Below the pieces are notes generated by a model. The model was given only the letters and a program-made list of their open reading frames with translations. It did no database searches and had not been told where the DNA came from. A stretch of 64,000 nucleotides of DNA from IMG/VR virus record IMGVR_UViG_3300001199_000003, positions 58,537 through 122,536 of that record. One strand, given 5' to 3'. Both the position numbers and the translations under genes were made by a program. Numbering within the stretch: the first letter of the stretch is position 1; the number at the start of each line of letters is the position of its first letter. Shown here in pieces: positions 1 through 64,000 of the stretch. Source of the DNA: a virus. Taxonomy: Duplodnaviria; Heunggongvirae; Uroviricota; Caudoviricetes.

Positions 1-759
1 ACTGCAAACGTAGCTGGAACCGCAGGTAACTCAATTTTACTTACCGGTGACGGAATCACAGATTTAGTAGGTCTTGCTAGCACATGGAACACGGCTAACC
101 CTGGGAACGACATTGGCAGTATTTCTGGCGACACATCTCAGATTTTGGATAACGGTGCAACTATCCAGCTGGCTGGAGCTATAAACTCAACTCCTGCTTT
201 CAATATGGCAGCAGTTCAAGTTGGTGATACGGTTAAAATAGGCAACGTATTTAATACACTAAATCAAGGTGAATTCAAGATCATCGCAAAAGGCTCAAAT
301 TCTTTCACGGTTGAAAATTATACCGGTGTCAACGAGGGCCCAATCACTCTAGGATCTACTTTTGCTGACCAAATTCGCATCTTTAGCGCTGCTGGCGTTC
401 AAGAGGGCGATACTTTAGTGATTTCTGAAGGATTCTCCTCAGTCACTTTTGGCTCTTACAAGATCACTGACGTAACCGACAATTATATTGAATTTTACAG
501 CACTGCCGTTCTGCCGCAAGAAACTGGTATCTCTTCTGAATTAGCTATTTACTCTCAAGCTAAGAATTTGGTCTATTTAGAGTCTAATCAGAAATGTACG
601 GTTACTCTTAATGGAACTCAAATGGCGGCTATGGAACCTTTCGTAATCAATAACTCTAAACAACCTGGCGTCTTCATGTTGAAGGCCACTGTTTATTCAT
701 TCACCGTTACAAATAACAGTTTAGACACAGCTTCTTGCTTTGTCGCAACTGTTGAATAA
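1..759 (+). CDS. hypothetical protein, 5' end outside window
   Basis: Frame 1 is open from nt 1 with no stop before the track Met at 145. The ORF therefore continues upstream of the window. No recognisable motif. Confidence 0.5.
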   Translation, partial: TANVAGTAGNSILLTGDGITDLVGLASTWNTANPGNDIGSISGDTSQILDNGATIQLAGAINSTPAFNMAAVQVGDTVKIGNVFNTLNQGEFKIIAKGSNSFTVENYTGVNEGPITLGSTFADQIRIFSAAGVQEGDTLVISEGFSSVTFGSYKITDVTDNYIEFYSTAVLPQETGISSELAIYSQAKNLVYLESNQKCTVTLNGTQMAAMEPFVINNSKQPGVFMLKATVYSFTVTNNSLDTASCFVATVE

Positions 760-763
760 CGAA

Positions 764-772
764 TGTGATATA
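764..772 (+). promoter_or_regulatory. TGTGATATA extended -10-like motif; ATG 8 nt after the hexamer (leaderless?)
   Basis: Intergenic TGTGATATAGG immediately upstream of the ATG at 781. Confidence 0.3.
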
Positions 773-780
773 GGTAGGCT

Positions 781-2655
781 ATGAGCGAAGACAATAAAAC
801 CACAACTTTTAAACAGCCGACCGCAGAAGCGGTAGCCGCTGCTGAAGCTATTTCCAATTCAGTAAAAAACAAGGTTTCTTTCGCTTTAAGTGGAGAAGCT
901 GCTGAAAAGATGGAGAAATCCGGCGGTTTTGCAGCTACTGAAGCTGGTCAATTGATGATGGCTTTAGAGCAGGCTACCGGCTCTGCTGGGCCAAAGAAAG
1001 CTCCAGCACTCGCTTTTACTGAAAATCCTGCTCCATCTGATAATTACCTGGGCCTTTATAAGTCTAAACGTCGTCTTTTACCGGATGAAGTTCTAAAACA
1101 GATCCGTGTCCAAGATCATTTGATCGCAGCCATCTTACGTGCTCGTGGTTCAATGATGTCACTTTTTGGTAATCTCCAAAAAGACCGTTTTGATGTTGGT
1201 GTTAATGTAAAAATCAAAGATGACTTCCAGAAAATCCTAACTCCAGAGCAATACGAGAAAGTCGTTGCTCGTATGAAGCGTTTTGAGCAATTGCTCCTTA
1301 ACTGCGGTCACACTGAAGGCCTTGAGCACCAGGATCGCAAGACACTTGCTGAGTACCTAGATCTTCAAGCTCGTAACGGTCTTACTTTTGGCCGATTCGC
1401 TACAGAGGTTATTTACGACCGTGATGCGTCAGCAGATGCTAATGGAAACTTTCCATTTTTTCGTTTCAGAGCTGTCGATGTAGCTACTATCGTTCGTGCA
1501 GTTCGTAAGGGCGAAGCTATCGGGAATAACCTTCGAGTTACAGCCCTTAGAGCGCTTGAATCTTTAACCGGTGAGAAGATCAAAATTGATCTAGAATCCC
1601 TTAAAGAAGACAAATATGCCTGGTTACAAGTCATTGACGGTACTCCGCGCCAAGCTTTCACACATGAAGAAATGCTTGTTTTTGATCTTTTTCCATCTAC
1701 TGATATTGAGCATAACGGTTATCCTGTTTCCCCTATTGATACTGTCGTTAGTTCTATTACCACTCATATTAGTATTGATGCTTATAAGAAGCTCTATTTT
1801 CAGAACGGTCGTGCGTCTAAAGGGATGCTCGTCATCCAATCAGACGAAGTAGATCAACAAACTCTCGATAATATGAAACTTCAGTTCAACGCGTCTATTA
1901 ATAGCGTGTCGAACTCATTCCGTACACCTATTTTCGGTGTTGGTAAAGAAGATACGGTTGAATGGCTTTCAATGGTTGGAGAAGGGGCTCGTGATGCTGA
2001 CTTCCAATTCATGTATGACCAAGTAGCTCGTAATATTCTTTCAGCCTTCTCGATCAGTCCAGATGAATTGCCAGGATATGGCCACTTATCCAAGGGTACT
2101 AATTCTCAGACACTTTCTGAGTCAAATAACGAATTCAAACTAACTGCAGCTCGTGACACTGGTCTAAGACCAATGATCCTGAAGTTCCAGACATTCTTTA
2201 ATCAACGCCTGTTCCCGATCATGGACCCACTTTTGGCCAAGATCTGTGAAGTCAAATTCGCAGGCTTAGATGCACAGTCAAAAGAACAAGAATCTGCCCG
2301 TCTTCAACAAGACATGGCAATTCACATGACTTATGACGAAGTTCTCCATGAAGCTGATAAAGATAAGGTCGGTAAAGCTGCTGGTGGACAAGTTCCTTTC
2401 AACGAAAGATATCAGTTAATTCTAGATAAATACATGGATGTGGGTGCAGTTCGTAGTCGCTTCTTTGGCGATCCAGGTGCGATGGTAGACCCGCTTCAGA
2501 AATATAAGCGTGATCCATTCTTTATTCAATGGCTACAGTTGTTAGCTCAGACTAATCCTGCAGCAGTCCAAGCGCTATTCGCACCTAAACCTTATGCGCT
2601 TGAATTCTTAAAAATGAACATTCAAGACGAAATAGATGGAGAAGATAATGTCTAA
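781..2655 (+). CDS. putative portal protein
   Basis: 624 aa. Size and position immediately upstream of a scaffold-like and a Mu-F-like head morphogenesis gene. No diagnostic motif recognised. Confidence 0.4.
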   Translation: MSEDNKTTTFKQPTAEAVAAAEAISNSVKNKVSFALSGEAAEKMEKSGGFAATEAGQLMMALEQATGSAGPKKAPALAFTENPAPSDNYLGLYKSKRRLLPDEVLKQIRVQDHLIAAILRARGSMMSLFGNLQKDRFDVGVNVKIKDDFQKILTPEQYEKVVARMKRFEQLLLNCGHTEGLEHQDRKTLAEYLDLQARNGLTFGRFATEVIYDRDASADANGNFPFFRFRAVDVATIVRAVRKGEAIGNNLRVTALRALESLTGEKIKIDLESLKEDKYAWLQVIDGTPRQAFTHEEMLVFDLFPSTDIEHNGYPVSPIDTVVSSITTHISIDAYKKLYFQNGRASKGMLVIQSDEVDQQTLDNMKLQFNASINSVSNSFRTPIFGVGKEDTVEWLSMVGEGARDADFQFMYDQVARNILSAFSISPDELPGYGHLSKGTNSQTLSESNNEFKLTAARDTGLRPMILKFQTFFNQRLFPIMDPLLAKICEVKFAGLDAQSKEQESARLQQDMAIHMTYDEVLHEADKDKVGKAAGGQVPFNERYQLILDKYMDVGAVRSRFFGDPGAMVDPLQKYKRDPFFIQWLQLLAQTNPAAVQALFAPKPYALEFLKMNIQDEIDGEDNV

Positions 2656-3298
2656 TTCACAAGTAAACTACAAACAGAAATATGAAGAACTTAAGATGAA
2701 GTTCATGGAGTCAGTCGATACTGCCTTCCGTCTTGGTTTTGAACAAGGTGCTGTGCAAGGTATGCAAGATGCTCAAATGCAGCAACAACAAGCTCAACAA
2801 GAAGCTGAACAGAATGCTGCTGGTATCGGCCAAGGCCAAGGTTCTGAGGGATCTCCTGCAGGCACTGAGCAGATGGAAAACCCAAATGGCGGAGGAATTG
2901 ATGATGTTCCAGATTCTGAGAATCCGGCTGGATCTGAGCTTGATCAACATATTGCTAAACTTGAATCTATGGTTTCTAAGTCTGAAACCCCTTTTGCTGA
3001 TTTAGCTAAAGCCATATCTGATCTTAAATCTGTTCGTAAGTCTCAGACTAACAACATCACTTTTGGCCGTGAAATGAAAAAGTCTACCCAAGCTATCTCT
3101 GGTATCGCAAAAGCTCTTCATAAGCCAGCTTTCAAGCTTAGTGTTCAGGCTTCTCATAATATGAATTCTAACGCTAAATCAGCGGTTGGGATGCAAGAGA
3201 AGATCGTCGGAGACATCATGAAATCATGGGCAGAAGAAGAGAAAACTGCAACTTCAGATATTCAAAAGATTTTAAATACGGTCCAGAAGAAGGATTAA
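2636..3298 (+). CDS. Gln/Glu-rich protein, possible scaffolding protein
   Basis: Low-complexity QQQQAQQEAEQ segment and an acidic region. Sits between the portal-like and head morphogenesis genes. The true start may be ATG at 2648. Confidence 0.35.
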   Translation: MEKIMSNSQVNYKQKYEELKMKFMESVDTAFRLGFEQGAVQGMQDAQMQQQQAQQEAEQNAAGIGQGQGSEGSPAGTEQMENPNGGGIDDVPDSENPAGSELDQHIAKLESMVSKSETPFADLAKAISDLKSVRKSQTNNITFGREMKKSTQAISGIAKALHKPAFKLSVQASHNMNSNAKSAVGMQEKIVGDIMKSWAEEEKTATSDIQKILNTVQKKD

Positions 3299-3552
3299 TT
3301 GTGATCCAGATACCTCCACATCTTAAATTGGACTTTGATTCATTGTCTTCTGCTCAACAGCAGAAGTTCATGGAATTAGCCCATTGGGGAGCTGCAGGTA
3401 GTCAGGGAAATTTAATTATTACGGACGCTTCTTTCGAGCGTATCTTCAACAGTATTAAGCAAATGGGCGAAGAGCCTTTAACTCCTATTGAGCCTGACAC
3501 TTCCGTAAATCACGATTGGGACTTTGATCCAAAGCAAAATAAGGGGCGCTAA
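3226..3552 (+). CDS. hypothetical protein
   Basis: Track ORF. Overlaps the upstream gene by 72 nt, so the real start may be GTG near 3301, which has an AAGAAGGA-like RBS. Confidence 0.4.
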   Translation: MGRRRENCNFRYSKDFKYGPEEGLIVIQIPPHLKLDFDSLSSAQQQKFMELAHWGAAGSQGNLIITDASFERIFNSIKQMGEEPLTPIEPDTSVNHDWDFDPKQNKGR

Positions 3553-4323
3553 ATGTTCGGCATGAATAGTTCTAGCAAGGAACAAATCGCCGAAGTAGTC
3601 GAAAAAATGTTCGACTCAATTGCGCTCCAGTTCATCGGTGATATTCCAAAACTCAAAGACAAGAAAATGCTCGTTATTAGCTCTAAGCGAAACTATGGCC
3701 TTAGCCATTTGTTCGTTCAGGCTATGCAAAATAAAACTCCTAACGCTCTTGAGCAAGACGTTCTTAAATCTCTCTTAGAGAGCGCTTACGGCTACATTGA
3801 ATCCCTTAAAAATAGAACCAAATCAAATGTTACAGAAAGACTTGATGGAATCGTGCGTGAAGCCAAATTAGGTGGAGCAGATGCTAACCCTGAAGCAATC
3901 CGTGATGTTTTGGCCGAAGAACTTGGGAAAGCTAGAAGTCACCTAAGGGCCATCGCAGAGTCCGAAGCTACTAAGCTCAGAAATCTTGGTACAATGATGG
4001 ATATTTCTCGTGTTGCAGCAAACCTGGGCGATCATGACCCTACGGTATTCTTTGTTGTGGTTAAAGATGGAAGTACCTGTAAAGAGTGTATTCGACTTCA
4101 TTTAATGCCAGATCAGATGACCCCTAGACTGTGGAAATTCTCAGAGCTTAAGCAGGGATACCATAAGCGTTCAGACAATAACCCCTCTGCTTTTGGCTTA
4201 CACCCTCACTGTCGATGTACGCTAACCTATCTATCATCTGGTTTCGGTTTCAACAAGCAAGGCCTTGTTTCTTATCAAAGTGAAGACTACGACGCTTACT
4301 CACGTCAAAGAAAAGCTAGCTAA
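3553..4323 (+). CDS. head morphogenesis protein, Mu gpF / SPP1 gp7-like
   Basis: C-terminal GLHPHCRCT resembles the conserved HPNCRC motif of the Phage_Mu_F family. Located downstream of the portal-like gene. Confidence 0.5.
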   Translation: MFGMNSSSKEQIAEVVEKMFDSIALQFIGDIPKLKDKKMLVISSKRNYGLSHLFVQAMQNKTPNALEQDVLKSLLESAYGYIESLKNRTKSNVTERLDGIVREAKLGGADANPEAIRDVLAEELGKARSHLRAIAESEATKLRNLGTMMDISRVAANLGDHDPTVFFVVVKDGSTCKECIRLHLMPDQMTPRLWKFSELKQGYHKRSDNNPSAFGLHPHCRCTLTYLSSGFGFNKQGLVSYQSEDYDAYSRQRKAS

Positions 4324-4335
4324 AAATTCTAATAT

Positions 4336-4344
4336 CTGATATAT
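4336..4344 (+). promoter_or_regulatory. CTGATATAT extended -10-like motif; same spacing to the ATG at 4353
   Basis: Variant motif 8 nt upstream of the ATG at 4353. Confidence 0.3.
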
Positions 4345-4349
4345 TCAGG

Positions 4350-5876
4350 TTGATGCAGTTTGAAATAATTTCACCCACTAAAGCCTATGTTGTTGACGCA
4401 ACACCCCTAGAAATTGAGTCTTTGACTAAATCGCTGAGTTACGTCAATACAGCGTTTAAGCACCAAGCAAAAAGACATTATGAAAACAAGTGGCTTAGAA
4501 ATAAGAATAAAATTGCCTGGGAAAAGAAGCTTGAAGAGCTTAAGTCTAGGATTAATAACTGCCTAGTGTTTACGGACGACAGCGGAAAACGCTTCATTCG
4601 TCCAGGTTCCATTCCTTATCTGGAAATCCCAGATAGCCAAATCAAAAATCTCATAGTTTACCCAAAACCTAAAAAAGTGCCATGGGCTAAGCCTTTACCG
4701 TTCGATCTTTACGATTACCAAGACATGTCAGTCGAAAAACTGATAGAAATCAAGCATGGTAGCGTAGAATTATGTACCGGTGCTGGTAAATCTGCCATTA
4801 TTTTGCAAATTTGCAGAGAAACTGGCTTTAAAACGTGCGTTATCGCACCTTCTCAATCAATTTTCAATGAATTGTTAGAAAAATTTGAACATCATCTTGG
4901 TAAAGATAAAGTTGGAGCCCTAGGAGACGGTAAGCGCCGTCTTGGGAAACGATTTACGATCTGTATTGGCGATTCCATTGCGAATCTTAAGCCTGGTTCT
5001 GCCGAATATGAAGAATTTGCTAAAATGGACATGATGATCGTTGATGAATCCCATACGTGGGGAGCTGATACTCTAGAAGCTATATGTCATGGCGTTCTTC
5101 AAGATGTTCCTTACCGCCTGTTCATGTCAGGTACGCAAACGCGTGGTGACGGCGCAGAGAGACTACTACAAAGTATTATAGGTAAGACAGTCCACACACT
5201 TACAACTAAAGAGGCTATCGCAGGTGGCTACATCTGTGACCATGATTTTACTATTGTGGATATTGAATCTTCTAATCCAAACATCCAATCTGGCGATATT
5301 CTTGAGATGAAGCGTATCCATTTCTTGCGTAATAAAAACGTAGCCGCCTTTATTGCTAAATTGGCCAACGCTTCTGCCATGGCTTCAAATCACCAGACAC
5401 TTGTTTTGGTCGAAGAGCTATCTCAGATTGCTATGCTAATTCCGTTACTTAAAGTACCTTACGCCTATGCTCATTCCGAATCATCTAAAATGAAGCTTGC
5501 AGAGCTAGAAGCGTCAAGCGGTGTTTTATTGGAAAAAGTAGATAGGGCTGATTCGGTTGAAAAATTCAATAAATCTGAAGCCAAAGTATTGATCGGGACT
5601 TCATGTATAGCGACTGGTACTAATATCTTTCCTACTCATAACACTTGTAACTGGGTTGGTGGATCTTCTGAGATCAAAACTAAGCAAGGAGCCGTGGGGC
5701 GTAGCGTCAGAAAAGATGGAGCTAACCCATGGCGTGATAAGTGTGCTCCTAAGCCTAAGTCTAAGATTTTCGACTTCAATATTTATGATCAATTCCCACT
5801 CAAAAAGATGCTCGAAGAGCGTATTCTGTGCTACCGTGATTCCGGTACGGAAATCAAGCGTATCAAGCTGAAATAG
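4350..5876 (+). CDS. superfamily-2 DNA/RNA helicase
   Basis: Walker A CTGAGKSAI, DExH box MIVDESHTW and a later motif VI-like segment. Confidence 0.7.
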   Translation: MMQFEIISPTKAYVVDATPLEIESLTKSLSYVNTAFKHQAKRHYENKWLRNKNKIAWEKKLEELKSRINNCLVFTDDSGKRFIRPGSIPYLEIPDSQIKNLIVYPKPKKVPWAKPLPFDLYDYQDMSVEKLIEIKHGSVELCTGAGKSAIILQICRETGFKTCVIAPSQSIFNELLEKFEHHLGKDKVGALGDGKRRLGKRFTICIGDSIANLKPGSAEYEEFAKMDMMIVDESHTWGADTLEAICHGVLQDVPYRLFMSGTQTRGDGAERLLQSIIGKTVHTLTTKEAIAGGYICDHDFTIVDIESSNPNIQSGDILEMKRIHFLRNKNVAAFIAKLANASAMASNHQTLVLVEELSQIAMLIPLLKVPYAYAHSESSKMKLAELEASSGVLLEKVDRADSVEKFNKSEAKVLIGTSCIATGTNIFPTHNTCNWVGGSSEIKTKQGAVGRSVRKDGANPWRDKCAPKPKSKIFDFNIYDQFPLKKMLEERILCYRDSGTEIKRIKLK

Positions 5877-5883
5877 CTTAAGA

Positions 5884-5892
5884 TGTGATATA
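5884..5892 (+). promoter_or_regulatory. TGTGATATA extended -10-like motif upstream of the sigma gene
   Basis: Motif 45 nt upstream of the ATG at 5937, with an AAGGAA RBS in the leader. Confidence 0.35.
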
Positions 5893-5936
5893 TCTCTTAT
5901 GAGCCCAAGCAAGGGCAAGTAAGGAATAATATCACC

Positions 5937-6977
5937 ATGTCGAAGTACAAAAAAACCGAAGTTTTCGATAACTCGTTTTACAAATTCGCAGAAGAAGTAA
6001 CTGAACGTATTAAAGCCAATAAGGACGGTACGGATCAGAAGCAGCAAGTGGAAGAACTACTTGATGCTGAGATCAAGTTTAAAGAGACTATTCTTAAATA
6101 TCGCCAGTCTACTAAAGTCTACATGAAGTTCTGGAATAAAGTCTGTATCACCAATAAGAATATCTTATCGGCGAGACCTTATTTTAGAGAAACCGCTATC
6201 GCCTTCAGTAAAGAAATCACCCCAGCCATTAAAATTACTGATATAGAAGCCATAAAAACTTTCGATATTAACTATCAACTTATTAAATTCATTAGAGACA
6301 ATTGGGAAGGCCCGTTCCCTGCGCGAGCCGAACAGCTATTTTGGCGTGTCCATAAAGCCCGCGAAGTCCTAATCGAAAATAACATGCCTTTAGCTATTAA
6401 CCGTGCGAAATTATTCTACAGAAAAACTCCAAAGTCCCATCTTACTCTTATGGATATGATCGGGATTTGCGGTATGGGTTTAGCTGCCGGTATTGATAAA
6501 TGGTGCGGTAAGTATTCTCCAGTCTTTAGATCGGTTTGTATTGGCCGAATGGTTGGAAATCTTATTGACAGTTATTCCGAGACCATGTTACACTTCTATC
6601 CAAGCGACAAGCGCGTCCTGTACAAAGCCCATACGATTAGAGGCCGCAGAGGGATAGATGAAATCCACGCACTTACCGCAGCAGTGAATCAATCCTTCAA
6701 AGACGATGGTCTAGAAGGAAAATCAGTTCCGAAGGAAGAGGTTACAGTCAGTGAACTTAGCTATCTTATGAGCGCAGCATCAACCGTTAGCGCCGACCAA
6801 ACAGTGAGTGTGAACGACGAAGGAAGCTTTGGAGTTTACGACTACACACCGGATGAGAGCCAAGACATTGAAGGTAATTACATGGAAATGGAAACTACTG
6901 CACACATGCTTGCTTTGGCTGCTAAATTACCATTATTACATAGAAAAGTTCTAAGATTAAAGGGGATAAAACTATGA
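5937..6977 (+). CDS. RNA polymerase sigma-70 family factor
   Basis: AINRAKLFYRKTPKSHLTLMDMIGICGMGLAAGIDKW...FRSVCIGRMVGNLI aligns with sigma-70 regions 2.1-2.4 (LVVSIAKKY...LDLIQEGNIGLMKAVDKF...FSTYATWWIRQAI). Confidence 0.55.
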   Translation: MSKYKKTEVFDNSFYKFAEEVTERIKANKDGTDQKQQVEELLDAEIKFKETILKYRQSTKVYMKFWNKVCITNKNILSARPYFRETAIAFSKEITPAIKITDIEAIKTFDINYQLIKFIRDNWEGPFPARAEQLFWRVHKAREVLIENNMPLAINRAKLFYRKTPKSHLTLMDMIGICGMGLAAGIDKWCGKYSPVFRSVCIGRMVGNLIDSYSETMLHFYPSDKRVLYKAHTIRGRRGIDEIHALTAAVNQSFKDDGLEGKSVPKEEVTVSELSYLMSAASTVSADQTVSVNDEGSFGVYDYTPDESQDIEGNYMEMETTAHMLALAAKLPLLHRKVLRLKGIKL

Positions 6978-7426
6978 GCGAACAAGTAAATCCAATACAT
7001 GGGACCAGAGATGGTGCAGAATGTCCTGGATGTTCACATGAAAGCCATTTTGAGGAGAAATCTATGAGTATTGAAAAAGATCGCACGGTAGGATATGCTC
7101 AACCAGGACCTAAAGCTCCTCCTCACGCTATGAACGGTAGATTTATTCTGGAAACCTACAAAGAAGATCGCGCTCTAAAAGCTACGGTTTCAAATGGTTT
7201 CGCTATGGTTCAACAGAAAGTGTCTCTCAAAGGCCTCACTGTTTTGGCTGATGTGTTTTCGCCTGTTAACGGTCAACCGCTTGCGCGTAGAGGCGATAAA
7301 GCTTTTATTCGTGAAGCATCTCTTCAGTCACAGCCATGGGCTAAAGCTTCTTTTACTGCAGATGGTATTGAAGGCGAGTTCATGATTGTTGAAATGACCT
7401 ATATCGAATTCGTGGATCATAAATAA
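6974..7426 (+). CDS. hypothetical protein
   Basis: Track ORF. Start overlaps the upstream stop (ATGA). Confidence 0.5.
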   Translation: MSEQVNPIHGTRDGAECPGCSHESHFEEKSMSIEKDRTVGYAQPGPKAPPHAMNGRFILETYKEDRALKATVSNGFAMVQQKVSLKGLTVLADVFSPVNGQPLARRGDKAFIREASLQSQPWAKASFTADGIEGEFMIVEMTYIEFVDHK

Positions 7427-8409
7427 TGAAAATCTTGCGAGTGGGCGACCCACACATTAGACCAAGCAATATTCCTGAAGCTGAGAAGCTCATGCAGTTT
7501 GTTTTGACTCTTGTCAAAAACGCAAAAGTTGACCGTCTTGAGCTGCTCGGCGATCTTTTCCATACTCACGCTGTAGTTAGATTAGAGGTTCTGGAGTTCT
7601 GGAATAAATGGCTCCAAGTGTTCTCTGATATAATAGAGACAGTGGTCCTTGTTGGGAACCATGACCAAGGCGGTGATCACCATTCTGGTACTCACGCGCT
7701 TGAGGTGTTCAAGAGGATCAACAGTGGAAAACTCAGAATCATCGACAGAGCAACAGTTATCGGACCTTTCCTCTATATGCCGTACATTCACGATGGAGGA
7801 GTATTCGTCAATACTGTACGCGGATTTAGTGGTAAGGAAGCCAGGATACTGGTGTGTCATCAAACCTTTAGCGGTTCACAGTTCGACAACGGATTTTACG
7901 CCCCAGAAGGAATCAATCCCGATGATATCCCATTTGATACCATCATCTCCGGCCATATCCACAAAGAGCAGGTTCTCGCGGGAGGAAAAGTTGATTATCC
8001 TGGCACTGCTAAGTGGGATACTGCTTCTGACGCTAATGAGCGTAAGGGTGTTTGGCTATATGAACACGACGATGTAACTGGAAAGGTTATTAATCGTGAC
8101 ATGATCTCTACCGAGAAAGTCGTAACCCCAATCGTGTCTTTTAAATGGATCGAAGGTGAAGAAGCTCCGGTAATCCCTGAAGGCGCTAAAGCATCCATCG
8201 AGCTTATTGGCTCAAGTGATTGGATTACTAAACAGAAGTCTAAACTTAAGGGCAAGGTCTCGATTAGCTCTAAATTTACAGATAAGAAAGAAAGAGCTAA
8301 CAGAGTAGTTGTTAAATCTTTTGAGATTTTCTTGACAGAATATTATGGCCCGTTGGACCCGAATCGTTACGCATTGATCGCTTTCGCTAAGGAGATCGGA
8401 ATTGTCTAG
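7426..8409 (+). CDS. sbcD: SbcD/Mre11-like metallophosphoesterase nuclease
   Basis: Calcineurin-like motifs: GDPH near the N-terminus, GDLFH, GNHD and GHIH. Confidence 0.65.
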   Translation: MKILRVGDPHIRPSNIPEAEKLMQFVLTLVKNAKVDRLELLGDLFHTHAVVRLEVLEFWNKWLQVFSDIIETVVLVGNHDQGGDHHSGTHALEVFKRINSGKLRIIDRATVIGPFLYMPYIHDGGVFVNTVRGFSGKEARILVCHQTFSGSQFDNGFYAPEGINPDDIPFDTIISGHIHKEQVLAGGKVDYPGTAKWDTASDANERKGVWLYEHDDVTGKVINRDMISTEKVVTPIVSFKWIEGEEAPVIPEGAKASIELIGSSDWITKQKSKLKGKVSISSKFTDKKERANRVVVKSFEIFLTEYYGPLDPNRYALIAFAKEIGIV

Positions 8410-8803
8410 TTCCACCGAAGAACAAGTCAGGGAAATGGCGAAATTGACGCTACTGACCAATAAGATGAATCCCATTCAGGAGAAAAACCTGAAGATGTAT
8501 CCACTTGTCTTTTTTAATGGAATTAAGTCGGCTAAGGTAGATTTTGACCTTTCAAACGATCAGATGTTAGTCGATAGTAACGAAAATAAGTCAGATCTGG
8601 AAATTACCTATCAATTTAACAAAGCAGAGACTCGACATCTCAGAGTTTCATACCATCTTGAAATTGAAGAAAACGCCGATAATAGCTCAATTGATGCTCG
8701 TTATTTGGCCATAACGAAGGCTGTCCGAAACCTTTTCTTTAAAGAGACAAAGGTCCAGGTGTTTATCAATGATAAGCTAGCCTATGAGAGTAAAAATGTC
8801 TGA
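8402..8803 (+). CDS. hypothetical protein
   Basis: Track ORF in the gene chain. Confidence 0.5.
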   Translation: MSSSTEEQVREMAKLTLLTNKMNPIQEKNLKMYPLVFFNGIKSAKVDFDLSNDQMLVDSNENKSDLEITYQFNKAETRHLRVSYHLEIEENADNSSIDARYLAITKAVRNLFFKETKVQVFINDKLAYESKNV

Positions 8804-9458
8804 AGAAAACAAACCAGCAGTAGTGGACAGCATATCTAACGATTTTACCCAGTATGATCTGGATACTATTAAAGCCTATCAAGAGAATGGCCTTCAGGGT
8901 ATAGACTCAGTTAATGAGAAACAGATAGAATCCATCTTAGAGATGTATCTTTCAGGTAAAACCTATCGTCAGATCGCTCTTACGATGCGAATGAAGAAAG
9001 AAATTGTCCTTTATTTGTCTTTTAAGTTCAATTGGTATGCTATCCGTAAGGATTATTTGACCGATATAGAAAATTCTATGCGGGATCGCGTATTAGAAGC
9101 TAGAATCGTCAATCAAGATTTCCTGCTTCAACTTCAAGCTATGTGGCAGAAAAAGATTGGAACTAAAATTGCTAAGTATCTATCTACCGATAACGAAGAA
9201 TTTGCTAACGAAATTGACCTTAAAGAAGTAGATAAGTATCTTAAGACCGTGGAACTATTGCAGAAACTTGCTGGAGAAGGTAAGCTTCCAGCTGACAATA
9301 ATCGTCCTCTAATTGGAGTGAACGCTGGTGATGGAGTAACTATTACTCGCACTGGCGAAAATTCTATGGAGATCACCCCTAAGAGTAAAGCTATCGGGGA
9401 TGCACTTAAAATGTTCGCCGATTCACGAAGAGAAGAAGAGAAAAAGCCGATTAAATAA
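8784..9458 (+). CDS. hypothetical protein with HTH-like segment
   Basis: Track ORF. GKTYRQIALTM looks like a helix-turn-helix. Terminase small subunit was considered but is not supported. Confidence 0.45.
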   Translation: MRVKMSEENKPAVVDSISNDFTQYDLDTIKAYQENGLQGIDSVNEKQIESILEMYLSGKTYRQIALTMRMKKEIVLYLSFKFNWYAIRKDYLTDIENSMRDRVLEARIVNQDFLLQLQAMWQKKIGTKIAKYLSTDNEEFANEIDLKEVDKYLKTVELLQKLAGEGKLPADNNRPLIGVNAGDGVTITRTGENSMEITPKSKAIGDALKMFADSRREEEKKPIK

Positions 9459-9462
9459 CATC

Positions 9463-9471
9463 TGTGATATA
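9463..9471 (+). promoter_or_regulatory. TGTGATATA extended -10-like motif
   Basis: TGTGATATAAG (TGa + TATAAG) 33 nt upstream of the ATG at 9504, with a GGAG RBS. Confidence 0.35.
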
Positions 9472-9503
9472 AGTAATTCAAGACCCACTGGGCAGGAGAA
9501 AAA

Positions 9504-10475
9504 ATGAAAAACGCACTTAAATTTACACTGAGCTTGATGCTCGTTGCCTTTATGGTAGCGGTTCCTGCTCAAGCAGGGGCGATTAAAAAGATCGTTCTTA
9601 CTTCAGACAATACACTCAGTCTTAATGATGCTGTTACTGGCGCTTCAGTTGCTGAAGTTATCACTAAAGCTAAAGAACTGGACAGTAGCTTTGGTGTTTA
9701 CGCCACTATTACCGGCAAGAAAGATATCTATTTTTATCTTCGCACTCCAGGTGGATCAATTCAATCCGGCCTTGAGATGTTTGAAGCTCTTAATGGCCTT
9801 GATCGTCCAGTTCACACTATTACTAGCTTTGCAGCTTCTATGGGTTTCCAGACGGTTCAAAACCTTGGAAAACGCTATATTGTTAAAAGCGGTGTTTTGA
9901 TGTCCCACAGAGCGTCAGGTGGATTTGAAGGATCATTTGGTGGACAAAAACCGAGCCCAATGGACTCTCAAAAGAACTTCTGGGAACAACGTCTTCACGA
10001 AATGGATATGAAAACCGTAGAGCGCACTAAAGGTAAGCAAACTCTAGCTTCTTACCAAGCTCAATACGCTCCTGATATGTGGTTAACCGGTACTCAAGCT
10101 GTTGAGCAAGGATATGCTGACGAAGTTGTTCAAGTTCAGTGCGATTCATCTTTGGCCGGAGTGACTACTAAATCTGTGAATTTCATGGGTTTAATCAATA
10201 TCAACTACGACCTTGATAATTGTCCTTTAAATTCTACTCCAATGAATATCCGTATTTCTCGTATCGCTACCAATAAAGGTGAAATGGACTTTAATAAGTT
10301 TCAAGCTGCTGGCGGCGGATACGGTGTTGACTGTCTAATCGCTTCTGGTACTGATAAAACTAAGGTTTGTGCTACTAACACTTCCCTTAATGCTGAAAGA
10401 ATATATGGTCTTAAAAATGAATTCCGTAATTACTATATGGATATTAAAGGCCAAGTAAAGAACTTCAGATATTAA
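9504..10475 (+). CDS. secreted ClpP-class (S14/S49-like) serine protease
   Basis: N-terminal signal peptide MKNALKFTLSLMLVAFMVAVPAQAG. ClpP-type active-site block ITSFAASMGF. Four cysteines in the C-terminal part. Confidence 0.45.
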   Translation: MKNALKFTLSLMLVAFMVAVPAQAGAIKKIVLTSDNTLSLNDAVTGASVAEVITKAKELDSSFGVYATITGKKDIYFYLRTPGGSIQSGLEMFEALNGLDRPVHTITSFAASMGFQTVQNLGKRYIVKSGVLMSHRASGGFEGSFGGQKPSPMDSQKNFWEQRLHEMDMKTVERTKGKQTLASYQAQYAPDMWLTGTQAVEQGYADEVVQVQCDSSLAGVTTKSVNFMGLININYDLDNCPLNSTPMNIRISRIATNKGEMDFNKFQAAGGGYGVDCLIASGTDKTKVCATNTSLNAERIYGLKNEFRNYYMDIKGQVKNFRY

Positions 10476-10476
10476 T

Positions 10477-10728
10477 ATGCCACTTATTGCTTACGCATGT
10501 AAATGCGGAAACATTGACAAGAAATTCGTGAGGCAGGCTAAAGATGCGCCTGCCTCTTTCCTTTGTCCCGTCTGTAATGAAAATCAATTAAAAAAACAGT
10601 TGTCATCTCCCTCTTCTTCTAGTAAGATCACAGTAGATAATGGTGTCCAAGCTCGCGCAGTCGAGATTACGCCTGATATTATTGAGATTAACAAAGCTAG
10701 ATCCGAAAAGGATTACAGAGAGGATTAA
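10477..10728 (+). CDS. small zinc-ribbon protein
   Basis: CKCGN...CPVCN pair of CxxC motifs. Confidence 0.45.
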   Translation: MPLIAYACKCGNIDKKFVRQAKDAPASFLCPVCNENQLKKQLSSPSSSSKITVDNGVQARAVEITPDIIEINKARSEKDYRED

Positions 10729-12936
10729 GTGTTAAAACTTAAGCAACTTCGCATCAACGGCATTGCTACGTTTGTTGAAGAACAGACTATCAATCTAGAA
10801 AATCTTGGCCATTTAATTCAAGTCGATGGAGAGAACCGGAATACCGGAGGATCTTCAGGTGCAGCTAAATCCAGCGTATTCAATGCTTTGGACTATCTCT
10901 TCGGAGTCAACGATCTACCTACTACTGTCCTTCAATCCAGATATACGAAAGAACCTTTAAGTGTCATTGGAGATCTGGATTGGGATGGCCAATCTGTAAC
11001 TGTTTCGCGTTCTAAGAAGGGATTCAGTATCGAAATAAATGGAAATATTATCGAAGGATCGAGTAAGCTTACAGAAGAGAAGCTTGACGAGATTATCGGT
11101 ATGCCTCGTGATCTTTTCCGTAAGATCCTCCATAAGCGACAAAAAGAGGGTGGATTCTTTCTTAATTTCACTCCCAAGCAAATGTATGAATTTCTGACCG
11201 ATGCCTTAAATATGGCTGAAGAGCGCAAAAAGCTCGAAAAAGTTGAAGCAAAGCTTTCTGAGCTTGAAAAATCTAAAGCCGCAAAAGAGAGCATCGTTAC
11301 TGGTCTAAGATCTAGCGTAAAAGCTACTCAGGAGTCGATCCTTGCTCTTGGCCTACCTCCAGTGCGAGATATTCACCAATCGGTTATTTTAGAGCTTAAA
11401 ACTAAGATGGATGCCAGCACAGATGCTTTGGTTAAAGTCCAGGAAGGCCATAAACTAGCAAACGAGTTCTTAGATAGCCAACGACCAGTCCTTATCCCTA
11501 ATCCGACCCTGGAAGCTCCAGAACAGCTTCCTCAGCCAGAATTGATGCAGGCTACTTTAGATAATCAAGCTGAGATTGCTAGTATTGAAAATCAAATATC
11601 TGCTTTAAATAAAGAGATTTCAGAGATTAAGCAAGCTGAAGCTGAACGAATCAAGAAAGTAACAGCTTCTATTCAGGAAAGAAAGCTGAATTTGTCGGTT
11701 TTATCCCACAAATGTACGATTGCCGGTACAGCTAAAGATGAAGCAGCTAAGATTGCAGGTGAAATCAAGAGTATTCGTGATGCAATTTGCCCTACCTGCG
11801 AACAGAGTTGGGTTACTGACACCGCAAAAGTCAAAGAAGCCGAGTTTATGGCGAAATTGACTCAATATAAAGCTCAAATTCAAGAGGGCGCATCTGCCGA
11901 AAACACTATCCAAAACATCAAATCTGAGGTGGAATCGCTCGAAAAAGAGCTAAAACCTCAAGGTTTAGACGATATTTCTGAGAAAAACAATGCTTTGATG
12001 GGGTATAATTCGCAATTATCGTCCGAAAAAGACAAAGCAAACGCATATAAAGCCGAAATTTCAATTAAAAACGCCGAAATCTTGAAAAATCATGCTGAAA
12101 AGCAGAAAGCGATCAATTATGAAGTATCAAATCGTAATGCTGGTATTTTGGCTGACATTTCTGCTAAAAATAAAGCGGCTTCTGACGATTATCAGTTCAA
12201 AGTTACCGCAGTCAGAGAGACCCAGGCACGCGAATTAGATCAAGCCAGGGGCCAATCTGACGTAGATCGCAGAGCTTTTGAGGCTGCTGCTTCAAAACTT
12301 AAACTGTTCACAGATTCTTTGGCTAGATATGAGTCATCTATTAAGACAATGAGAGAGCAAGAAACAAACTATTCTTTATCTTTGGCCAAAGCTGAAGAAG
12401 ATTTTGAGTTACTTTTACAACAAATTTCAATGGCTGAAGAATTACGTAAAGCAGTGAAACTATTCATTTCTATTTCGTTCGATAGAGCTTTAGAGAACAT
12501 TGGAGACGCTGCAACTAAAATTATCCGTTGCGTTCCTACCATGTCTAATGCTACAATACAGTTTGAAGGCCAGAAAGAGACCAAAGAAGGCAAGATAAAA
12601 GAAGAAGTGAACGCCGTTATCAGTATGAATGGCGACATCGGAATCCCTATCAAGTCATTGTGCGGTGGAGAAAGATCTTCAACCGACCTAGCTGTAGATT
12701 TGGCTGTAATCGAGTTTATCGAGGAACAGACAGGTAAAGGCATAGACATCTTTATTCTTGACGAACCATTCACAGGATTAGATACTGTAGGGATTGAGAT
12801 GGTACTTGAATTTTTGAGAAACTTAACCAGCACCAAGAAACTGATTATCGTGGACCACAATCCAGAAGTCAAAGAAATGGTCAGTGATCGAATAGTTGTC
12901 GTGCGAGAAGGTAATTCTAGTACGATAGCAAGCTAG
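10729..12936 (+). CDS. sbcC: SbcC/Rad50-like SMC ATPase
   Basis: N-terminal P-loop region, a long central coiled coil with a CPTC zinc-hook motif near the midpoint, and a C-terminal FILDEPFTGLD Walker B/D-loop. GTG start. Confidence 0.65.
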   Translation: MLKLKQLRINGIATFVEEQTINLENLGHLIQVDGENRNTGGSSGAAKSSVFNALDYLFGVNDLPTTVLQSRYTKEPLSVIGDLDWDGQSVTVSRSKKGFSIEINGNIIEGSSKLTEEKLDEIIGMPRDLFRKILHKRQKEGGFFLNFTPKQMYEFLTDALNMAEERKKLEKVEAKLSELEKSKAAKESIVTGLRSSVKATQESILALGLPPVRDIHQSVILELKTKMDASTDALVKVQEGHKLANEFLDSQRPVLIPNPTLEAPEQLPQPELMQATLDNQAEIASIENQISALNKEISEIKQAEAERIKKVTASIQERKLNLSVLSHKCTIAGTAKDEAAKIAGEIKSIRDAICPTCEQSWVTDTAKVKEAEFMAKLTQYKAQIQEGASAENTIQNIKSEVESLEKELKPQGLDDISEKNNALMGYNSQLSSEKDKANAYKAEISIKNAEILKNHAEKQKAINYEVSNRNAGILADISAKNKAASDDYQFKVTAVRETQARELDQARGQSDVDRRAFEAAASKLKLFTDSLARYESSIKTMREQETNYSLSLAKAEEDFELLLQQISMAEELRKAVKLFISISFDRALENIGDAATKIIRCVPTMSNATIQFEGQKETKEGKIKEEVNAVISMNGDIGIPIKSLCGGERSSTDLAVDLAVIEFIEEQTGKGIDIFILDEPFTGLDTVGIEMVLEFLRNLTSTKKLIIVDHNPEVKEMVSDRIVVVREGNSSTIAS

Positions 12937-12945
12937 GAGAAATAA

Positions 12946-13293
12946 ATGGCCAATATGAGTATGATTGAACAAGAAATTCGGCAGTATCTGGAGGATCAGG
13001 AAAACCTGGGTAGAGCAGATCGCTATGTTCATCTTAAAGCTATATTTGATAAGCACTTAGCGATGGAAAAAACTGAACACCTATTGACAATGAGTGATTT
13101 TCACCATATTGTAAGCACTGCAAAACAGAACTTTGTTCATTTGACTTTGCCTATGACCATCTCAAACAGAGATCTAAATCCAAACGAAGCTCCTAATGTG
13201 GCATTGACAGAAGCTGTGATATCTTATCTGAACAAGGCCGGTATCCTTAGGAAATTAGTCAAAATCGACGTAACGACAAAAACAAGCAAATAG
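12946..13293 (+). CDS. hypothetical protein
   Basis: Track ORF with an RBS. Confidence 0.5.
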   Translation: MANMSMIEQEIRQYLEDQENLGRADRYVHLKAIFDKHLAMEKTEHLLTMSDFHHIVSTAKQNFVHLTLPMTISNRDLNPNEAPNVALTEAVISYLNKAGILRKLVKIDVTTKTSK

Positions 13294-13302
13294 GAGAGAA
13301 AC

Positions 13303-13518
13303 ATGGAACAAGAAGTAAAGAAAGAAACTATTAAAATGGACCCTCAATTGCGAAGAAAGGCGATGGTTAACTCTGGCGTTCTCGCTATGCAGTTTGCCAT
13401 GGTTTCATTTGTGTCATTGAAGTCTGGAGCAACATTCCTAGGAATTATTGGCCTACTAGCAACGGTTGGCACAATCAACGATACGTTAACTTTTTACTAC
13501 GCTAACAAGGAGAAATAA
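13303..13518 (+). CDS. small membrane protein
   Basis: Hydrophobic segments. Confidence 0.4.
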   Translation: MEQEVKKETIKMDPQLRRKAMVNSGVLAMQFAMVSFVSLKSGATFLGIIGLLATVGTINDTLTFYYANKEK

Positions 13519-13520
13519 TC

Positions 13521-13802
13521 ATGCGTGACGATAAATTGGAAAGTAAGGTTTTTAAACTTCCTGGTGGGAAAGAATTCAAAGAAGAAGCTGACCGTCTAGG
13601 TGCAGTTGAGCTTGAAGACTATATCGTAAGACTTCAAAAAGGTCTTGATGAGTCTCGTCTTCACAAAGAAGAAAATATTGCCCTTAAGAATGCTAGAGAC
13701 GAAGTAGCTCAGCTTTCTGGTCCATATACTGACGTTGAGAAAGCGGTCAAAATCAAGACCAAATATCTCATCGAATGTCTTAAGGAAAAAGGTAAGGCTT
13801 AA
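13521..13802 (+). CDS. hypothetical protein
   Basis: Track ORF. Confidence 0.45.
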   Translation: MRDDKLESKVFKLPGGKEFKEEADRLGAVELEDYIVRLQKGLDESRLHKEENIALKNARDEVAQLSGPYTDVEKAVKIKTKYLIECLKEKGKA

Positions 13803-14434
13803 TGGATTCAATGCGCGTACTCTCTTTAGATATGTCCTCTAAGACCGGATGGGCGTTAATTACCTCATCCGATGAGGGCTACACTCTAGTTGAGTCGGGC
13901 ATTATCGTTAAGTCATCCGAACCAGCTGGTCAGTACCCGTCTAATTACGTGGACTGGGCTTATCAGGTTTTTAACGAGATTCTAAATCTCATCAATAGGC
14001 TTGAGCCAGATGCTCTGGTTATTGAAGAAACCGTTGCAGGATCTAAGCAAGTCTATTCACAGAAGATTCTGGAATGGATTCACTTTTTGGTCGCACAATT
14101 CATTAAAAAGTCTGGAATCAAAGCTACTTACCTACTAACGGGATCTTGGCGTTCTGAAGTTGGCTGTGTTATGACCAAAGAAGAGAAGATTCGTAATAAG
14201 ACCGTTCGTGATCAGAAGAAAGCTAAAGAGAAAGAGACTGGCGTTAAGCCGATGGCTGCCTATGATATAAATGGTAAGAGGATAGGGATAGTGAACAAGA
14301 AACACGTCAACATCCGAAGAGCAAATGAGGTATTTGAAAAGTTCCTCAAAAAGCCTCTTCAGAAGAAAGATGAAGACGAGGCAGATGCCATGTTACTTGC
14401 CTACTGTTATCATTTAAGGAGAACTAAAATATGA
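13802..14434 (+). CDS. RuvC-like Holliday junction resolvase
   Basis: LSLDMSSKTGWALI (catalytic Asp block), VIEETVAG (Glu) and C-terminal DEADAMLLAY (DxxDA motif). Confidence 0.55.
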   Translation: MDSMRVLSLDMSSKTGWALITSSDEGYTLVESGIIVKSSEPAGQYPSNYVDWAYQVFNEILNLINRLEPDALVIEETVAGSKQVYSQKILEWIHFLVAQFIKKSGIKATYLLTGSWRSEVGCVMTKEEKIRNKTVRDQKKAKEKETGVKPMAAYDINGKRIGIVNKKHVNIRRANEVFEKFLKKPLQKKDEDEADAMLLAYCYHLRRTKI

Positions 14435-15399
14435 ACTATTTCAATGATGGGGACGATGACGGATCTGATTTCCGTGACATCCCTGACGAAGTAGCTGGAC
14501 AAGATGCCGGAGTTCCGCAAGTTAGAGTAAATCGACCTGCGCCTGCTCCTCAACCAGTTCAGCAACAACCGGAGCCCGAAGTGGAATACGAAGAAGAGCC
14601 TTCTGAAGAAGAACAAGAGGAAGACTTTGCGAGTATCCTAAGCGATGCCCGTCAACGTATGGAACAAGGCCGTATCTATGAGGTTCTCATGGATCACGAT
14701 CTTTTCTCTGGCCAAGGGTTTGACGAGAAAGCCGTTAAATACGTAACTAAGCAGATTCGCAATTTTGCTAAAGAGCAAATGGAGATCATGCTTGGTATGC
14801 GTTCGGAAGCACCTAAAGCTAATGTTTTCCAAGCTTCAGATTTCCCTTTTAACGATGCGGAAGTTGCAGCTCTTAAAGATCTAGCTTATGTAGCCTCTAA
14901 AGGTGCTACAGCCAGAGATGACGCACAGACCTTTACTCCTCAAGCAGCAGTTCAAGTTGCTCCGAGACGTACTGGATTGAATCCTATCGCGGTAAAGCAA
15001 GCTCCTAAACCAGCTCCAAGACCATCTGCTCCCGCAGCAAAACCTGCACCCAAGCCTTTAGCTAAACAAGCTCCAGCACCGGTAAAACGTGATCCTAAGA
15101 CAGAAGCAGCTATTGAGCAGATTCTGAGAGAAGAAGGGATTACCCGTGAAGAATATGAGCGTCAGTATCCACCTGGATACAAGCCACTTCCTAAACCGCT
15201 TCAGAATATGAATGAGCAGGAATTAGCTGAGTGGAAACGTCAAGATGCGTTAAAAACTAAAGCACAGGTTAAGAGCAGTTTCGCTATTCCTATGCCAAGC
15301 GCCGAACAAGAAGAAATGCTACATACGCAACGTGCAAATACAGCAGCTCAAAACCCACAAATGCAAGTTTTAATGGCCGCATTAACTAAGAAGAAATAG
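14431..15399 (+). CDS. acidic / Pro-Ala-Lys-rich protein
   Basis: Acidic N-terminus and PAPAPQP / KPAPKP low-complexity segments. Confidence 0.5.
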   Translation: MNYFNDGDDDGSDFRDIPDEVAGQDAGVPQVRVNRPAPAPQPVQQQPEPEVEYEEEPSEEEQEEDFASILSDARQRMEQGRIYEVLMDHDLFSGQGFDEKAVKYVTKQIRNFAKEQMEIMLGMRSEAPKANVFQASDFPFNDAEVAALKDLAYVASKGATARDDAQTFTPQAAVQVAPRRTGLNPIAVKQAPKPAPRPSAPAAKPAPKPLAKQAPAPVKRDPKTEAAIEQILREEGITREEYERQYPPGYKPLPKPLQNMNEQELAEWKRQDALKTKAQVKSSFAIPMPSAEQEEMLHTQRANTAAQNPQMQVLMAALTKKK

Positions 15400-15423
15400 T
15401 AGTAACTACTAAGGAGAAAGAAA

Positions 15424-15972
15424 ATGAGTAATCAACAGCAAGACAAACGTACAGCTTCACAACGTATCGACGATATGGAAAGAGGCTTAATGGCTCTTTA
15501 CCAAACCGCTGACAATATGGCTCGTGATCTTATGACCATTAAAGAAGCTATCAAGCTCATTGGAAATAAGTTAGATTCAGTTGTTAAAGCATCTTCTCGT
15601 GGGGAAGCTTTGAATGACGAAGTGATTGCTAAGATCATGGTAGAAAATAACGTAGAAGAACTGAAAGAAAAAGTAACTAACCTTGTGAATCAAGGCGTTC
15701 TAGTTGCCGCAGAAGAAGTTGGACCGAACAGCTTCGTTGTTGGCCGAGAAATTGATGAAAATGGCGTAGTTGCAAATCCTCGTATGCAATTCGTTGTTTC
15801 TGCTCTTGGAGCTGAAGTTAAAGATAAGTTCCCAGGCGCTAAAGCTGGCCAAACACTTGAGCTTCAAGAAGGTAAATGGAAATTTGAAGTTCAAGAAGTC
15901 TACAATATTCAGACTCCAGAACAGCAAGCTCCATCACAAGCACAAGAGGCAGCTGCCCCATCTGAATCCTAA
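15424..15972 (+). CDS. hypothetical protein
   Basis: Track ORF with an AGGAGA RBS. Confidence 0.5.
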   Translation: MSNQQQDKRTASQRIDDMERGLMALYQTADNMARDLMTIKEAIKLIGNKLDSVVKASSRGEALNDEVIAKIMVENNVEELKEKVTNLVNQGVLVAAEEVGPNSFVVGREIDENGVVANPRMQFVVSALGAEVKDKFPGAKAGQTLELQEGKWKFEVQEVYNIQTPEQQAPSQAQEAAAPSES

Positions 15973-15979
15973 TTAGGGG

Positions 15980-17659
15980 TTGGCAATGAAAAAACAAAAA
16001 AAGACTGCTAAGTCGGTGGATGATAAATCCGCCGACAGGCAGCTAGAAGTTCTATTAGCCTATATAGGCCTAGTGGAAACTGGGACATTGTTTCCGTCGC
16101 TTACTGACCTTAAAGAGGCTGGTATTACTCGGGAACGCGTTCGCCAAGGATTCAATACTTTGGCTGGATTGCGAAAATCTGCTAAACAGCAGTTTCCAGA
16201 TTCTTTTAAAGGGACTATTCAGCTAGATGACTATCTATCAGATAAAAACCTTGAAAAGTTAAACAAGAGAATTGCTAGAAATGAGCGTTTTCTTATTACT
16301 ACAGCGGTTTCCGGCCAAACAGCTCATGCTGGGTTTATGGATGCAATTAATAAGTATTGCGAAGTAAACAAAGCTAAGCTGCTAATTTTACCTTCACACG
16401 ATCCAGCTCATAACATGGATAACGAGATTGACTGGACATTTGATCCTAGAATCTCTAAAGAAGATATCATCTTTGAGGAAACAGTCCTCAATACTAACTT
16501 CTTTATCTCTGGTATCCGTGTAACAGCCAAACAGATCAATCCGATCACGGGCTTACAAGAGCTTTCCCAAACTAAGGGAAGTTTCATTTCAGCCTCTCCT
16601 AAGCAATCCTTGGAATTCGACGCAGTATCTGCTAGTAAATTCCCTCATGCTAGGATGACTTCTGGAGCCTGTACGCTTCCAAATTATTCTTCTACGCGTG
16701 GTAATTCTCAGCGTAGTTCGTACATTGCAAATTTTCAACATGTTATCGGCGCAGTTATTGTAGAAATAGTAGATGATAAAATTTATCATTTTAGACAGGT
16801 TCAGGCTAATGCTGAAGGTCTTTTCTGCGATCTTGGAGTAGAGTACAGCGCTAAAGGTGCTCGTAAGCTAGTTGGTGACGAAGCTCCAGTCCTGGTTATG
16901 GGCGATTATCACGCTGGCGAACATGACGAATCAGCTGTAGGTGCTTGGACTCAAATGATCAACCAATTGGGTATCCAAGAAGTTGTATTCCATGACATGT
17001 TTAACGGTGCTTCGATTAACCATCATGAAGAAAAAGACATTATGTCTCGCGCAGAGCGTATCCGTAAGGGTCTAGATTCTCTCGAAACAGAGCTTTCAAT
17101 TACTTCTGACGAGTTTGATCGTATTCTTGGCCTTAAATCGGTGAAGAAAGGCGTAGTTGTTAAATCTAACCACGATGACTTCATTGACAGATGGGTTCGT
17201 CCTTATAAGTTTGCTAAAGATCCGGTAAATGCCGAATTCGGTACTATTTTGGCTGCAGATATTATCAAAGCATCTAAAATTGGTCTCAAAAAAGACTTCT
17301 TTAAGACTGCTCTTGAGTTAAATGGCGCTCCAAACAATATGGACAAAATTAAATGGCTTAGTGCCGATGAAGACTATGTAGTAGGTGGAGTCCATTTAGG
17401 GGCTCACGGTGATAGATCCTCTAATGGAGCACGCGGTTCAATTAAGGGCTTAGCTCAGTCTTACCCTCGTTGCGTTATCGGCCACTCACATACGCCAGGT
17501 ATTTTTAAAGGCGCATTCCAAGTCGGGACTACATCTTTACTAAGACTAGGTTACAACAAGGGCCCGAGCAGTTGGGTGCATTGCTCTTGTTTAGTTTACA
17601 GAAATGGTCAGCGCCAGCTAATTAATTCAATTGACGGAGCATGGAAATTAAATGGATAA
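15980..17659 (+). CDS. hypothetical 559-aa protein
   Basis: Track ORF. GDYHAGEHDE and IGHSHTPG segments loosely resemble metallophosphatase motifs. Unresolved. Confidence 0.5.
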   Translation: MAMKKQKKTAKSVDDKSADRQLEVLLAYIGLVETGTLFPSLTDLKEAGITRERVRQGFNTLAGLRKSAKQQFPDSFKGTIQLDDYLSDKNLEKLNKRIARNERFLITTAVSGQTAHAGFMDAINKYCEVNKAKLLILPSHDPAHNMDNEIDWTFDPRISKEDIIFEETVLNTNFFISGIRVTAKQINPITGLQELSQTKGSFISASPKQSLEFDAVSASKFPHARMTSGACTLPNYSSTRGNSQRSSYIANFQHVIGAVIVEIVDDKIYHFRQVQANAEGLFCDLGVEYSAKGARKLVGDEAPVLVMGDYHAGEHDESAVGAWTQMINQLGIQEVVFHDMFNGASINHHEEKDIMSRAERIRKGLDSLETELSITSDEFDRILGLKSVKKGVVVKSNHDDFIDRWVRPYKFAKDPVNAEFGTILAADIIKASKIGLKKDFFKTALELNGAPNNMDKIKWLSADEDYVVGGVHLGAHGDRSSNGARGSIKGLAQSYPRCVIGHSHTPGIFKGAFQVGTTSLLRLGYNKGPSSWVHCSCLVYRNGQRQLINSIDGAWKLNG

Positions 17660-18107
17660 GATTTGCACTAAATGTCTGTTCCCTAAAGGAAAGGAGCAAT
17701 TTGCGCCTCATGAATCCTATAAGGACGACTACACTACTTGGTGCAGAACATGCCTAGGGTTACAAGCTTCTAATTGGAGTAAAGAAAATGCCGAACAGCG
17801 ACGTGAAAATCAAAGAAATTTGAATAAACGTAAGCCAGAAGCTAAGCAAAACTCTAAACTTAAGCAGCGATACGGTATTTCATTGATTGAATTTAGCGAG
17901 ATGTCTTTAAAACAGCAAGATAGATGCTTAATATGTGATAAACATAAGTCTGAGAATAAGAATGGAAAATTATTCGTAGACCACTGCTATTCTACTCAAA
18001 AAGTTAGAGGACTTCTTTGCAATGATTGCAATAAAGGTATAGGATTGTTTATGGACAATCCAGATTTATTAATGAAAGCCGTGGAGTATTTAAAAGCGAA
18101 TGGTTAA
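17652..18107 (+). CDS. endonuclease VII (T4 gp49-like) HNH resolvase
   Basis: N-terminal Cys pairs. VDHCYSTQKVRGLLCNDCNKGIG matches the Endo VII DHxxxTGxVRGLLCxxCN signature. Confidence 0.6.
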   Translation: MDKICTKCLFPKGKEQFAPHESYKDDYTTWCRTCLGLQASNWSKENAEQRRENQRNLNKRKPEAKQNSKLKQRYGISLIEFSEMSLKQQDRCLICDKHKSENKNGKLFVDHCYSTQKVRGLLCNDCNKGIGLFMDNPDLLMKAVEYLKANG

Positions 18108-18110
18108 AAC

Positions 18111-18515
18111 ATGGACAAAGCCACGGAAGATCTCAATAAATACAGTCACGTTTTATTGGATGCCCAGGTAAAACTTCAGACTATACAAGCGCACATATTG
18201 AAGATCGACAAAGATCTAGCAATGTTGACGATGGTAGAGGCAAATTTAGAAGAAAATATTAGGGTTCTAAAAAGAAGACGTGCTATAGTGATGGCTAGTG
18301 AGTTTAAAAAGTCAACAAACGACTTAGATACTTGCAGAACCAGAATGGCTTTTTTAAGAGTAGAGCGAGAAACTGTCGTTAAAAATGAAACGCAAGCCGA
18401 CGGCATCTATCAGAAAGCGCGGGAAGAGTACGAAAGACTTCTTTATTTAGTCCATAACCCGCCGAACAATGTTCTTTATGTAGATTTCGGGAGAAAAGAT
18501 GACGGACAAGAATGA
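18111..18515 (+). CDS. hypothetical coiled-coil protein
   Basis: Track ORF. Confidence 0.45.
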   Translation: MDKATEDLNKYSHVLLDAQVKLQTIQAHILKIDKDLAMLTMVEANLEENIRVLKRRRAIVMASEFKKSTNDLDTCRTRMAFLRVERETVVKNETQADGIYQKAREEYERLLYLVHNPPNNVLYVDFGRKDDGQE

Positions 18516-18720
18516 ATTACAAGAAAAAGTGCAGACGGAAGAGGATTATATCCGTGCCCCGAAATATTCAAACTCTTTGAATAAATTTGTGGCTCATAAC
18601 TCAGATGGCGTAGAGAACGCTACTATCGCAAGACTATTAATGATCCCTGAAGATCAAGTCGAAGAGATCTATCAAGAAGCGATTGTTAAGCTGAGAGAGG
18701 GCATGGTAGATGAAGATTGA
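18499..18720 (+). CDS. hypothetical small protein
   Basis: Track ORF with an HTH-like segment. Confidence 0.4.
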   Translation: MTDKNELQEKVQTEEDYIRAPKYSNSLNKFVAHNSDGVENATIARLLMIPEDQVEEIYQEAIVKLREGMVDED

Positions 18721-19267
18721 AGTCTACAGTGACGGATCAGCTACCATAGCCACTAAGCCTGGAGGATACGGATACGTGATCGTTATTGATGGCGTAAAAG
18801 TAGACGAAGGCCATGGTCACATGGAAAAGGCTACCAATAACGACGCAGAGCTAGAGGCAGCCATCCAAGGTTTGGCCAAAGTTCTGAAGATGCGAATTGA
18901 CGGTCAGATCCCTATCGGTACACACGAAGTCTTCCTAGTCTCGGATTCCCAGATCATACTTGGCTGGGCTGACGGCACTCAAAGATTCAAACAACAGAAT
19001 AAGATGGCTAAATATCACCAACTTCAACATGTTATGAGGAAGTTGAATGCTAAAACTCGTTGGGTTCGTGGTCATTCTGGCGATGAACACAATGAGCGCT
19101 GCGATAAACTAGCTAATCTAGGTAGAAAAATGTACGATGAGCCAAAAGAAGTTGTTGCCAAACCTAAGCCAGTTAAGGTATCATTAGAAAGCTTGCAGAA
19201 ACGTATTGAAGCGCTTGAGCTTGAAGTTAAAACCTTGCAACGGCAAAGATCAAACCCATTAGGATGA
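18710..19267 (+). CDS. rnh: ribonuclease H
   Basis: VYSDGS, DAELEAAI, VSDSQ and VRGHSGDEHNERCDKLA match the RNase HI catalytic motifs. Confidence 0.7.
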   Translation: MKIEVYSDGSATIATKPGGYGYVIVIDGVKVDEGHGHMEKATNNDAELEAAIQGLAKVLKMRIDGQIPIGTHEVFLVSDSQIILGWADGTQRFKQQNKMAKYHQLQHVMRKLNAKTRWVRGHSGDEHNERCDKLANLGRKMYDEPKEVVAKPKPVKVSLESLQKRIEALELEVKTLQRQRSNPLG

Positions 19268-19274
19268 TTTTTAT

Positions 19275-20198
19275 ATGATTAAAATTGGGTCACTTTTTAG
19301 CGGTGTTTCAGGCTTAGAGCTTGAGCTTCTAAAACGTCCAGATTTTGAGCTAGTATTCGTGGCAGACCCTGATAAGTTCTGCTCTCAGGTTTTGGCTTAC
19401 CATCATCCTAGGGCTCGCAATTTAGGATCTGTGACAGAGGTCGATTACAATACTGTCCCTGATTGTGACATGATCATGGGCGGAACCTCTTGTCAGAACT
19501 TCTCTTATCAAGGCGACAAGAAAGGCCTAGAGGGCGTGAAGTCTAAACTGTTCTATGATTTCGCAAAAATCATCCAGTTTAAGCAGCCTAAATATGTAGT
19601 TTGGGAAAACGTATTTGGGGCCTATACTCACAGTGATTTTCAAATTGTAAAGGAAATATTCAATGAAATCGGATACGAAATCGACTACGGTATCTTTAAC
19701 TCAGCAGTCTTTGCAAGAACAATTCAGCAACGGCAGCGAATCATCCTCCTTGCCACGCGTAAAGACCTTAACCAAGTTAGACTTGATCGCACAATACCTA
19801 GTCTCGAACTCGGTCAAGAGATGCAAGATCTCCAAAAGCGACTGGTCGGGGTTAGCAAGTCTCATCGAGAAGAAAAAGTAGACAGAGAAGGAAACATCAT
19901 CGAAGAAGGTAAGATCGAGGTTCGTTTGAACCATGGCTTAGCCAATACTCTTGTGACTGGATGGGGATGCGCCGGAGTTAGCACTAAAAACTACACCGTA
20001 GGCGAAGATGGCACTTTAAGCGAACTTACCGTCAACGAAGCAGAACTTCTCATGACTTGGCCAAAAGATTGGACTAGGTACGGTTTTAAAGATGGAGAAG
20101 TTGTTGAGATACCTACTGCTCAGCGCTATAAAATGTGCGGAAACGGTGTAGTGTCTGAGGTTGTTGGAAACATATTTAAAAATTTGGAGTTAGTATGA
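19275..20198 (+). CDS. DNA cytosine-5 methyltransferase
   Basis: Motif I FSGVSGLE, motif IV GGTSCQNFS (TSCQ where the canonical motif is PCQ), motif VI WENV. Confidence 0.65.
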   Translation: MIKIGSLFSGVSGLELELLKRPDFELVFVADPDKFCSQVLAYHHPRARNLGSVTEVDYNTVPDCDMIMGGTSCQNFSYQGDKKGLEGVKSKLFYDFAKIIQFKQPKYVVWENVFGAYTHSDFQIVKEIFNEIGYEIDYGIFNSAVFARTIQQRQRIILLATRKDLNQVRLDRTIPSLELGQEMQDLQKRLVGVSKSHREEKVDREGNIIEEGKIEVRLNHGLANTLVTGWGCAGVSTKNYTVGEDGTLSELTVNEAELLMTWPKDWTRYGFKDGEVVEIPTAQRYKMCGNGVVSEVVGNIFKNLELV

Positions 20199-20369
20199 AA
20201 CAAGATATCGCAGATGCCTTGCAGGAAGCGACAGATTTACTTACAGAAGCGTTAGATTTACTATCAAACGCTGGACCTAACCCTCTTTGCATTAGTGAAA
20301 CTGAGTATTACGACAGATTAGATAAGCTTAGAGAAAATTGCGGAACAGATATAGACGAGGAAGAATAAT

Positions 20370-21014
20370 ATGAGTCAACTTTATATGCCGTGGGATACAG
20401 AGACTGGTGGATTAAACGAAAATACCGCCGATCTTCTAACTGGTTATTTTTGTATCATGACTGAAGACTATCAGATCCTGGACGAATTGGATCTGAAGCT
20501 TAAACCGGACGGTGGCCGTCTTCCTATTGCTGAAAAGGGCGCTCTTGATGTTAATAAAATCAATATCGCTGAGCATTTGGCTAATCCAGCTACCGTGACA
20601 TACTCTGAAGGCCGAGCACAGCTCCAGGCTATGATTAAGAAGCATCTTAAGCGTAATGGTCGATATTCAAACATAACTCCGATGGGATATAACTGCCCTT
20701 TCGATATTCGCTGGACTCAGAAACATCTTTTTGAGCAGGATCTTTGGCAGTCACTTCTTCATTATAAGAACCATGACGTTATGGGTGTCGTAGATACTCT
20801 TAAGAAATACGGTCTTTTCCCTAAAACTTTAGGATCTCTATCTTCGGTTGTTGAGTACCTTGGCGTACCTACCCGTGGCGCGCACAATGCCAAAGAAGAT
20901 ACTTTGATGACAATTGACGTTGATAAGAAGCTTGCAGAATTCTTTAAGAGTCTGAAAGCTGGCGGCGGAGCAGGTGCTGGAACGGATCTAATCACCCTTT
21001 TAGAGGCGGAATAA
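20370..21014 (+). CDS. DEDD-family 3'-5' exonuclease (DnaQ-like)
   Basis: WDTETGGL exo motif I and C-terminal HNAKEDTLMT (HxAxxD motif III). Confidence 0.55.
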   Translation: MSQLYMPWDTETGGLNENTADLLTGYFCIMTEDYQILDELDLKLKPDGGRLPIAEKGALDVNKINIAEHLANPATVTYSEGRAQLQAMIKKHLKRNGRYSNITPMGYNCPFDIRWTQKHLFEQDLWQSLLHYKNHDVMGVVDTLKKYGLFPKTLGSLSSVVEYLGVPTRGAHNAKEDTLMTIDVDKKLAEFFKSLKAGGGAGAGTDLITLLEAE

Positions 21015-21170
21015 TATGTACGTTTTACTTATCATTCTTTCATTGAACTACAGTGGAAAAGCTTTGACTTCTCAATCTATCCCATTCGCAACTAAAGCGC
21101 TATGTGAAGAAGCTAAAAGCGAAGTCACAGGAAGCAGTGTTATCTATTCAGCTGATAAGACTACGGTTTT

Positions 21171-21446
21171 GTGCTTAAAAGCAAAATAGCCCTCATCTCG
21201 CTTTTGGCTCTATCTGGATGCCAGCGTAATCCTGGCCCATTCAGGGCTACTGTTAGCTATAAATTAAATATTCCACTTGAAACTAGAATAATGGCATCTT
21301 CCAGCGAACATGGATATTTTAGTGTTTACAATTCTCCATTCTTTGATACAATTCATTACGGAGATAAGGTAATTGCTAAATGTAAATACATGAGCGGGAT
21401 TTTCGGAGGACCATACAGATGTCAGATACTGGAAAAGGTAAGATAG
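21171..21446 (+). CDS. small lipoprotein
   Basis: Signal peptide with lipobox LALSGC. GTG start. Confidence 0.45.
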   Translation: MLKSKIALISLLALSGCQRNPGPFRATVSYKLNIPLETRIMASSSEHGYFSVYNSPFFDTIHYGDKVIAKCKYMSGIFGGPYRCQILEKVR

Positions 21447-21823
21447 ATCTTACTCAACTTGTGAAAATTCTTAACCTGACACAGTCCGATTCGGATGGCG
21501 AAGCTCTTAATGCTTTGCGTATGGCAAATTCTAAGCTCAAAGCTGCCGGTCTCACCTGGCAAGATATCTTATCTCCCACTTATCAGCCTAAAAAAGAAGT
21601 AGAACGTCCTTATAAGTTTAAAGAAGCTCCACACACTTTCAATGCAGGTTTCTTTAGGAATGCCGTTACAAGAGATGAATTTATCAATGTTTTATCTAAA
21701 GAACAGCATAAGTGGATAAACTCTCTAATCGACTACTATAACGATCATCATTATTTGCCACATAAAACCTGGACAACTTTCACTGAGTTGTGGTATAATT
21801 TTAGAGAAGCTTATAGGGGATAA
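21419..21823 (+). CDS. hypothetical protein
   Basis: Track ORF. Confidence 0.45.
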   Translation: MSDTGKGKIDLTQLVKILNLTQSDSDGEALNALRMANSKLKAAGLTWQDILSPTYQPKKEVERPYKFKEAPHTFNAGFFRNAVTRDEFINVLSKEQHKWINSLIDYYNDHHYLPHKTWTTFTELWYNFREAYRG

Positions 21824-21825
21824 CT

Positions 21826-22044
21826 ATGACAGTTTGGGTTCTTACTGCAGAACATAATGATTACGACCAACACGGTGAGTATTTCATTAATGTTTTCTAT
21901 AAAAAACCAGATGTTATTCAGATCTCAGCTATTTTAGGCGAGGAAGTTTCTTTCGAGTATTGTCAACATATCGTCGATAAAGGCGGTAGGACCGATAAAA
22001 TGGAAAACGTGTGGTATAACTTAACAGAGGTAACGCCGCTATGA
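21826..22044 (+). CDS. hypothetical protein
   Basis: Track ORF. Confidence 0.4.
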   Translation: MTVWVLTAEHNDYDQHGEYFINVFYKKPDVIQISAILGEEVSFEYCQHIVDKGGRTDKMENVWYNLTEVTPL

Positions 22045-22310
22045 AGAAAGACCGATCAAATTTTACCAATGAAGAGCTGATCGCAGAGATCGAATACTTT
22101 GAGAAGGACAAGGCTGAGCTTGAAAGACGAATCAAGACTGCCAGAGATGAAGGTCGGAAAGAAGGTCTTAATACTCTTAAATCTAAAATTTACCCACTTT
22201 ACACTACTTGTTTTACCGATAAGGGTTGGATTGGGTATGCTAATTTGAACACGGCTAATGTAGGCAAGAAACTTCTAGAATTACTTGCAACATTTCATGG
22301 AGAATTCTAA
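22041..22310 (+). CDS. hypothetical protein
   Basis: Track ORF with overlapping start and stop. Confidence 0.4.
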   Translation: MKKDRSNFTNEELIAEIEYFEKDKAELERRIKTARDEGRKEGLNTLKSKIYPLYTTCFTDKGWIGYANLNTANVGKKLLELLATFHGEF

Positions 22311-22696
22311 TGAGACATAGGATTGTAACCGGTACTGGGTTTGGTAATTCAGCTCCAGTTCTTCTGGACAATAAAGGCACGATCAACGCATTGTTCGCTT
22401 TAGATGCTCTTAAAGAATACTTTCAGCGCGAGGAAGGGTTTGACTTCCAGCTCAATAAGAATTACGTAAATATTGGCCTCGAACCAGCCTATCAATACGA
22501 GCGCCTAAAGATTATTTCAATCAATAAAGACAAAGATAAGTCATTTATCATGACCGGAAAAGCCTGGGGCCCATACGGATCTCAGATTGCGAAGAGCCAA
22601 AAATCTTATGCAGAATACAAATACAACAGCAAGTTCGTGAAATTTGTCGATAAATGGCATGAGGTATTGTTTGGCACGAACAAAAAAGGGCGCTAA
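22310..22696 (+). CDS. hypothetical protein
   Basis: Track ORF. Confidence 0.45.
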   Translation: MRHRIVTGTGFGNSAPVLLDNKGTINALFALDALKEYFQREEGFDFQLNKNYVNIGLEPAYQYERLKIISINKDKDKSFIMTGKAWGPYGSQIAKSQKSYAEYKYNSKFVKFVDKWHEVLFGTNKKGR

Positions 22697-22824
22697 AGGC
22701 TCAGGCTACGAATATTGGGGAAAGCGACCAGGGAACATGTATTCTCCTGGTAGGAGAGCTAAGAAGCTAACACATAAGATCGAAAGATTGCGAAGTAAGC
22801 TTTTAGCTAAAAAGGAGAAAGATA

Positions 22825-23307
22825 ATGAAACGAAGTAACGGATTTGTACTATTTTGGGGAGGACCTTTCTCTCAATGGTATCCACATAAAATGACTATTA
22901 ACGGCGTAGAATATAACTGTTGTGAGCAGTACATGATGGCTGAAAAAGCCCGTACCTTCGGAGACGCTGAAGCTTTGGAAGCAATTATGAAGTCTTCAGA
23001 TCCTAAGTATCAGAAAGCCGTAGGTCGCGGTGTTAAAAATTTCAATCCACATATCTGGGAAAAAATAGCAATGGACGTGGTTCTTAGAGCCAATATTGCT
23101 AAGTTCTCAGATCCAGAGCTTAAGAAATTCCTCTTTAGTTTTGGCAATGAAGAGATCGTTGAAGCTAGCCCTTACGATAAGATTTGGGGTATCGGCCTTT
23201 CTGAAAACGATCCAGATGCTTTAGATAAGACTAAATGGCAAGGACAAAACCTGCTTGGCGAAGCTATTATGCAAGCTCGCGAAGTATTAAAAAATTCGGT
23301 GGCTTAA
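22825..23307 (+). CDS. NADAR (YbiA/DUF1768) domain protein
   Basis: FWGGPFSQWYP...VEYNCCEQYMMAEKARTFGD...IWGIG fits the NADAR family pattern. Confidence 0.7.
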   Translation: MKRSNGFVLFWGGPFSQWYPHKMTINGVEYNCCEQYMMAEKARTFGDAEALEAIMKSSDPKYQKAVGRGVKNFNPHIWEKIAMDVVLRANIAKFSDPELKKFLFSFGNEEIVEASPYDKIWGIGLSENDPDALDKTKWQGQNLLGEAIMQAREVLKNSVA

Positions 23308-23308
23308 C

Positions 23309-23692
23309 ATGAGACAAACTAGTATTGATGCCTATAATAGTATTAGAGATTCCGGTGCTTTAGGCACTTTAAGATGGAAAGTTTACGATTACATCTTCAA
23401 TCATGGCCCAGTCTCAATGATGGAAGCTAACCTAGCCTTAAACGACGATAAATACTCAAATGGAAGCTATACTTCCAGATTTGCAGAACTTCGCCATGCT
23501 GGAGTTATCCACGAAGTTGGAAAACATAAATGTCCACATACCGGCAGAACTGCTACTTTATGGGACGTTACTGGCCGCCTTCCTAGGATTTTAACTAAGA
23601 GAGAAGTTATTCTGGAAAAAATTGAAGCAGCTAAAGCCAAATTAGCCAGAGTAGAGCAGGAATTGCTAGACTTTGATATGGGGAACACATGA
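23309..23692 (+). CDS. hypothetical protein
   Basis: Track ORF. Confidence 0.45.
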   Translation: MRQTSIDAYNSIRDSGALGTLRWKVYDYIFNHGPVSMMEANLALNDDKYSNGSYTSRFAELRHAGVIHEVGKHKCPHTGRTATLWDVTGRLPRILTKREVILEKIEAAKAKLARVEQELLDFDMGNT

Positions 23693-24087
23693 AATATAGC
23701 AAGTTTAAGATTTTCTCAGCAGTTCTTCTTGTTGGACAAGGATTCTACTACGCAATCACTCAGCCTGGTCCAATGGATTCCGTGAACGCTATCATCCACG
23801 GATTTATCTTGGCTTCACTGTTTGTTATCGAAGATCCTAAGCCAGAAAAGCAGGAAGAATGAAACATATTTTTTTCCACTTGCCTTTCTGCTTGATCTCA
23901 TGTACTGTGATCCATATCGTGGACTATAAGTTCCATCTGTTTGATAAGTTGATCGCTTTCTTGGTAGGGCTAGGAATACTGTGAAATTTTTATATATTGT
24001 GGTAGTTACAGCTATGCTTGGATTCTGTTGCTATGAAGCAGCGAAGTTGCTAGCTGAAATGTTTATGATCTGCTTGGAGACAATGCG

Positions 24088-24333
24088 ATGAAAAATAAGT
24101 ATATTTTGAGAATTAACGGCGTAACATACGCAGGACCTTTTACTTGTCCCATTTATAGAATTTTTAGGTTAGATAAGGACGCTCCAAACTATAAAGATCA
24201 GATCCAAAAATTGTTTGAGCTTCCTGGTGGAACAATTGATGTTACAGAATTGGACGGAACAGTAGTTAACCACGGATTAAGATTGATTGCTGCCGAGAGA
24301 TCTTCCGATGGATTTGAATTAAGGACTTCTTAA
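24088..24333 (+). CDS. hypothetical protein
   Basis: Track ORF. Confidence 0.4.
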   Translation: MKNKYILRINGVTYAGPFTCPIYRIFRLDKDAPNYKDQIQKLFELPGGTIDVTELDGTVVNHGLRLIAAERSSDGFELRTS

Positions 24334-27300
24334 ATGAAAGTTAGCCCACATACACATGCAGAGTCACCTCTAACCGGTTCAACCCTGGCGACTTTAGTGA
24401 AATCCGCAAAGACACTTGGACGAACTCACTTCGCCTACACGGATCACGGCCACTTAAGCTCTGCGCTTAAAGCCTACAATCAAGTTAAAAAAGCTGGTCT
24501 GAAATTCATTCCAGGAATTGAGATCTATTTTAAAGATACTATGTGTCCGTTAGTTGCTGGTACTCCTGTTGACCGTTGTAAGTATTTTACAACAACTATC
24601 TATTGCCAGGACCAAGCCTCCTATCAAGAACTTTGTAAGATAGTTTCCCGTACTGATATGCCTACTATGGAATTCTACGAAGAAAGTCAGCAATTATGGC
24701 GTTGGGAAGATCTTGAGCAGATGGCCAAATTCAACACACAGATCGTCCTTTCGGGCGTTCACTGTATGGTCGGTAAAGCTATGCTTGCCGGTAAAGCCGA
24801 TATTGGGGAGAAAATTTTGACCCGATTACAGGGTTTATTCGGGTCACGCCTATCAGTTGCTATTTTGGCTGAACCTTGGCTTAAGAAATTCTCACAGGTT
24901 ATTGAAATCAAATATGAAGATGGTACGTCAGATTCCATCCTGGCAACAGATAGTGTTTCTACCGACCGTGCTCGTTCTATACGAGCAAAAGATCTATGTG
25001 AGCCGTTTAGTCGTCATAAGCACATCAAGTCTAAGTCGGTCGGAATGATGAGTTCCGAAGTCAATAAAGATATTAAGAAGGCTACTTTACATAAAGGGTT
25101 CCTACCTTTGCCTGGCGGAGATGCTTCTTTGAAGGTAAACCGCTTTCTCGCTGCTTTGGCTAACAAGCACGGGATCAATATTTTAGTCACCGATTACGCT
25201 TATTACGCAAATAAAGAAGATAAAATCGTTCAAACCATGCGTTTAGAAGGTAATAATAAGCTTCAGCCAAATCTTCACATGAAGAATGAACAAGAAGTTA
25301 TGGATTATCTCACGGTAACTATGGGATTTCCAGCTGAAAAAGCTAAATCTATCATCGAAAACAACGAAAAATGGGCTGAAAAGTTCAATGATTTCAAAAT
25401 AACCTATGCTTGGCGTCTTGCTGAGGTCGAAGGTTCGCAATCTGCCATTAAAACTGCCATGGATATCGTTAAAGACAATAGTCGAATGCGTTGGAATGAT
25501 CCAAAATACGTTGAAAGACTTAAAGAAGAGCTGGCTGTAATTCACTCAAACGGTGTTTACGATCTTGCCCCATATTTCTTACCGATCCATGCCGTTCTTG
25601 ATCACTATCGCAGAAACGGATTGTTGACTGGCCCTGGACGGGGTTCTGCCGGTGGATCTCTTTTGTGTTATTTAATGGGGATCACTCAGATTGATCCATT
25701 CGATTTTGACCTACCATTCCAGCGATTCTTCTCGATGGTCCGTATTAAGAGTAAAAAACTTCCAGATATCGACGTGGATTTAGAGGGCCGAGAATTGCTC
25801 GTAGGCGAGGACGGACATTCTGGCTACCTTTACGGCCGATGGGGCAACAAAGCTGCTCAGATCAGTACCAGAACCACAATCAGGCTAAAATCAGCCATCC
25901 TAGACACTAACCGTTATTTCAATGGTAAGGTTGAGGATTCAATCGCTGCCCTTTCCAAGGGTCTCCCTACGCCTCCACAGGGTGTAACGGATCACCAATT
26001 CGTATTTGGCTATGAAGACTCAGATGAAAACCATATCGACGGTCTAATCGAAGTAAACGATGATCTTCGTAAATATTCAATAGATCGGCCAAAAGAGTGG
26101 GAGATTGTGTCGAAGGCAATGGGTCTCACAAGAGCCTATTCTAAACACGCATCGGCATTCGTTATTGCAGATGTTCCTATTCAAGATGTTATCCCTACTA
26201 AAGATGGAAACATCACGCAATATGAAGCTAAAGAAGTTGAGGAAGCCGGTCTGATTAAGTACGACTTCCTAGTTGTTAAGCAGCTCAAAGATATTCGAGT
26301 TGCTATGGAACTGATCAATAAGAAAAATAAAGCAACTAAAACTGTAGGGTATTTTGACCACAACGGTCAAGAGCTTTACGTCTGGAAACTCCCTCAAGAG
26401 GGCGATGTTTACCGGTCAATCTGGAATGGTCAAACTGAGACTCTATTTCAGATCAATACGGCTTCTATGCGACCGTTTGTGGTTGATATGTTACCTGAAA
26501 ACATGATGGACGTTGCCACCCTTCTTGGTCTAGTGCGACCAGGACCTATGGACTTTATCGACGAAGATACTGGCCGAAACATGGTTGAAGAGTACATGCT
26601 CCTTCGTAAGAAAGAGATTGATCCTAAGATCAAAGAAATGTACGAGCTTCTTCCAGAGACTTTCGGGATTTTAGTATTCCAAGAGCAGCTTGGTACAATT
26701 GCTAGAAAGCTAGCAGGATTCTCAGGAGAGGACGCAGAGTTACTCCGAGAAAATATGGCCAAAAAGAAGATGGTCGAACTTTTGAAAATGAAGCCTGCTT
26801 TTATGGAAGGTGCTGTCAAGAATATTGACCCAGCTATTGCCGAGAAGATCTGGGAATCAATGGTGACGTTCGGTCGTTACGGATTCTCGGTAATTCACGC
26901 CGTTGAATACGCACATATTACCTACGCTTGTATGTTCTTAAAATACCACTATCCCTTAGAATGGTGGGCTGCAGTTCTTACGAACGCGACCGAACAAGAG
27001 ATCACCGGTAAGTTTTGGCCATTCGTAAAAGACATCGTTTCACCTCCAGACATTAACTTGTCTTCGGATACTATGGCAGTGGATTACGCTAACGGACTAT
27101 TGCGTTCAAAACTCGGGATTATCCGTGGTATGGGCGAGAAGACTATTGATCCAATCGTTTCTGGCCGCCCTTATGCGGATATCCAGGATTACGTGAACAA
27201 AGATGTTGCAGGCGAAAGCTTAACTCACAAATTAATTCACGTTGGCGTATTGGATTCTCTATTTCCTCCTAAGTCTGGACTGTACGATAAGTTGAAGCTT

Positions 27301-27891
27301 TATCAGCAAGCTATTCAGAATAAAGCCTACGAAGACAAACTTGCTAAGGCTACCGCTGAAGGTAAGAGAATGCGTCAGACAGCTCCGAAAGAAGGGCAGA
27401 TCCCAGAGGATTATCTGAACATTCCACCAATCAAAGATGTGGCAATGAGAAAAGCAGTTCTACCGTCTCTCCCTGTAGATCTATTTAGTCTAGGTGCTAA
27501 GTATTCTAAAGTGCTAGATCCATTTTCGGATAGACCAGCAGTTAGATCACGCCAAGGCTATAAAACTCTTCTGTTAAATGGTGAGAAACTACGTCGTTTA
27601 GATGAGCTTGAAGGATTAATGGTCGAGGAAGATATTTATATCGCCGCTACCTGTTTTGTATTGGAAGCTAAAGAATTTGCCTATGCTAAGAATACCAAAA
27701 AAGCTCTCAAATTAATGCTTGACGCAGATGGCTATGTCTCAGAAAAGGTATTATGGCCAGAGTATGAAAGTGGAAACCTAGTTTACCCTTCTACTCTTAA
27801 GAAAGGTGCTATCGCTACGGTTTTTTTCAGGAAAAAGACCGGCAGAAAAGATATGTCGATCATGAACATAGTGGTAGAAACAGATACTTGA
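24334..27891 (+). CDS. dnaE: DNA polymerase III alpha subunit (DnaE-type, PHP domain)
   Basis: N-terminal PHP motifs HTHAES...YTDHGHLSS...IPGIEIY. Conserved polymerase block GPGRGSAGGSLLCYLMGITQIDP. 1185 aa. Confidence 0.85.
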   Translation: MKVSPHTHAESPLTGSTLATLVKSAKTLGRTHFAYTDHGHLSSALKAYNQVKKAGLKFIPGIEIYFKDTMCPLVAGTPVDRCKYFTTTIYCQDQASYQELCKIVSRTDMPTMEFYEESQQLWRWEDLEQMAKFNTQIVLSGVHCMVGKAMLAGKADIGEKILTRLQGLFGSRLSVAILAEPWLKKFSQVIEIKYEDGTSDSILATDSVSTDRARSIRAKDLCEPFSRHKHIKSKSVGMMSSEVNKDIKKATLHKGFLPLPGGDASLKVNRFLAALANKHGINILVTDYAYYANKEDKIVQTMRLEGNNKLQPNLHMKNEQEVMDYLTVTMGFPAEKAKSIIENNEKWAEKFNDFKITYAWRLAEVEGSQSAIKTAMDIVKDNSRMRWNDPKYVERLKEELAVIHSNGVYDLAPYFLPIHAVLDHYRRNGLLTGPGRGSAGGSLLCYLMGITQIDPFDFDLPFQRFFSMVRIKSKKLPDIDVDLEGRELLVGEDGHSGYLYGRWGNKAAQISTRTTIRLKSAILDTNRYFNGKVEDSIAALSKGLPTPPQGVTDHQFVFGYEDSDENHIDGLIEVNDDLRKYSIDRPKEWEIVSKAMGLTRAYSKHASAFVIADVPIQDVIPTKDGNITQYEAKEVEEAGLIKYDFLVVKQLKDIRVAMELINKKNKATKTVGYFDHNGQELYVWKLPQEGDVYRSIWNGQTETLFQINTASMRPFVVDMLPENMMDVATLLGLVRPGPMDFIDEDTGRNMVEEYMLLRKKEIDPKIKEMYELLPETFGILVFQEQLGTIARKLAGFSGEDAELLRENMAKKKMVELLKMKPAFMEGAVKNIDPAIAEKIWESMVTFGRYGFSVIHAVEYAHITYACMFLKYHYPLEWWAAVLTNATEQEITGKFWPFVKDIVSPPDINLSSDTMAVDYANGLLRSKLGIIRGMGEKTIDPIVSGRPYADIQDYVNKDVAGESLTHKLIHVGVLDSLFPPKSGLYDKLKLYQQAIQNKAYEDKLAKATAEGKRMRQTAPKEGQIPEDYLNIPPIKDVAMRKAVLPSLPVDLFSLGAKYSKVLDPFSDRPAVRSRQGYKTLLLNGEKLRRLDELEGLMVEEDIYIAATCFVLEAKEFAYAKNTKKALKLMLDADGYVSEKVLWPEYESGNLVYPSTLKKGAIATVFFRKKTGRKDMSIMNIVVETDT

Positions 27892-27907
27892 CAGGTAAAA
27901 CCGAAAG

Positions 27908-28714
27908 GTGTATTCTAATAGTATGAAAAAACTACTTATCATTCTAATGATCGCTTTACTTGGATGTACTGAAAAGCCTAAAGCTCCTACGCAGGAGACC
28001 AAAGTAGAATCTGCTCAAATGCGTAAGAAGAAAAAGCGCTACATTTGTGGCGAGAAAACTGTCGTAGTAGCCGTGATTGATACTGGGTTTAGTTTTTCCG
28101 ATCTCACTAAAAATGTAAGACTTTGCAATGAAGGTCACAGAGATTTTAGCGGAATGAACGAATTCGATAATCGTTACACTAAAACTCCAGTTCCTACCGA
28201 TAGCGATAAAGATTTTCATGGAACAAATATAGCTGGCTTGATCCAAGACTTTGGCTCTTATGCTAATTTCTGTATGGTAATTATCAAATATTATGATCCA
28301 AAAGCCACAGGTCAACAGAGCTTAGAAGCCAGTATCGCCGCAGTTAAATATGCAACTGACATTAAAGCGGATTACATTAACTATTCTAGTGGTGGCCAAT
28401 TATCTAATGATGCTGAGAATGTAGTCATTAAAGCGTATTTAGATCAAGGTGGAAAATTTATAGCTGCTGCTGGTAACGAAGCAGAGAATACAGATATTGC
28501 TCCTTTCTATCCTGCTATGTCAGATCCACGCATCGTATCTGTTGGTAGCACGGACATGTACGGCAAAAGACTTCCAACCTCTAATTACGGACCTAAAGTT
28601 ACTACGTGGGAAATTGGAGATAAGATGAAAGCTTTTGGAATCGTTAGAACTGGAACCAGTCAAGCAGCTGCTATTGTAACAGGTAAAACACTTAGAAAAG
28701 AATGTATCAAATAA
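27908..28714 (+). CDS. subtilisin-like (S8) serine protease lipoprotein
   Basis: Lipobox LLGC. Asp VAVIDTG, His DFHGTNIAG and Ser GTSQAAAIVTG catalytic blocks. Confidence 0.55.
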   Translation: MYSNSMKKLLIILMIALLGCTEKPKAPTQETKVESAQMRKKKKRYICGEKTVVVAVIDTGFSFSDLTKNVRLCNEGHRDFSGMNEFDNRYTKTPVPTDSDKDFHGTNIAGLIQDFGSYANFCMVIIKYYDPKATGQQSLEASIAAVKYATDIKADYINYSSGGQLSNDAENVVIKAYLDQGGKFIAAAGNEAENTDIAPFYPAMSDPRIVSVGSTDMYGKRLPTSNYGPKVTTWEIGDKMKAFGIVRTGTSQAAAIVTGKTLRKECIK

Positions 28715-28717
28715 TTG

Positions 28718-28746
28718 TTGCATTGTTTTATAAAAAGCATTATAGT
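28718..28746 (+). promoter_or_regulatory. sigma-70-like promoter TTGCAT-17-TATAGT
   Basis: Intergenic, upstream of the gene at 28766. Confidence 0.35.
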
Positions 28747-28765
28747 CGTTTCTTAAGGAGAAATT

Positions 28766-29536
28766 ATGTCATTACAGACCGTCCTAGCAGAGATTAAAAA
28801 GGTTAAGGTATTTGCCGAAGAAGATACCAACACAGGCGAAGCTGCAACACTCAATGCTCGTCGTGGGCGTAAGAACCAAGCTATCGAACAGCTTAAGCGT
28901 TTGAAGCGTGACTATAAGCAACAGCTTATTCAGAACACAGTCTTCATTATCGCTACCGGTTCAGAACGTGAAGCTTTCACTCAAACTGCTATTGAGGGTG
29001 GGCTGTTTGCGGCTGATCCTGAAGCTTTCTATAAAGATCTAGCTAAGCGAGTTCCAGAAGTTCTATATAAGGGAAAAGAAGGCGTATCAAACATCTTCGA
29101 CGTTCTTGGTCGTCACCTTGAAGACAAAATGATGGAACTTGACATCAACGAATATAACCAACTTCTCTTCAAAGCTCAGTATGCTCAGAAGATTGAATCA
29201 GTTGACGATTTCGCTCAACTAATTAAGAAAGCTATTAATGACCAAATTGGATCAGAGATTGTAGGTGTTCAAGCCATCGACTCTTTGGTTGACGAAGCCA
29301 TTGAGAGAAACCACTCTGATAAGTACACTCCGGTAATTTTAACCACAAACGATGAGGCATTCGCTGTCCAGCTTTCTCGTGATCTTGAGCGTCTAACTAC
29401 ACGAGTGTTCATGGCTGTAAGCGGAGAAGGTAATGAAACTCTAAAAAACCTTGACGGCGCTCTTATTTTGAGCGAAGTTAGTAAGGAATCAGTTAAAGCT
29501 GCAATTAAAGAAATGCGTAAAAACCTCAGAAAATAG
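28766..29536 (+). CDS. hypothetical protein
   Basis: Track ORF with an AAGGAG RBS. A sigma-70-like promoter lies upstream. Confidence 0.5.
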   Translation: MSLQTVLAEIKKVKVFAEEDTNTGEAATLNARRGRKNQAIEQLKRLKRDYKQQLIQNTVFIIATGSEREAFTQTAIEGGLFAADPEAFYKDLAKRVPEVLYKGKEGVSNIFDVLGRHLEDKMMELDINEYNQLLFKAQYAQKIESVDDFAQLIKKAINDQIGSEIVGVQAIDSLVDEAIERNHSDKYTPVILTTNDEAFAVQLSRDLERLTTRVFMAVSGEGNETLKNLDGALILSEVSKESVKAAIKEMRKNLRK

Positions 29537-29550
29537 AATCAATAAACCTT

Positions 29551-30738
29551 ATGAAAGAGATACTTGAGAATATCTCGAAACATAAACAAAACAGGAGAAC
29601 GAAAATGAGTCGAGTCAAGTCCGGTTTCACCGCCAAAAAGTATTTCAAACTAAAAGATGGTCCAAGTACCTTCCGCATTCTTCCTCCAATGGAAGAAATG
29701 GGTAACAAAGGTAAAGGTAAGGACTGGTCTAAGTTTTACAAAGTCCACTACGGATATAAGAACACCGATGGTAAACTTCGCGTGTTCCAATCGTCTTTGG
29801 TCGAGAACCGTAAGACAAAAATGATCGAAGTTCCAGATGCAGCTGTTCAGCGCATCAAAGATCTTAAAGCAAAATTGGAAGAAGCTAAAGAAGCAAAAAA
29901 CTCAGCTGTAGTTGAAAAACTCGGCAAGCTTGTTTCTGGCCAAAAGCCTATGTATAACCTTGATGGAAACCACTACGTTAACGCTATCGACTCTCAAGGC
30001 AATATCGGAGTTCTTAAACTTCGTCACCGTGCCATGAAAGCTTTAGAAGATGAGATTAAGAAACTTGAAAAGAAAGGGATTGATCCTCTTTCTCTGACTA
30101 ACGGCCGTGAATTTGTATTCACACGTTCTGGTACTGGCCTTGATACGTCTTTCAAAGTTGACGTTAATCAAGAAGAACTAACAATTGAGGGTGTTGGTAA
30201 GGTTAACCGTGATAAAATCAGTAACTTATCTGAGGATCTAATCGCCCGTACAGAAAACGAGTGTGCTGATCTTAGTAAGCTTTTTAAAGCCGTATCTTCT
30301 GAAGATATCGAGCGCATTGTTAAGTCTTCAGATCTTCTTACTGGTATCAGCCCAGTTATCGACGAATTGTTCGATGCTAAAGGTGATACTAATGACGGCG
30401 GAGAAGGCGATGATGAAGGCGGATCTGACGACAGTTCTGGAGATAAAACAGCCGAACAAGCAGCTGCCGCAGAAGCTAAAGCTAAGGCTGATTACGAAGC
30501 AGCAAAAGCTCGTGATGCTAAAGCCGCCGCAGATGCTAAAGCAGCTGCTGACCTGAAAGCTAAGGCTGAAGCTGACGCTAAAGCCAAAGTAGAAGAAGTG
30601 AAAGCTGAAGCTGCTAAAAACGAAACCGCAAAAACTGAAACTACATCTCGAACTAGTACGTCTTCTTCTAGCGGAACTACCGCAGAAGCAGTATCGGACA
30701 TGTCAGATGCAGATTTCCTTAAGTCTCTAGGTCTTTAA
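29551..30738 (+). CDS. gp32-like single-stranded DNA-binding protein with Ala/Lys-repeat tail
   Basis: N-terminal TAKKYFKLKDG...FRILPP...KVHYGYKNTDGK resembles T4 gp32 (IRFLPS...VNHGFKKNGKWY). Acidic DDEGGSDD segment followed by AKA repeats. Confidence 0.4.
   Translation: MKEILENISKHKQNRRTKMSRVKSGFTAKKYFKLKDGPSTFRILPPMEEMGNKGKGKDWSKFYKVHYGYKNTDGKLRVFQSSLVENRKTKMIEVPDAAVQRIKDLKAKLEEAKEAKNSAVVEKLGKLVSGQKPMYNLDGNHYVNAIDSQGNIGVLKLRHRAMKALEDEIKKLEKKGIDPLSLTNGREFVFTRSGTGLDTSFKVDVNQEELTIEGVGKVNRDKISNLSEDLIARTENECADLSKLFKAVSSEDIERIVKSSDLLTGISPVIDELFDAKGDTNDGGEGDDEGGSDDSSGDKTAEQAAAAEAKAKADYEAAKARDAKAAADAKAAADLKAKAEADAKAKVEEVKAEAAKNETAKTETTSRTSTSSSSGTTAEAVSDMSDADFLKSLGL
30455..30625 (+). repeat. GCT-AAA-GCN periodic low-complexity repeat (encodes the AKA tail)
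   Basis: Repeated gctaaagc / gctgaagc units inside 29551..30738. Confidence 0.5.
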
Positions 30739-30748
30739 GAGGTAGAGA

Positions 30749-31282
30749 ATGAGCGATCAACAAACAGATTCATCTTTAATGGTCCTTCCCGCTTTCGGGA
30801 AGGCACCAGTCCTAAAGATGGAAATGGCAAACGTCAGAACAGCAGAAAGAAGACTTATTGAAGCTAAAACTGTGAATCCGATGACTTATGCGGATTTGGA
30901 GCATACCTTCAATGAGGCTTATCGTGATCTTAAGAAGCACCTTGCTTCTATTGGGTACGCTCTGACACTCGCTCAAAAATCTCTCGAAGATGCTAAAGCA
31001 GACGTGATTCTAGGTTCCTATGCTGAGATAATGAAAGATAAGCCGAAATCTTACGATACTTTAGATATGCGTAACGCCTATCTGACTCGCGATGAGGCTT
31101 ACTCAGCTGCCCTCGATAGGATTGGCCAGCTTAAGGCGATAGAATCAAATCTGGATGGCAAGATAAAAGTTATGGAGAACGTGTGTCGATACATGCGAAA
31201 GCAGATGGATCTACTTCTCCGTAGTGGAATGTCGAGCAAAGATTATTACGTAACAATAGATAACACAAAAAAACGAGTTTAA
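30749..31282 (+). CDS. hypothetical protein
   Basis: Track ORF. Confidence 0.5.
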   Translation: MSDQQTDSSLMVLPAFGKAPVLKMEMANVRTAERRLIEAKTVNPMTYADLEHTFNEAYRDLKKHLASIGYALTLAQKSLEDAKADVILGSYAEIMKDKPKSYDTLDMRNAYLTRDEAYSAALDRIGQLKAIESNLDGKIKVMENVCRYMRKQMDLLLRSGMSSKDYYVTIDNTKKRV

Positions 31283-31297
31283 CTTAAGGAGTTAAAA

Positions 31298-32722
31298 ATG
31301 GATTTAATGACACTTGGTATTGTGGCAGGCGGAATTCTAGGCCTAGCCGGTATCGCTTTCCTAGTAGCAGTCAGTTTACGTCGAGTCGTTCCTACGAACG
31401 AAGTTCACATTGTTCAGTCTGCAGCAAGCACTACGTCTTACGGTAAGGGAACTGGTCACGGTAACTCTTACTTTGAATGGCCTACTTCTATCCCTTTCCT
31501 GGGCGTAAGTAAGACAGTCATGCCTACATCTAACTTCGACGTAGATCTTAAAGCGTATGAAGCTTACGATGACGGTCGTCTCCCTTTCCTGGTAGATATT
31601 AAAGCATTCTTTAGAATTGCTGACTCAAACGAAGCTGCTCAAAAAGTTGCTAACTTTGATGAACTTCTTAATCAGTTAACTGCCATTGTTCAAGGTGCTG
31701 TACGTACTGTTTTGGCTTCAAACTCGATTGAAGAAATTATGCAAGGCCGCTCTAAGTTCGGTACTGAGTTCACTAAAGAAGTTCACGAACAGCTTAAAAA
31801 CTGGGGTGTTGAAACTGTTAAGAATATCGAACTTATGGATATTCGCGATGCTAAGGATTCTAAAGTAATCCACAACATCATGGAAAAGAAAAAGTCTCAA
31901 ATTGAATCTGAATCTCGCGTAGCTGTAGCGAATAACCACAGAGATGCTGAGCTTGCAGAAATCGCGGCTCGTCAGCAAACTGATCTTAAAGCTCAAGAAG
32001 CTCAAGAAGCAGTTGGTCTTCGTACTAACGAACAAGAAAAAGCCGTAGAGATTGCTAAACAAGAGAAAATTCAAGCTCTTAAAGAGCAAGAAAAGACGAC
32101 TAAAGAAAAAGAAATGGCCGTTATTAAGATTGGTAAGCTTCGTGAAGCAGAGATTGCTAAAGAAGTTGCCCTTGTTAAGTCTGAACAGGATAAACAAGTT
32201 GCTTTGATTCGCTCTGAGCAAGAGAAGCAAGTTGCGGTTATCGCTGCAGAAGGTGAAAAACAAAGAATTGAGCTTGAGTCTTCTGGTCAGTTGAAAGCTA
32301 CCCAAAACCAAGCTGAAGGTATCGCCGCTACTGGTAAAGCAAATGCTGAAGCTGAACAAGCTATCCTTGCTGCTCCAGTTAATGCCCAGATTCTTTTGGC
32401 CAAAGAGATCGGTGGAAACGAGTCGTACCAGAAGTACCTCATCACTATCGAGCAAGTTAAAGCTAACGCTCAAGTCGGTATGGAACAAGCTAAGGCTCTC
32501 CAAGCTGCTGACGTTAAAATTATCTCAAACTCTGGTAAGTCAACTGACGGCCTTAAGAGCGTAATGGATGTCTTCTCTTCCCAAGGTGGAGTAGAAATCG
32601 GTGCGATGCTTGAAGGTCTAGCTGCTACTGAGAAAGGTCAAGAGTTGATTGGTAAGTTTTTAGGTGGAAAGAAAACAGCAGCTGCTGATAAAAGCCCACT
32701 AAGTGACTCAGCTAAATCGTAA
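31298..32722 (+). CDS. SPFH/band-7 (flotillin-like) membrane protein
   Basis: N-terminal transmembrane helix, SPFH-like core, then a long Glu/Ala/Lys coiled-coil repeat region as in flotillins. Confidence 0.6.
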   Translation: MDLMTLGIVAGGILGLAGIAFLVAVSLRRVVPTNEVHIVQSAASTTSYGKGTGHGNSYFEWPTSIPFLGVSKTVMPTSNFDVDLKAYEAYDDGRLPFLVDIKAFFRIADSNEAAQKVANFDELLNQLTAIVQGAVRTVLASNSIEEIMQGRSKFGTEFTKEVHEQLKNWGVETVKNIELMDIRDAKDSKVIHNIMEKKKSQIESESRVAVANNHRDAELAEIAARQQTDLKAQEAQEAVGLRTNEQEKAVEIAKQEKIQALKEQEKTTKEKEMAVIKIGKLREAEIAKEVALVKSEQDKQVALIRSEQEKQVAVIAAEGEKQRIELESSGQLKATQNQAEGIAATGKANAEAEQAILAAPVNAQILLAKEIGGNESYQKYLITIEQVKANAQVGMEQAKALQAADVKIISNSGKSTDGLKSVMDVFSSQGGVEIGAMLEGLAATEKGQELIGKFLGGKKTAAADKSPLSDSAKS

Positions 32723-32739
32723 TCAGTTAGGAGTATCAA

Positions 32740-33825
32740 ATGGCTAAGCAAAAAGAAGAAACCGCAGAGAAACCAAAATCTGCGGGCAATAAATGGCTGA
32801 AACAGCTCAGAGCCTATGATGACACGGTCAATCCAGACTATGACTCATACGCACCTGAAAACTGTCTCTACACGCCAAGTCCTTACTTTAACTGGATCTT
32901 CGCAAACAAATCGAACGGCATTCCTAGGAATGCCTCGATTTTGCTCTACTCTGAGCAGAAGGCTGGTAAATCGTTAGGGATCTACTCGATGGTTTTAGAT
33001 ATGCAACGTCGAGACCCTGAAGGGATCGCGATCATTTTCAACACCGAGCTTCGTGGGCAACTACAAGGCGGAGTGTTTCCTGAGATTGATCAGGAAAGAA
33101 TGATCATCTACGATACTAACCTACCGGCAGAGATCTTCGACCGAGTCGAAAACGATATCAAAGCTATGGTTCAAGACGGAATGCCGTTGCGAATCCTGGC
33201 TGTGGATTCTATCTCTAACATCCAGGGTGTTAAGCGTGCAAACGCTGAGTCAGCTACGGATCACTTAGTAGGAGATCACGCCTTGACAGTTCAGATCGGG
33301 CTTTCAAAGCTAGTTCCGTTCTGTAAGCAGAACAAGATCATGCTCATCGGTACTTCACAGTTACGCGGTAACTTGGACGCTGGTAAGTATGGGCCAAAAG
33401 AGAAGATGGAAGCTTCATGGGCTGTAAAACATGCCTTTGAATATTTCGTTTCTTTCAAACGTGCCGGTGCTGCAGAAGACAAAGCGGATATCGAAGGTAA
33501 GACCTTTGAAGACGACGTTAAAGATGCACGCGATAATAAGCTTTTGACTGGACATAAGATTTTCGTGAAAATGGAAGCCTCATCTCTTGGCCCACAAGGA
33601 CGCTCAGGTGTCTTTACAATGGACTACGATAAGGGGATTATCAATCAACACGAAGAGATCTTTTTCCTGGCAAAATCCTTAGGTATCATTACTACGCCAA
33701 ACAATCGTACTTATTACTTCGGTGATAGGACTTTTAACGGCAAAAAAGAAGCAGCACTTGCTATCAGAGATGATAAGAAGCTCGCTGAAGATCTTTTAGC
33801 TGCTATCAAGAAAACAGACGAATAG
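32740..33825 (+). CDS. UvsX/RecA-like recombinase
   Basis: P-loop-like YSEQKAGKSLG, a second block ILAVDSISNIQG, and overall arrangement like T4 UvsX. Confidence 0.5.
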   Translation: MAKQKEETAEKPKSAGNKWLKQLRAYDDTVNPDYDSYAPENCLYTPSPYFNWIFANKSNGIPRNASILLYSEQKAGKSLGIYSMVLDMQRRDPEGIAIIFNTELRGQLQGGVFPEIDQERMIIYDTNLPAEIFDRVENDIKAMVQDGMPLRILAVDSISNIQGVKRANAESATDHLVGDHALTVQIGLSKLVPFCKQNKIMLIGTSQLRGNLDAGKYGPKEKMEASWAVKHAFEYFVSFKRAGAAEDKADIEGKTFEDDVKDARDNKLLTGHKIFVKMEASSLGPQGRSGVFTMDYDKGIINQHEEIFFLAKSLGIITTPNNRTYYFGDRTFNGKKEAALAIRDDKKLAEDLLAAIKKTDE

Positions 33826-33894
33826 TGGGAACGCTGCAGCGAACCTGCGAGGGATGACCGTCAAAATACGGCCGTGAGAGTCGGTTTAAAGAGC

Positions 33895-33916
33895 GCGGGG
33901 AGCATTCACTCCCCGC
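33895..33916 (+). terminator. GC-rich hairpin after the recombinase gene
   Basis: GCGGGGAG-CATTCA-CTCCCCGC with a short T tract 10 nt downstream. Confidence 0.35.
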
Positions 33917-33926
33917 CCATTCCGTC

Positions 33927-33966
33927 TTTTACGATACTTATCTGTATGCTGAAAACTATCGTAAAA
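33927..33966. promoter_or_regulatory. perfect 10-bp inverted repeat TTTTACGATA / TATCGTAAAA with a 20-nt spacer
   Basis: Upstream of the gene at 33987. Confidence 0.35.
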
Positions 33967-33986
33967 TCGACATTATTAAGGAATAT

Positions 33987-35012
33987 ATGGAAGAGACAGC
34001 TCCAGTTGAGACATTTATAGAGCTAGAACAGGACGTGGCGTTAGACCTAGGTATGTATCCAGAATTGCCACCAAAAATTAAGAAGATTCATTCAAAAGAT
34101 GAGTTTGAACTATGTTACTTAAGACATCAATATCTTAGACGTGTAACTTCTGAAGTCACCGCTACCGATATGGCCCCTTATATTAAAATTGTATCGCACC
34201 AGGCTAAGAAGACATTTTATGCTTACCGGAACCTATTTAAGTTAGTAGGGTTTGAATGTGACGACGTAATAAACATAGCTAAAGCCCATCTCATTTCATT
34301 CCTTGGCCTCTATAAGCTCGATAAAGTGCCTAAAAAGTACCAAGAGTTTCTATTAGCCCATACTAAAAAATACCTTAAAGAAGCTGGTCCAGCCGATGTG
34401 GACAACAAAGACCGCGCTAATCTAACGATGTTCATGAAACAACGTATGGAAGACGTAGTGAGGGTTTGCCGTCAGAAGGCTCGTAACATCAAGGGTATGC
34501 CGGTAGAGGAATATTACGCCTTTTATGGGCCAAAAAAGCCGCCTAGAAATGCTTATAAACTTTTGAAAGACCATGAAAGATATGGATTCCGAAAGCTAGA
34601 TACAGCATCTTTTAAATCAATCAAAAAACGCTCTAAGAGAGCCCTTAATTTAATCAAAAATAAAGGCAATCGACGTAAGCCTAATCATAATGCGGATAAA
34701 CCAGAGTCATTCTTATTTGCTGGATACTGGTATGTCGCAGTGCCATTAGAAAAAAGATCTCTAGAGCTAGAAGATTTAACTGGCGCTGGAATAGATCCTC
34801 ATGATAATATCCATAATAGAAATCCAGAAGAATTGCTTTTGGACAAATTTAATGAAGAAGAATTCGAGCATAAGAAGGCTGAATTTAAAGCTTCTTCACC
34901 TAAAAGGCAAGAAGATCGAGTGAGACATTTCATCAATAAACATAAGGGAAATCCAATGTTTAGAGAAGAAATCATGCTTGCTAAGAAATTTTTGAGTGAT
35001 TTGAGGAAATAA
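33987..35012 (+). CDS. basic protein, possibly a divergent sigma-like factor
   Basis: IKIVSHQAKKTFYAYRNLF...ECDDVINIAKAHLISFLGLY resembles sigma region 2.1-2.2 weakly. C-terminus is basic. Confidence 0.4.
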   Translation: MEETAPVETFIELEQDVALDLGMYPELPPKIKKIHSKDEFELCYLRHQYLRRVTSEVTATDMAPYIKIVSHQAKKTFYAYRNLFKLVGFECDDVINIAKAHLISFLGLYKLDKVPKKYQEFLLAHTKKYLKEAGPADVDNKDRANLTMFMKQRMEDVVRVCRQKARNIKGMPVEEYYAFYGPKKPPRNAYKLLKDHERYGFRKLDTASFKSIKKRSKRALNLIKNKGNRRKPNHNADKPESFLFAGYWYVAVPLEKRSLELEDLTGAGIDPHDNIHNRNPEELLLDKFNEEEFEHKKAEFKASSPKRQEDRVRHFINKHKGNPMFREEIMLAKKFLSDLRK

Positions 35013-35533
35013 TGGGCCAAATTACTGAATCACAACTTGCAAAAGAGATAGCTAGCTTGAAAGAGCTACTAGGCGATGTTAGAAATAGCCGCCGCGTTAT
35101 CCCTATTGATAGTGGGATTCGGCAAGACATATTCAAAACACTAATCGAAACCTTGAAAGTTCGATACGATTTAGAAGAAGACGATTTTGATGGGCCGATC
35201 TTTCTCAGGCTTATCTTGGAAACATCTGTCAACCCAAATTCTGAACGAAAAGAAGGGTGGAAACGAGCTGTTACTGACGACTGGAGACGAGCCCTGGCTA
35301 GTAAGTTCCCACGCGAGCTTATTATGCACGATCCGTCTACTGAAACTAAAGTAGAACGCAAGACTACAGATCGCCAGGAAACTACTTATTCTAAAACAGA
35401 GTACGTTAATGAAGATCCGCGTCTGCAAAATGAGAATCCGATTGACCGTTCTATATTTGAAGGTCTTCCTCCAGTAGTTAGAATCGTAGACGAAGAATTC
35501 GAGAAGCTACTAGAAGGCAAGAAAGATGAGTGA
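35012..35533 (+). CDS. hypothetical protein
   Basis: Track ORF. Start overlaps the upstream stop. Confidence 0.5.
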   Translation: MGQITESQLAKEIASLKELLGDVRNSRRVIPIDSGIRQDIFKTLIETLKVRYDLEEDDFDGPIFLRLILETSVNPNSERKEGWKRAVTDDWRRALASKFPRELIMHDPSTETKVERKTTDRQETTYSKTEYVNEDPRLQNENPIDRSIFEGLPPVVRIVDEEFEKLLEGKKDE

Positions 35534-36668
35534 TAAAAAAGAAGCCTTCGACAAAGAAATGGAACTAGAAAAGCGAAAAGCAGAGACCGCCGCTAAGAAA
35601 GTTCTACTCGAAGCTAGTTATGTAGACGCAAAATTAGAGCAAATGTTGCAGAACGAGCGCGATGCCGCTAAAACTGCCACGACTAATTTTGGTATCATGT
35701 CACCTGATCAAATCATACAGATTCAAAAAAACAACGATGAATATATGGAGGCTGCGAAGCACGCTATGGAATTTATAAACCCAGTATTTAATGGTATTGT
35801 ACCGTTCTTTCGCAAGAACTTCATTTTAATTGGCGCTCGTACCGGTGAGGGTAAATCTACAGCCGTTGCGAATATTGCATACACAACTCTTAAGGAAATC
35901 AATCCTTCTACAGGTAAGACTAGACGAGTTCTGGTCTTGACAAATGAGGAGCGCGCAGAAGACTTTTATAACCGAGTCACTTGCTTAGCGCGTGGATGGC
36001 ACTATACTAATCATAGTAAATTCACACAATTACAGAAAGATACTTTCCGTGAAATGATCCCTATTTTGGCCAAAAGACTGACTGTGGTGGATAATAATCA
36101 CAATGGTTCCCACGGGGTCACGACTACTATTGAGGGTTTCTGTACCATATTCGATAGCTTAATCGCGAGCAAAGAATATTATGACGTGGTTCTCATTGAC
36201 TACTATCAAAACTACACTTCATCTCAGAAATATCCCAATTTGTCTGAAAACGATGTTCAGGCTCGCTTGTCCCGCGTGATTGATAAGTATAAGAACGAAT
36301 ACCCTGCCCCAATCGTCATGTTCGCCCAAATTACACCTCCAGACAAAGATGATAAGATACCGTTCCAGCTTCGTATCAAAGGCCGTAAGATCATTATGGA
36401 CCCTACGACGTGTGCTATTGAGATGGTTCGTAACACTAAAGAACTTTATACTCTATGGAGAATCCATAAATCGCGTTTCACAGAAGCTATCGGACAAGAC
36501 TTCAAGACTGGCTACGACAAGGGTAAATTCGTAATATACGACACCGCCTTTGCTGAGAAAGTTCAGAAGATGGCTTACGAGAAAGAAGCAAGACGAATTG
36601 AAAGTAAAATAGAAACGAAAGAAGAACAAAAGGAATCCAATGATACAGACCAAAAGCCAAGCGTTTAA
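35526..36668 (+). CDS. DnaB-like replicative helicase (RecA-fold C-terminal domain)
   Basis: Walker A ILIGARTGEGKSTAVANIAY and Walker B VVLIDYYQNY, typical of the DnaB/gp4 helicase ATPase domain. Confidence 0.5.
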   Translation: MSDKKEAFDKEMELEKRKAETAAKKVLLEASYVDAKLEQMLQNERDAAKTATTNFGIMSPDQIIQIQKNNDEYMEAAKHAMEFINPVFNGIVPFFRKNFILIGARTGEGKSTAVANIAYTTLKEINPSTGKTRRVLVLTNEERAEDFYNRVTCLARGWHYTNHSKFTQLQKDTFREMIPILAKRLTVVDNNHNGSHGVTTTIEGFCTIFDSLIASKEYYDVVLIDYYQNYTSSQKYPNLSENDVQARLSRVIDKYKNEYPAPIVMFAQITPPDKDDKIPFQLRIKGRKIIMDPTTCAIEMVRNTKELYTLWRIHKSRFTEAIGQDFKTGYDKGKFVIYDTAFAEKVQKMAYEKEARRIESKIETKEEQKESNDTDQKPSV

Positions 36669-36921
36669 AGAACTAATGGATCTGTTTAGCAATGTGCTGT
36701 CCAATGCTGGATGTAATGATTTCGTGGTTGAAAACAACCCTGAGATGTACGCCCTACTGGAACAGGCTGCTGCAGATAACCTGGGCCTTTCATTAGAGGG
36801 ATTCCGTGCGAGCCCCGATTATGAAGACTATAAGCCAAGTATCAGCTCGGATGGTACTAAGATCTACACCTCTGACTATACTATTTTGGCCATAATTCGT
36901 AAGGAAATAGGTGGAATATGA
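36640..36921 (+). CDS. hypothetical protein
   Basis: Track ORF. Confidence 0.4.
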   Translation: MIQTKSQAFKELMDLFSNVLSNAGCNDFVVENNPEMYALLEQAAADNLGLSLEGFRASPDYEDYKPSISSDGTKIYTSDYTILAIIRKEIGGI

Positions 36922-37235
36922 GCGAAGAAACTATCGTAAAACAAATTGAAGTAATGAGAATCACGTTGGAACCAGGAGATGTTCTGATTTCAACTATTAA
37001 ATCTGAATACCTAGATGGCGAATCTATGCGAGCATTAGGTGAGCAGCTGCGTCAAATGTTTCCAAACAACAAAGTTGTAGTTATGGGATGCGAACCTGAA
37101 GGTGACATCAAATTTGTTGTTGCAAAAGATGCGAGTTTGAGCGATACTAAGGTCGGATGCGGAACAACTCCGAACAATTTCTGTTCAGACTGTTCTTGCG
37201 GTAAAAAAGAAGCTTACGAACAAGGGAAAGGATAA
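36918..37235 (+). CDS. hypothetical Cys-rich protein
   Basis: CGTTPNNFCSDCSCG cluster. Confidence 0.4.
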   Translation: MSEETIVKQIEVMRITLEPGDVLISTIKSEYLDGESMRALGEQLRQMFPNNKVVVMGCEPEGDIKFVVAKDASLSDTKVGCGTTPNNFCSDCSCGKKEAYEQGKG

Positions 37236-37489
37236 TGAAATTACTTCAGTTAACAGATTTCTTTACAGGAACAGCAAAAGAATACGTCAATATTGACGAT
37301 ATTTCTATGATTCAGCCGAACGCAAAACGTGTAGGTTTCTTTAGACGTAAAATTGTAGTAGAAGGATCTCGTGTTTTTACTAGATCTAGCCGAGAAGCTA
37401 CTTACGTAAAAGAAACACCAGAACAAATTGCAGAACTTATTAAAAATAACAAGCTTGGAATTTCCCAAGATGGAATCTCACAGGAGTAG
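37235..37489 (+). CDS. hypothetical protein
   Basis: Track ORF. Confidence 0.4.
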   Translation: MKLLQLTDFFTGTAKEYVNIDDISMIQPNAKRVGFFRRKIVVEGSRVFTRSSREATYVKETPEQIAELIKNNKLGISQDGISQE

Positions 37490-37491
37490 AT

Positions 37492-37887
37492 ATGAGCCTT
37501 AACAACGACGCAACTAGAGAACAACGTGATCAAATGAAAGCTCTATCTATGGAGATTTTCGGAGCCTCTTCTAAGTGGCAGAAACTCTATAAGTTTGACG
37601 AAACTCTAACTGAGATGGTAACTGAAACCATTCCAGGAGTAGATGGCGCTGAAGATACCACGAAAGAAGTCAAGGTTCCTCTATATGTGCCAGGAACTAA
37701 AGTTAAACAAATCAAACGCCAGTACCGTTCAACTCAAGAAGTATTAGAGCTTCTTTTGATGTTCAAAGCTAAGCGTGACGAATACATTGCAAATATGAAG
37801 AAAATGCAACAGGAAGCTTTGGCCAAACGATTGGCTGACGAAAAAGCTAAGAAACTCCAAGAAGAACTTGGCGGATCAGCACTTTAG
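37492..37887 (+). CDS. hypothetical protein
   Basis: Track ORF. Confidence 0.45.
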   Translation: MSLNNDATREQRDQMKALSMEIFGASSKWQKLYKFDETLTEMVTETIPGVDGAEDTTKEVKVPLYVPGTKVKQIKRQYRSTQEVLELLLMFKAKRDEYIANMKKMQQEALAKRLADEKAKKLQEELGGSAL

Positions 37888-37893
37888 GACAAA

Positions 37894-38763
37894 ATGGACA
37901 AGACCGGACAGGAACTTCTAAATTTGATGTTCAGGCCGGGTGAGACAGTATGTGTAAGCCATAACAAATATGGGTATCACTCGATCCCGCTTGAGAACGC
38001 TCTCAACGGGATCGCCACTTTAGTCTCGCCCAATCCTGACAGGGAATTCGAGAAAGTCGAAACAGATCGACTTACGCTCGTTGCGCTCAATCCGATCAAA
38101 GGATGGCGTGAGGATTTGAACTGTACCGCATTTCGTAACTTTCTAATTGAAATGGACTATGGGCCCCTGAATGAACAGCTAGCTTATGCTGATAAGATCG
38201 GACTCCCTTATAGCGCTGTAGTGTTTTCTGGTAATAAATCGCTTCACTTTCTCATAAGCTTGGAGCAAGATCTACCTAACGAAGAGGTTTGGCGTGTAAT
38301 GGCGGAGTGGACCTTAGCCATCGCTACTGCTGCCGATCAGAATACGAAGAACCCATCAAGACAGATCCGTATTCCAGGGGCTTTTAGGGAACCTGGAAAG
38401 AAACAGTTAATAGTTAAAAATAACGGCGCTACTAAGCTGGCAGATTTTGCTGCCTGGTTAGCTAAGCACCCTGACGCTAAGCCGAGACCTCCTGAAAAAC
38501 GCGAGATCTCAGGCGAAGCAGACTTCTCAAAGCTCAAACCTTGGGTTAAACAGAGATTGGCCAAAGGTGTAGTGGGGTTTAAGAGTGGTCGTAATAAAGA
38601 ATGGTTCGCAGTAGCTTGCGAATTTGCTTTGGCTGGATATTCTGAGGATGAGGCTACTGAGATCCTATCTGGCTACTTTAGCCCTGAACGAGATTTTAAA
38701 GAACGTGAATGGAAGACATCCATAAAAAGTGGATTCAAATATATCTACGCGAGGAAAAATTGA
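37894..38763 (+). CDS. possible primase (AEP/prim-pol-like)
   Basis: IEMDYG (acidic motif I-like) and VFSGNKSLHFLI (SGxxxH motif-like). Follows the DnaB-like helicase gene. Weak. Confidence 0.3.
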   Translation: MDKTGQELLNLMFRPGETVCVSHNKYGYHSIPLENALNGIATLVSPNPDREFEKVETDRLTLVALNPIKGWREDLNCTAFRNFLIEMDYGPLNEQLAYADKIGLPYSAVVFSGNKSLHFLISLEQDLPNEEVWRVMAEWTLAIATAADQNTKNPSRQIRIPGAFREPGKKQLIVKNNGATKLADFAAWLAKHPDAKPRPPEKREISGEADFSKLKPWVKQRLAKGVVGFKSGRNKEWFAVACEFALAGYSEDEATEILSGYFSPERDFKEREWKTSIKSGFKYIYARKN

Positions 38764-38993
38764 TGGAACCTAAATATGTATTATTATTTGATGCAACTAT
38801 GCCAGATACACCGTTTGTCATCAAAGAGCAGTCCATCATGTCTTTGGAAGGCAAGCCGCAACTATTCCAAAAATCAGTATATAGATGCGATACTTACGAA
38901 GCAGGACTTAAATTTCTATCACAGCTAAGCAATGGGCAATACATCACTTTAGCTAGTTCGACAATAACTATTGACAATACTTTTACTGTGTGA
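38763..38993 (+). CDS. hypothetical protein
   Basis: Internal Met (MEPKYVLLFD) whose ATG overlaps the upstream TGA. The track ORF begins further upstream at 38709. Confidence 0.35.
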   Translation: MEPKYVLLFDATMPDTPFVIKEQSIMSLEGKPQLFQKSVYRCDTYEAGLKFLSQLSNGQYITLASSTITIDNTFTV

Positions 38994-39016
38994 GATATTA
39001 AAACACTGAGGGATCT

Positions 39017-39739
39017 ATGACTACTGAATCGAACCATAAATTAGATAAAAAGATTAAAGCGAAGTCCGACGACCACGTCTGGCACGTTCACGAATATGAC
39101 GTAGATTTGCAATCTAACCACATATACTTGATGGGTATGGAAAGCTACGCTGCGGGACATGAAGAGATGATCGGTGAGCCAGGAGTTGAATACTCCATGG
39201 CCAATAGATTCATCCGAAACTTGAACATCTGTATGCGTGCTAATCCAGATAAGCCTATTGTGATCCACATGAAAACCTGTGGCGGTCTGTGGGAAGAAGG
39301 CATGGCGATTTATGACGCGATTAAGTCGTGTCCAATGCCTGTAACTATCTTAAACTACACACATGCGCGTTCTATGTCGAGTCTGATCTTCCAAGCCGCT
39401 AATAAGCGTGTTATGATGCCCCATAGTTACTTCATGTACCACGATGGCACTTTGGCTGTAGATGGTACGACTAAGACGGTGATTTCTAATATTGAGTTCA
39501 CACAGAAGGTCAGCCAGGCAATGCTTGACATCTATGTTGATTCGATGAAGCTTTCTGGCAAGTACAAAAATCGTTCTCGTAAATGGCTCTACGCTTACCT
39601 GCGTGAGCAAATGGACAAGAAAGAAGACGTATTCGTAGTAGCTAAAGAAGCTGTGGAACTAGGATTTGCTGACTCAGTGTTTGATTACAACTGGGCTAAA
39701 CTGACCGATTACACTCAAGAAGAATTAGCTAGAGGATAA
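39017..39739 (+). CDS. ClpP-like (S14) protease
   Basis: IVIHMKTCGGLWEEGMAIYDAIK...ARSMSSLIF...MYHDG parallels ClpP INSPGG...AIYD...AASMGS...IHQP. Confidence 0.55.
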   Translation: MTTESNHKLDKKIKAKSDDHVWHVHEYDVDLQSNHIYLMGMESYAAGHEEMIGEPGVEYSMANRFIRNLNICMRANPDKPIVIHMKTCGGLWEEGMAIYDAIKSCPMPVTILNYTHARSMSSLIFQAANKRVMMPHSYFMYHDGTLAVDGTTKTVISNIEFTQKVSQAMLDIYVDSMKLSGKYKNRSRKWLYAYLREQMDKKEDVFVVAKEAVELGFADSVFDYNWAKLTDYTQEELARG

Positions 39740-39741
39740 TA

Positions 39742-40032
39742 ATGAAAAATTACTCATACGATATCGAAAAGTTGATCTGGATTGAAAAACGCTTTGGTAT
39801 CACTAAAACTATCGGGGAAACCCCATCTACTGAAAAGATGGAGGTTATTGAGAATGAGCTTTTAGCTATTCTTAGTAAATACCGAGAGAGATTAAAGATT
39901 ACATATCCACTACCGAGAGTTCGGATGTGGGCCACCAATGATAAGCTCAATTTCCTGTTTTTTAGCCGCAGTACGGGCAAACGTATTTTCCTAGGGGATT
40001 GGCTTGCAAACAAGGAAATCCCACATGAGTAG
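39742..40032 (+). CDS. hypothetical protein
   Basis: Track ORF. Confidence 0.4.
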   Translation: MKNYSYDIEKLIWIEKRFGITKTIGETPSTEKMEVIENELLAILSKYRERLKITYPLPRVRMWATNDKLNFLFFSRSTGKRIFLGDWLANKEIPHE

Positions 40033-40771
40033 TAAAATTGAGCCTTCAGAGGTAGCTAAAGCTATCCAGGTAATGGTTCCCAAACACACAGAATTCGAGA
40101 CTAAGTATCGCGTGGATGCTGCCACGTTAATTGAGTTTAAGCAGATCGCTGATAAGCTCCCAAACCTTAAAAAATTCATTTACGTGGAAGGTCCAGATAC
40201 CTACTACACGAATGAACACATTACAAAAAAATTGGAGGCTTTCAGTGAAACGCTCTCAGAAAAAAACAAAGATGCTTTCCAGCAAATCTTTGACGACACT
40301 ATTGGCGCGTTCCCCCCTTTTATGCGCTATCGTAGACCTTCGCATGGCCTTGACGGGGACCGGAAAGAGCTTACTACTAAGTACAAACAGTCAGGGTCTA
40401 AAAATAATATCCAAAGAGAAGAAAAGAATATCCGAGTAGATAACGTCGATGAAGACACTATAATGAAGTTCGTGTCTGATTTGGGTTATAAGCTCAATTT
40501 CTCCATCTGGAAAACGTGCCAAATCTATAACCTAGATGATGCTACTATTGTGTTTTATCAGGTTTACGATACCACGAATGGCGGTAAAGCGACTAAAGTA
40601 GATACTTTCGTCGAAATTGAAGTGGACGAAGAGTCTATTTCGGAGAAAACTGAGAAAGAAGCTTGGGGAATCATCGAAAAGTATGAGAAAATCCTAGAAC
40701 CTATTGGTTTATCGGCCAAAAGCAGATTGCGTAGATCACTATTTGAAATGTATAAGAGGGACGTTAAATGA
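40025..40771 (+). CDS. CYTH-domain (triphosphate tunnel metalloenzyme) protein
   Basis: N-terminal EFETKYRV (ExExK motif), an RYRR basic motif and C-terminal FVEIEVDEE (ExE). ATG at 40025 overlaps the upstream stop; the track begins at 40004. Confidence 0.45.
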   Translation: MSSKIEPSEVAKAIQVMVPKHTEFETKYRVDAATLIEFKQIADKLPNLKKFIYVEGPDTYYTNEHITKKLEAFSETLSEKNKDAFQQIFDDTIGAFPPFMRYRRPSHGLDGDRKELTTKYKQSGSKNNIQREEKNIRVDNVDEDTIMKFVSDLGYKLNFSIWKTCQIYNLDDATIVFYQVYDTTNGGKATKVDTFVEIEVDEESISEKTEKEAWGIIEKYEKILEPIGLSAKSRLRRSLFEMYKRDVK

Positions 40772-40989
40772 GTGCAAAAACTGGGTTTAATATCGTTACA
40801 TTAAATAGCACCATCGCTTCTGTAGACGATTATATATTCAGTAGAGCTATAAGGGAATTCAATACAGAATATACTCCTGCAAAAAATGTAGAGATAACTT
40901 CCGTAAAATCTTTGAGCGTTGAATTCTTACCTAAAAAACGGGACTTTAAACATACATTATGTGTATATTGGGAAGAAAATGAGCCTTAA
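40768..40989 (+). CDS. hypothetical protein
   Basis: Track ORF. Confidence 0.35.
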   Translation: MSAKTGFNIVTLNSTIASVDDYIFSRAIREFNTEYTPAKNVEITSVKSLSVEFLPKKRDFKHTLCVYWEENEP

Positions 40990-41176
40990 ACATGAGTTTA
41001 AATGCGATGTATGTAATAAGAAAGCCGAGTCCAGATTTAATGGAGAACACCATCTTCCGCCTAATGGATGGGTCCAGCTATATAGCAGTAACTCAGCTGT
41101 AATGCTGAACGAGCATCTATGCGATACTTGTCGTCCCAAACGTAAAGGTGAGAGAAAGCAAAAGGTTAAGAAATGA
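40979..41176 (+). CDS. small zinc-ribbon protein
   Basis: CDVCN...CDTC. Internal Met of the track ORF 40919..41176. Confidence 0.35.
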   Translation: MSLKHEFKCDVCNKKAESRFNGEHHLPPNGWVQLYSSNSAVMLNEHLCDTCRPKRKGERKQKVKK

Positions 41177-41361
41177 GCGATTTTCTAAAGAAACAACTCA
41201 GATCCTACTACGAATCCATGGGCTATACGGTTGGCGACATCGAAATCAAAGGCGATGAAGTTAAGATGAAAATCGTAGCTCCTCAAGCTCTAGATTTCGT
41301 ACTAGTTAATGTGGACGTTTCTAACGGTGATATTATTGACGATAAAAGGAACCTACAATGA
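41173..41361 (+). CDS. hypothetical protein
   Basis: Track ORF. Confidence 0.35.
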   Translation: MSDFLKKQLRSYYESMGYTVGDIEIKGDEVKMKIVAPQALDFVLVNVDVSNGDIIDDKRNLQ

Positions 41362-41409
41362 AAAGCGATTTAATCATCGCATTCCTATTATTTTGGCTGT
41401 GTTAACCGG

Positions 41410-41733
41410 ATGTTTATGGACCACTCAAAGAAATTAACCGAACTGGAATACGCTCAACTTCACAGAAAACATAAAAAGAAGTTGAAGGTAGATAAGATTC
41501 ATGTTAAACTGAATTTAGAACTGCCAGATCTGAGAACGGAACGAGCGCAGATAGAACAGGACAAGTGGTACAACTCAGTCCCTCTATCGAAAAAGCAAGA
41601 GTTTCTGGATCTTATGCTGGCAGGGAAGAATCTCGGAGAAGCCGCTAAGGCAGTCGGGATTGACACAGACATCGCAAGTCAGGTGATTTTGCGAAACATG
41701 GGCCAAATCTTTCCAAGTAAGGTGGAGAAATGA
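41410..41733 (+). CDS. hypothetical protein
   Basis: Track ORF. Confidence 0.4.
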   Translation: MFMDHSKKLTELEYAQLHRKHKKKLKVDKIHVKLNLELPDLRTERAQIEQDKWYNSVPLSKKQEFLDLMLAGKNLGEAAKAVGIDTDIASQVILRNMGQIFPSKVEK

Positions 41734-41936
41734 GTAAAGAAATTATTGTCCCGATTTGCTGGTTAAATGGTGGAAATATGATTGATCGGGATACCCTCCC
41801 TTCAGATCACCCAGAATCCATGTACGGTTACATTAAGTATTCATTGAAGCTAAGACCGGAAGATTACGGTATCTATACCGATAAACAGATCGCAGAGAAT
41901 AAAATCAAACAGAGTGAAGAACTCGCAAAACACTAG
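41730..41936 (+). CDS. hypothetical protein
   Basis: Track ORF. Confidence 0.4.
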   Translation: MSKEIIVPICWLNGGNMIDRDTLPSDHPESMYGYIKYSLKLRPEDYGIYTDKQIAENKIKQSEELAKH

Positions 41937-42939
41937 CATGGAGACGGACATGAGTGAACTAGATGATGCAGCAGAGTGGGCCTCAGCGGCAGAAAACTTT
42001 GATGGCGATAAAAACGAAGGTAAGCAAAGTCTAAGAGGCAGCGCTCCAGACTACGATGATGACGATGACACGACTAAGAATCCTGGACAGCCGAATCAAT
42101 ACGCTCTATATGGAGCTGGCTACATGGCTACAACACCTACTATCAAATCGTTAGTAGCTGGCTGTTACGATATCCAAGCCGATAACCGTGGCGTATTCGT
42201 GGTTCCGGCATTACCTCCATCTGGGATTCTATTAGAGTTACCGGAAATGAGATCCGATGAAGTAATCCGCGTAGTGGATAACTTTTGGAACTCTGAAGCA
42301 GACTATAAAGATGGAAACGATTTCGTAGTAGGTGGCGCACAGTTCAAAGCTGGTGTGATGATCTACGGTCCTCCAGGATCAGGTAAGTCGTGTACGATTA
42401 AGATCGTATCTAAGAAACTAGTTGAAAGAGGTGGAACAGTATTCTTCAGTTCTGGCCACCCATCTAACACAATGCGTTGGTTGGAAGATTTCGCTAGAGT
42501 TGAGCCAAACAGAAAGTGCATTGTTATTTTAGAAGATATTGATAGTTTGATCCATAACTATGGTGAATCGAACTACCTAGAGATGTTAGATTCGGCCAAA
42601 ACGATTAATAATGTCTTGTTTATTGCCACGACGAACTATCCTGAGCACTTAGATCCTCGTATCTATAACCGTCCAGGTCGTTTTAGCCATGTAATTAAGA
42701 TCGGTCTTCCAGTTCCTGCGACTCGCGAAGCTTACCTCAAAGCGATCCTCAAGAATCACCAGGATGTTGAAGAGATCGTTAAAGAGTCTGAAGGCTTCAC
42801 AATCGACCACTTGACCGCGTTGGTTAACGGTGTGTATCGTGAGAAGAAAGACCTCAAAACCGAGCTTAAACGCCTCCGTACACTGTTTAAAGTACCTAAA
42901 GGTAGCGATAAGCCTGCTCTGGGGCTCAGCAATGGGTAA
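41914..42939 (+). CDS. AAA+ ATPase
   Basis: Walker A GVMIYGPPGSGKSCT and Walker B VIVILEDIDSL. Confidence 0.65.
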   Translation: MKNSQNTSMETDMSELDDAAEWASAAENFDGDKNEGKQSLRGSAPDYDDDDDTTKNPGQPNQYALYGAGYMATTPTIKSLVAGCYDIQADNRGVFVVPALPPSGILLELPEMRSDEVIRVVDNFWNSEADYKDGNDFVVGGAQFKAGVMIYGPPGSGKSCTIKIVSKKLVERGGTVFFSSGHPSNTMRWLEDFARVEPNRKCIVILEDIDSLIHNYGESNYLEMLDSAKTINNVLFIATTNYPEHLDPRIYNRPGRFSHVIKIGLPVPATREAYLKAILKNHQDVEEIVKESEGFTIDHLTALVNGVYREKKDLKTELKRLRTLFKVPKGSDKPALGLSNG

Positions 42940-43282
42940 AATTTATAAGGTTTGCGGAGAAGGATACGTAGCTGCAGTTATTCAAGGAACGTACCAGCTT
43001 GGCTTATGGCTAATGGGTGTACCTAAGTCTAAACTGGACAATCTTACGGTCCACTCTACACATGCAGAATCTTATCCGATTGATCTTATTGAATTTAAAA
43101 TGAACGGAACGGTCACTTTTGCTGACTGTTCCGATATCTCTGAAACTGAAGATCTCTGTAAAACCCTGAAAGGGGCTGGAGCAACTGTTCTAGCGATTTA
43201 CCGTATTGGTAAGAATTTCCACGGAGATCCTAGAAATCCAGGTTCAGATTACATGGGAGTATTAGATCATGTCCACTACTAA
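42933..43282 (+). CDS. hypothetical protein
   Basis: Internal Met (MGKIYKV) overlapping the AAA+ gene stop. The track ORF starts at 42830. Confidence 0.4.
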
Positions 43283-43496
43283 GAAATATAAATGGCGTAT
43301 TAAGAATCTTAAGATCCGAAGTGAGTCTGGTGAAACGCTAGAGCTTACCGCTGGAAGAAAGAAAACCAGCTGTGTCTTAATGGACGATATGAGTCTCAGT
43401 GGTCTCAAGAAATTAAAAGACACGCTTGAAGATGCTCTGATTGAAGCTAAAATCAAGCTAGCTAGAGAACAAAGAAAGAAAGATGCTGAAGAATAA
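43269..43496 (+). CDS. hypothetical basic protein
   Basis: Track ORF. Confidence 0.4.
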   Translation: MSTTKKYKWRIKNLKIRSESGETLELTAGRKKTSCVLMDDMSLSGLKKLKDTLEDALIEAKIKLAREQRKKDAEE

Positions 43497-43704
43497 AGAA
43501 TATACTGACGAAGACATAGTGATCCTTATTTACCGAATCGAGAATCGAATCGTTAAAGAGAGGAACCGTCTTGGGATTATTAGGGCCAAAGCTAAGGATC
43601 TGCAAGATCAAGGCATTGAGACCTCTATATTCGACGTTCGTATGGAATCTACTATTAATGAAATTCTAAAACAGGCTGGCGCTACTAAAGAGAAAATGCA
43701 ATAA
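43483..43704 (+). CDS. hypothetical protein
   Basis: Track ORF. Confidence 0.4.
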   Translation: MLKNKEYTDEDIVILIYRIENRIVKERNRLGIIRAKAKDLQDQGIETSIFDVRMESTINEILKQAGATKEKMQ

Positions 43705-43802
43705 GTCTTTTGGCCGCCGCTGATTCTCGTCAGAGATAGGTGCAAAGAGAAACCGGACGAAAGTGAGCCAACGCTTTACGACTCCGGCCTTTAAAGGAAT
43801 CT

Positions 43803-44021
43803 ATGAAAAGTGTTAAAATCAAGGACTTAATTGAGAATCACTCCGTTATCGGAAATGAAGAGCTTTACGAATTAAGAAAGAGCGAGAAACAGTTTTCAGA
43901 TGTTTGTAGTATTATCAATTATTCACTAGATCTATCGGATGCTGAAAAGCTTCGTAAGATTGAATATATTATCTACAATATCGGATACAGAAAAGACGTA
44001 CTTAGCAAGATTGAAAAATGA
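43803..44021 (+). CDS. hypothetical protein
   Basis: Track ORF with an AGGAA RBS. Preceded by a structured leader. Confidence 0.35.
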   Translation: MKSVKIKDLIENHSVIGNEELYELRKSEKQFSDVCSIINYSLDLSDAEKLRKIEYIIYNIGYRKDVLSKIEK

Positions 44022-44142
44022 AGAAAAGAACGAAAAAAGCTATAAAACAGATAACTAATCCTAGACTTAAATAGTCAAAGCGTGATATGGTTAGGATAGC
44101 TAAATTTGTAGAGAGATTTAAAGAGATAATTAAATAACTTAT

Positions 44143-44568
44143 GGGGGCGCGTAGTTTCGACAGGGGAACGGAGAACGAAAGGTGCAAGACGTGGAAGGGA
44201 TGAAGGCCACGTAAAAATCATTCCAATTTTATACGGCAACGTAGAAGAAAAAATGGCTGCTTAATTCCCTCACGGGAATGGCGCTTGAGGTGTTTGTCTA
44301 CCGATAACAACAAAGGCTACCATGGCTGTATCTCAGAGCCAACCCTAAGGGAGAATCTGATTAGTTTGTTCATTCTTAAAATGAACTGGTGGACGGTAGT
44401 CTTGGTGAGTAACCTTGGCAATCCCACGAGGCTGATCGACACTCGTTAAACGACGATTACGCCGCAAGGCAAGAGTCACTCAACTCTCTAATCATGGGTC
44501 AATCTTGTGCATGACCTTAGTTTGATGATCTTTTGGACGCGGGGGGCGGCTCCCCGCCGCCTCCACCA
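44143..44568 (+). ncRNA. ssrA: tmRNA (SsrA-like transfer-messenger RNA)
   Basis: The 5' GGGGGCG pairs with the 3' CGCCUCC as a 7-bp acceptor stem with a G3:U70 wobble. T-arm GCGGGG/CCCCGC and a 3' CCACCA end, followed by a T6 run. The 5' UUCGACAGGGG segment resembles the tmRNA D-loop analogue. Internal frame GGC AAC GUA GAA GAA AAA AUG GCU GCU UAA at 44235-44264 encodes a tag ending in Ala-Ala-stop. Confidence 0.6.
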
Positions 44569-44574
44569 TTTTTT

Positions 44575-45229
44575 ACGAGTGCGCGCAGTCGCAGAAACGA
44601 GACACGTAAACACTGCGCTGACATCCAGCAAAGACTGGAGGGCCAGAGCCTCGGTAGCCCTAAACTATCCGAAAGCGTTAGTAGGTGCTTCCAGGGTCGG
44701 CTGAAGCTTAATGGCGCTACCGTCGTCGCCTACTTTTATTAAATTCAGATGAGCCGAAAGGCTTAAGCCGGTTTGGGCGAAAAAGGCTGAAACCCATTTA
44801 TGGTGGCTATGGTGTAACGGGTCGTAAGACAGGCACGGCGGTTTGTGGAACCGTTGGTGAGGTTTCAAATACCTCTAGTCACCCCATTTTTATGGCGAGA
44901 AATGATCAGATGATCAGGGGCGGTTCCTAATGGTATTTAGGGCCTCGAAAGTTCGGAGCGTAGTGTAGGTTCGAGTCCTACCCAACTTTCTCTAGTTCGC
45001 AGCTAGGCTCGCCACCTTTTAAATTTAAGTAAGCCGCAAGGCTTTGAGCCAGGGGAAGCTAAGGCTAAATCTTCCTAATCTTCATAGGGTGAGGTCTACG
45101 TGCCTGAGCGAAAGCTCGAATCCGATGGCTTGCTGTCTGGTCATGCTTTTAAAACGTAGAGAACCAGGCTAGTGTGGAAGTGTTGAAATAGGCAATAACG
45201 CAATAAAAATCACATTTCACAAATCCCAA
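44575..45229 (+). other. structured non-coding RNA region with tRNA-like modules
   Basis: No credible ORF. Repeated hairpins AGCC-GAAA-GGCT (44752-44763), AGCC-GCAA-GGCT (45032-45043) and GAGC-GAAA-GCTC (45106-45117). T-arm-like GAGGU-UUCAAAU-ACCUC (44859-44875) with CCA at 44884-44886. Second T-arm GUAGG-UUCGAGU-CCUAC (44965-44981). Confidence 0.35.
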
Positions 45230-45253
45230 CCCGCCTGAAAAGGCGGGTTTTTT
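45230..45253 (+). terminator. rho-independent terminator
   Basis: Stem CCCGCC, loop UGAAAA, stem GGCGGG, followed by a T6 run. Confidence 0.6.
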
Positions 45254-45302
45254 ATTTGACATCGAAATGAAGCTGAGATACTATTCCGCGTAAGAGGTTT
45301 TA

Positions 45303-45755
45303 ATGAAAATGATGTTTGCCGAAATATTCTTTCTACTTACGATTATTACTATAATCCACGAACTTGGTCACTTTCTTATGGCCAAATACTTCAAATTCAA
45401 TATAAAAGAATTCTCCATCGGTAGTGGATTTACGATCTTTGAGCAGAAAATAAAGAACACAATGCTTGTCTTAAAACTAGTCCTACCTTTGGGTGGACAT
45501 ATTCGTGTTGATTTTGAAGTCAATAAGTTCAAACAGATGGACGACAGAAAACTCTTAGGTATCATCTGCGTCTCATTAGCTGGACCATTCATGAATATTA
45601 TCGTGGCTTTACTTACTTTCCAATATAACTTTGCATTCGCCGCTATGAGTTTTCTTACAGGAATTACAAACCTTCTACCGTTCGATATGACCGATGGAGA
45701 TATAGCCTTGGGCGGCATTAGGGAATACCTTAAAAGACGTAAGGAGAAAGCATGA
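45303..45755 (+). CDS. minimal site-2 protease (M50 family intramembrane metalloprotease)
   Basis: First TM helix carries IIHELGHFLMAKYF (HExxH), as in RseP TVHEFGHFWVARR. FSIGSGF...LPLGGHIRV matches FSIGFG...IPLGGYVKM. C-terminal NLLPFDMTDGD matches the NLLPxxxLDGG motif. No PDZ domains. Confidence 0.55.
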   Translation: MKMMFAEIFFLLTIITIIHELGHFLMAKYFKFNIKEFSIGSGFTIFEQKIKNTMLVLKLVLPLGGHIRVDFEVNKFKQMDDRKLLGIICVSLAGPFMNIIVALLTFQYNFAFAAMSFLTGITNLLPFDMTDGDIALGGIREYLKRRKEKA

Positions 45756-45964
45756 TGCCGCCAGACTACTGGTCAGCTCTTCCAGACCATAACTTCCTTA
45801 CGATTGTAATGTTTATCTTAAAATTCTACCTCACCATGTTCATTTTTATGGCCTTAAACGTAGCTTTCATGGTAGGATCGGTATGGGGACTGCTTTTCAT
45901 CTGTCGAGCCCTTGGAATACCTTGGATCGACGGCACTAAGAAAGGTTTCATTAATAGGAGTTAA
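45752..45964 (+). CDS. small membrane protein
   Basis: Two hydrophobic helices. Confidence 0.35.
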   Translation: MMPPDYWSALPDHNFLTIVMFILKFYLTMFIFMALNVAFMVGSVWGLLFICRALGIPWIDGTKKGFINRS

Positions 45965-45965
45965 C

Positions 45966-46346
45966 ATGAAAGCTTGCAACGATTGTGGACAAAGACTTTG
46001 GTCAACCGACAAGGGCGTTTGCCCTACCTGTAGACCAGATGAAAATCGCGCAGTTTACGGACTTAAGCCTTTACAGGAAGTGGTATTTAAGCAAGAACCT
46101 ACGATCAAAACTATGATTGACACTAATCCTCTTGCTCCAAGTCTCAGAACTCAAAAGACTAAGGGCCGCCCAACTAATCCAGCTCAAGAAGGGTTTGAGA
46201 ACTCTGAATCACTAGAAAACGTGATCAAGTCCCATATCCTTAAATCTTACGAGCTGAGCGGTAAGAACAAATCACGAGCCGCTAATAAGCTTGGAATTAC
46301 CGTGAAAACCCTCTATAATCACCTTGATCGGTATGGAGTTGTATGA
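45966..46346 (+). CDS. zinc-ribbon protein with Fis/NtrC-type HTH
   Basis: N-terminal CNDCGQ...CPTC. C-terminal KSRAANKLGITVKTLYNHLDRYG resembles the Fis-family HTH. Internal start of the track ORF 45912..46346. Confidence 0.45.
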   Translation: MKACNDCGQRLWSTDKGVCPTCRPDENRAVYGLKPLQEVVFKQEPTIKTMIDTNPLAPSLRTQKTKGRPTNPAQEGFENSESLENVIKSHILKSYELSGKNKSRAANKLGITVKTLYNHLDRYGVV

Positions 46347-46792
46347 AAATCAAATCAATGATGGTAAACCTACTAGAAGGTCTTAGACAGCCAGAAAATC
46401 GTGGCGTCGGCCACACAAGAAACGCTATTGAGTTTGCTAAGTCAATTGGTGCTTTATATGTGATGCCACTGATTGGAAGCTTTCATACTGTGGATAAGGA
46501 ATTTAGTAACTCCAAAAATCTCATATCTTTGACTCAAATTGAGCTTGGCGCTCTCAGATCAAGAAAGGGCCCAATCGTACTGGATAACTATACGATTTCC
46601 TTTATTTTAGAAGAATCTCTACGTGGTTTTCGCGCTCTAGAGGATATGGCGCAAGCTTCTGAAAGAGTAGCAGAACGGGCTCAAGTTGAGGCTAATGAGT
46701 TGCGTGCTGAGCTAAACGAATATAAGACTCAGACAGAGAAAATGAAGAAAGTAATCGAAAAACTAAATAATAAAACTGGAAAGAAGAAATGA
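46343..46792 (+). CDS. hypothetical protein
   Basis: Track ORF with a C-terminal coiled coil. Confidence 0.45.
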   Translation: MKIKSMMVNLLEGLRQPENRGVGHTRNAIEFAKSIGALYVMPLIGSFHTVDKEFSNSKNLISLTQIELGALRSRKGPIVLDNYTISFILEESLRGFRALEDMAQASERVAERAQVEANELRAELNEYKTQTEKMKKVIEKLNNKTGKKK

Positions 46793-47262
46793 GAGATTTA
46801 TATCAATTTCATGAAGAACTCTACGAAGTGATTGGAGAGTCTGAGATTACCCAATTTCAGGATGGCCACCCTTTTACGTATCCTGCTTTGATTCTAAAAG
46901 AGGTAGATTCTGGTAAATCCAAAATAGTACCTAAGAATTCTCTGGACCGTCTTGGAAAGCGGGTTCCGTCTAATGTGCGCGATATTGATTCTGTAGAACA
47001 GTTCCAGCAGTGCCTGCAAGCCGCTTTTCAAGGCCGATTCACGACCATGATCAATTCTTACTCCTCAGAAGAATACGTTAAATATAAGACCGCCATGACT
47101 ACCAATGTTGAGAACTACAATCGTGGGTTTCAGGAAGGTCGTCTTACAAAAGAATCTAAAAGCCTTTTGGAAAGCTTCGCAATGATGCTGTTAGTATCAG
47201 CTGAAATGTTCGCCAAAGAGAAGGCTGAAAAACTGCGCCCTCAACCTGAACCTAAAGAGTAA
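46789..47262 (+). CDS. hypothetical protein
   Basis: Track ORF. Confidence 0.45.
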   Translation: MRDLYQFHEELYEVIGESEITQFQDGHPFTYPALILKEVDSGKSKIVPKNSLDRLGKRVPSNVRDIDSVEQFQQCLQAAFQGRFTTMINSYSSEEYVKYKTAMTTNVENYNRGFQEGRLTKESKSLLESFAMMLLVSAEMFAKEKAEKLRPQPEPKE

Positions 47263-47298
47263 TCCGCAAACAAATTTCCGCAGACTATCTTTGCGGAT
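47262..47298. promoter_or_regulatory. perfect 9-bp inverted repeat ATCCGCAAA / TTTGCGGAT with a 19-nt spacer
   Basis: Upstream of the HD hydrolase gene at 47308. Confidence 0.35.
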
Positions 47299-47307
47299 AA
47301 GGAAGAT

Positions 47308-47826
47308 ATGAAGTACGAATTAAACCTAGTTTCAGTAGCTCGCCAATTTGCCGAAGAAGCTCATGGTGATCAAAAATACGACAATATGCCTTATACTAAC
47401 GCGCACTTGGACAAAGTTGTTCATACTCTGACGTTCTTCACAAACGATCCAGTTGTTTTGGCTATGGGATATCTTCACGATGTTTTAGAAGATACTTCTG
47501 TGACCTACGATGAATTAGCTAAGACTTTTGGTCACGTTATAGCCAATGGAGTCCTAGCTTTAACGGACCAGAAAGGTAACTCTCGTTTTGAGAGACAATT
47601 CCTTACCTACGTGAGACTTCGCGACAATCGTGAAGCTCTCCTGGTTAAGCTCTGCGACCGTATCACGAATATGCGCGCATCATTTGGCACAAAACACGCT
47701 GCCGCTTACGTTAAAGAATATGAGCGTTTTAAGGGCTCACTCTACGTAGAAGACGATCTATTTGAAGGTGCTTGGATTATCTTAGATTCACTATATAATG
47801 GCTTACTTGATGAGAGTAAAAAATGA
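47308..47826 (+). CDS. HD-domain phosphohydrolase, SpoT/Mesh1-like (p)ppGpp hydrolase family
   Basis: AMGYLHDVLEDTSVTYDEL matches the HD motif of the RelA/SpoT hydrolase domain (LLHDVVEDT). 172 aa, single domain. Confidence 0.5.
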   Translation: MKYELNLVSVARQFAEEAHGDQKYDNMPYTNAHLDKVVHTLTFFTNDPVVLAMGYLHDVLEDTSVTYDELAKTFGHVIANGVLALTDQKGNSRFERQFLTYVRLRDNREALLVKLCDRITNMRASFGTKHAAAYVKEYERFKGSLYVEDDLFEGAWIILDSLYNGLLDESKK

Positions 47827-48041
47827 AAATAAACTCTTATGAAGAAAATAATGATGGTAAAAAAGACATAATTCTTACTGAAAATGGTAAAGATATTGTA
47901 ATCATTAAAGAAGAGTTCTATAAGCCATACGCCACTTACGAGCAGATGCAAGATCCAATTGAGATGGCCAAAATAGTATCTTCGGTGTTTTTAGCTATTG
48001 CGCTTAGGATGGCGAAAGAGAAAAACCTTGATAGTAAATGA
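47823..48041 (+). CDS. hypothetical protein
   Basis: Track ORF. Confidence 0.35.
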   Translation: MKINSYEENNDGKKDIILTENGKDIVIIKEEFYKPYATYEQMQDPIEMAKIVSSVFLAIALRMAKEKNLDSK

Positions 48042-48100
48042 TCACTTCCGAAGTTCTTTTGGCGCAGTAGAATTTTGTTTCAAAGGAAAGATAGTTTTTA

Positions 48101-48397
48101 TTGGAATTATTAATAAAAAGTTTCACTTCTTTAAATGGAATACAAATGGATGATATTGATTTTGAATGGAACCTATATCACGATAACAACAACCGTAACT
48201 ATCACGACGTTAAGCGAATTGAACAGCTGGAAGAGTATGCTAGAAAAATGTCTGATCCTAACAATGCTTTCTATGTTAGTCACACTAGAGAGTACGAAGT
48301 GAAAGAGCTAGATGGCACTATTAGGATTGAAAAAGTTTCTTACATTAAAAATATTCAGCAAATGGCCAAAGACGCAAAGAATGCTCTGGAGAAATAA
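48101..48397 (+). CDS. hypothetical protein
   Basis: Track ORF. Confidence 0.4.
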   Translation: MELLIKSFTSLNGIQMDDIDFEWNLYHDNNNRNYHDVKRIEQLEEYARKMSDPNNAFYVSHTREYEVKELDGTIRIEKVSYIKNIQQMAKDAKNALEK

Positions 48398-48678
48398 TGG
48401 TAGCTAATCACAAACGAAAGCGCCACATTGAAATGAACTATAGGGACCTACAGCGGGTCAATCACCTCGACTTAGAAGGTTCAGAACGCATGAGAGCTAA
48501 GCAGCTAGTACGTCAAGGTCTAGAAGATTCCGAGGACGAAAAAGACCGTGAAATCCAGCAAGAGATTGACTGGGAAGAAGAAATGGAATTAAATTACCAA
48601 TGCTACCTTAAAGAAAAAGCAGATCCTGAAAACTATAAATGTACCTGTTACGATAAACCACAAGAGACCGAAGAATGA
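48397..48678 (+). CDS. hypothetical acidic protein
   Basis: Track ORF. Confidence 0.4.
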   Translation: MVANHKRKRHIEMNYRDLQRVNHLDLEGSERMRAKQLVRQGLEDSEDEKDREIQQEIDWEEEMELNYQCYLKEKADPENYKCTCYDKPQETEE

Positions 48679-48947
48679 ATTGGCAAGGTAAAACCATATC
48701 AGCAGCAGGAACCCTTACGGCCCAGATGATTGAAGATTGCGCCCAACGGTGCATGGCTAACTTCGGTAGACCAGAGATTATTCCAGTATCGCAAAAGTTC
48801 ATCGACGATCTATTAGCTTGGGAAGCTCTCGAAAGAGAATGGAAGAAGCACCCTCCTTACATCTATAAACAGTTGAAACTCAAACACTTCCTCAAAGGAA
48901 AGTGGGCAAAACCTAGAGAAATCAAAGTATTGCCCTTACCTCTATGA
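48675..48947 (+). CDS. hypothetical protein
   Basis: Track ORF. Confidence 0.4.
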   Translation: MNWQGKTISAAGTLTAQMIEDCAQRCMANFGRPEIIPVSQKFIDDLLAWEALEREWKKHPPYIYKQLKLKHFLKGKWAKPREIKVLPLPL

Positions 48948-49360
48948 GCCTTTGGACTAACGCAATATGTGAAAAATGTGGCTTCGTTCTAATGCACTGC
49001 CAGTGTAAGAAGATCGAAGATATAATAGCTAATGCTGGGTTCCGAAACAATAAAATATGGCATTCAGCTCAACATGGACCAGGAGAATTTTCTTCGTACT
49101 TTGACTACCTATTTGAACGCCGCCTACAAGGTAAAGAAGATCTTGAGCCAAAGCCAGAAGAGGTGTGGGAAGCTATGAAGATGCAACTCAATTTCTACCA
49201 AATATCGTTAGCTAAAGCCGCAGAAAACTTCACGAAACTAGAAAACAAGTTTCGTGATGCCAATACGTTAATTTCAGACTTGACAAAAGATGCGGTTGAG
49301 GATAAAAATAAGCTACTTGCTGAAATTGAAAGCAAAAATAAAAAGCTGGGGTTAGAATGA
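48944..49360 (+). CDS. hypothetical protein
   Basis: Track ORF with an N-terminal CEKCG...CQC motif. Confidence 0.45.
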   Translation: MSLWTNAICEKCGFVLMHCQCKKIEDIIANAGFRNNKIWHSAQHGPGEFSSYFDYLFERRLQGKEDLEPKPEEVWEAMKMQLNFYQISLAKAAENFTKLENKFRDANTLISDLTKDAVEDKNKLLAEIESKNKKLGLE

Positions 49361-49632
49361 AAATTACACTTGAATTTGATTCAAATAATGAAGATGACAT
49401 GGAACGCTACGAAACCATGATGAAAGCTTCTAAGTATCAGGCAGTGATTGAATCGGTTAGGAATGAGATTTTCCGACCCGCCCGTAAGCACGGATATCCT
49501 GATTCTAATATTAATAAACTCATAGAAGATTGCGGAGTTACCCATGAGCAGTATGGGCGTGGTGAAGAAATTATCTCAAAATTAGAAGAAATCTGGGGTG
49601 AAATCCTGGAAAGATACGAAATAAAGGATTAG
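49357..49632 (+). CDS. hypothetical protein
   Basis: Track ORF. Confidence 0.4.
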   Translation: MKITLEFDSNNEDDMERYETMMKASKYQAVIESVRNEIFRPARKHGYPDSNINKLIEDCGVTHEQYGRGEEIISKLEEIWGEILERYEIKD

Positions 49633-49633
49633 T

Positions 49634-49852
49634 ATGATCTTATTTATATTGGCTTGGTTCATTATGGGACTTATCTCACACGTTCTGAACGAAAAATGCC
49701 ACAAAGTATGTGGATTCCACCAGGAATTCGATTCATTCGGTGACGTAGCCGTAGTCATGTTGGGCCCAATTTGCGGTATTATCGCAATTGCAGCCATGAT
49801 CATGCTGGTCTCTTACTCTAAAATTAAAAGCAAATTCGGCAATAAACAATGA
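49634..49852 (+). CDS. small two-helix membrane protein (holin-like?)
   Basis: Two hydrophobic segments and a charged C-terminus. Confidence 0.35.
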   Translation: MILFILAWFIMGLISHVLNEKCHKVCGFHQEFDSFGDVAVVMLGPICGIIAIAAMIMLVSYSKIKSKFGNKQ

Positions 49853-50316
49853 TTCGATGGGATAAAATCTGGCTTCTAATTTGTAACATGGATACGTTAA
49901 GTACCTTAAGCCCAAAAGTAGCTAAATTCCTGTGGAACGAATGTCCTCTTAAAATCTATCTCTCCAGCCAAGAAGACGTGGCTACTTATTGGTACGACGG
50001 AACCTGGAGCAAGCCCATCCATATTGAGTTGGGCAAGTTCAGATCCCGCAAATTGCGCTACACAGCCCTTCTACACGAAGTTGGCCACTATAAAGATCAC
50101 ACTATTCTAAAGCACCGATTCCGCAAGTCAGACCAAAAGAAGTGCGAGAAAGCTGCTTGGAAATGGGCTCTTAGATTTTCAGAGAAATACCAAATACCTA
50201 TCAATTTAGAAGTAGCTAGGCTTTGGCTTAACACTTATGGGGCTAAATATAAGTGCCTCGATAATAAGGTGGAACAAAATGAAACTCAAATGCGTAATAA
50301 ACAAAACAGAACCTAG
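49849..50316 (+). CDS. HExxH-motif putative metallopeptidase
   Basis: ALLHEVGHYKDH resembles the ImmA/IrrE-type HExxH motif. Confidence 0.35.
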   Translation: MIRWDKIWLLICNMDTLSTLSPKVAKFLWNECPLKIYLSSQEDVATYWYDGTWSKPIHIELGKFRSRKLRYTALLHEVGHYKDHTILKHRFRKSDQKKCEKAAWKWALRFSEKYQIPINLEVARLWLNTYGAKYKCLDNKVEQNETQMRNKQNRT

Positions 50317-50524
50317 ATGGGAAGGCGATAAACCTAAACCTATTCCAGGATTAACTAAGAACAAGATTTACGAAGGCGGAATTCTTAGCAAGACAGATTA
50401 CGTAGAAAGCTCTAATGGATTTGGAATTTCTCACTCTTATGAAGTTAACGGTGTTGCATTCTTGATTTTCAATAATGATAAAAAATGGAAATCTTATCCT
50501 GTAGAACTATTCGAGCCTGTATGA
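50279..50524 (+). CDS. hypothetical protein
   Basis: Internal Met of the track ORF 50237..50524. Overlaps the upstream gene end. Confidence 0.3.
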   Translation: MKLKCVINKTEPRWEGDKPKPIPGLTKNKIYEGGILSKTDYVESSNGFGISHSYEVNGVAFLIFNNDKKWKSYPVELFEPV

Positions 50525-50853
50525 AATGGGAACAAGGAAGACAGGGAACAGGCTATAAAAAGCACAAGTTCTTTGAAATCGGCAACAGCTTCTTCGGCGG
50601 AATGGACCTCTACCTTCTAAAATATGAAGAGGGCGACTCAATCCCAGTCCACACAGATCCAGTCAAAAACAAGAAACATTATCGAATAAATCTAGAGTTG
50701 AAGTCTGCCAGATCTGGCGGAGAACTATATGTTGAGAACCCAATCTTAAGATTTGGTCCACTTGCAGTTTTTCGTAGCGATTTATCCCGACATGCGGTAC
50801 ACTTAGTCGAGAAAGGCACAAGATATGTGCTATCACTAGGAGTTGCTATATGA
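50521..50853 (+). CDS. 2OG-Fe(II) oxygenase-like protein
   Basis: IPVHTDPV (HxD), a distal HAVH histidine and an RYVLSLG (RxS) segment. ATG overlaps the upstream stop. Confidence 0.4.
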   Translation: MKWEQGRQGTGYKKHKFFEIGNSFFGGMDLYLLKYEEGDSIPVHTDPVKNKKHYRINLELKSARSGGELYVENPILRFGPLAVFRSDLSRHAVHLVEKGTRYVLSLGVAI

Positions 50854-51407
50854 ACATTTTCGGATGGCTAACAAAAGAAAAACCAAAAACAGAGGTTAAG
50901 ACGTGGGTAAAACAGGAAAATCCAACACCTGTTCCAGCCCTTAGCTTTGAGCAGAAAAAAGATCAAATAATTCAAAGTTTCCATGCTTCTATTGGAAAAA
51001 TGAAGTCAGAAAAACAAGTAGAATTAGATGCTTGGAAAAAAGAACAAGAAACTAAACCTAAATTTAAGTGCGTCATAGTTACTGCAGATGAAGAACTTGA
51101 GACGGATGTTTTTGAGCCATTAGGAAGCCTCTTCACAGAGGACTACGGTCGTCACGAAAGAAGAAGTTGGCGACACAGAAATGAAAAAGAAAATATTGAA
51201 GACGTAGAGCGTCAATATAATCCTTTCTTTGTGAGCGTTTACTTAAATCTTCAAACCTCTGAAGAACGAGCTGTTAATTTTGCTAATGGCCAACAAGACA
51301 TTGCGAATAGACATCTTACTATGGGTTATTTTTGTCCAAAAACCAAACAAATGATACCGCACAAAGAAATCAAAAAGATTAAATTAGTGCAAGTATCGGA
51401 GGAATAA
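50850..51407 (+). CDS. hypothetical protein
   Basis: Track ORF. Confidence 0.45.
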   Translation: MNIFGWLTKEKPKTEVKTWVKQENPTPVPALSFEQKKDQIIQSFHASIGKMKSEKQVELDAWKKEQETKPKFKCVIVTADEELETDVFEPLGSLFTEDYGRHERRSWRHRNEKENIEDVERQYNPFFVSVYLNLQTSEERAVNFANGQQDIANRHLTMGYFCPKTKQMIPHKEIKKIKLVQVSEE

Positions 51408-51408
51408 T

Positions 51409-51825
51409 ATGCACAACGGAGACGGAATAGCCTTATTGATTTTAGCCATATTTGCCGGATTTATCGTAATGATTCCAATTGGGATCTATCAATGCGTCAA
51501 AGAATCTAAAAAAGAAGATGCCGAAAAAGCACAGGATAAGTTGATGGCTGAAGAAAAACTTGCCATAGAAATGACTCAGCCAAAGAGTCGAATTCGATTC
51601 GTAGATCATAGTTACATGGAACACGTCTCTAGAACTTACGATCCTTATGTTACCTCAAACAGATTTCTAAGAAACGCAAATGAATACTACAGCGTAGTGT
51701 CTTCTGCAAGAGTAGCCGGATTTGCCCTAAAAGAAGCTTACGAAAGAGGCTACATTAGAGATCCTGAAGGTAACACTTTTCCTACCTGTAACCTACATAA
51801 ACTCACAATCGAGGAAGTAAAATGA
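51409..51825 (+). CDS. N-terminal TM protein, i-spanin-like
   Basis: Single N-terminal TM helix then a soluble domain. Overlaps the downstream lipoprotein gene by 4 nt. Confidence 0.35.
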   Translation: MHNGDGIALLILAIFAGFIVMIPIGIYQCVKESKKEDAEKAQDKLMAEEKLAIEMTQPKSRIRFVDHSYMEHVSRTYDPYVTSNRFLRNANEYYSVVSSARVAGFALKEAYERGYIRDPEGNTFPTCNLHKLTIEEVK

Positions 51826-52061
51826 AACTCTTATTTATCCTATTATTTTTAGCTAGTTGCACGTCAGCCCCTAAACAACCTAAAGCAGAACCGTGGGCTG
51901 CAGGTGACTGTGTGGCCTGGAAACCTAGAGCGTTGATTGGCCAAATCCACAAAGTTATTCCGCCAAATGAAGACGGCGGAGAATACCTGTATGGAATTCA
52001 ATATTTCGCAGAAGAAAAAAAAGATAAGGTGTTAGAAGTAATTCCTTGTCCTAAAGAGTAG
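51822..52061 (+). CDS. small lipoprotein, o-spanin-like
   Basis: Lipobox LASC. Pro-rich, with three further Cys. Confidence 0.4.
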   Translation: MKLLFILLFLASCTSAPKQPKAEPWAAGDCVAWKPRALIGQIHKVIPPNEDGGEYLYGIQYFAEEKKDKVLEVIPCPKE

Positions 52062-52064
52062 AAC

Positions 52065-52352
52065 ATGAGATATCTTTTAGAAATTTTTCACCCTGCTCAG
52101 TTGGCTTTAATGGTATTTCTACTTATTTCTATGCCAACTGCGTTATTTTTCGCAATTAGAGATATTAATAAGCCAGCTAAAGTTACTTTTCAAGATCTTG
52201 GAAATGGTCAAGTATTCGTTGATGTCGATAAGATTGACCCAAAAACATTGATCAGCGAAATAGCCAGAAAATACGGCAGCAACTACAGGATTATTACGAC
52301 TAATTCCACGCAGTCTGGAGTTATGAGATCCGTTGTTATCGAGGTACTTTAA
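52065..52352 (+). CDS. small membrane-anchored protein
   Basis: N-terminal TM helix. Confidence 0.4.
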   Translation: MRYLLEIFHPAQLALMVFLLISMPTALFFAIRDINKPAKVTFQDLGNGQVFVDVDKIDPKTLISEIARKYGSNYRIITTNSTQSGVMRSVVIEVL

Positions 52353-52660
52353 TGAAAATCTGCGGAATTAATATTAAACATGGCCGAGAAGCTGAAGCTG
52401 GCATTCATTGCTGTAACGGATGTCCTTGTACTTACACTGACGAATCCGAACAGATCTCAAACTATGGATGTCTTCCAGACTGGAATAATCTAGTTGAGAA
52501 ATACCTCAACAATGAAGGTATCTGGAAATGTCACTCTCGCGACGTTCCATGTGGAGGACTGATTCAAGTCCTAAAAATGAATAATATTCCACTCGATAAG
52601 AACAATAAAATGCTAGTTACTGAGGATAATCCAATCATTAAAGGGAGAATCCTGCCATGA
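52352..52660 (+). CDS. hypothetical Cys-rich protein
   Basis: Multiple Cys: CGIN...CCNGCPC...C...C. Confidence 0.4.
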   Translation: MKICGINIKHGREAEAGIHCCNGCPCTYTDESEQISNYGCLPDWNNLVEKYLNNEGIWKCHSRDVPCGGLIQVLKMNNIPLDKNNKMLVTEDNPIIKGRILP

Positions 52661-52995
52661 AAAAGTACGTCCCTGGCGACAAGATCATGATCAAAATCGG
52701 CAATCGCAAGATTGAAACGTATATTGACCCACATGGAACTCAACGGATCACTCCAGTAAATAAGCTTTACAATTATCTGTACGAGTGCGGAAAGCTAGAT
52801 CTGAATAGGTTAGCTGTAGCCGTAGATACTGGCCAATTCAAGTTTAAAGACTATTTTGAGCTGTACCTGAGTATTGGCTATTCTGTAAGCGGTTTTTCTG
52901 AGCTTTCTAGGTTTCAGAAATATCAAATCAAAAATCCTCTATGGGAACAAGAATGGCTTGAAACTTTCAAACAAGAACATGAAAGCAGAACATGA
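52657..52995 (+). CDS. hypothetical protein
   Basis: Track ORF. Confidence 0.4.
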   Translation: MKKYVPGDKIMIKIGNRKIETYIDPHGTQRITPVNKLYNYLYECGKLDLNRLAVAVDTGQFKFKDYFELYLSIGYSVSGFSELSRFQKYQIKNPLWEQEWLETFKQEHESRT

Positions 52996-53243
52996 GCTGC
53001 AAGTGCCGAAAACCCCAAAGACTTGAAAACGCAGCAGGTGGAATTAAGTTCTACGTCTGTGCCAAGTCCAGAGGTGGATGTGGAGAGGAAATAATTGATC
53101 TTGACTTTGGCACGTTTAACCCTTACGATATTCTAGATAAAGACTGTACCGAATGTGCCGGTACTGGCGTTGCTTTGAGACTTTCATCGGCTGGATATTA
53201 CGAAGCTAGATGCGAGCACTGCGACGGAAGCGGGAGAATATGA
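52992..53243 (+). CDS. DnaJ-type CxxCxGxG zinc-finger protein (paralog 1)
   Basis: CTECAGTG and CEHCDGSG repeats. N-terminal MSCKC...FYVCAKSRGGCGEEI. Confidence 0.45.
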   Translation: MSCKCRKPQRLENAAGGIKFYVCAKSRGGCGEEIIDLDFGTFNPYDILDKDCTECAGTGVALRLSSAGYYEARCEHCDGSGRI

Positions 53244-53632
53244 GCTGCAAATGTCAACAACCTAAGAAGATTAAGAATTCCGCTGGTGGAGTTGATTTTT
53301 ACGTTTGTGCCAAATCTCAAGGTGGGTGCGGTGAAGAGATTGGTGTAGGCAAAGTAGTGACTGGAAGCAAGGCTAGGATTTACATGAATGGTCAGCTCGT
53401 AGGTGAGTTTGGGGAACCTGAAAAATCTTCCACAGATCACATGGTAGACGCCATAAGATATACGATGAACCGTCAGGCTGGATATAACGTAAATCCTCAT
53501 CTTCCTCCACTTCCTAAAACAGAAGAATGTCCTGCTTGCCATGGAGCAGGTTGGTATGCTAAACTGTACCCTAATGGACATACCGAAGAATCGTGCGATT
53601 ATTGCGATGGTATTGGGGAAGTAGAGCTATGA
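53240..53632 (+). CDS. DnaJ-type CxxCxGxG zinc-finger protein (paralog 2)
   Basis: Same N-terminus (MSCKCQQ...FYVCAKSQGGCGEEIG) plus CPACHGAG and CDYCDGIG. ATGA overlap with paralog 1. The track ORF begins at 53210. Confidence 0.45.
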   Translation: MSCKCQQPKKIKNSAGGVDFYVCAKSQGGCGEEIGVGKVVTGSKARIYMNGQLVGEFGEPEKSSTDHMVDAIRYTMNRQAGYNVNPHLPPLPKTEECPACHGAGWYAKLYPNGHTEESCDYCDGIGEVEL

Positions 53633-53856
53633 GCAAGATACGGTCCCAGGATTGCGCTATAGAAGTTAGAACTCAGCGTGGAGAGATTATTCCAGCCGTA
53701 TTCTATGTGAATGGTCACGCCCTATTCAAGGGGAATATTCCACTAGAATCTAAGAAAGATATTCACCAATACATTTACGAAGAAATTTTTGATAATTGCC
53801 CTTTAACTTGGGCCGATTTTTGTAAGGTTAAAATACACAATAGAGATTTTATATGA
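53629..53856 (+). CDS. hypothetical protein
   Basis: Internal Met of the track ORF 53593..53856. ATGA overlap. Confidence 0.35.
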   Translation: MSKIRSQDCAIEVRTQRGEIIPAVFYVNGHALFKGNIPLESKKDIHQYIYEEIFDNCPLTWADFCKVKIHNRDFI

Positions 53857-54617
53857 AATATCCAATAGACCCAGCTACCACAGAAACTTTCCTTGGCCAT
53901 CTTATCTCGCACGATAGGGCTCAAAGACAGTATATTACAGCCATTTCAGAGCTTCTTAAAGAGGCTATGGGCGAATCTGGCGCTAAAGAGACTGACTGGT
54001 ATCGCGAGGCTAAATCACTATTTAAGATCCAAGCAAACATCAATATGTTGCACGAAAATCGTCTTTTCGACGCTAAAAATGGACACCAAGACAAGCATAC
54101 TGTCACTGTAGAGGCTCCAGTTCCATTAGGAAACGTGGAGATCGAATCTAAAGTATCTGTTCCAGGCGTTCAAATAGACCCAGAAACTAACGTGAGACTG
54201 AACGAGGAAGAGAAAGCCTTCGGAGAAGAAATGTCTGAAGAGGAGCTAGCTAAGCTCTTTGGCCAAAAGGTTGACAAGAAGGGTGGAGTCGATCTTTCTA
54301 AGAAGAATCCTTTCAATGGCATGACCCTAGATGAAATCAATGAATGGGAAGCTAAACAGAACAATTCAAACGACATTTATAAGATCAAAGCCCGTGTTCA
54401 AAACTTAGCCGTTGGGATCTCTGGTGGAAACCTTACCCCAGTGGGTGAGATGCTTACAAACACATTTGTTCACTTATTTAAAGATCTTTATGACTTTGCG
54501 GAGACTATTCCAGATAAAGAAGTTAAGATCGCTCTTACGGAAAAGATCCGAAAACATGAGTCTGCGCCTGGGAACCTTATTTCGGCTACCGTCTCTGGAG
54601 TCAAGAATAAGAAATGA
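53853..54617 (+). CDS. hypothetical protein
   Basis: Track ORF. Confidence 0.45.
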   Translation: MKYPIDPATTETFLGHLISHDRAQRQYITAISELLKEAMGESGAKETDWYREAKSLFKIQANINMLHENRLFDAKNGHQDKHTVTVEAPVPLGNVEIESKVSVPGVQIDPETNVRLNEEEKAFGEEMSEEELAKLFGQKVDKKGGVDLSKKNPFNGMTLDEINEWEAKQNNSNDIYKIKARVQNLAVGISGGNLTPVGEMLTNTFVHLFKDLYDFAETIPDKEVKIALTEKIRKHESAPGNLISATVSGVKNKK

Positions 54618-55111
54618 AAACTATACCTCTTAGTCAAGGTAAATTTGCTATAGTTGATGACGAAGACTTTGATCGGGTTAACGTCTATAAATGGACTTGG
54701 ACAAAACGCAGTAACGATTCTGGAGAAGGATACGCTCTAAGAACTTTTGGTCCAAGAAAACAAAGAAAACGGGAAATGCTTCACAATTTCATAATGAAAA
54801 TTGAGGTAGGAACAATTAGAGCAGACCATAAAAACGGTAATGGATTAGACAACAGAAAGGAAAATTTGCGCCTTTCAACACAGCAGCAGAACCTAAGAAA
54901 CCGGTCACATGATCCACTAGCAAAATCTGGGTTCCGTGGCGTGTATTTCAAGAAAAACGTATCTAAGCCTTGGTACTCTAGGATCAGAGTAGAAGGTAAG
55001 AAAAATATCCATTTAGGGTATTTTATAACTCCAGAAGAAGCAGCTAAAGCTTTTGATCAAGCTGCGAAGCTTTACTTTGGAGAATTTTGCGGTAAGCTCA
55101 ACTATGAGTAA
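54614..55111 (+). CDS. HNH homing endonuclease with AP2 DNA-binding domain
   Basis: ADHKNGNGLDNRKENLR HNH motif. C-terminal SGFRGVYF...WYSRIRVEGKKNIHLGYF...EAAKAFDQAA AP2-like domain. Confidence 0.6.
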   Translation: MKTIPLSQGKFAIVDDEDFDRVNVYKWTWTKRSNDSGEGYALRTFGPRKQRKREMLHNFIMKIEVGTIRADHKNGNGLDNRKENLRLSTQQQNLRNRSHDPLAKSGFRGVYFKKNVSKPWYSRIRVEGKKNIHLGYFITPEEAAKAFDQAAKLYFGEFCGKLNYE

Positions 55112-55376
55112 ATATCTACAGACCGATAACACCATTGATGTGATTGCGCCGCGATGGGTCGAAGATTATGACTTGTTTTTCGGACCAACAAGTGCTAAAA
55201 TCGACGTTAATGTAGTGGTCCAAGATTTTGATAGGACTTCTGAGGTTCTAGTTCATCTAGGTTTGGCCCCAAGCAAAGGTTGGTGTCGAAAGAATAACTG
55301 GGATAAACCATTAGAACCAGGCTATCAAGAGATTGAATTTGGAAAGCTAAAATATAAATTATGTATATTGAGGTAA
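55104..55376 (+). CDS. hypothetical protein
   Basis: Internal Met of the track ORF 55053..55376. Confidence 0.35.
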   Translation: MSKYLQTDNTIDVIAPRWVEDYDLFFGPTSAKIDVNVVVQDFDRTSEVLVHLGLAPSKGWCRKNNWDKPLEPGYQEIEFGKLKYKLCILR

Positions 55377-55377
55377 C

Positions 55378-55680
55378 ATGCAATACAAAAGATTTGTCAA
55401 AAGCCATTTAAGTACGCTTGAGCATTTTATTGAACAAAATGGGTGGCCACTTGCAATCCGCGATAAAAACAATGGAGTCTCAACAGTAGAAGCGGAAGAG
55501 ATCTGTCGATACTCTTCAGCGTTCTTTATACAGGACAATCTCCTGAAGTTCGATAAGGATAAGAAGGTTCCAGCTCCTATCATGGCGGAATTCTATAAGA
55601 TTAAATACTTAGAAGCTAAGAAAGAACTTCAGAGAATATTCAAAATTACAGATAAATTCACAGAGGATCTAAATTCATGA
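55378..55680 (+). CDS. hypothetical protein
   Basis: Track ORF. Confidence 0.4.
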   Translation: MQYKRFVKSHLSTLEHFIEQNGWPLAIRDKNNGVSTVEAEEICRYSSAFFIQDNLLKFDKDKKVPAPIMAEFYKIKYLEAKKELQRIFKITDKFTEDLNS

Positions 55681-56114
55681 ACGAAAAAATTATTTGCGTA
55701 GACCCAATTGAAGGCTACCTCACTAAAGGTAAAGAATACGAGTTCCAGAAGATCGAGTCATACGCTGGCAGAGCAGTGATCATCGACGATACTGGTCGCG
55801 AAGGCCACTATAAGCCTGAACGCTTTACTCTCTACGGAGAAAACCTGGAGCAGATGGTAAAATACTACAAAGTGAAGCTTACTCGCGTAAACTCTACTCA
55901 CCAAAACCTTCAAAGAGACGAAATGATGTGCCGTACAGGATTTAAACCTGAAGTTGGACATTGTATGTTCTTTTCAGGCGATTCTTTGGCCAAATATCAA
56001 GGTCCAAGCCTTATTCAGACGACTCCTGTGAAGGAAATGTCTTTCGACGAAAAGACCAATACTTATACGATCAAAACTAGAAACACCACTTACACGATAC
56101 AATATTATGTATAA
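55677..56114 (+). CDS. hypothetical protein
   Basis: Track ORF. Confidence 0.45.
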   Translation: MNEKIICVDPIEGYLTKGKEYEFQKIESYAGRAVIIDDTGREGHYKPERFTLYGENLEQMVKYYKVKLTRVNSTHQNLQRDEMMCRTGFKPEVGHCMFFSGDSLAKYQGPSLIQTTPVKEMSFDEKTNTYTIKTRNTTYTIQYYV

Positions 56115-57072
56115 CCTTGGCTGGGGGCAGTCAGTAGCAGTTAGAGAAGCTTTTGTAAAATTTTGCAAAAGCTCTACTGTCATCACACCACAGACGTTGA
56201 TGAAATACGACTATACTGGACATGAAGGCGAAAGAGCCCTAATTAGCATTACCGCCGATGTAATCATGAAAACGCTTGGACTATCTTACAAGCACATCTT
56301 CATCACTTCGGGGGCTACGGGCGGCTGCGTAATAGCAATGAGGGCTTATCGACAGTCAGGCTATTCTCACTGTCTTACTCGTCAAGCTCCATATTACGTT
56401 CGGTATCCTAAGATGATTGAAGCTTCCGGTCTGATCCATACTACGAATCATCTTAAAGAACGCCTAAACAGTGTAGCATTAGTAGATCTTCCTTCAAATC
56501 CTTTAGGATCTATGAAATCTCCAGTCGTTCTTGGAATACCGGTTATCTTGGACGCAGTTTACTTAAATCAAGTCTATATGCTTCCAGAACAGGTTAAGTG
56601 TATTCCACACGATGTTCTGGTAGGAAGCTACTCTAAATTGCTGGGAATTAACGGCATTAGACTGGGCTACATAGCTACAAATGAAGACTTATTAGCATCT
56701 AAAATATCGGAACTAATTACTTCCGAATATTGTGGGCTTTCAATGTCATCCCAGGACATTTTAATTGATCAGCTTCCTAATTTTGCCTGGGAAAGCTTCT
56801 TTCCTTATGCTCGCTTCAAGCTAGATATGAACCGTGAGCAATTCCAGAAGATCGAGAAGTTTTTCGGGGATACTCCCGTGAACCCTATTGGGATGTTCTA
56901 CTATGGGCCAACAGATCAAAAGACGAGGGAATTGTTAGAGAAATCTAATGTTCAATTTACGCCTGGATCGGCAATGGGAACTAGCGATGAGTTTGGACGC
57001 TTTAACTTGGGCCAAGATAATAGGTTGGTTGAAGAAGCCGTTAAGGCGATTTTGAAGGCAGATAAGATATGA
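56107..57072 (+). CDS. PLP-dependent aminotransferase (class I/II-like)
   Basis: VGSYSKLLGINGIRLGYIA matches the SxSKxxGxxGxRxGY Lys-PLP motif. Upstream TSGATGG. 321 aa, which is short for the family. Confidence 0.5.
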   Translation: MYNLGWGQSVAVREAFVKFCKSSTVITPQTLMKYDYTGHEGERALISITADVIMKTLGLSYKHIFITSGATGGCVIAMRAYRQSGYSHCLTRQAPYYVRYPKMIEASGLIHTTNHLKERLNSVALVDLPSNPLGSMKSPVVLGIPVILDAVYLNQVYMLPEQVKCIPHDVLVGSYSKLLGINGIRLGYIATNEDLLASKISELITSEYCGLSMSSQDILIDQLPNFAWESFFPYARFKLDMNREQFQKIEKFFGDTPVNPIGMFYYGPTDQKTRELLEKSNVQFTPGSAMGTSDEFGRFNLGQDNRLVEEAVKAILKADKI

Positions 57073-57350
57073 TCAAAGTAGGAGACAGAGTAACCGTTAT
57101 AAGCTATAATTGGCCAGGAACAGTAGAAGAAATAGACTATAAAGAAGGCACCGCCTGTGTTGATATGGATAAACCTGAAGAATTTGCGGTAAAAAAATTA
57201 AACATGACTATAGATGAACTTAGAAGAGCGTTATCTTCAGGCAAAAAACCTGTCGTTAAGATGATGCACATGGACATATCTGATTTAAGAAAAATCTCTG
57301 GATCTCCTGAAGCGGATTGGAAAGATATATGGGATGAATCAGCTATTTGA
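57069..57350 (+). CDS. hypothetical protein
   Basis: Track ORF. Last plus-strand gene before the strand switch. Confidence 0.4.
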   Translation: MIKVGDRVTVISYNWPGTVEEIDYKEGTACVDMDKPEEFAVKKLNMTIDELRRALSSGKKPVVKMMHMDISDLRKISGSPEADWKDIWDESAI

Positions 57351-57354
57351 AGTA

Positions 57355-57379
57355 GAAACAGTCGTTTTTCGACAGTTTC
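57355..57379. terminator. bidirectional hairpin between convergent genes
   Basis: GAAACAGTCG-TTTTT-CGACAGTTTC near-perfect inverted repeat between the 57350 plus-strand stop and the 57388 minus-strand stop. Confidence 0.45.
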
Positions 57380-57387
57380 TGGCGCAA

Positions 57388-58374
57388 TTATTTAAGTTTT
57401 GTTTGTTGAGCAATTTTCTTTAAAGCATCTGGAATATAAGCCGAAACCCTACCATTCCCAATACCCTTACTTGATCCATCTTCTTCTTGAGAAAAGAAAG
57501 CGTGCATACATTCTGGAAGACCTTCAGGCTCTTGACCGAACATAGCATCGAATAGTTCATTTTCGTGAGTTGAGATCTTATCATTAATGAACTTCATAGG
57601 CTTACGAATCCACCATTTATTGCCGAATACCTGAGCGTGGACATAAAGGGCTTTCATGCTCATATCCCGAACGTACCAAAGGCCATTATCTTTCAGGTAA
57701 AGCGTTGGTGCGAAAGCCCAAAGCCATCCACCCATGATCATCCAGTGAGCCCAGAACGCAGCTTTATAGCCGATTCCTAGGTGATATCCGGTAGCCAATA
57801 AACAAGAGTTTGTGTAGAATTGTGGACCCAGAGAAGGCTGGCCAGCTTTAAGGAAATCTGAGTCAGGACAGTAATTTACGCCAAAATTATTACATCGGTT
57901 TGAAACGTCACCTTGGTTAATATCATCGTAAGATCTAGTACCGAGGTGTTTGAAGTAATTCTTAATAGCCTTTCGGATATCATCATCTTTGGCTTTATAG
58001 AACAGATTAGCGAACGCGAAACTGATCACTACGTCCCCAGAGACCTTTTTACGGTTCATAGCACCGTTTTCAGCACGGCGACGTAAGAAGTTACCTTCAC
58101 TGTCTAAAAGCTGCGAATATCCCTCTTCTTTGATGAAATTAAACATCGTAAAAGCGCCATGGTCGTCGTTATTATCCAGGAAAATACCTTCATTTCTGGT
58201 GGCTAAACCTAGAGCTACTGGGATCTCTGCGTGCTGAGGAGCTTCTTTTAAATCATCGCTTTTGAAAATAGCTATCCGCCAGTAGAGAACTACCAGCGGA
58301 TATAGAGCATAAACTAAAAATTGAATAGGTAATCCGACGAAAAGAAACAATAGCCATCGAACCATAGCTTTCAT
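57388..58374 (-). CDS. hypothetical protein (N-terminal hydrophobic segment)
   Basis: Track ORF. Last gene of the minus-strand operon. Confidence 0.5.
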   Translation of the reverse strand: MKAMVRWLLFLFVGLPIQFLVYALYPLVVLYWRIAIFKSDDLKEAPQHAEIPVALGLATRNEGIFLDNNDDHGAFTMFNFIKEEGYSQLLDSEGNFLRRRAENGAMNRKKVSGDVVISFAFANLFYKAKDDDIRKAIKNYFKHLGTRSYDDINQGDVSNRCNNFGVNYCPDSDFLKAGQPSLGPQFYTNSCLLATGYHLGIGYKAAFWAHWMIMGGWLWAFAPTLYLKDNGLWYVRDMSMKALYVHAQVFGNKWWIRKPMKFINDKISTHENELFDAMFGQEPEGLPECMHAFFSQEEDGSSKGIGNGRVSAYIPDALKKIAQQTKLK

Positions 58375-58377
58375 GGC

Positions 58378-60693
58378 TTATTTACCGATTTTCTTGACTG
58401 TTAACTGTCTTAAAGTGTTAGTTCCTGTGTTAGCTGCCACAGACCAATAGGTGTCTATTTTATGAGAGCCTTTTGGTAAATATACAGGGACAGAAAAAGA
58501 GATTGGCACTTCTAATCCAGAAGATGGAGCGTTCATTCTATTAATTGTTTGAACTTGTTGCCCGTTTACGAAAGGAGCAATGGTCACAGCAACACCTGTA
58601 GTTGAGTTAAGGATCGCTCCATAAAAATTAATCTCTACCCATTCACCCTCAGACTCATAAGTCAAACTCATATCAGGCATAGGAACAAATGTGGTTGAAG
58701 TTGTAGTAGGATTTGAAGTAACGCCTACAGCTAATTTTATTTTAGCTTTATCTGATTGCTCAATTAAAGTTTCTCTAAGATCTCCGATAGCACAAGACCC
58801 AATAGGTAAATTATTTTGTACTGCAAGCTCGTCATATTTAGGAAAATAAACAGGAGTAATTATATCTAAAGCAGCGATTACAAAATTTGTACCAGCACCA
58901 TGAGTGAATCTAACAGTATGCTTACCAAGTGGAAGTCCAGTTAACGCCATTACGCCTTGGCCAAGAGCTGTGGCTCCGTTTAAGTTAAGGACGCCAGTTG
59001 AAGGAGTGAAAACAATAGCATTATCTCTAGTGGCTACTGCTGGGCCAGATCCAGTTGCTCCGCCTCCATTATGGGAGATGGTGAAATTAGCCGTACTTAA
59101 GGCTACGCCATCTATCAAAATAGAAGAACTTGTGGCTAAGTTTGTATCTCTGTAAGTACGCATGTTGAAACCAGTTCCGAAGAACGTAAATTCTGCGTAA
59201 GCACCTGCGGTTTGAGTAGTAACTGCGTTACCGGTAGAAACAGCTGTAGGGCTTTGACTGACTGACAGCCAAGTATTAACTAGGAGAGTTTCTTTAGATG
59301 AAGCTTTTTGTAGTACCCCCTGAGACATAGAATCGGTACTAAAAGCTGACATATAGCTATAGTCAGCCATTAAAAAATATTCACCAATTTCAACTGCGTT
59401 TGCAGGTAAAGCCGGTTTTTTAGGTTGATAGACGTTGAAACCAGCAACAAAAAGACCTACGCCAACCGCAGTTGTTCTTGTGATTTTAACCGTATGGGTT
59501 CCGTAAGGAAGTCCAGACACAATTTTAACGGTATTGTTTAATCCAGTTCCGAAATAAGAACTAAGACCAGTCCCAATAGATATACCGTCAACAGCAATAC
59601 TGAAAGTATCTGTAACGGCAGCTCCTCGGACGTTTATAATATCTAGACCAGTACCTACAAACGTAATGGTAAAAAAATCACTGGCAGCGTTAAGTCCAAA
59701 TCCCTCTACGGCAGTAATAAAACTAGCAGTTACCGATGTAGCAGATAAACTAGTAGTTCCATCGTTAAGAGTAAAAGCTCTTGCTGAAGGTGTGCTAGAT
59801 AAAGAAACAAAATCATCTGCGCGGTTAACCCCAAATTCACGGAAGCTGTACGTGCGAACCAAATCCTCATTCGCGTGATCAGCAGAACCTAAATTAGACT
59901 GTGAAGCAGCGGCTGGACTAATAGCCTTGCCGACAGTTCCGTCTGGTTTAAAATAAAGTAAAACTCGTCCACCAGTAGTACCAAGAGTTCCAGATTCAAA
60001 GCCAGAATTATAGGCAGAAGAAACAGCAGAGTTTAAGTTAAATTTTTGACCGTTTTTAAGCAACGATCCAGGTCTAATATTTAGCGTTGACGATTCATTA
60101 AGAACTTCAAACCCATATAAATTGAGATCTTTTGAGACAGTATTGTTGCGAATTCTAACTGTGTGTAATCCTAAAGATAGTCCAGAAACAATAGGCAGAA
60201 CAGTATTAGCGTTGTAGTTTCTAGAAACCAATAACCCAGAATAAGAGGCTGAAGCTAGGTTAGCCGTCTCAGCTCCACCGTCAATAGAAGCCACAATGTT
60301 ATGGGTAGCTGCGTTTAATATCAAATTAAGATTTAATCCAGTACCGTAAAAGGTAATTTCTATAAAATCTGTAATATTTAATCCAGAATTTACCCTAGAT
60401 CCAGCCGCATCATTAGCTGAATACCATGATCCAGCTAAACGAATCTGACCATAAAGATCTCCAACAATCCCAAAAACAGGCTGGCCAGTTGAAGTGGTTT
60501 CGTTCTGAATTTGATATAATCTTTGGCATGGAATACGTTCAACGCCAAATCTCATACTAATATCATTGGCCAAATCATTGATCTGGGCGCGATTTACGAT
60601 AGTCGTATTCGGAACAGAAATTTTGGACACAGAAAGTTTTTGGCCAGAAATCTTGCCGAATTGCTCTTGTACCGCAAAGCTTGTACGTGACAT
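58378..60693 (-). CDS. large virion structural protein, paralog B (tail fibre/receptor-binding-like)
   Basis: 771 aa. Shares multiple blocks with 61153..63738 (NTTIVNRAQ, FGxxRADDF...RAFTL, IVSGLPYGTHTV, YQPKKPA). Rich in Gly/Thr/Asn/Ser. Confidence 0.5.
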   Translation of the reverse strand: MSRTSFAVQEQFGKISGQKLSVSKISVPNTTIVNRAQINDLANDISMRFGVERIPCQRLYQIQNETTSTGQPVFGIVGDLYGQIRLAGSWYSANDAAGSRVNSGLNITDFIEITFYGTGLNLNLILNAATHNIVASIDGGAETANLASASYSGLLVSRNYNANTVLPIVSGLSLGLHTVRIRNNTVSKDLNLYGFEVLNESSTLNIRPGSLLKNGQKFNLNSAVSSAYNSGFESGTLGTTGGRVLLYFKPDGTVGKAISPAAASQSNLGSADHANEDLVRTYSFREFGVNRADDFVSLSSTPSARAFTLNDGTTSLSATSVTASFITAVEGFGLNAASDFFTITFVGTGLDIINVRGAAVTDTFSIAVDGISIGTGLSSYFGTGLNNTVKIVSGLPYGTHTVKITRTTAVGVGLFVAGFNVYQPKKPALPANAVEIGEYFLMADYSYMSAFSTDSMSQGVLQKASSKETLLVNTWLSVSQSPTAVSTGNAVTTQTAGAYAEFTFFGTGFNMRTYRDTNLATSSSILIDGVALSTANFTISHNGGGATGSGPAVATRDNAIVFTPSTGVLNLNGATALGQGVMALTGLPLGKHTVRFTHGAGTNFVIAALDIITPVYFPKYDELAVQNNLPIGSCAIGDLRETLIEQSDKAKIKLAVGVTSNPTTTSTTFVPMPDMSLTYESEGEWVEINFYGAILNSTTGVAVTIAPFVNGQQVQTINRMNAPSSGLEVPISFSVPVYLPKGSHKIDTYWSVAANTGTNTLRQLTVKKIGK

Positions 60694-60704
60694 ATTTTAA
60701 TCCC

Positions 60705-61142
60705 TTATGGTTTTACTGGAAATTCAAATTCTTCTGGAACCAAATTTTCGCAAAGTAGTTTAGCATCGCCATTTACTTTTTTGTATTCATCCGTACACTC
60801 GCGAAGAGCCTTACGGTAAGCTCTTAGAGCAGTAGCCGATTGGCCATCGTCTTCTAAAGCATTAATCTCGTGATCAGCTTCAAGCAAAAGAGGTTCCCTT
60901 AAAGCTCTAACTTCATCAAGATTAGCGTTTGCAAAAGCTTGACGAGCAGCCAGTATCTTATCTGGATCATCTACAATAGCTTGGCCATCCCAAGATAATC
61001 TATCTAGTTCTTTATCTTCTGGGTTAAGCTCAGAAGATAGTCCTAGAATTTCTATACCAGGAAATGATGCAATTAACCCGCCGCTAGTAGCTAGTACCAT
61101 GTGCATTAATTTACCTGACTGATCTTTAACTAAATATTTCAT
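60705..61142 (-). CDS. hypothetical acidic protein
   Basis: Track ORF between the two paralogs. Confidence 0.45.
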   Translation of the reverse strand: MKYLVKDQSGKLMHMVLATSGGLIASFPGIEILGLSSELNPEDKELDRLSWDGQAIVDDPDKILAARQAFANANLDEVRALREPLLLEADHEINALEDDGQSATALRAYRKALRECTDEYKKVNGDAKLLCENLVPEEFEFPVKP

Positions 61143-61152
61143 ATTTTTATCC

Positions 61153-63738
61153 TTATTCGTCCACTAATTCGCCAAAAAATACTGCGCAAAAATTAGTAGT
61201 AACTTGGGTTCCAGTAGATCCAGAAGTAAAGAGTGAGCACCAAGCGTTAGAACTTGCGTTAGCAACTAATGGGGTTCTATCCATTTCCATTTGAGTAGCT
61301 TCGCCTAATGCGGCAATAACATAGTTGTCTGCTTTGAACGGTTTTTCAAAATAAACAGTATATCTTCCAGTAGCGGCAACTAAAACTGCAGAAATATTAA
61401 AAGAACTAACGATCCGTTGATTAACGCCGTCAAAATAAACCCACGCTTTTGCTTTACCAAGATCCGGCGTATTGTTTACGGTAGATTTCTCTGGAGAAAG
61501 CTGACGATTGCTTTGAACGCTATTGTTTACTTTGAAAGACGGATGAATAACGTGAATCGGAGTTATAATATCTAAAGTAGTCTCAAGGACAGTTGCAGCA
61601 GCGTCGCCTTTAGTCATTCTTAGGACATATTTATTCAAAGGAAGATTGTAAACTGAGATACCGCCAAGACCGACGGAACTACCAGCTTGCATATCCATTA
61701 CACCAGTTCCCAAGTTCATTGAAACACCGTTACCAGTATTTGCAGTGAGAGCGGTTGGGAAGTTAGCAGTAGTTAGGGCTACTCCGTTAAGAGTCATATT
61801 TACTACTGCAGCTCTAGCTGTTTGCTCAATAAATCTGTGGTCAAATCCAGTACCCCAGAAAGTGTATTCAATATAATTACCGTTAGCTTGAGTGGAAGCT
61901 TCGCCGAATCCAGAAGGAAAATTGGAGTTAGCACCTGTAGTGAACGTACCAACGTAGCTCAATTCTCTCATATTAGTATGACGAATTACGCCGGTAGAAA
62001 TCGTGCTAGAAGGGTTGGTTCCTGCAGAAGTATTTGGAACAAAAGTAGCTACTAAATTATAATCGGCAACTTCTATTGCCCCACTTGGAATAGCTGGCTT
62101 CTTAGGTTGATAAATAACAAAATCAAGCAAATGTAATGTCCACACGTTTGCAGTGTTACGAGTAATTCGCACAGTGTGTGTTCCGTAAGGTAATCCTGAA
62201 ACGATTTTTTTAAGTTTAGGAACAGAAACATCTGCTGCAACTACAGTCGTATCCCAGTTGCCAGCAGAAACGCCATCAACTACAGTAGTGTAAGCGCTTG
62301 CAGATCCGTTAGTACCAGCAGCGTCACCGTACCACCAAACATCAAGGCCAGTACCAACGAAGGTAATTGCGACAATACTAGTCGTATTGTTGAGCAATCT
62401 GATTGCATCACCAGGAGCCGTTACAGCAGTAGCATTTAAGGTTGTACAGTTATCTTCCAGAGTGAAAGCTCTATCTGAAGAGACTCCAGCTAAAGTTTGG
62501 AAATCATCTGCTCTACCGTTTCCGAATTCACGGAAATTAAGCTTACGAAGAGGTTCTTCGTTGGTATGATCAGCAGAAGTATAATACGCAACTGCGCCAT
62601 TGACTTCCTGAACAGCTTGAGAAATTGCTCCATCATTAATGTATTTTACAATACGAGCACCACGAACCCCTGCAACACCAGCAGAAAAAGATGAAGATGA
62701 AATCGCAGATAGAATTTCACGCTCAGCACCGGCATAAGCCGTACCTGGAAGAATCGCAAGGGTTGTTCTGTTATTAAAAATTTCAAACCCGTAAATGAAT
62801 GTCGAAGATGTCACTACTCGAATTTTAACTGTATGCCATCCAAGAGTAAGACCTGAAGCAACTGTTAATTGTTGATTAAGATTGTATCCACGGTTATTCA
62901 AATTGGAAGCTACTGTTTGAGTGTAAAGGTTTGATCCTTCAGCGCCCCCATCAATGGAAGCACGAAGATCCTTACCGGTAGACGCAGCTTCAATTAAAAG
63001 ATTAAGATCTGTTCCGTAGAAAACTACTTCAACGAAAGCGCCTGCGGTAGACGAAGAGGCATTAACACCTTCTCCAGAGCCAGTGGGAAAGGCGTTTAAT
63101 TGCCAAACACCAGCAAATCGAATACGAGAGTCTTTAGATTGAATCTCATAAACTTGTTCACCAGTTGGGCCAGACTCTGATTGAAGCAAACTAAGCGCTC
63201 TAACCATAATTTTCTCATGGCCCGCGATAGACTTTAGAGTAGCAGAGTCATCTAATACTTGAGCACGATTTACGATGGTTGTATTGGCAGCTGCAATATA
63301 GGCAGGAGCAATAAAATTACTAAAACCAGCTTTAGCCATTAAATTTGGCTGAGCAACGTCAGTATTTAACGTAGCCTGAACTGTTGCTGGAGATGGGAAG
63401 TTCTGGATAGAAACTCCGACTCTTTGAGCAAAAATATTCAAACCTGCAGCCAAAGGAGCAGATAGTTGAACTTGAGAAGATTGACCGTTAACTGCACCGA
63501 TATAAGTATAGTCGTTACCAGCACCTTCGCTAAGAAGTTTACCGTCAACAAACAACTGAACTTGCTTTTTAGCTGTGTCAGTTTGCTCTACGGCAAAGCT
63601 CAAGTTGATAGTCGTTTGACCGGCAGTAGACTCTACTGGGCCGTAAGACTGACCAACGATTGGGCCCAGCTGACGAACGTCACGATTAGTGCGCTGTTTC
63701 AGCTCTAAAAATGCGTTACCTTGTTCGATATTAGCCAT
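61153..63738 (-). CDS. large virion structural protein, paralog A
   Basis: 861 aa. Paralogous to 58378..60693. Confidence 0.5.
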   Translation of the reverse strand: MANIEQGNAFLELKQRTNRDVRQLGPIVGQSYGPVESTAGQTTINLSFAVEQTDTAKKQVQLFVDGKLLSEGAGNDYTYIGAVNGQSSQVQLSAPLAAGLNIFAQRVGVSIQNFPSPATVQATLNTDVAQPNLMAKAGFSNFIAPAYIAAANTTIVNRAQVLDDSATLKSIAGHEKIMVRALSLLQSESGPTGEQVYEIQSKDSRIRFAGVWQLNAFPTGSGEGVNASSSTAGAFVEVVFYGTDLNLLIEAASTGKDLRASIDGGAEGSNLYTQTVASNLNNRGYNLNQQLTVASGLTLGWHTVKIRVVTSSTFIYGFEIFNNRTTLAILPGTAYAGAEREILSAISSSSFSAGVAGVRGARIVKYINDGAISQAVQEVNGAVAYYTSADHTNEEPLRKLNFREFGNGRADDFQTLAGVSSDRAFTLEDNCTTLNATAVTAPGDAIRLLNNTTSIVAITFVGTGLDVWWYGDAAGTNGSASAYTTVVDGVSAGNWDTTVVAADVSVPKLKKIVSGLPYGTHTVRITRNTANVWTLHLLDFVIYQPKKPAIPSGAIEVADYNLVATFVPNTSAGTNPSSTISTGVIRHTNMRELSYVGTFTTGANSNFPSGFGEASTQANGNYIEYTFWGTGFDHRFIEQTARAAVVNMTLNGVALTTANFPTALTANTGNGVSMNLGTGVMDMQAGSSVGLGGISVYNLPLNKYVLRMTKGDAAATVLETTLDIITPIHVIHPSFKVNNSVQSNRQLSPEKSTVNNTPDLGKAKAWVYFDGVNQRIVSSFNISAVLVAATGRYTVYFEKPFKADNYVIAALGEATQMEMDRTPLVANASSNAWCSLFTSGSTGTQVTTNFCAVFFGELVDE

Positions 63739-63749
63739 ATATTAATTCC

Positions 63750-64000
63750 TTAAATTGTAACCGCGATAGCTGTAATTTCTAAATAGAAGTTAGCCGCAAC
63801 ACCTGTTCTCGAACCCGTAGCGCCGTTATGTGGCCTTAGTACGTCTCCTGCTCTCAAATAGGCAGTCATCGTTGGCGTACTGCTGGAGTTACCAGCTGCA
63901 AATAATTGCATACCTTTTCTGACTGCAGGATCTGTTTGAGAATCCAACGCTGTTCCTATCTGGGTTGAATTCACAGAAAAACCGCAATATTGTGCGTTAA
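63750..64000 (-). CDS. hypothetical protein, 5' end outside window
   Basis: Minus-strand ORF running to the window edge. Confidence 0.4.
   Translation of the reverse strand, partial: NAQYCGFSVNSTQIGTALDSQTDPAVRKGMQLFAAGNSSSTPTMTAYLRAGDVLRPHNGATGSRTGVAANFYLEITAIAVTI

Follow-up and report, generated by a model that had tools for sequence, protein, structure and literature searches.

A one-piece tmRNA gene with a lengthened T-arm in a lineage of large uncultured phages

Does a 426-nt segment of a large uncultured phage encode a working tmRNA (ssrA), and is the gene the phage's own? The question is raised by a 64-kb window (the whole stretch of 64,000 nucleotides analysed here) of a metagenomic contig of 171,229 bp, from a phage of ~171 kb. 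A sequence-only reading of the window had proposed such a gene, and the identification is now upheld by a covariance-model match and by a comparison of five phages that backs every element expected of a tmRNA. The full tmRNA architecture is present in the gene, and a sub-clade of large uncultured phages has kept the gene under constraint on both structure and coding. From these comparisons of sequence and structure we consider that positions 44143-44568 probably represent a functional, phage-encoded one-piece tmRNA, and put the probability at about 0.85.

The window is densely packed with short ORFs on the same strand. Its genes include those for a portal, a DnaE-like polymerase, a DnaB-like helicase, further helicases, a primase, SbcC- and SbcD-like nucleases, a T5 A1-like DNA transfer protein, and a tail fibre. 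The tmRNA is flanked on either side by phage hallmark genes, in agreement with the phage-borne location originally claimed for it. Nucleotide searches of GenBank phages, for near as well as distant relatives, returned no match to the window, and the sole GenBank relative at the protein level was Myxococcus phage Mx1, at ~33% amino-acid identity.

The Rfam tmRNA model RF00023 recovered the gene with boundaries identical to those first proposed:

44143..44568, plus strand: complete one-piece tmRNA (ssrA) gene of 426 nt with encoded CCA, supported by RF00023 and by homologues at the same locus

The match scored 75.4 bits (E 1.8e-27), well over the gathering score of 47 bits, and covered the whole model (positions 1-374 of 374), so that the refutation envisaged at the outset, a missing match to the model, fails. 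This score is nonetheless well below those of cellular tmRNAs that share its T-arm (91-171 bits). A permissive Rfam scan of the segment between 42 and 50 kb gave only one other significant match, a tRNA at 44803-44883, and the permuted two-piece models (RF04321 / RF01849) gave no reported match in the window. The gene order is standard, the acceptor piece not standing ahead of the coding piece, and the gene is therefore not of the permuted kind.

Relatives were reached through homologues of the M50-like gene (65-72% identical), which led to four syntenic contigs, L036 (139 kb), L037 (131 kb), L039 (59 kb) and L040 (8 kb). A tmRNA is found at the same locus in each of them, with ~72% nucleotide identity; Rfam scores were 78.5 bits in L036 and 79.6 bits in L037, and the genes of L039 and L040 were located by BLASTN. 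Mean identity per alignment column was 83% for the five full-length sequences, and two further contigs end inside the gene, keeping just its last 33 nt. More distant clade members were reached through the conserved aminotransferase. In two of these, L051 and L052, the order of the surrounding genes is kept, yet the locus has no noncoding gap and no tmRNA, which establishes the RNA cluster as an accessory insertion of one sub-clade and the tmRNA as dispensable for the lineage. Exact scans of IMG/VR and a metagenome collection with the family 5' 24-mer, 3' 34-mer and an invariant 20-mer found nothing. Two contigs found via the AAA ATPase gene (L001 and L002) have only that gene in common with the window and were set aside as not syntenic.

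The two ends of the RNA come together in a tRNA-like domain composed of the following elements:

44143..44149, plus strand: 5' strand of the acceptor stem, GGGGGCG, with G3 of G3:U70 at 44145 (7/7 pairs, invariant in five sequences)
44558..44568, plus strand: 3' strand of the acceptor stem, CGCCUCC (U70 equivalent at 44562), followed by the discriminator A and CCA
44143-44149 with 44558-44564, plus strand: pairing partners of the acceptor stem
44150..44160, plus strand: D-loop analogue CGUAGUUUCGA, aligning to the consensus ..GGaUUCGAC
44539..44557, plus strand: non-canonical T-arm with a 6-bp stem, GCGGGG/CCCCGC, and a 7-nt loop, GGCGGCU
44539-44544 with 44552-44557, plus strand: strands of the T-stem, with the T-loop at 44545-44551
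44569..44574, plus strand: U-run (six U) after the 3' end
44542-44564, plus strand: possible terminator-like hairpin formed by the T-arm and the acceptor 3' strand

The ends GGGGGCG and CGCCUCC pair as originally described, with the G3:U70 wobble and with ACCA (44565-44568) right after the acceptor 3' strand, and these alanine identity elements are invariant across the five sequences. The D-analogue that had been recognized by eye was aligned by RF00023, which placed GUUUCGACAGGGG on the consensus gGaUUCGACggg; the D-loop GUUUCGAC fits the model consensus, and the element is invariant in the five-sequence family bar one position. Six U directly 3' of the gene account for the U-run noted before. 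The description of the acceptor/T-arm module as complete held for the acceptor stem only, since the T-arm has a 6-bp stem and the loop GGCGGCU, in place of the canonical 5-bp stem and UUCRANY loop.

This T-arm departs from convention in a consistent manner. The T-arm of E. coli tmRNA is GCGGG-UUCAACU-CCCGC, compared to which the window gene has one extra G-C pair, so that its acceptor and T helices together form a lengthened helix of 13 bp. Two T-stem pairs show compensatory changes among the five sequences, one of them from G-C to A-U and the other appearing as G-C, G-U and A-U. The loop is GGCGGCU in the window and L040, and UGCGACU in L036, L037 and L039. Every sequence seen has U/A or G/G at positions 1 and 5, G at position 2 and C at 3; in the window loop both the usual U54 and the usual A58 are replaced by G, and position 55 is also G. 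This pattern suggests that the contact between loop positions 1 and 5 may be kept through a different pair.

The same T-arm occurs elsewhere. A pattern with the stem fixed and the loop left free revealed 32 IMG/VR contigs, 21 of them with the loop UGCGACU and 11 with GGCRGYN/GGCGGUA, and the IMG/VR loci that were tested proved with Rfam to be full tmRNAs, one-piece or permuted, often located in large phage tRNA arrays. When one genome per prokaryotic species was scanned for the T-arm with loops KGCGRCU, eight genomes were found, all of them Bacillota MAGs (Clostridia, Limnochordia). Their loci (L043-L050) are full tmRNA genes scoring 91-171 bits, each adjoining smpB. They are one-piece, as is the phage gene, and share with it the geometry of the 34-nt 3' end, composed of GGAC, a 6-bp T-stem, a 7-nt loop with G2 and C3, and a 7-bp acceptor stem. 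They differ from it in having ordinary tags (ANNQYALAA, ANDQYALAA and others), an Ala resume codon and a length of 345-362 nt, and are only ~50% identical to it, so that they identify no donor or host. The presence of this T-arm in chromosomal tmRNAs next to smpB indicates natural variation in the family that is compatible with normal function. Furthermore, the T-loop consensus of Rfam RF01849 (alphaproteobacterial/permuted), GGCgGUA, shares G-G-C-R-G with the window loop. The alpha type is two-piece and carries its loop on a 5-bp T-stem, whereas the window gene is one-piece with a 6-bp stem; the G/G loop thus belongs to an alpha type already known, to which the sixth pair adds a further variation.

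Between the two halves of the tRNA-like domain, the body of the molecule is defined by a long helix, four pseudoknots, and several hairpins that flank the tag:

44161..44188, plus strand: 5' strand of helix 2 (sub-helices 2a-2d), pairing with 44504-44535
44504..44535, plus strand: 3' strand of helix 2
44189..44224, plus strand: PK1, with S1 44189-44194 paired with 44207-44212 and S2 44197-44203 paired with 44218-44224
44235..44264, plus strand: tag frame GNVEEKMAA-UAA with resume codon GGC and upstream context UAUAC, placed by RF00023
44264..44279, plus strand: helix 5, the post-tag hairpin AUUCCC-UCAC-GGGAAU, paired in all five sequences
44289..44316, plus strand: small hairpin GGUG/UACC, then the invariant A-rich block CCGAUAACAACAAAGG
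44351..44386, plus strand: PK2, with S1 44351-44356 paired with 44372-44377 and S2 44368-44371 paired with 44383-44386
44426..44458, plus strand: PK3, with S1 44426-44430 paired with 44442-44446 and S2 44434-44438 paired with 44454-44458
44461..44470, plus strand: GNRA hairpin GCC-GCAA-GGC between PK3 and PK4
44472..44499, plus strand: PK4, with S1 44472-44476 paired with 44483-44487 and S2 44478-44482 paired with 44495-44499

Failure to form the expected pseudoknots had been named as a second way in which the identification could fall. The comparison of the five sequences shows instead that four H-type pseudoknots form. Helix 2 comprises 21 pairs, one of which is compensatory (A-U to G-C at 44175/44521), and its single broken cell is a mismatch in helix 2c of L040. 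PK1 has the H-type strand order and lies upstream of the resume codon; its S1 is invariant, and four of the seven pairs of S2 are compensatory (GGGAUGA/UCAUUCC, UGAUCGA/UCGAUCA, UGAUCUA/UAGAUCA). Helix 5 begins on the last base of the tag stop codon. The segment that follows it is a nested hairpin (with one compensatory pair, U-A to G-C) and then an A-rich strand of 16 nt, CCGAUAACAACAAAGG, that is invariant in the family; a classical pseudoknot directly after helix 5 was considered and not established.

The three downstream pseudoknots vary most in sequence while keeping their form. PK2 keeps the H-type order in 5/5 sequences, with eight of nine compared pairs compensatory when strand homology is set by structure and not by MAFFT columns. 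In PK3, S1 reads ACGAG/CUCGU or AGGAG/CUCCU, and S2 reads GAUCG/CGAUU, UGCCG/CGGCA or UGUCG/CGACA. In PK4, S1 occurs as AGAGU/ACUCU, UGGUC/GACCA or UGGAC/GUCCA, and S2 as ACUCA/UGGGU, ACCUG/CAGGU or AUCCG/CGGAU. The GNRA hairpin that separates them is flipped to GGC-GCAA-GCC in L036 and L040. A long-range helix around PK2-PK4 (AGCCUG/CAGGUU in L036) was dropped because PK4 accounts for those bases in all sequences.

Two counts summarize the pairing. Since the central region has indels, its helices were assigned sequence by sequence and then verified by script. The resulting structure-guided tally of 17 helices had 434 of 435 cells paired over the five sequences, and every helix formed in the expected order in each sequence, bar the one L040 mismatch. 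Compensatory changes were found in 28 of 87 pairs, against 1-2 in slid controls. Note that PK2-PK4 contribute 19 of the compensatory pairs with strands picked by eye in each sequence, so that their near-perfect pairing is partly by construction; it is the compensatory substitutions at homologous strands that are real evidence for these pseudoknots. The second count was limited to columns with unambiguous MAFFT alignment. Its 51 pairs were 99.6% paired, compared to 42-58% when the 3' partners were slid by 1-3 columns, and its covariation score was 0.106 versus 0.049 in shuffles, none of 500 shuffles being as high. Single-sequence MFE folding of the central region gave inconsistent structures in which no pseudoknots were recovered.

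The tag frame read directly from the sequence, GNVEEKMAA-stop at 44235-44264, is where the model puts the tag. Its codons are GGC AAC GUA GAA GAA AAA AUG GCU GCU UAA, a start-less frame with a hydrophobic residue and Ala-Ala at its end, just before a stop at the hairpin 44264-44279. The relatives encode GNEERMAA (L036, L037, L040) and GNEEKMAA (L039), and all five sequences have the end AUG GCU GCU UAA in common. Differences among the five amount to one in-frame indel of 3 nt, one synonymous substitution of GAG for GAA, or the reverse, and one K/R exchange, which is the pattern expected if the frame is translated. The bases before the resume codon are UAUAC, UAUUC or UAAUC, with U and A at -5 and -4 kept in 5/5 sequences, in agreement with the E. 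coli context UAGUC. The resume codon is Gly (GGC) and not the commoner Ala; Gly resume codons are known from several bacterial groups.

ARAGORN, the other program suggested at the outset, did not report the gene. Run on the whole window it called no gene with default settings and made spurious calls only with relaxed thresholds, and on loci with the same T-arm it found five permuted tmRNAs and no one-piece tmRNA. The T-arm alone does not explain the miss in the window, as giving the gene a canonical T-arm in silico did not restore the call. The call returned only when the canonical T-arm was combined with a change of the resume codon from GGC to GCA; ARAGORN then started the doubly edited gene at 44143 and placed the tag at tmRNA positions 93-122, in the same frame. 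The window gene is thus missed because of its non-canonical T-arm and its Gly resume codon together. In 10 of 11 other one-piece genes (7/8 cellular, 3/3 viral), a normalised T-arm was sufficient to restore the call. Consequently, at least ten other one-piece tmRNAs with a 6-bp T-stem (three phage-borne, seven cellular) also escape ARAGORN. Published phage tmRNA counts that are based on it (about 2%) are therefore underestimates, and covariance models are advisable alongside ARAGORN.

How might such a molecule work? By analogy with what is known of trans-translation, RNase P would trim the 5' end of the precursor, the 3' CCA being already encoded, and the host alanyl-tRNA synthetase would charge the RNA through G3:U70 and the A73 discriminator. 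Host SmpB and EF-Tu would then bring it to ribosomes that have stalled on mRNAs that are broken or lack a stop codon, where the nascent chain would be moved onto Ala and translation would resume at GGC (44235). The protein would gain the C-terminal tag A-GNVEEKMAA before the stop at UAA frees the ribosome, and the hydrophobic-Ala-Ala end would probably send tagged products to host proteases of the Clp or Lon type. A likely benefit to the phage is that ribosomes would stay available while the mRNA of the host is being broken down or its tmRNA is in short supply. An SmpB profile (ten sequences) detected no SmpB in any frame of the 64-kb window or in the flanks of the relatives (best E 1.3) and recovered 8/8 positive controls. 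Since the window encodes no SmpB, that of the host is presumably used, and the same presumably holds for AlaRS and EF-Tu in what would be ordinary trans-translation.

A different role is conceivable for an RNA of this shape. It could be a decoy, a tmRNA mimic that binds host SmpB, AlaRS or ribosomes and thereby inhibits or diverts trans-translation in the host. There is precedent in the tag-less tmRNA-like RNA of mycobacteriophage DS6A, which inhibits endogenous tmRNA upon expression in E. coli (PMC11915505), and both the departure of the T-arm from the canonical form and the lower covariance score would fit such a role. We nevertheless regard it as unlikely. A decoy needs no tag frame, resume context, PK1 or post-tag hairpin, and yet all of these are conserved here, the tag features changing only conservatively and with the frame preserved. 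Moreover, an identical T-arm serves chromosomal tmRNAs that adjoin smpB.

Could the molecule instead be a functional tmRNA of a special kind? A phage-specialised subclass could be marked by the 13-bp helix of acceptor and T-stem, the switch between G/G and U/A at T-loop positions 1 and 5, and the Gly-resume tag with the end EE[K/R]MAA. Such RNAs could evade a host nuclease or defence aimed at canonical tRNA-like T-loops, or could hand tagged proteins over to a protease under phage control. An HD-domain gene lies near the tmRNA, and a few kb upstream of it are a ClpP-family gene (39017-39739) and an AAA ATPase gene (41914-42939) that might supply the protease. We find this quite improbable. Ordinary cellular tmRNAs also have this T-arm, and the PHROGs label for the ClpP-like gene at 39017-39739, and for a second copy at 9504-10475, is head maturation protease. 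Because of these labels we draw no functional link between the ClpP-like genes and the tag, and the tests that were run lend such a link no support.

It appears very unlikely that the gene derives from a host tmRNA gene, acquired by imprecise excision at an ssrA attachment site, and is now decaying without a function in the phage. It is true that tmRNA genes are common integration sites whose fragments occur in prophages (PMC9004378), and that distant clade members are without the gene. However, the gene is full length and not a 3' fragment, and five diverged phages have retained it, with compensatory changes in 28 pairs and the tag frame intact, which is already strong evidence for purifying selection. 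Its identity of ~50% to the most similar cellular tmRNAs found speaks against recent pick-up from those species, and no integrase was noticed near it in the gene list. The last alternative, that the contig is a bacterial or prophage region and the tmRNA the host's own, is scarcely credible even for a metagenome assembly of inferred origin, given 64 kb dense with small ORFs on the same strand and with phage hallmark genes on both sides, a gene order shared by related contigs of 131-172 kb, and the absence from the window of smpB, which is next to ssrA in 8/8 cellular loci. Each of these three readings (decoy, remnant and host gene) is less likely than a functional phage tmRNA.

As a phage tmRNA the gene has company. 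Carriage by phages had rightly been called uncommon, the ARAGORN census having counted 402 of 18,146 phage genomes (about 2%), and the kind is nonetheless already documented (PMC9004378): a tmRNA database that covers RefSeq viruses has phage entries (PMC11915505), and the OM43 phage Melnitz has a two-piece ssrA (PMC9004378). Similar to reported phage tmRNAs, the window gene is complete and lies among small RNA genes in a lytic-looking genome with no phage smpB reported (PMC9004378, PMC11915505). Unlike the ssrA of Melnitz, it is one-piece and not permuted. It also differs from the reported genes in that the nearest cultured member of its lineage is Mx1, at ~33% amino-acid identity, and in being invisible to the very tool of the published census. 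Phage tmRNAs being already known, the gene adds to them a phage lineage without cultured close relatives, and the biology would be ordinary trans-translation in one more phage lineage.

Most of its design is that of SsrA in E. coli: the acceptor is of the Ala type with G3:U70 and ACCA, the D-analogue reads UUCGAC, helix 2 is long, PK1 precedes the resume codon, the tag is start-less and ends in a hydrophobic residue and Ala-Ala, its stop codon lies at a hairpin, and three more pseudoknots follow downstream. Compared to a standard tmRNA, it is longer (426 nt versus about 360), with additional hairpins in the stretches that separate PK2 from helix 5 and from PK3; its T-stem has 6 and not 5 bp and its loop is GGCGGCU and not UUCRANY; it resumes on Gly (GGC) and not Ala; its tag ends in MAA and not LAA; and it is carried by a phage without adjacent smpB. 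Only the lengthened T-arm and the glycine resume codon are unusual. The family provides natural covariation data on this unusual T-arm, which could inform how SmpB and EF-Tu recognize the tRNA-like domain.

The immediate surroundings place the tmRNA in an accessory cluster of small RNA genes. It sits in a noncoding gap of 1.3 kb (44022-45302) that also carries a tRNA-His and further structured-looking RNA. No convincing promoter was found directly upstream of the tmRNA, and the other elements located in the gap are the following:

44802..44886, plus strand: tRNA-His(GUG), a neighbour in the RNA cluster (RF00005, 49.3 bits)
45228..45255, plus strand: intrinsic terminator that ends the RNA cluster, conserved in relatives
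45256-45284, plus strand: promoter-like TTGACA-17-TACTAT, after the terminator and before a short M50-family peptidase gene

The cellular homologues of the M50-like gene are scattered over phyla, and the aminotransferase gene (56107-57072) is a core gene of the clade with metagenomic homologues; neither points to a host. The tRNA-His(GUG) folds into a cloverleaf with G-1:C73 and has an extra GNRA hairpin in its D-loop.

ARAGORN did not report the one-piece tmRNA genes of the IMG/VR contigs L004, L005, L017, L020 and L030 or of the Bacillota MAGs L043-L048 and L050, all of which share a 6-bp T-stem. When the T-arm was normalised in silico in 11 one-piece genes (a set that included the gene of a further Bacillota MAG, L049, and excluded L005 and L030), ARAGORN detected 10 of them, the L049 gene being the one that stayed undetected. 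tmRNA censuses that rely on ARAGORN are therefore blind to the one-piece 6-bp T-stem class.

Within the tmRNA, a 16-nt A-rich block, CCGAUAACAACAAAGG (window 44301-44316), is invariant in all five tmRNAs of the window and its syntenic relatives while the neighbouring sequence varies; a search for a pairing partner of this block found none. Three further elements accompany the gene in the RNA cluster:

44574-44735, stretch directly 3' of the tmRNA, with a hairpin and U-run at its end
44802-44886, tRNA-His(GUG) with encoded CCA and the His-specific G-1:C73 pair
44894-45012, multi-branched element of 119 nt with closing helix GGCGAG/CUCGCC, then ACC and a U-run

The D-loop of the tRNA-His holds an extra GNRA mini-hairpin, GUC-GUAA-GAC, which covaries with GAC-GAAA-GUC in the related phage contig L040 (~2776-2862). 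ARAGORN made no call for this gene, despite its match of 49.3 bits to the Rfam tRNA model. A hairpin in the multi-branched element, GUAGG-UUCGAGU-CCUAC, is a perfect T-arm, and its sequence is exactly that of the T-arm which a normal-looking tRNA carries in L036 (9085-9156), L037 (9740-9811) and L038 (554-625). The element as a whole is not a cloverleaf; an Rfam search with it returned no match, and its folding z-score was only -1.4. The stretch directly 3' of the tmRNA likewise had no Rfam match and gave a z-score of -1.5, and its first ~50 nt are kept at 83-86% in two relatives (L040, 2315-2368; L041, 377-420).

The gene content of the RNA cluster varies between the related phages, and each RNA of the relatives' clusters has CC(A) at its 3' end, with a U-run directly behind it. 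These clusters include tRNA-like genes with large insertions (L039, ~2641-2731; L040, ~2436-2560 and ~2905-2990); in one tRNA-like gene, an anticodon stem CCCUGU/ACAGGG surrounds a 26-nt loop that holds a hairpin of its own.

Protein-coding genes in the window, and a retroelement in a related phage, are as follows:

9504-10475 and 39017-39739, a pair of ClpP-family protease genes carried by the same phage
45303-45755, M50/site-2-protease-family protein, directly downstream of the RNA cluster
56107-57072, class I/II aminotransferase (Aminotran_1_2/Alliinase_C)
L036 17748-20456, diversity-generating retroelement

Both ClpP-family genes are labelled head maturation protease by PHROGs. Neither directly adjoins the portal gene (781-2655), and the second lies ~36 kb from it amid replication genes. 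The M50-family protein is 65-72% identical across the related phages and very short (150 aa, against ~240-250 aa in cellular homologues). Many uncultured phage-like contigs, 85-176 kb in length, share the aminotransferase as a conserved core gene. The retroelement comprises a reverse transcriptase (RVT_1), a bAvd gene, an mtd-like target gene and a DGR RNA (RF03022, 19726-19850, 76.7 bits).

Follow-up and report, generated by a model that had tools for sequence, protein, structure and literature searches.

Clusters of tRNA genes in phages have usually been seen as helpers in codon usage and, lately, as spares against defences that cleave tRNAs. The large structured RNAs GOLLD and ROOL often adjoin such tRNA genes. 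Small structured RNAs without an ORF or a known role, RNA C and RNA D, also lie beside the tRNA genes of phage T4. Other RNAs mimic tRNAs, among them the tRNA-like domain of tmRNA and the YrlA/Y RNAs (PMC4201824), and T4-type phages carry PeSL cassettes, which are promoter-plus-terminator motifs beside protein genes (PMC2839356, PMC4122927). Here we analysed a stretch of 64,000 nt (the window) from an uncultivated phage represented by a 171-kb contig, and compared the RNA island 3' of its tmRNA gene with these systems. The island resembles the T4 pair in its ORF-free, structured RNAs beside a phage tRNA gene. In contrast to the T4 pair, it has no sequence similarity to any GenBank phage searched (44100-45300 gave no blastn match in 50,697 GenBank phage records, which should include T4 and its relatives), and the cluster is led by a tmRNA, contains one decoding tRNA and has extra RNAs that appear to be look-alikes with added arms. 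The closest protein relative was the DnaE of Myxococcus phage Mx1, at 33%.

We think it likely that 44575-45229 is the distal two-thirds or so of a stable-RNA operon of ~1.1 kb, lying within a hypervariable RNA island. The region is probably not one RNA; instead, small RNA genes and hairpin cassettes would follow one another past the tmRNA as separate elements. The proposed operon would begin with the tmRNA and end at the terminator (45228-45249), with the elements in the order H1, G, a unique spacer, unit 1, tRNA-His(GUG), a 123-nt look-alike, unit 2 and an sRNA-like tail (Table 1). Both the tmRNA and the tRNA exceeded their Rfam gathering scores, and both lie on the strand of all flanking genes. 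The G+C content was 0.47-0.53 throughout the region, versus 0.33-0.40 in the neighbouring genes. The sequence features listed in a preliminary description of the region were all found, and they were commoner here than expected by chance. Its statement that no plausible ORF covers the region was also borne out, as the overlapping ORFs encode only 42-69 aa from TTG or GTG starts, and two of them start within the tmRNA. In Rfam scans, nothing but tmRNA and tRNA reached E<0.05 in 44000-45400, and no self-cleaving ribozyme or riboswitch was detected in the window at E<=10 or in five relatives at E<=0.5.

Table 1. Features of the RNA island and its borders (positions in the window)
Feature	Position	Strand	Description
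tmRNA gene	44143-44568	+	Rfam RF00023, 75.4 bits, full length 1-374
H1 cassette	44583-44618	+	7-bp stem GCGCAGU/ACUGCGC around a conserved 22-nt loop (..GCAGAAAC..ACGUAAAC)
G cassette	44619-44639	+	UGACA, then hairpin UCCAG-CAAAGA-CUGGA
Unique spacer / sRNA-like segment	44640-44737	+	Predicted long imperfect hairpin, GGCG..CGCC hairpin, end CCUAC-UUUU
Repeat unit 1	44739-44800	+	Linker UUAAAUU, GNRA hairpin UGAGCC-GAAA-GGCUUA (44750-44765), AGCC (44766-44769), second hairpin
tRNA-His(GUG)	44802-44886	+	Rfam RF00005, 49.3 bits vs gathering score 29, model positions 1-71
GUC-GUAA-GAC hairpin	44821-44830	+	Inserted in the D-loop 3' of G18G19
Predicted 123-nt tRNA-like RNA	44894-45016	+	Acceptor-like stem GGCGAG/CUCGCC, then A, CC; four arms
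Repeat unit 2	45019-45085	+	UUAAAUU, GNRA hairpin AAGCC-GCAA-GGCUU (45031-45044), AGCC (45047-45050), second hairpin
Unique sRNA-like 3' segment	45086-45227	+	GNRA hairpin UGAGC-GAAA-GCUCG (45105-45118), AU-rich tail before the terminator
Intrinsic terminator ending the RNA island	45228-45255	+	9-bp stem, 6 G-C pairs, GAAA loop, U run
Sigma-70-type promoter of the M50 peptidase gene	45256-45284	+	TTGACA-17-TACTAT

Judged by its sequence, the first of two tRNA-like modules noted previously is a bona fide tRNA-His. The preliminary description had found no normal D and anticodon arms for either module; this was mistaken for the first one, to which Infernal aligned a full cloverleaf. The acceptor stem GUGGCUA/UAGUCAC (44803-44809/44876-44882) was confirmed, with G-1 at 44802, C73 at 44883 and an encoded CCA at 44884-44886; the anticodon GUG lies at 44845-44847 and the T-arm at 44859-44875. 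The sequence has the bacterial tRNA-His identity set, G-1 opposite C73 and the GUG anticodon, and shares with bacterial tRNA-His (RF00005) the cloverleaf, U8, G18G19, the T-loop UUCAAAU and the encoded CCA. It differs in having U53-A61 in place of the usual G53-C61 and a D-loop of 17 nt, versus ~7-11 nt ordinarily, with a GNRA-capped 3-bp hairpin; Infernal skipped 12 nt of this loop as an insertion. An orthologue in one relative (L008, 2842-2929) encodes the same tRNA-His with a D-loop of 20 nt and a GAC-GAAA-GUC hairpin at the same place, the middle pair having changed from U-A to A-U, a compensatory replacement. All 22 pairs were kept in both tRNAs and nine of the 22 were altered on both sides, whereas shifted registers gave only 36-50% pairing. 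A D-loop hairpin insertion is absent from a review of non-canonical tRNAs (PMC7609411). Removal of the hairpin by splicing (bulge-helix-bulge or group I) was considered, and neither a bulge-helix-bulge motif nor a match to an intron model was found; RNA-repair or splicing enzymes were absent from the 40 window proteins. The hairpin may nonetheless be removed, as the D-loop would then have an ordinary length of 7 nt.

The suggestion that both modules are highly atypical tRNAs held in part. The first is a real tRNA-His whose sole oddity is the D-loop hairpin, whereas the second (44894-45016) failed the tRNA tests: it gave no match to the Rfam tRNA model (RF00005) at E<=10, and ARAGORN found nothing in its default or low-threshold mode. 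The further suggestion, that of processing decoys, is a possibility only. The predicted fold suggests that this second module is tRNA-like and not a tRNA. Its minimum-free-energy structure agrees with the centroid in forming a five-way junction (frequency 0.17, z-score -1.46). The first two arms would be UGAUC-AGAU-GAUCA and GGGGC..CCUAA-UGGUAU-UUAGG-GCCUC; the third, GAAAGUU(C)GG..CCAACUUUC, encloses a canonical T-arm (44965-44981), and the fourth is UCUAG-UUCGCAG-CUAGG (44991-45007). The tRNA-like traits are the 6-bp closing stem with ACC and the 5-bp arm with the UUCGCAG loop, which adjoins the 3' strand. The canonical T-arm sits at the position of a variable arm, and neither a D-loop with GG nor an anticodon loop of 7 nt is present. 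The module, which ends with the closing stem, ACC and a U run, lies directly 3' of the tRNA-His trailer. As described before, the T-arm hairpins of the two modules (44859-44875 and 44965-44981) have perfect 5-bp stems and UUCRANN loops; both strands of the 64 kb contain only five hairpins of this kind, these two included. The second T-arm and the next base (44965-44982, 18 nt) are identical to those of a tRNA-like gene in relatives; no homologue of the 123-nt RNA was found. The predicted RNA is similar to the tRNA-like domain of tmRNA and to YrlA/Y RNAs in its acceptor-like closing stem, T-arm motifs and non-decoding arms. It differs from these mimics in having two T-arm-like hairpins and no G18G19 D-loop; Rfam YrlA was unmatched, and no Ro/Rsr gene was present among the window proteins scanned.

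The two-copy repeat unit reported earlier was recovered: 44739-44764 and 45019-45044 share 81% identity over 26 nt. The repeat-unit pattern matched only these two sites in 64 kb and two matches occurred in 0 of 100 shuffles, a comparison that is somewhat circular in that both copies went into the pattern. When the window and 13 related loci were searched with a covariance model of the unit, a third copy was not detected; the unit occurs exactly twice, and in this phage only. Both copies have the same two-hairpin layout, with a second stem that differs in sequence, GGUUU..AAACC at 44770-44794 in unit 1 and GGGAAG..CUUCCU at 45053-45076 in unit 2. The folding z-scores were -2.66 for unit 1, which ends 1 nt 5' of the tRNA-His, and +0.30 for unit 2. 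An H-type pseudoknot, in which AGCC/GGCU would cross GGUUU/AAACC or GGAAG/CUUCC, with the second helix keeping its position and differing in sequence, is no more than a possibility. The nested two-hairpin fold is likelier, because the 4-bp first helix of unit 1 would have to be bridged by a single nucleotide. The three GNRA hairpins (44750-44765, 45031-45044 and 45105-45118), with stems of 4 bp or more, were present as noted. With those at 45170-45185 and in the terminator, the region has five, the maximum over all 655-nt windows of the 64 kb (mean 0.67).

The two unique segments had weak folding z-scores. The spacer (44640-44737) scored only -0.56, contains a terminator-like site (44712-44728) with a U run 3' of it, and has a homologue in no relative. 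The 3' segment (45086-45227) scored -0.87 and may form a long-range stem UCUACGU/ACGUAGA; no homologue was found in relatives. Like the tRNA-His, it has a GNRA hairpin ~18 nt in, and a diverged tRNA-His copy was considered and rejected because a matching 3' acceptor strand and a T-arm are missing.

To place the island in its family, we collected relatives through the M50 gene and an upstream 72-aa gene. In all nine distinct syntenic relatives, the order was tmRNA, RNA island, M50 peptidase gene, and the order and content of the island differed in every one. The sequence comparison indicates that the relatives rebuild the island from interchangeable cassettes. Counterparts of the window's elements were limited to 44570-44621 and the tRNA-His, the latter in one relative. 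The preliminary description had named two results that would speak against it, a lack of conservation and a clean tRNA call for each module; each was half borne out, in that one module received a clean tRNA call and the region as a whole was not conserved. The relatives also carry expanded tRNA-like genes: a 124-nt GGGACGG family with covarying arms, a 147-nt tRNA body in which ~80 nt replace the anticodon loop, and a G3.U70 tRNA-like gene whose body is constant and whose anticodon loop is hypervariable. A second sample contained the same phage, and its Logan contig was identical, with no natural variants; the contig is present in the run SRR2043728.

Sequence comparison identifies the ~65 nt directly 3' of the tmRNA as two hairpin cassettes common to the phage family, with covarying stems. 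H1 occurs in six relatives (L003, L008, L009, L011, L012 and L014) at differing island positions. Three of its stem pairs differ in both bases, pairing holds in 93.7% of cells, and 0 of 500 shuffles attained the observed score. The G motif, GAC(A) followed by a stem around (G/C)AAAG(U)A, was present in the RNA island of 9/9 relatives with a mapped island, and its stems vary (gcug/cagc, gccg/cggc, uacug/cagua, gucgg/ccgac, gcgg/cugc and uccag/cugga). The remaining matches to the bare G-hairpin pattern look like chance, because they lie in coding sequence and lack the conserved 5' flank. Covariation of the H1 and G stems points to a role as RNA. By analogy with PeSLs, which are likewise short stem-loops between variable cassettes of a hyperplastic region, H1 and G could mediate modular shuffling; H1 recurs in the window and six relatives, G in the window and nine, and their order varies, a recurrence of the PeSL type. 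In contrast to PeSLs, H1 and G flank RNA genes, have covarying stems and lack a recognisable promoter or terminator, as no promoter-like or terminator-like site overlapped 44583-44639.

No homologue of either unit, the 123-nt RNA or the two unique segments was found in GenBank phages, IMG/VR, GTDB genomes or related contigs, and the structures proposed for them are drawn from one sequence each or from two paralogues. Scans of IMG/VR yielded no relative of the island: the AAA ATPase retrieved two distant loci, neither with an RNA gene, the M50 protein nothing, and the tmRNA 3' end one unrelated permuted tmRNA; the two unit patterns and the tRNA-His pattern gave nothing, and the 16 matches to the H1 loop were all false positives in coding sequence. 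The tmRNA 3' end matched 12 loci in JGI metagenomes, each of them an unrelated tmRNA of a bacterium or phage that lacked anything similar downstream. The eight matches of the unit pattern in GTDB genomes were close to the estimated chance number and had no context in common.

We propose the following working for the array. Host RNA polymerase would transcribe it, starting at the tmRNA promoter and/or reading through the weak hairpin at the tmRNA end. Co-transcription is an assumption here, because the tmRNA 3' end resembles a terminator and the interval from there to the tRNA-His yielded no sigma-70 promoter. RNase P would cut 5' of G-1 (44802) and probably also upstream of G44894. The AU-rich UUUUAAAUU linkers (UUUUAUUAAAUU and UUUUAAAUUU), each with a stable GNRA hairpin 3' of it, would serve as RNase E-type endonuclease entry sites and as stops for exonucleases, whereby the products would be separated. 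Host HisRS would charge the tRNA-His through G-1:C73 and the GUG anticodon, and the charged tRNA would decode CAY. The D-loop hairpin, predicted to project from the elbow side, may be kept in the mature tRNA-His or removed. The 123-nt RNA would be a non-decoding tRNA mimic, processed and 3'-repaired like a tRNA.

A possible but rather improbable alternative is that everything except the tRNA-His is non-functional debris, namely the remains of tRNA genes after decay or rearrangement, together with scars of recombination, that have built up in a hyperplastic region tolerant of junk. None of the relatives has the units, the 123-nt RNA or either unique segment, the folding z-scores are weak, and the 18-nt T-arm identity with the relatives' tRNA-like gene looks like a product of recombination. 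The island is also visibly shuffled, and that of one relative (L003) contains the ORF of a LAGLIDADG homing endonuclease. However, the raised G+C persists along the whole stretch, the 123-nt RNA is neatly closed by its terminal stem, ACC and U run after the tRNA-His trailer, and both units keep the two-hairpin layout despite different second stems. Comparable odd tRNA-like genes in relatives are moreover conserved with covariation, which argues against debris.

A role in counter-defence is conceivable, if doubtful: the hairpin would let the tRNA-His evade a host tRNA nuclease or modification-dependent sensor, and the 123-nt mimic would be a decoy or sponge for a tRNA-binding factor. Phage tRNAs are able to restore infection in the face of defences that cleave tRNAs (PARIS, PMC11464382; retron effectors, PMC11555353), and tRNA-His is among the targets cut by colicin E5-type nucleases (PMC1635277). 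Conservation of the D-loop hairpin in two phages and the hypervariable anticodon loop on a constant body in the relatives' tRNA-like gene are consistent with such a role. Against it, the locus lacks any context of defence or host, the escape variants that are known alter the anticodon loop and not the D-loop, and selection on the 123-nt mimic is not demonstrable because the mimic has no homologue.

Tentatively, and with less than even confidence by a wide margin, the lineage may be building 'tRNA-scaffolded' RNAs, tRNA bodies that keep processing and aminoacylation signals and add hairpins or whole domains. The hairpin-bearing tRNA-His and the 123-nt double-T-arm RNA would be two members, serving during infection as tRNAs that resist nucleases and as tRNA decoys or carriers, with H1, G and the leader units as punctuation for swaps. 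The signals kept are G-1:C73, G3.U70 and the encoded CCA, and the additions lie in the D-loop, the anticodon and the variable-arm position. The locus and its relatives suggest use of the tRNA fold as a chassis: a decodable tRNA-His tolerates and conserves a D-loop hairpin, beside apparently non-decoding look-alikes with extra arms and variable anticodon loops with a fixed acceptor identity pair. Should these RNAs prove to be expressed and stable, tRNA would be known to tolerate more structural variation than before, tRNA-scaffolded RNAs would have natural examples, and there would be defined, testable molecules for the old question of what role the 'extra' stable RNAs of phage tRNA clusters play.

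Very unlikely, in our view, is the earlier suggestion that the whole 650 nt form one large structured ncRNA of the GOLLD/ROOL type enclosing a tRNA. The region shares with these RNAs a phage setting, nearby tRNA genes and many hairpins, including GNRA hairpins. The whole-region folding z-score of -2.95 speaks for such an RNA, yet the opposite strand folded equally well (-3.23), and several sub-segments folded no better than shuffles. Unlike GOLLD and ROOL, it had no covariance-model match (no GOLLD, ROOL or any large RNA in an Rfam 15 scan of 44000-45400 at E<=10) and no block conservation, and an 11-nt tetraloop receptor was not seen on reading the sequence. U runs cut it into separable units, of which relatives have single ones or none; the relatives keep the island and not its content, and this shuffling leaves a single RNA unsupported.

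A cis-regulatory role for the region, as a riboswitch or attenuator leader of the M50 peptidase gene that it directly precedes on the same strand, is extremely unlikely, because the strong terminator described at its end was confirmed (stem-loop 45228-45249, then a U run), the gene has its own consensus-like promoter immediately downstream, and several relatives also have a TTGACA promoter-like motif between the last RNA gene and M50.

The locus is a caution for annotation, as ARAGORN passed over the tmRNA, the tRNA-His and all look-alikes. Its relaxed and intron modes proposed a 'tRNA-Ile with a 55-nt intron' across the two modules and a permuted tmRNA, both of which were rejected as spurious. 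The tmRNA has a tag reading frame at 44235-44264, encoding GNVEEKMAA*, and a non-canonical T-loop, GGCGGCU.

We consider it probable that the roughly 650 nt at 44575-45229 are a series of discrete small RNA elements, a stable-RNA operon in a shuffled island, that includes one working tRNA-His. The feature is real and is explained in part; most of the 650 nt had no homologue. The window is part of a 171,229-bp contig that belongs to an uncultivated phage, identified as such by its genes for a portal, a helicase, an SbcC-like protein and a DnaE-type polymerase. The nearest relative of the polymerase was from Myxococcus phage Mx1 (33% amino-acid identity), and the RNA region had no DNA-level match among GenBank phages. 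Every gene surrounding the region lies on the + strand. Two RNA genes, a tmRNA and a tRNA, were found by Rfam models in the 64 kb; ARAGORN detected neither in the window.

Positions and elements of the RNA features (L numbers denote related loci on other contigs)
Feature	Position	Strand	Description
tmRNA, full-length	44143-44568	+	Rfam, 75.4 bits
H1 cassette	44583-44618		7-bp stem around conserved loop
G cassette	44619-44639		UGACA, then hairpin with (G/C)AAAG(U)A loop
Repeat unit 1	44739-44800
tRNA (module 1)	44803-44883	+	Rfam, 49.3 bits
Module 1 acceptor stem			GUGGCUA/UAGUCAC
Module 1 U8			present
Module 1 D-stem			GUGU/GCAC
Module 1 anticodon arm			GCGGU-UUGUGGA-ACCGU, anticodon GUG
Module 1 T-arm			GAGGU-UUCAAAU-ACCUC
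Module 1 3′ end			discriminator C, then encoded CCA
Module 2	44894-45016
Module 2 closing stem			GGCGAG/CUCGCC
Module 2 first arm			5 bp, 4-nt loop
Module 2 second arm			two-step, cap UGGUAU
Module 2 long arm			GAAAGUU(C)GG..CCAACUUUC; tip is canonical T-arm GUAGG-UUCGAGU-CCUAC
Module 2 last arm			UCUAG-UUCGCAG-CUAGG, 5 bp; adjoins 3′ strand, usual T-arm position
Repeat unit 2	45019-45085
ARAGORN 'tRNA-Leu(UAG)' gene in relatives	L003 4740-4814; L012 2479-2552; L014 1416-1493; L016 3599-3672

All features named in the preliminary description were found in the sequence. The region, said to contain no plausible ORF, was crossed only by short TTG/GTG ORFs. Its repeated unit is present in two copies (26 nt, 81% identical), with no third copy in the window or the related loci. 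Five GNRA hairpins (mean, 0.67) make it the densest 655-nt stretch of the window, and 2 of the 5 perfect T-arm-type hairpins on both strands of the 64 kb fall within it. The terminator at 45228-45249 is indeed strong; after it comes the next gene's promoter, of sigma-70 type. G+C content was 0.47-0.53 in the region versus 0.33-0.40 in the adjoining genes. The folding z of the whole region was -2.95, but this energy is a weak witness because the reverse strand gave -3.23 and several sub-segments folded no better than shuffles.

The first tRNA-like module is, as judged from its sequence, a tRNA-His. A full cloverleaf was aligned by Infernal, and a G at 44802 precedes the acceptor, so that G-1:C73 and GUG, the two marks of histidine identity in bacteria, are both present. 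An orthologue was found on one related contig, L008: both genes retain the full set of 22 stem pairs, G-1:C73 among them, and nine pairs are changed on both sides, whereas shifted registers were only 36-50% paired. Because the cloverleaf is complete and the pairs hold in L008, the preliminary claim that no normal D and anticodon arms could be built was wrong for this module. The sole abnormal feature is the 17-nt D-loop, AACGG-GUCGUAAGAC-AG, in which a hairpin of three pairs with a GUAA loop sits 3′ of G18G19; without it, the loop would be an ordinary 7 nt. At the same site L008 has GAC-GAAA-GUC, where the middle pair is swapped from U-A to A-U and the hairpin is kept. The hairpin is a real, conserved peculiarity, and a review of non-canonical tRNAs (PMC7609411) contained no counterpart of this kind.

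Module 2, which begins seven bases 3′ of the tRNA-His CCA, is a tRNA look-alike and not a tRNA. It is predicted to fold into a five-way junction, on which the minimum free energy and centroid structures agree, and its 3′ end reads CUCGCC-A-CC-UUUU. This fold rests on one sequence, since no homologue of the entire RNA was found. The module lacks both a GG-bearing D-loop and a 7-nt anticodon loop, and no credible call was returned by the Rfam tRNA model (E<=10) or by ARAGORN in relaxed or intron mode. The proposed identity of highly atypical tRNAs was right in part: module 1 is a tRNA atypical only in its D-loop hairpin, and module 2 is tRNA-like. Because 18 nt at 44965-44982 (the canonical T-arm and the next base) recur unchanged as the T-arm of a tRNA-like gene in the relatives, the sequence hints at an origin by recombination.

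Relatives on contigs from other samples were traced through two genes, that of the M50 peptidase downstream (homologues 65-72% identical) and a 72-aa gene upstream. Nine distinct versions of the locus were obtained, all with the order AAA ATPase, small genes, tmRNA, RNA island (0.5-1.4 kb) and M50 gene; the island content was unlike in every version. Only two parts of the 650 nt had counterparts: the first ~50 nt (80-90% identity over 29-126 nt in L008, L009/L010 and L014) and the tRNA-His, in L008 only. The H1 cassette occurred in six relatives, where it follows either the tmRNA or a tRNA-like gene. In its stem, three pairs were altered on both sides, and no shuffle reached the observed score. 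The G cassette was present in 9/9 relatives with a mapped island and, when its 5′ flank was required, was confined to the island; its stems vary in sequence with constant complementarity. Its distance to the next RNA gene is usually 0-60 nt; in L014 it lies immediately 5′ of the M50 gene. In role but not in sequence, H1 and G are reminiscent of the PeSL cassettes, through which T4-type phages undergo modular shuffling (PMC2839356).

Both repeated units begin in an AU-rich linker that adjoins the U run of the RNA before it; next come a 5-6-bp GNRA hairpin, AGCC and a second hairpin, whose stems differ at the same position (GGUUU/AAACC in one copy, GGGAAG/CUUCCU in the other). A single nucleotide separates unit 1 from the tRNA-His. 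On paper, the second AGCC could form a pseudoknot with the downstream GGCU, a pairing that would be sterically strained in unit 1. The units were found nowhere else across all sequence searched. Their position suggests that they punctuate the region as leaders and trailers, with an AU-rich site for endonuclease entry and then a protective hairpin. RNase P would cut at 44802 and 44894, the linkers between RNA products would be cut, and the look-alike would undergo CCA repair, a scheme drawn from bacterial tRNA maturation in general.

We regard it as unlikely that the non-tRNA parts are debris. Counter-defence or decoy roles for them, similarly improbable, would be analogous to phage tRNAs that overcome tRNA-cleaving defences (PMC11464382, PMC11555353). 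The suggested large GOLLD/ROOL-like RNA was rejected: no model matched, there was no block conservation, and U runs split the region into units. A known ribozyme or riboswitch was ruled out with Rfam models, an M50 gene leader by the intervening terminator and promoter, and a coding region by the shortness of its ORFs. The nearest precedent is an old one, RNA C and RNA D of T4; new are the conserved hairpin that a decodable tRNA bears in its D-loop, the look-alike with its double T-arm, and the organisation of the island in cassettes.

Unusual RNA genes in the relatives show that the oddities of the window follow a habit of the family. One of them, a tRNA-like RNA of 124 nt in six loci (alignment A1, e.g. 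L003 4823-4946; GGGACGG...CGUCCCG), absent from the window, scored 27.4 against Rfam tRNA, just below threshold. Its internal-loop sequences are invariant, and stems covary in the long 'anticodon' arm and the long variable arm. A 147-nt tRNA body in two loci (L009 about 450-603; L011 3226-3372, outside the island amid protein genes) has a normal acceptor, D-arm, T-arm and CCA, with ~80 conserved nt replacing the anticodon loop. The 'tRNA-Leu(UAG)' gene, always preceded by a conserved leader of ~95 nt, carries the alanine identity pair G3.U70 (with G73) in 4/4 distinct versions, each with a different anticodon loop (ACUAGAU, ACAUAAU, AUUUUU or a UUCG-capped helix instead); it resembles a tRNA mimic chargeable with Ala more than a leucine decoder. 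Further tRNA-like genes have anticodon arms that are 8-9-nt or helix-capped. One tRNA-like gene (L008 2973-3049, L012 3171-3248) has its own TTGACA-type promoter and an anticodon loop of 8 or 9 nt (AAUAAAAC / GAUAAAAAA); in L008 it additionally carries G-1 and C73. In L003 alone among the relatives, a LAGLIDADG-type homing endonuclease ORF (4200-4592, motif AYLAGLIDGEG) lies directly 3′ of the tmRNA, before H1.

The window tmRNA has a non-canonical T-loop (GGCGGCU) and the tag GNVEEKMAA; its T-arm is shared by unrelated tmRNAs from metagenomes, among them two-piece genes that are circularly permuted (L015, L023, L031). Seven window genes (9504-10475, 39017-39739, 41914-42939, 45303-45755, 27908-28714, 31298-32722 and 47308-47826) encode two ClpP-like proteases, an AAA ATPase, an M50 site-2-type peptidase, an S8 subtilase, an SPFH/Band 7 protein and an HD_4 (SpoT-like) domain protein. 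Together with the tmRNA that they surround, whose tag has MAA at its end, they suggest a phage-borne tagging-and-proteolysis module. In one relative, a gene that precedes the island (L021 679-1095) encodes 138 aa with an RF-1 (peptidyl-tRNA hydrolase / ArfB-like) domain; this protein would be a second ribosome-rescue function beside tmRNA. A conserved module, GGCG-ACCUACUC-CGCC ... AUGUAGGGU, occurs at L008 2435-2500, L006 4328-4390, L010 426-490 and L012 2720-2785, followed by the hairpin UGCCAGU-CACAGAU-ACUGGCA; its loop CCUAC can pair with a downstream GUAGG in an H-type pseudoknot. A loosely similar hairpin, GGCG-CUACCGUCGU-CGCC, lies at 44713-44730 of the window with GUAGG upstream.

What the first reader, a model, noticed from the sequence alone, without database searches (positions are those of the whole stretch)
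45303..45755. Minimal site-2 protease (M50) encoded immediately after the RNA island
This 150-aa protein retains both catalytic transmembrane modules of RseP/S2P: the HExxH helix (IIHELGHF) and the LDG helix (NLLPFDMTDGD). It has no PDZ domains. A phage-borne intramembrane metalloprotease could trigger host regulated intramembrane proteolysis, for example anti-sigma cleavage. It could also process a phage membrane protein such as the adjacent 70-aa membrane ORF. I am not aware of a described role for this in phage infection.
Basis: partly seen in the sequence, partly recalled or inferred. Interest (0 to 1): 0.6.

Follow-up and report, generated by a model that had tools for sequence, protein, structure and literature searches.

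The report
Phage-encoded minimal three-helix site-2 protease
A large uncultured phage carries a stripped-down 150-residue membrane zinc protease of the RseP/site-2 family that keeps the catalytic core but has lost every known substrate filter, so it may cut membrane proteins without the usual licensing step, though nobody has tested this.

Summary
ORF 45303-45755 (+) encodes a 150-aa protein that passes Pfam Peptidase_M50 (81.9 bits against a cut-off of 27.2). HELGH lies at residues 19-23 and NLLPFDMTDG at 123-132.

The window is phage DNA from a 171-kb contig. The gene has at least nine orthologues at 54-72% identity in syntenic phage contigs, and synonymous sites are saturated (dN/dS about 0.1-0.15). 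A wider set of 137-164-aa mini-S2Ps keeps all catalytic residues at 29-39% identity.

The gene has its own conserved sigma-70-type promoter and overlaps (ATGA) a conserved 70-aa membrane ORF. That ORF and the protease also occur separately in more distant phages.

Best reading: an unfiltered, ungated intramembrane protease expressed by the phage; its targets are unknown. Main caveat: E. coli RseP lacking TM4 is inactive.

Phage M50 genes are already listed in databases and one virome survey, but none is characterised. I rate it a new variant of a known kind, of moderate interest.

The parts
45228..45249 (+). Intrinsic-terminator-like hairpin plus T-run that closes the upstream tmRNA/tRNA island
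   Evidence: Nine-pair stem with 6 G-C pairs, followed by TTTTATTT (sequence).
45256..45284 (+). Sigma-70-type promoter TTGACA-17-TACTAT directly upstream of the protease gene
   Evidence: It matches 10 of 12 consensus positions. The TTGACA and TAC(T/C)AT hexamers are conserved in L001, L002 and L003 but not clearly in L067 (alignment A6). This is a consensus match only; function has not been shown.
45292..45297 (+). Ribosome-binding site AAGAGG, 5 nt before the ATG
   Evidence: Read directly from the sequence.
45303..45755 (+). Mini site-2 protease gene (150 aa, M50 family, RseP-type three-helix core)
45357..45371 (+). Codons for HELGH (H19, E20, H23): two zinc ligands and the catalytic glutamate on TM1
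   Evidence: Invariant in A2 (9 sequences), A3 (38 sequences) and A4 (12 divergent mini-S2Ps).
45402..45509 (+). Membrane-reentrant beta-hairpin (residues 34-69, EFSIG...PLGGHIRV)
   Evidence: AF2 strands 34-50 and 53-69. Aligns to RseP residues about 30-70. G40, G42 and G65 are invariant.
45669..45698 (+). Codons for NLLPFDMTDG (N123, P126, D131, G132): the substrate-clamping Asn and the third zinc ligand Asp on TM3
   Evidence: Invariant in A2, A3 and A4. Aligns to Aquifex RseP 356-394.
45752..45964 (+). Conserved 70-aa membrane protein (orf70), start overlapping the protease stop (ATGA). It may be a partner, regulator or substrate, or it may be unrelated.
   Evidence: 83-94% identity in L001, L002, L003 and L067. 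dN/dS 0.03-0.09. Thirteen homologues with an invariant C-terminal GIPWxDGTxKG motif. One 46-residue hydrophobic stretch. AF2 predicts a helix at 15-54. Found without an adjacent M50 gene in L070-L072.
44143..44568 (+). Context: phage tmRNA gene
   Evidence: Rfam RF00023, 75.4 bits. Conserved in L001, L003 and L067.
44803..44883 (+). Context: tRNA gene
   Evidence: Rfam RF00005, 49.3 bits. ARAGORN did not find it.

Best explanation
The gene encodes a real, selected zinc intramembrane protease of the M50/site-2 family. It has been reduced to the three-helix catalytic core of an RseP-type enzyme.

The predicted layout is as follows. The N-terminus is outside. TM1 carries HELGH. A cytoplasmic membrane-reentrant beta-hairpin follows, then TM2 with AGPxxN, a 4-residue outer loop, and TM3 with NxxPxxxxDG. 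The basic C-terminal tail is inside.

The current RseP model has three control steps: PDZ size exclusion, PCT-H2/TM4 gating, and unwinding by the beta-hairpin and Asn. Only the unwinding and catalytic elements remain here.

I infer that the phage transcribes the gene with host RNA polymerase from its own sigma-70-type promoter. It is the first gene of a block of small genes. The product inserts into the host cytoplasmic membrane. There it cleaves single-span transmembrane segments without a prior site-1 cut. The targets would most likely be host membrane-tethered regulators (anti-sigma factors) or small membrane proteins, and possibly phage membrane proteins.

Shown here: family membership, architecture, conservation and phage context. 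Inferred: catalytic activity, lack of gating, timing of expression, and all targets.
For: Family and fold:
- Pfam M50 scores 81.9 bits against a cut-off of 27.2.
- The best NCBIfam hit is RseP TIGR00054.
- In the PDB sequence search, residues 9-109 align to Aquifex RseP 7-109 (full-sequence E 2.7e-13) and, in a second stretch not significant on its own (6.1 bits, i-Evalue 1e+02), 108-146 to 356-394. This would place the PDZ/PCT insert and TM4 as the missing parts.
- The AF2 model has pLDDT 89.7 and pTM 0.83.
- The six significant Foldseek PDB hits are five solved RseP structures and an integrative RasP-EcsA model.

Signs of function:
- H19, E20, H23, N123, P126, D131 and G132 are invariant across the nine close family members, 38 mixed homologues and 12 divergent mini-S2Ps at 29-39% identity.
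- pN is 0.11-0.31 against a saturated pS of 0.67-0.82.
- 17 of 18 Lys/Arg residues lie on the predicted cytoplasmic side.

Phage context:
- Phage hallmark genes are present.
- The order ClpP...AAA...tmRNA/tRNA...M50 is conserved in four large contigs. M50 also follows tRNAs in a fifth, more distant contig.
- The promoter is conserved.
- No copy of this family was found in one genome from each of 185,579 species.

Mechanistic basis from the literature:
- The PDZ tandem acts as a size filter, PCT-H2 plus TM4 as a gate, and the MRE-beta sheet plus Asn as the unwinding device (PMC11864173, PMC9401612).
- Disrupting the PDZ domain lets RseP cut RseA without site-1 cleavage (PMC10202637).
- RseP also degrades small membrane proteins, including the toxin HokB (PMC10470546).
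Against: - E. coli RseP deleted for TM4 virtually loses activity and does not complement (PMC9401612 section 11). A core without TM4 may therefore be inactive on its own or may need a partner.
- No activity, zinc binding, expression timing or substrate has been measured.
- The host is unknown. The nearest cellular homologues are at most 39% identical and taxonomically scattered. No specific anti-sigma target can therefore be named.
- The protein fails the RseP equivalog cut-off (55.5 bits against 147.55).
- The promoter is only a consensus match. The number of such matches in the region is no higher than in shuffled sequence (6 found against a mean of 7.2).
Confidence: 0.6

Rival explanations
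1. The protease works as a two-gene unit with the translationally coupled 70-aa membrane protein orf70. That protein could be its substrate. It could be a BofA-like small-membrane-protein regulator that holds the PDZ-less protease in check. Or it could be a trans-acting replacement for the missing TM4/gate helix.
For: - An ATGA start/stop overlap occurs in the window, L001, L002 and L067, and a 14-nt overlap in L003.
- orf70 is even more conserved than the protease: 83-94% identity and dN/dS 0.03-0.09.
- On a hairpin topology, its first hydrophobic helix follows a roughly 20-residue loop, which is where TM4 would sit in a fused protein.
- EcRseP needs TM4 for activity.
- There is a precedent: BofA, a small two-helix membrane protein, inhibits the PDZ-less S2P SpoIVFB (PMC10202637).
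- RseP cleaves 50-100-aa small membrane proteins.
Against: - The genes are separable. The 54%-identical mini-S2P in L068 and the 137-aa one in L069 are followed by soluble proteins.
- orf70 homologues in L070, L071 and L072 have no M50 gene in the 4-12 kb available.
- orf70 has no Pfam hit, including BofA.
- hhalign against PDZ-less RseP homologues gives only a 2.8%-probability match, and that match is to TM3 rather than TM4.
- If orf70 is single-span, its basic C-terminus predicts an N-out/C-in orientation, the opposite of canonical type II S2P substrates.
Confidence: 0.2
2. The protein is a catalytically dead or very weak remnant. It would act by binding rather than cutting, for example as a decoy that sequesters substrates of the host S2P, or as a membrane-perturbing factor.
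For: - Loss of TM4 abolishes EcRseP activity (PMC9401612).
- The protein is far below the RseP equivalog score.
- Phages often carry truncated host-derived proteins.
Against: - All three zinc ligands, the catalytic Glu, the clamp Asn and the kink Pro are invariant across lineages that are only 29-39% identical. That degree of conservation is not expected for a non-catalytic binder.
- The model reproduces the RseP active-site core at 1.9 A rmsd.
- The literature states that the three-helix core is the conserved catalytic unit of all S2Ps (PMC10202637).
Confidence: 0.12
3. The gene is a recent, functionless passenger fragment of a host rseP/rasP gene, or an artefact of gene calling or assembly.
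For: The nearest cellular homologue examined (P0012) is a housekeeping rseP/rasP orthologue in a pyrH-frr-uppS-cdsA-M50-x-polC locus. This is consistent with capture from a host.
Against: - The ORF is bounded by an upstream stop and has its own ribosome-binding site.
- Nine orthologues share both ends.
- Synonymous sites are saturated while amino-acid change is limited.
- Identity to any cellular protein is at most about 40%.
- Independent 137-164-aa lineages exist.
Confidence: 0.03

Closest known systems
RseP (E. coli YaeL; Aquifex aeolicus and Kangiella koreensis orthologues; PDB 7W6X, 7W6Y, 9J82/9J83), group I site-2 proteases
   Same: It shares HExxH on TM1, the EFSIG...PLGG membrane-reentrant beta-hairpin, AGPxxN on TM2 and NxxPxxxxDG on TM3. 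It is 30% identical to Aquifex RseP, and 138 residues superpose at 1.9 A. The predicted topology is the same.
   Different: It lacks both PDZ domains, PCT-H1, the PCT loop and PCT-H2, as well as TM4 and the C-tail. It is 150 aa against about 430-450 aa. It scores 55.5 bits against the 147.55-bit equivalog cut-off. It is encoded by a phage rather than in the uppS-cdsA-rseP locus.
PDZ-less ~240-260-aa bacterial RseP/RasP orthologues (e.g. P0012, P0287 'Clostridia bacterium', P0032 Caviibacter abscessus)
   Same: These are the nearest cellular relatives at about 37-43% identity. They have no PDZ domain and share the same core motifs.
   Different: They keep a roughly 70-residue TM2-TM3 insert containing the GPVGI (PCT-like) segment, and they keep TM4. 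P0012 passes the RseP equivalog cut-off at 214 bits and sits in a housekeeping locus.
Methanocaldococcus jannaschii S2P (PDB 3B4R) and SpoIVFB (8VJL), group III S2Ps
   Different: These enzymes have six TM helices, with flanking gate helices and a CBS domain. The phage protein has neither.
Other phage-associated M50 proteins: IMG/VR 187-227-aa four-helix forms (L005-L012, L015) and UniProt A0A6J5SMS1 'Peptidase M50 [uncultured Caudovirales phage]' (184 aa)
   Same: They are PDZ-less RseP-type cores on viral contigs. The tblastn best-segment identity of the IMG/VR forms is 25-37%. A0A6J5SMS1 matches with a Foldseek TM-score of 0.72 and 24% identity. All are uncharacterised, and no PHROG family covers any of them.
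   Different: The IMG/VR forms retain a C-terminal TM4. They lie next to a peptide deformylase gene in AT-rich genomes (GC 26-34%), and they have no orf70 neighbour.

Membership tests
Peptidase M50 / site-2 protease (Pfam PF02163) | Profile score above the curated gathering threshold | tested here: met
   81.9 bits against 27.2, E 5.7e-23.
Peptidase M50 / site-2 protease (Pfam PF02163) | HExxH zinc-binding/catalytic motif within a transmembrane helix | tested here: met
   H19-E20-L-G-H23 lies inside helix 2-29 of the model. It is invariant in A2, A3 and A4.
Peptidase M50 / site-2 protease (Pfam PF02163) | NxxPxxxxDG ('LDG') motif with the third zinc ligand on a separate transmembrane helix | tested here: met
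   N123, P126, D131 and G132 are on TM3 (helices 110-124 and 131-149). They are invariant and align to the same motif of Aquifex RseP.
Peptidase M50 / site-2 protease (Pfam PF02163) | Three-helix catalytic core fold | tested here: met
Peptidase M50 / site-2 protease (Pfam PF02163) | Zinc-dependent intramembrane proteolysis | not testable with these tools
   This needs a biochemical or in vivo cleavage assay.
RseP equivalog / group I S2P (NCBIfam TIGR00054) | Score above the equivalog cut-off | tested here: not met
   55.5 bits against 147.55. The PDZ-less bacterial homologue P0012 scores 214.
RseP equivalog / group I S2P (NCBIfam TIGR00054) | One or more periplasmic PDZ domains between TM2 and TM3 | tested here: not met
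   There is no PDZ Pfam hit. Only 4 residues separate TM2 and TM3.
RseP equivalog / group I S2P (NCBIfam TIGR00054) | PCT region (H1, loop, H2) and TM4 forming the substrate gate | tested here: not met
   The alignment with 240-260-aa and full-length homologues shows both segments are absent. The protein ends 18 residues after the LDG Gly (G132).
RseP equivalog / group I S2P (NCBIfam TIGR00054) | Membrane-reentrant beta-hairpin after TM1 | tested here: met
   The EFSIGSG...LPLGGHIRV segment aligns to the RseP loop and is modelled as strands 34-50 and 53-69.
Group III S2P (SpoIVFB / MjS2P type) | Six TM helices and a CBS domain | tested here: not met
   The protein has three TM helices and no CBS hit.
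BofA-type S2P inhibitor (as a possible identity for orf70) | Sequence membership of the BofA family | tested here: not met
   There is no Pfam hit at E <= 1 apart from a chance POPDC match. Any resemblance is functional analogy only.

The most novel reading that the evidence does not exclude
Phages have repeatedly evolved a free-standing three-helix S2P core that is active without PDZ domains, the PCT region or TM4. They would use it as an always-on intramembrane protease to rewire the host. One route is cutting membrane-tethered anti-sigma factors or other single-span regulators with no site-1 signal. Another is destroying small membrane toxins of the Hok type that would otherwise abort infection. 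If true, it would also be the smallest natural intramembrane metalloprotease and would show that the conserved core alone is sufficient for catalysis.
Probability: 0.25. Interest if true: 0.75.

Novelty: new variant of a known kind. Interest (0 to 1): 0.5.

Why it matters
Site-2 proteases control envelope-stress, sporulation, virulence and iron-signalling pathways. Their selectivity is thought to rest on accessory filters: PDZ size exclusion and the PCT/TM4 gate. A natural, conserved, phage-borne enzyme that has lost all of these would matter in three ways.

1. It would be a ready-made test of whether the three-helix core alone can bind zinc and cut. Deleting TM4 from E. coli RseP says it cannot.
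2. It would be a small, tractable target for structural work on substrate unwinding.
3. It would be a candidate for a new class of phage host-takeover or anti-defence function that acts inside the membrane.

If it proves inactive alone, the conserved 70-aa neighbour becomes a candidate trans-acting subunit, which would also be new.

Tried and rejected
- **Known phages.** A near-identity DNA search of 44000-47000 against GenBank phages found no match. A tblastn search of the protein against the same phages found only 8 weak partial hits, several on short or doubtful records.
- **PHROGs.** No family covers this protein or any other viral S2P tested. phrog_1914 at E 0.033 was dismissed.
- **PADLOC.** There was no hit for the protease or orf70, so a known defence-system identity was dropped.
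- **Family-specific scans.** Peptide-pattern scans of IMG/VR and of one genome from each of 185,579 species found no relatives. A scan with the divergent alignment A4 failed for lack of a conserved stretch.
- **Host inference.** The top genome hits are at most 39% identical and are scattered over Clostridia, Erysipelotrichia, Bdellovibrionales and others. The nearest cultured phage by DnaE is Myxococcus phage Mx1 at 33%. I found no reliable host.
- **Split-gene idea (orf70 as the missing TM4).** hhalign found no TM4 match, and other mini-S2Ps lack any membrane neighbour. I kept it only as part of a rival explanation.
- **orf70 resemblance to the LDG helix.** The resemblance of 'GIPWIDGT' to 'LPIPALDGG' has 2.8% probability and is not significant.
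- **Truncation by gene calling or assembly.** I rejected this.
- **ARAGORN.** It found no tRNA or tmRNA in the window, although Rfam finds both.
- **Zinc-site geometry.** I could not measure it because model coordinates are not exposed to the scripting tool.

Full report
**1. Observation**

ORF 45303..45755 (+) encodes 150 aa and begins at the first start codon after an in-frame stop. An AAGAGG ribosome-binding site lies 5 nt upstream. The quoted motifs are present: HELGH at residues 19-23 and NLLPFDMTDG at 123-132. Pfam assigns Peptidase_M50 at E 5.7e-23 and 81.9 bits (gathering cut-off 27.2), and no PDZ family is hit.

The window is phage DNA. PHROG hits identify a portal, a helicase, an SbcC-like nuclease, a DnaE-type polymerase and a tail fibre. 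The exact protein is on record on a 171-kb contig.

Upstream, Rfam finds a tmRNA (44143-44568) and a tRNA (44803-44883). A terminator-like hairpin at 45228-45249 closes that region. A TTGACA-17-TACTAT promoter-like site at 45256-45284 follows directly.

**2. Anatomy**

A sequence search of the PDB returns the solved RseP structures as the top matches. Residues 9-109 align to residues 7-109 of Aquifex aeolicus RseP (full-sequence E 2.7e-13). Residues 108-146 align to residues 356-394 in a second stretch that is not significant on its own (6.1 bits, i-Evalue 1e+02). That would place RseP residues ~110-355 (the PDZ tandem and PCT region) and everything after TM3 (TM4 and the C-tail) as the missing parts.

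A 38-sequence alignment shows the same thing against the nearest cellular relatives, which are PDZ-less proteins of about 240-260 aa. The phage protein lacks their roughly 70-residue TM2-TM3 insert, which contains a conserved GPVGI segment, and it lacks their C-terminal helix.

AlphaFold2 with that alignment gives pLDDT 89.7 and pTM 0.83. The elements are helix 2-29, a beta-hairpin at 34-69, helix 81-105, and helices 110-124 and 131-149.

- The six significant Foldseek hits in the PDB are five solved RseP structures and an integrative RasP-EcsA model.

Seventeen of 18 Lys/Arg residues fall on the side predicted to be cytoplasmic by the RseP topology.

NCBIfam's best hit is the RseP equivalog model, but at 55.5 bits against a cut-off of 147.55. 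A 244-aa PDZ-less bacterial homologue passes that model at 214 bits. That homologue sits in a pyrH-frr-uppS-cdsA-M50-x-polC housekeeping locus.

The protein therefore belongs to M50 and is derived from the RseP lineage. It is not an RseP equivalog.

**3. It is a conserved phage gene, not debris**

Eight further proteins of 140-151 aa share 65-72% identity with it, and a 164-aa one shares 54%.

- Four large contigs (59-171 kb) share the order ClpP ... AAA ATPase ... tmRNA/tRNA ... M50.
- The 54% relative follows three tRNA genes in a phage-like contig.
- Between orthologues, synonymous sites are saturated (pS 0.67-0.82). Non-synonymous change is 0.11-0.31, which gives dN/dS of about 0.10-0.15 where it can be computed.
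- The -35 and -10 hexamers are conserved in three lineages.

An exhaustive profile search of 1.84 billion representatives found further 137-158-aa proteins that match over the whole length. In a 12-sequence alignment of these mini-S2Ps (29-39% identity to the window protein), the invariant residues include H19, E20, H23, N123, P126, D131 and G132. One of them lies among small phage-like ORFs.

Family-specific scans found no copy in IMG/VR or in one genome from each of 185,579 species.

**4. Other viral S2Ps**

A broader pattern scan of IMG/VR found 61 loci with M50 relatives. About ten encode 187-227-aa PDZ-less proteins with the same short TM2-TM3 spacing but a retained fourth helix.

- These lie in AT-rich contigs (GC 26-34%) next to a peptide deformylase and a BT1/MFS transporter.
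- SbcCD, primase/helicase and methyltransferase genes are nearby.

BFVD holds a 184-aa 'Peptidase M50 [uncultured Caudovirales phage]' that matches the model at TM-score 0.72. PHROGs has no family for any of these proteins.

The literature searches found no functional study of a phage S2P. One river-virome paper lists peptidase M50 as a viral auxiliary gene (PMC12993620).

**5. The neighbour**

orf70 (45752-45964) overlaps the protease stop codon as ATGA.

- It is 83-94% identical in four related phages.
- It is under stronger constraint than the protease, with dN/dS of 0.03-0.09.
- It has 13 homologues with an invariant C-terminal GIPWxDGTxKG motif.
- It has one 46-residue hydrophobic stretch, which AF2 models as a single long helix (pLDDT 79).

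The pairing is not obligate, however. The L068 and L069 mini-S2Ps are followed by soluble proteins. orf70 homologues in L070-L072 have no M50 gene in the 4-12 kb available. orf70 has no Pfam hit. hhalign against PDZ-less S2Ps gives only an insignificant match to the LDG helix.

**6. Mechanism**

The current RseP model has three steps (PMC9401612, PMC11864173):

1. Size exclusion by the PDZ tandem.
2. Gating by PCT-H2 and TM4.
3. [quoted passage not shown]

PDZ disruption allows site-1-independent cleavage of RseA (PMC10202637). The phage protein retains only the third module and the catalytic centre.

My best-supported reading is an unfiltered, ungated intramembrane protease made from a host-type promoter and inserted into the host membrane. 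It would be able to cut single-span helices without a licensing site-1 cut.

Plausible targets are inferred from known S2P substrates:

- anti-sigma factors;
- small membrane proteins such as HokB (PMC10470546);
- signal-peptide remnants.

None of these is shown here.

The main counter-evidence is that EcRseP without TM4 is inactive. This leaves room for a partner-dependent enzyme, with orf70 as the obvious candidate, or for a non-catalytic binder. The strict invariance of every catalytic residue across very divergent mini-S2Ps argues against the non-catalytic option.

**7. Novelty and verdict**

The family (M50) and the idea of PDZ-less S2Ps are known, and viral M50 genes are already catalogued. 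What I did not find described is a conserved, phage-restricted, three-helix-only architecture lacking TM4. It occurs next to a tmRNA/tRNA island and is often coupled to a conserved small membrane protein.

I rate it a new variant of a known kind, with interest 0.5. My confidence is high (>0.95) that it is an M50 protein. It is about 0.6 that it is an active, unfiltered intramembrane protease, and low for any specific target.

Noticed in passing
window 44143-44568 and 44803-44883: Rfam detects a phage-encoded tmRNA (75 bits) and an 81-nt tRNA, but ARAGORN missed both on the whole window. The tmRNA is conserved in related phages L001, L003 and L067. The reading frame before its UAA appears to end in ...MAA, but I did not determine the tag.
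   Followed up: partly
window 44884-45227: About 345 nt between the tRNA and the terminator have no Rfam match at E <= 0.1 and no convincing ORF. The stretch 44884-45255, which also takes in the terminator hairpin, folds better than shuffled sequence (z = -3.2; 1 of 100 shuffles does as well). It contains a GGTTCGAGTCC T-loop-like element. It may hold degenerate tRNA-like or other structured RNAs.
   Followed up: partly
window 9504-10475, 31298-32722, 39017-39739, 41914-42939, 47308-47826: The phage carries a striking set of proteostasis and stress genes: two ClpP-family proteins (one with an N-terminal hydrophobic segment), an SPFH/Band 7 membrane protein with an N-terminal anchor, an AAA ATPase and an HD_4 (RelA/SpoT-type HD) protein. 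The tmRNA and the S2P add to this set. S2P cleavage products and tmRNA-tagged proteins are both ClpXP substrates in model bacteria, so a functional link is conceivable but untested.
   Followed up: partly
window 45966-46346: Directly after orf70 lies a 126-aa protein with an N-terminal CxxC...CxxC zinc ribbon and a C-terminal Fis-type HTH_8. It also matches the HTH end of a PADLOC RtcR/PspF-like model (E 9.9e-09). It is probably a phage transcription regulator in the same operon.
   Followed up: no
L005-L012, L015 (IMG/VR contigs, M50 at about 4950-5650 in each locus): AT-rich viral contigs (GC 26-34%) share a conserved cluster: peptide deformylase, then a short four-helix PDZ-less S2P (187-220 aa), then a BT1/MFS transporter, with SbcCD-like genes nearby. 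This is a second, independent group of phage-borne S2Ps that always sits next to another metalloenzyme acting on nascent proteins.
   Followed up: partly
L066 8001-8735 (P0012): A 244-aa protein with no PDZ domain passes the NCBIfam RseP equivalog cut-off and occupies the canonical pyrH-frr-uppS-cdsA-rseP-x-polC locus of a PolC-type bacterium. Housekeeping RseP/RasP orthologues can therefore be naturally PDZ-less.
   Followed up: partly
window 45752-45964 and homologues P0360-P0372: The orf70 family has an almost invariant C-terminal motif, R-x-L-G-I-P-W-I-D-G-T-T-K-G-F-I-N-R-S, with no match in Pfam. In L070 and L071 it lies near a 467-aa Band 7 protein instead of an M50 gene.
   Followed up: partly
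window 24334-27891: The DnaE-type polymerase is most similar, among cultured phages, to that of Myxococcus phage Mx1 (33% identity over 99% of its length). The window has only about 41% GC, so it is a distant, low-GC relative with an unknown host.
   Followed up: no
window 45368-45718 (- strand): A 116-aa antisense ORF lies entirely inside the protease gene. Given the strong purifying selection on the + strand frame, it is most likely a by-product and not a gene.
   Followed up: no
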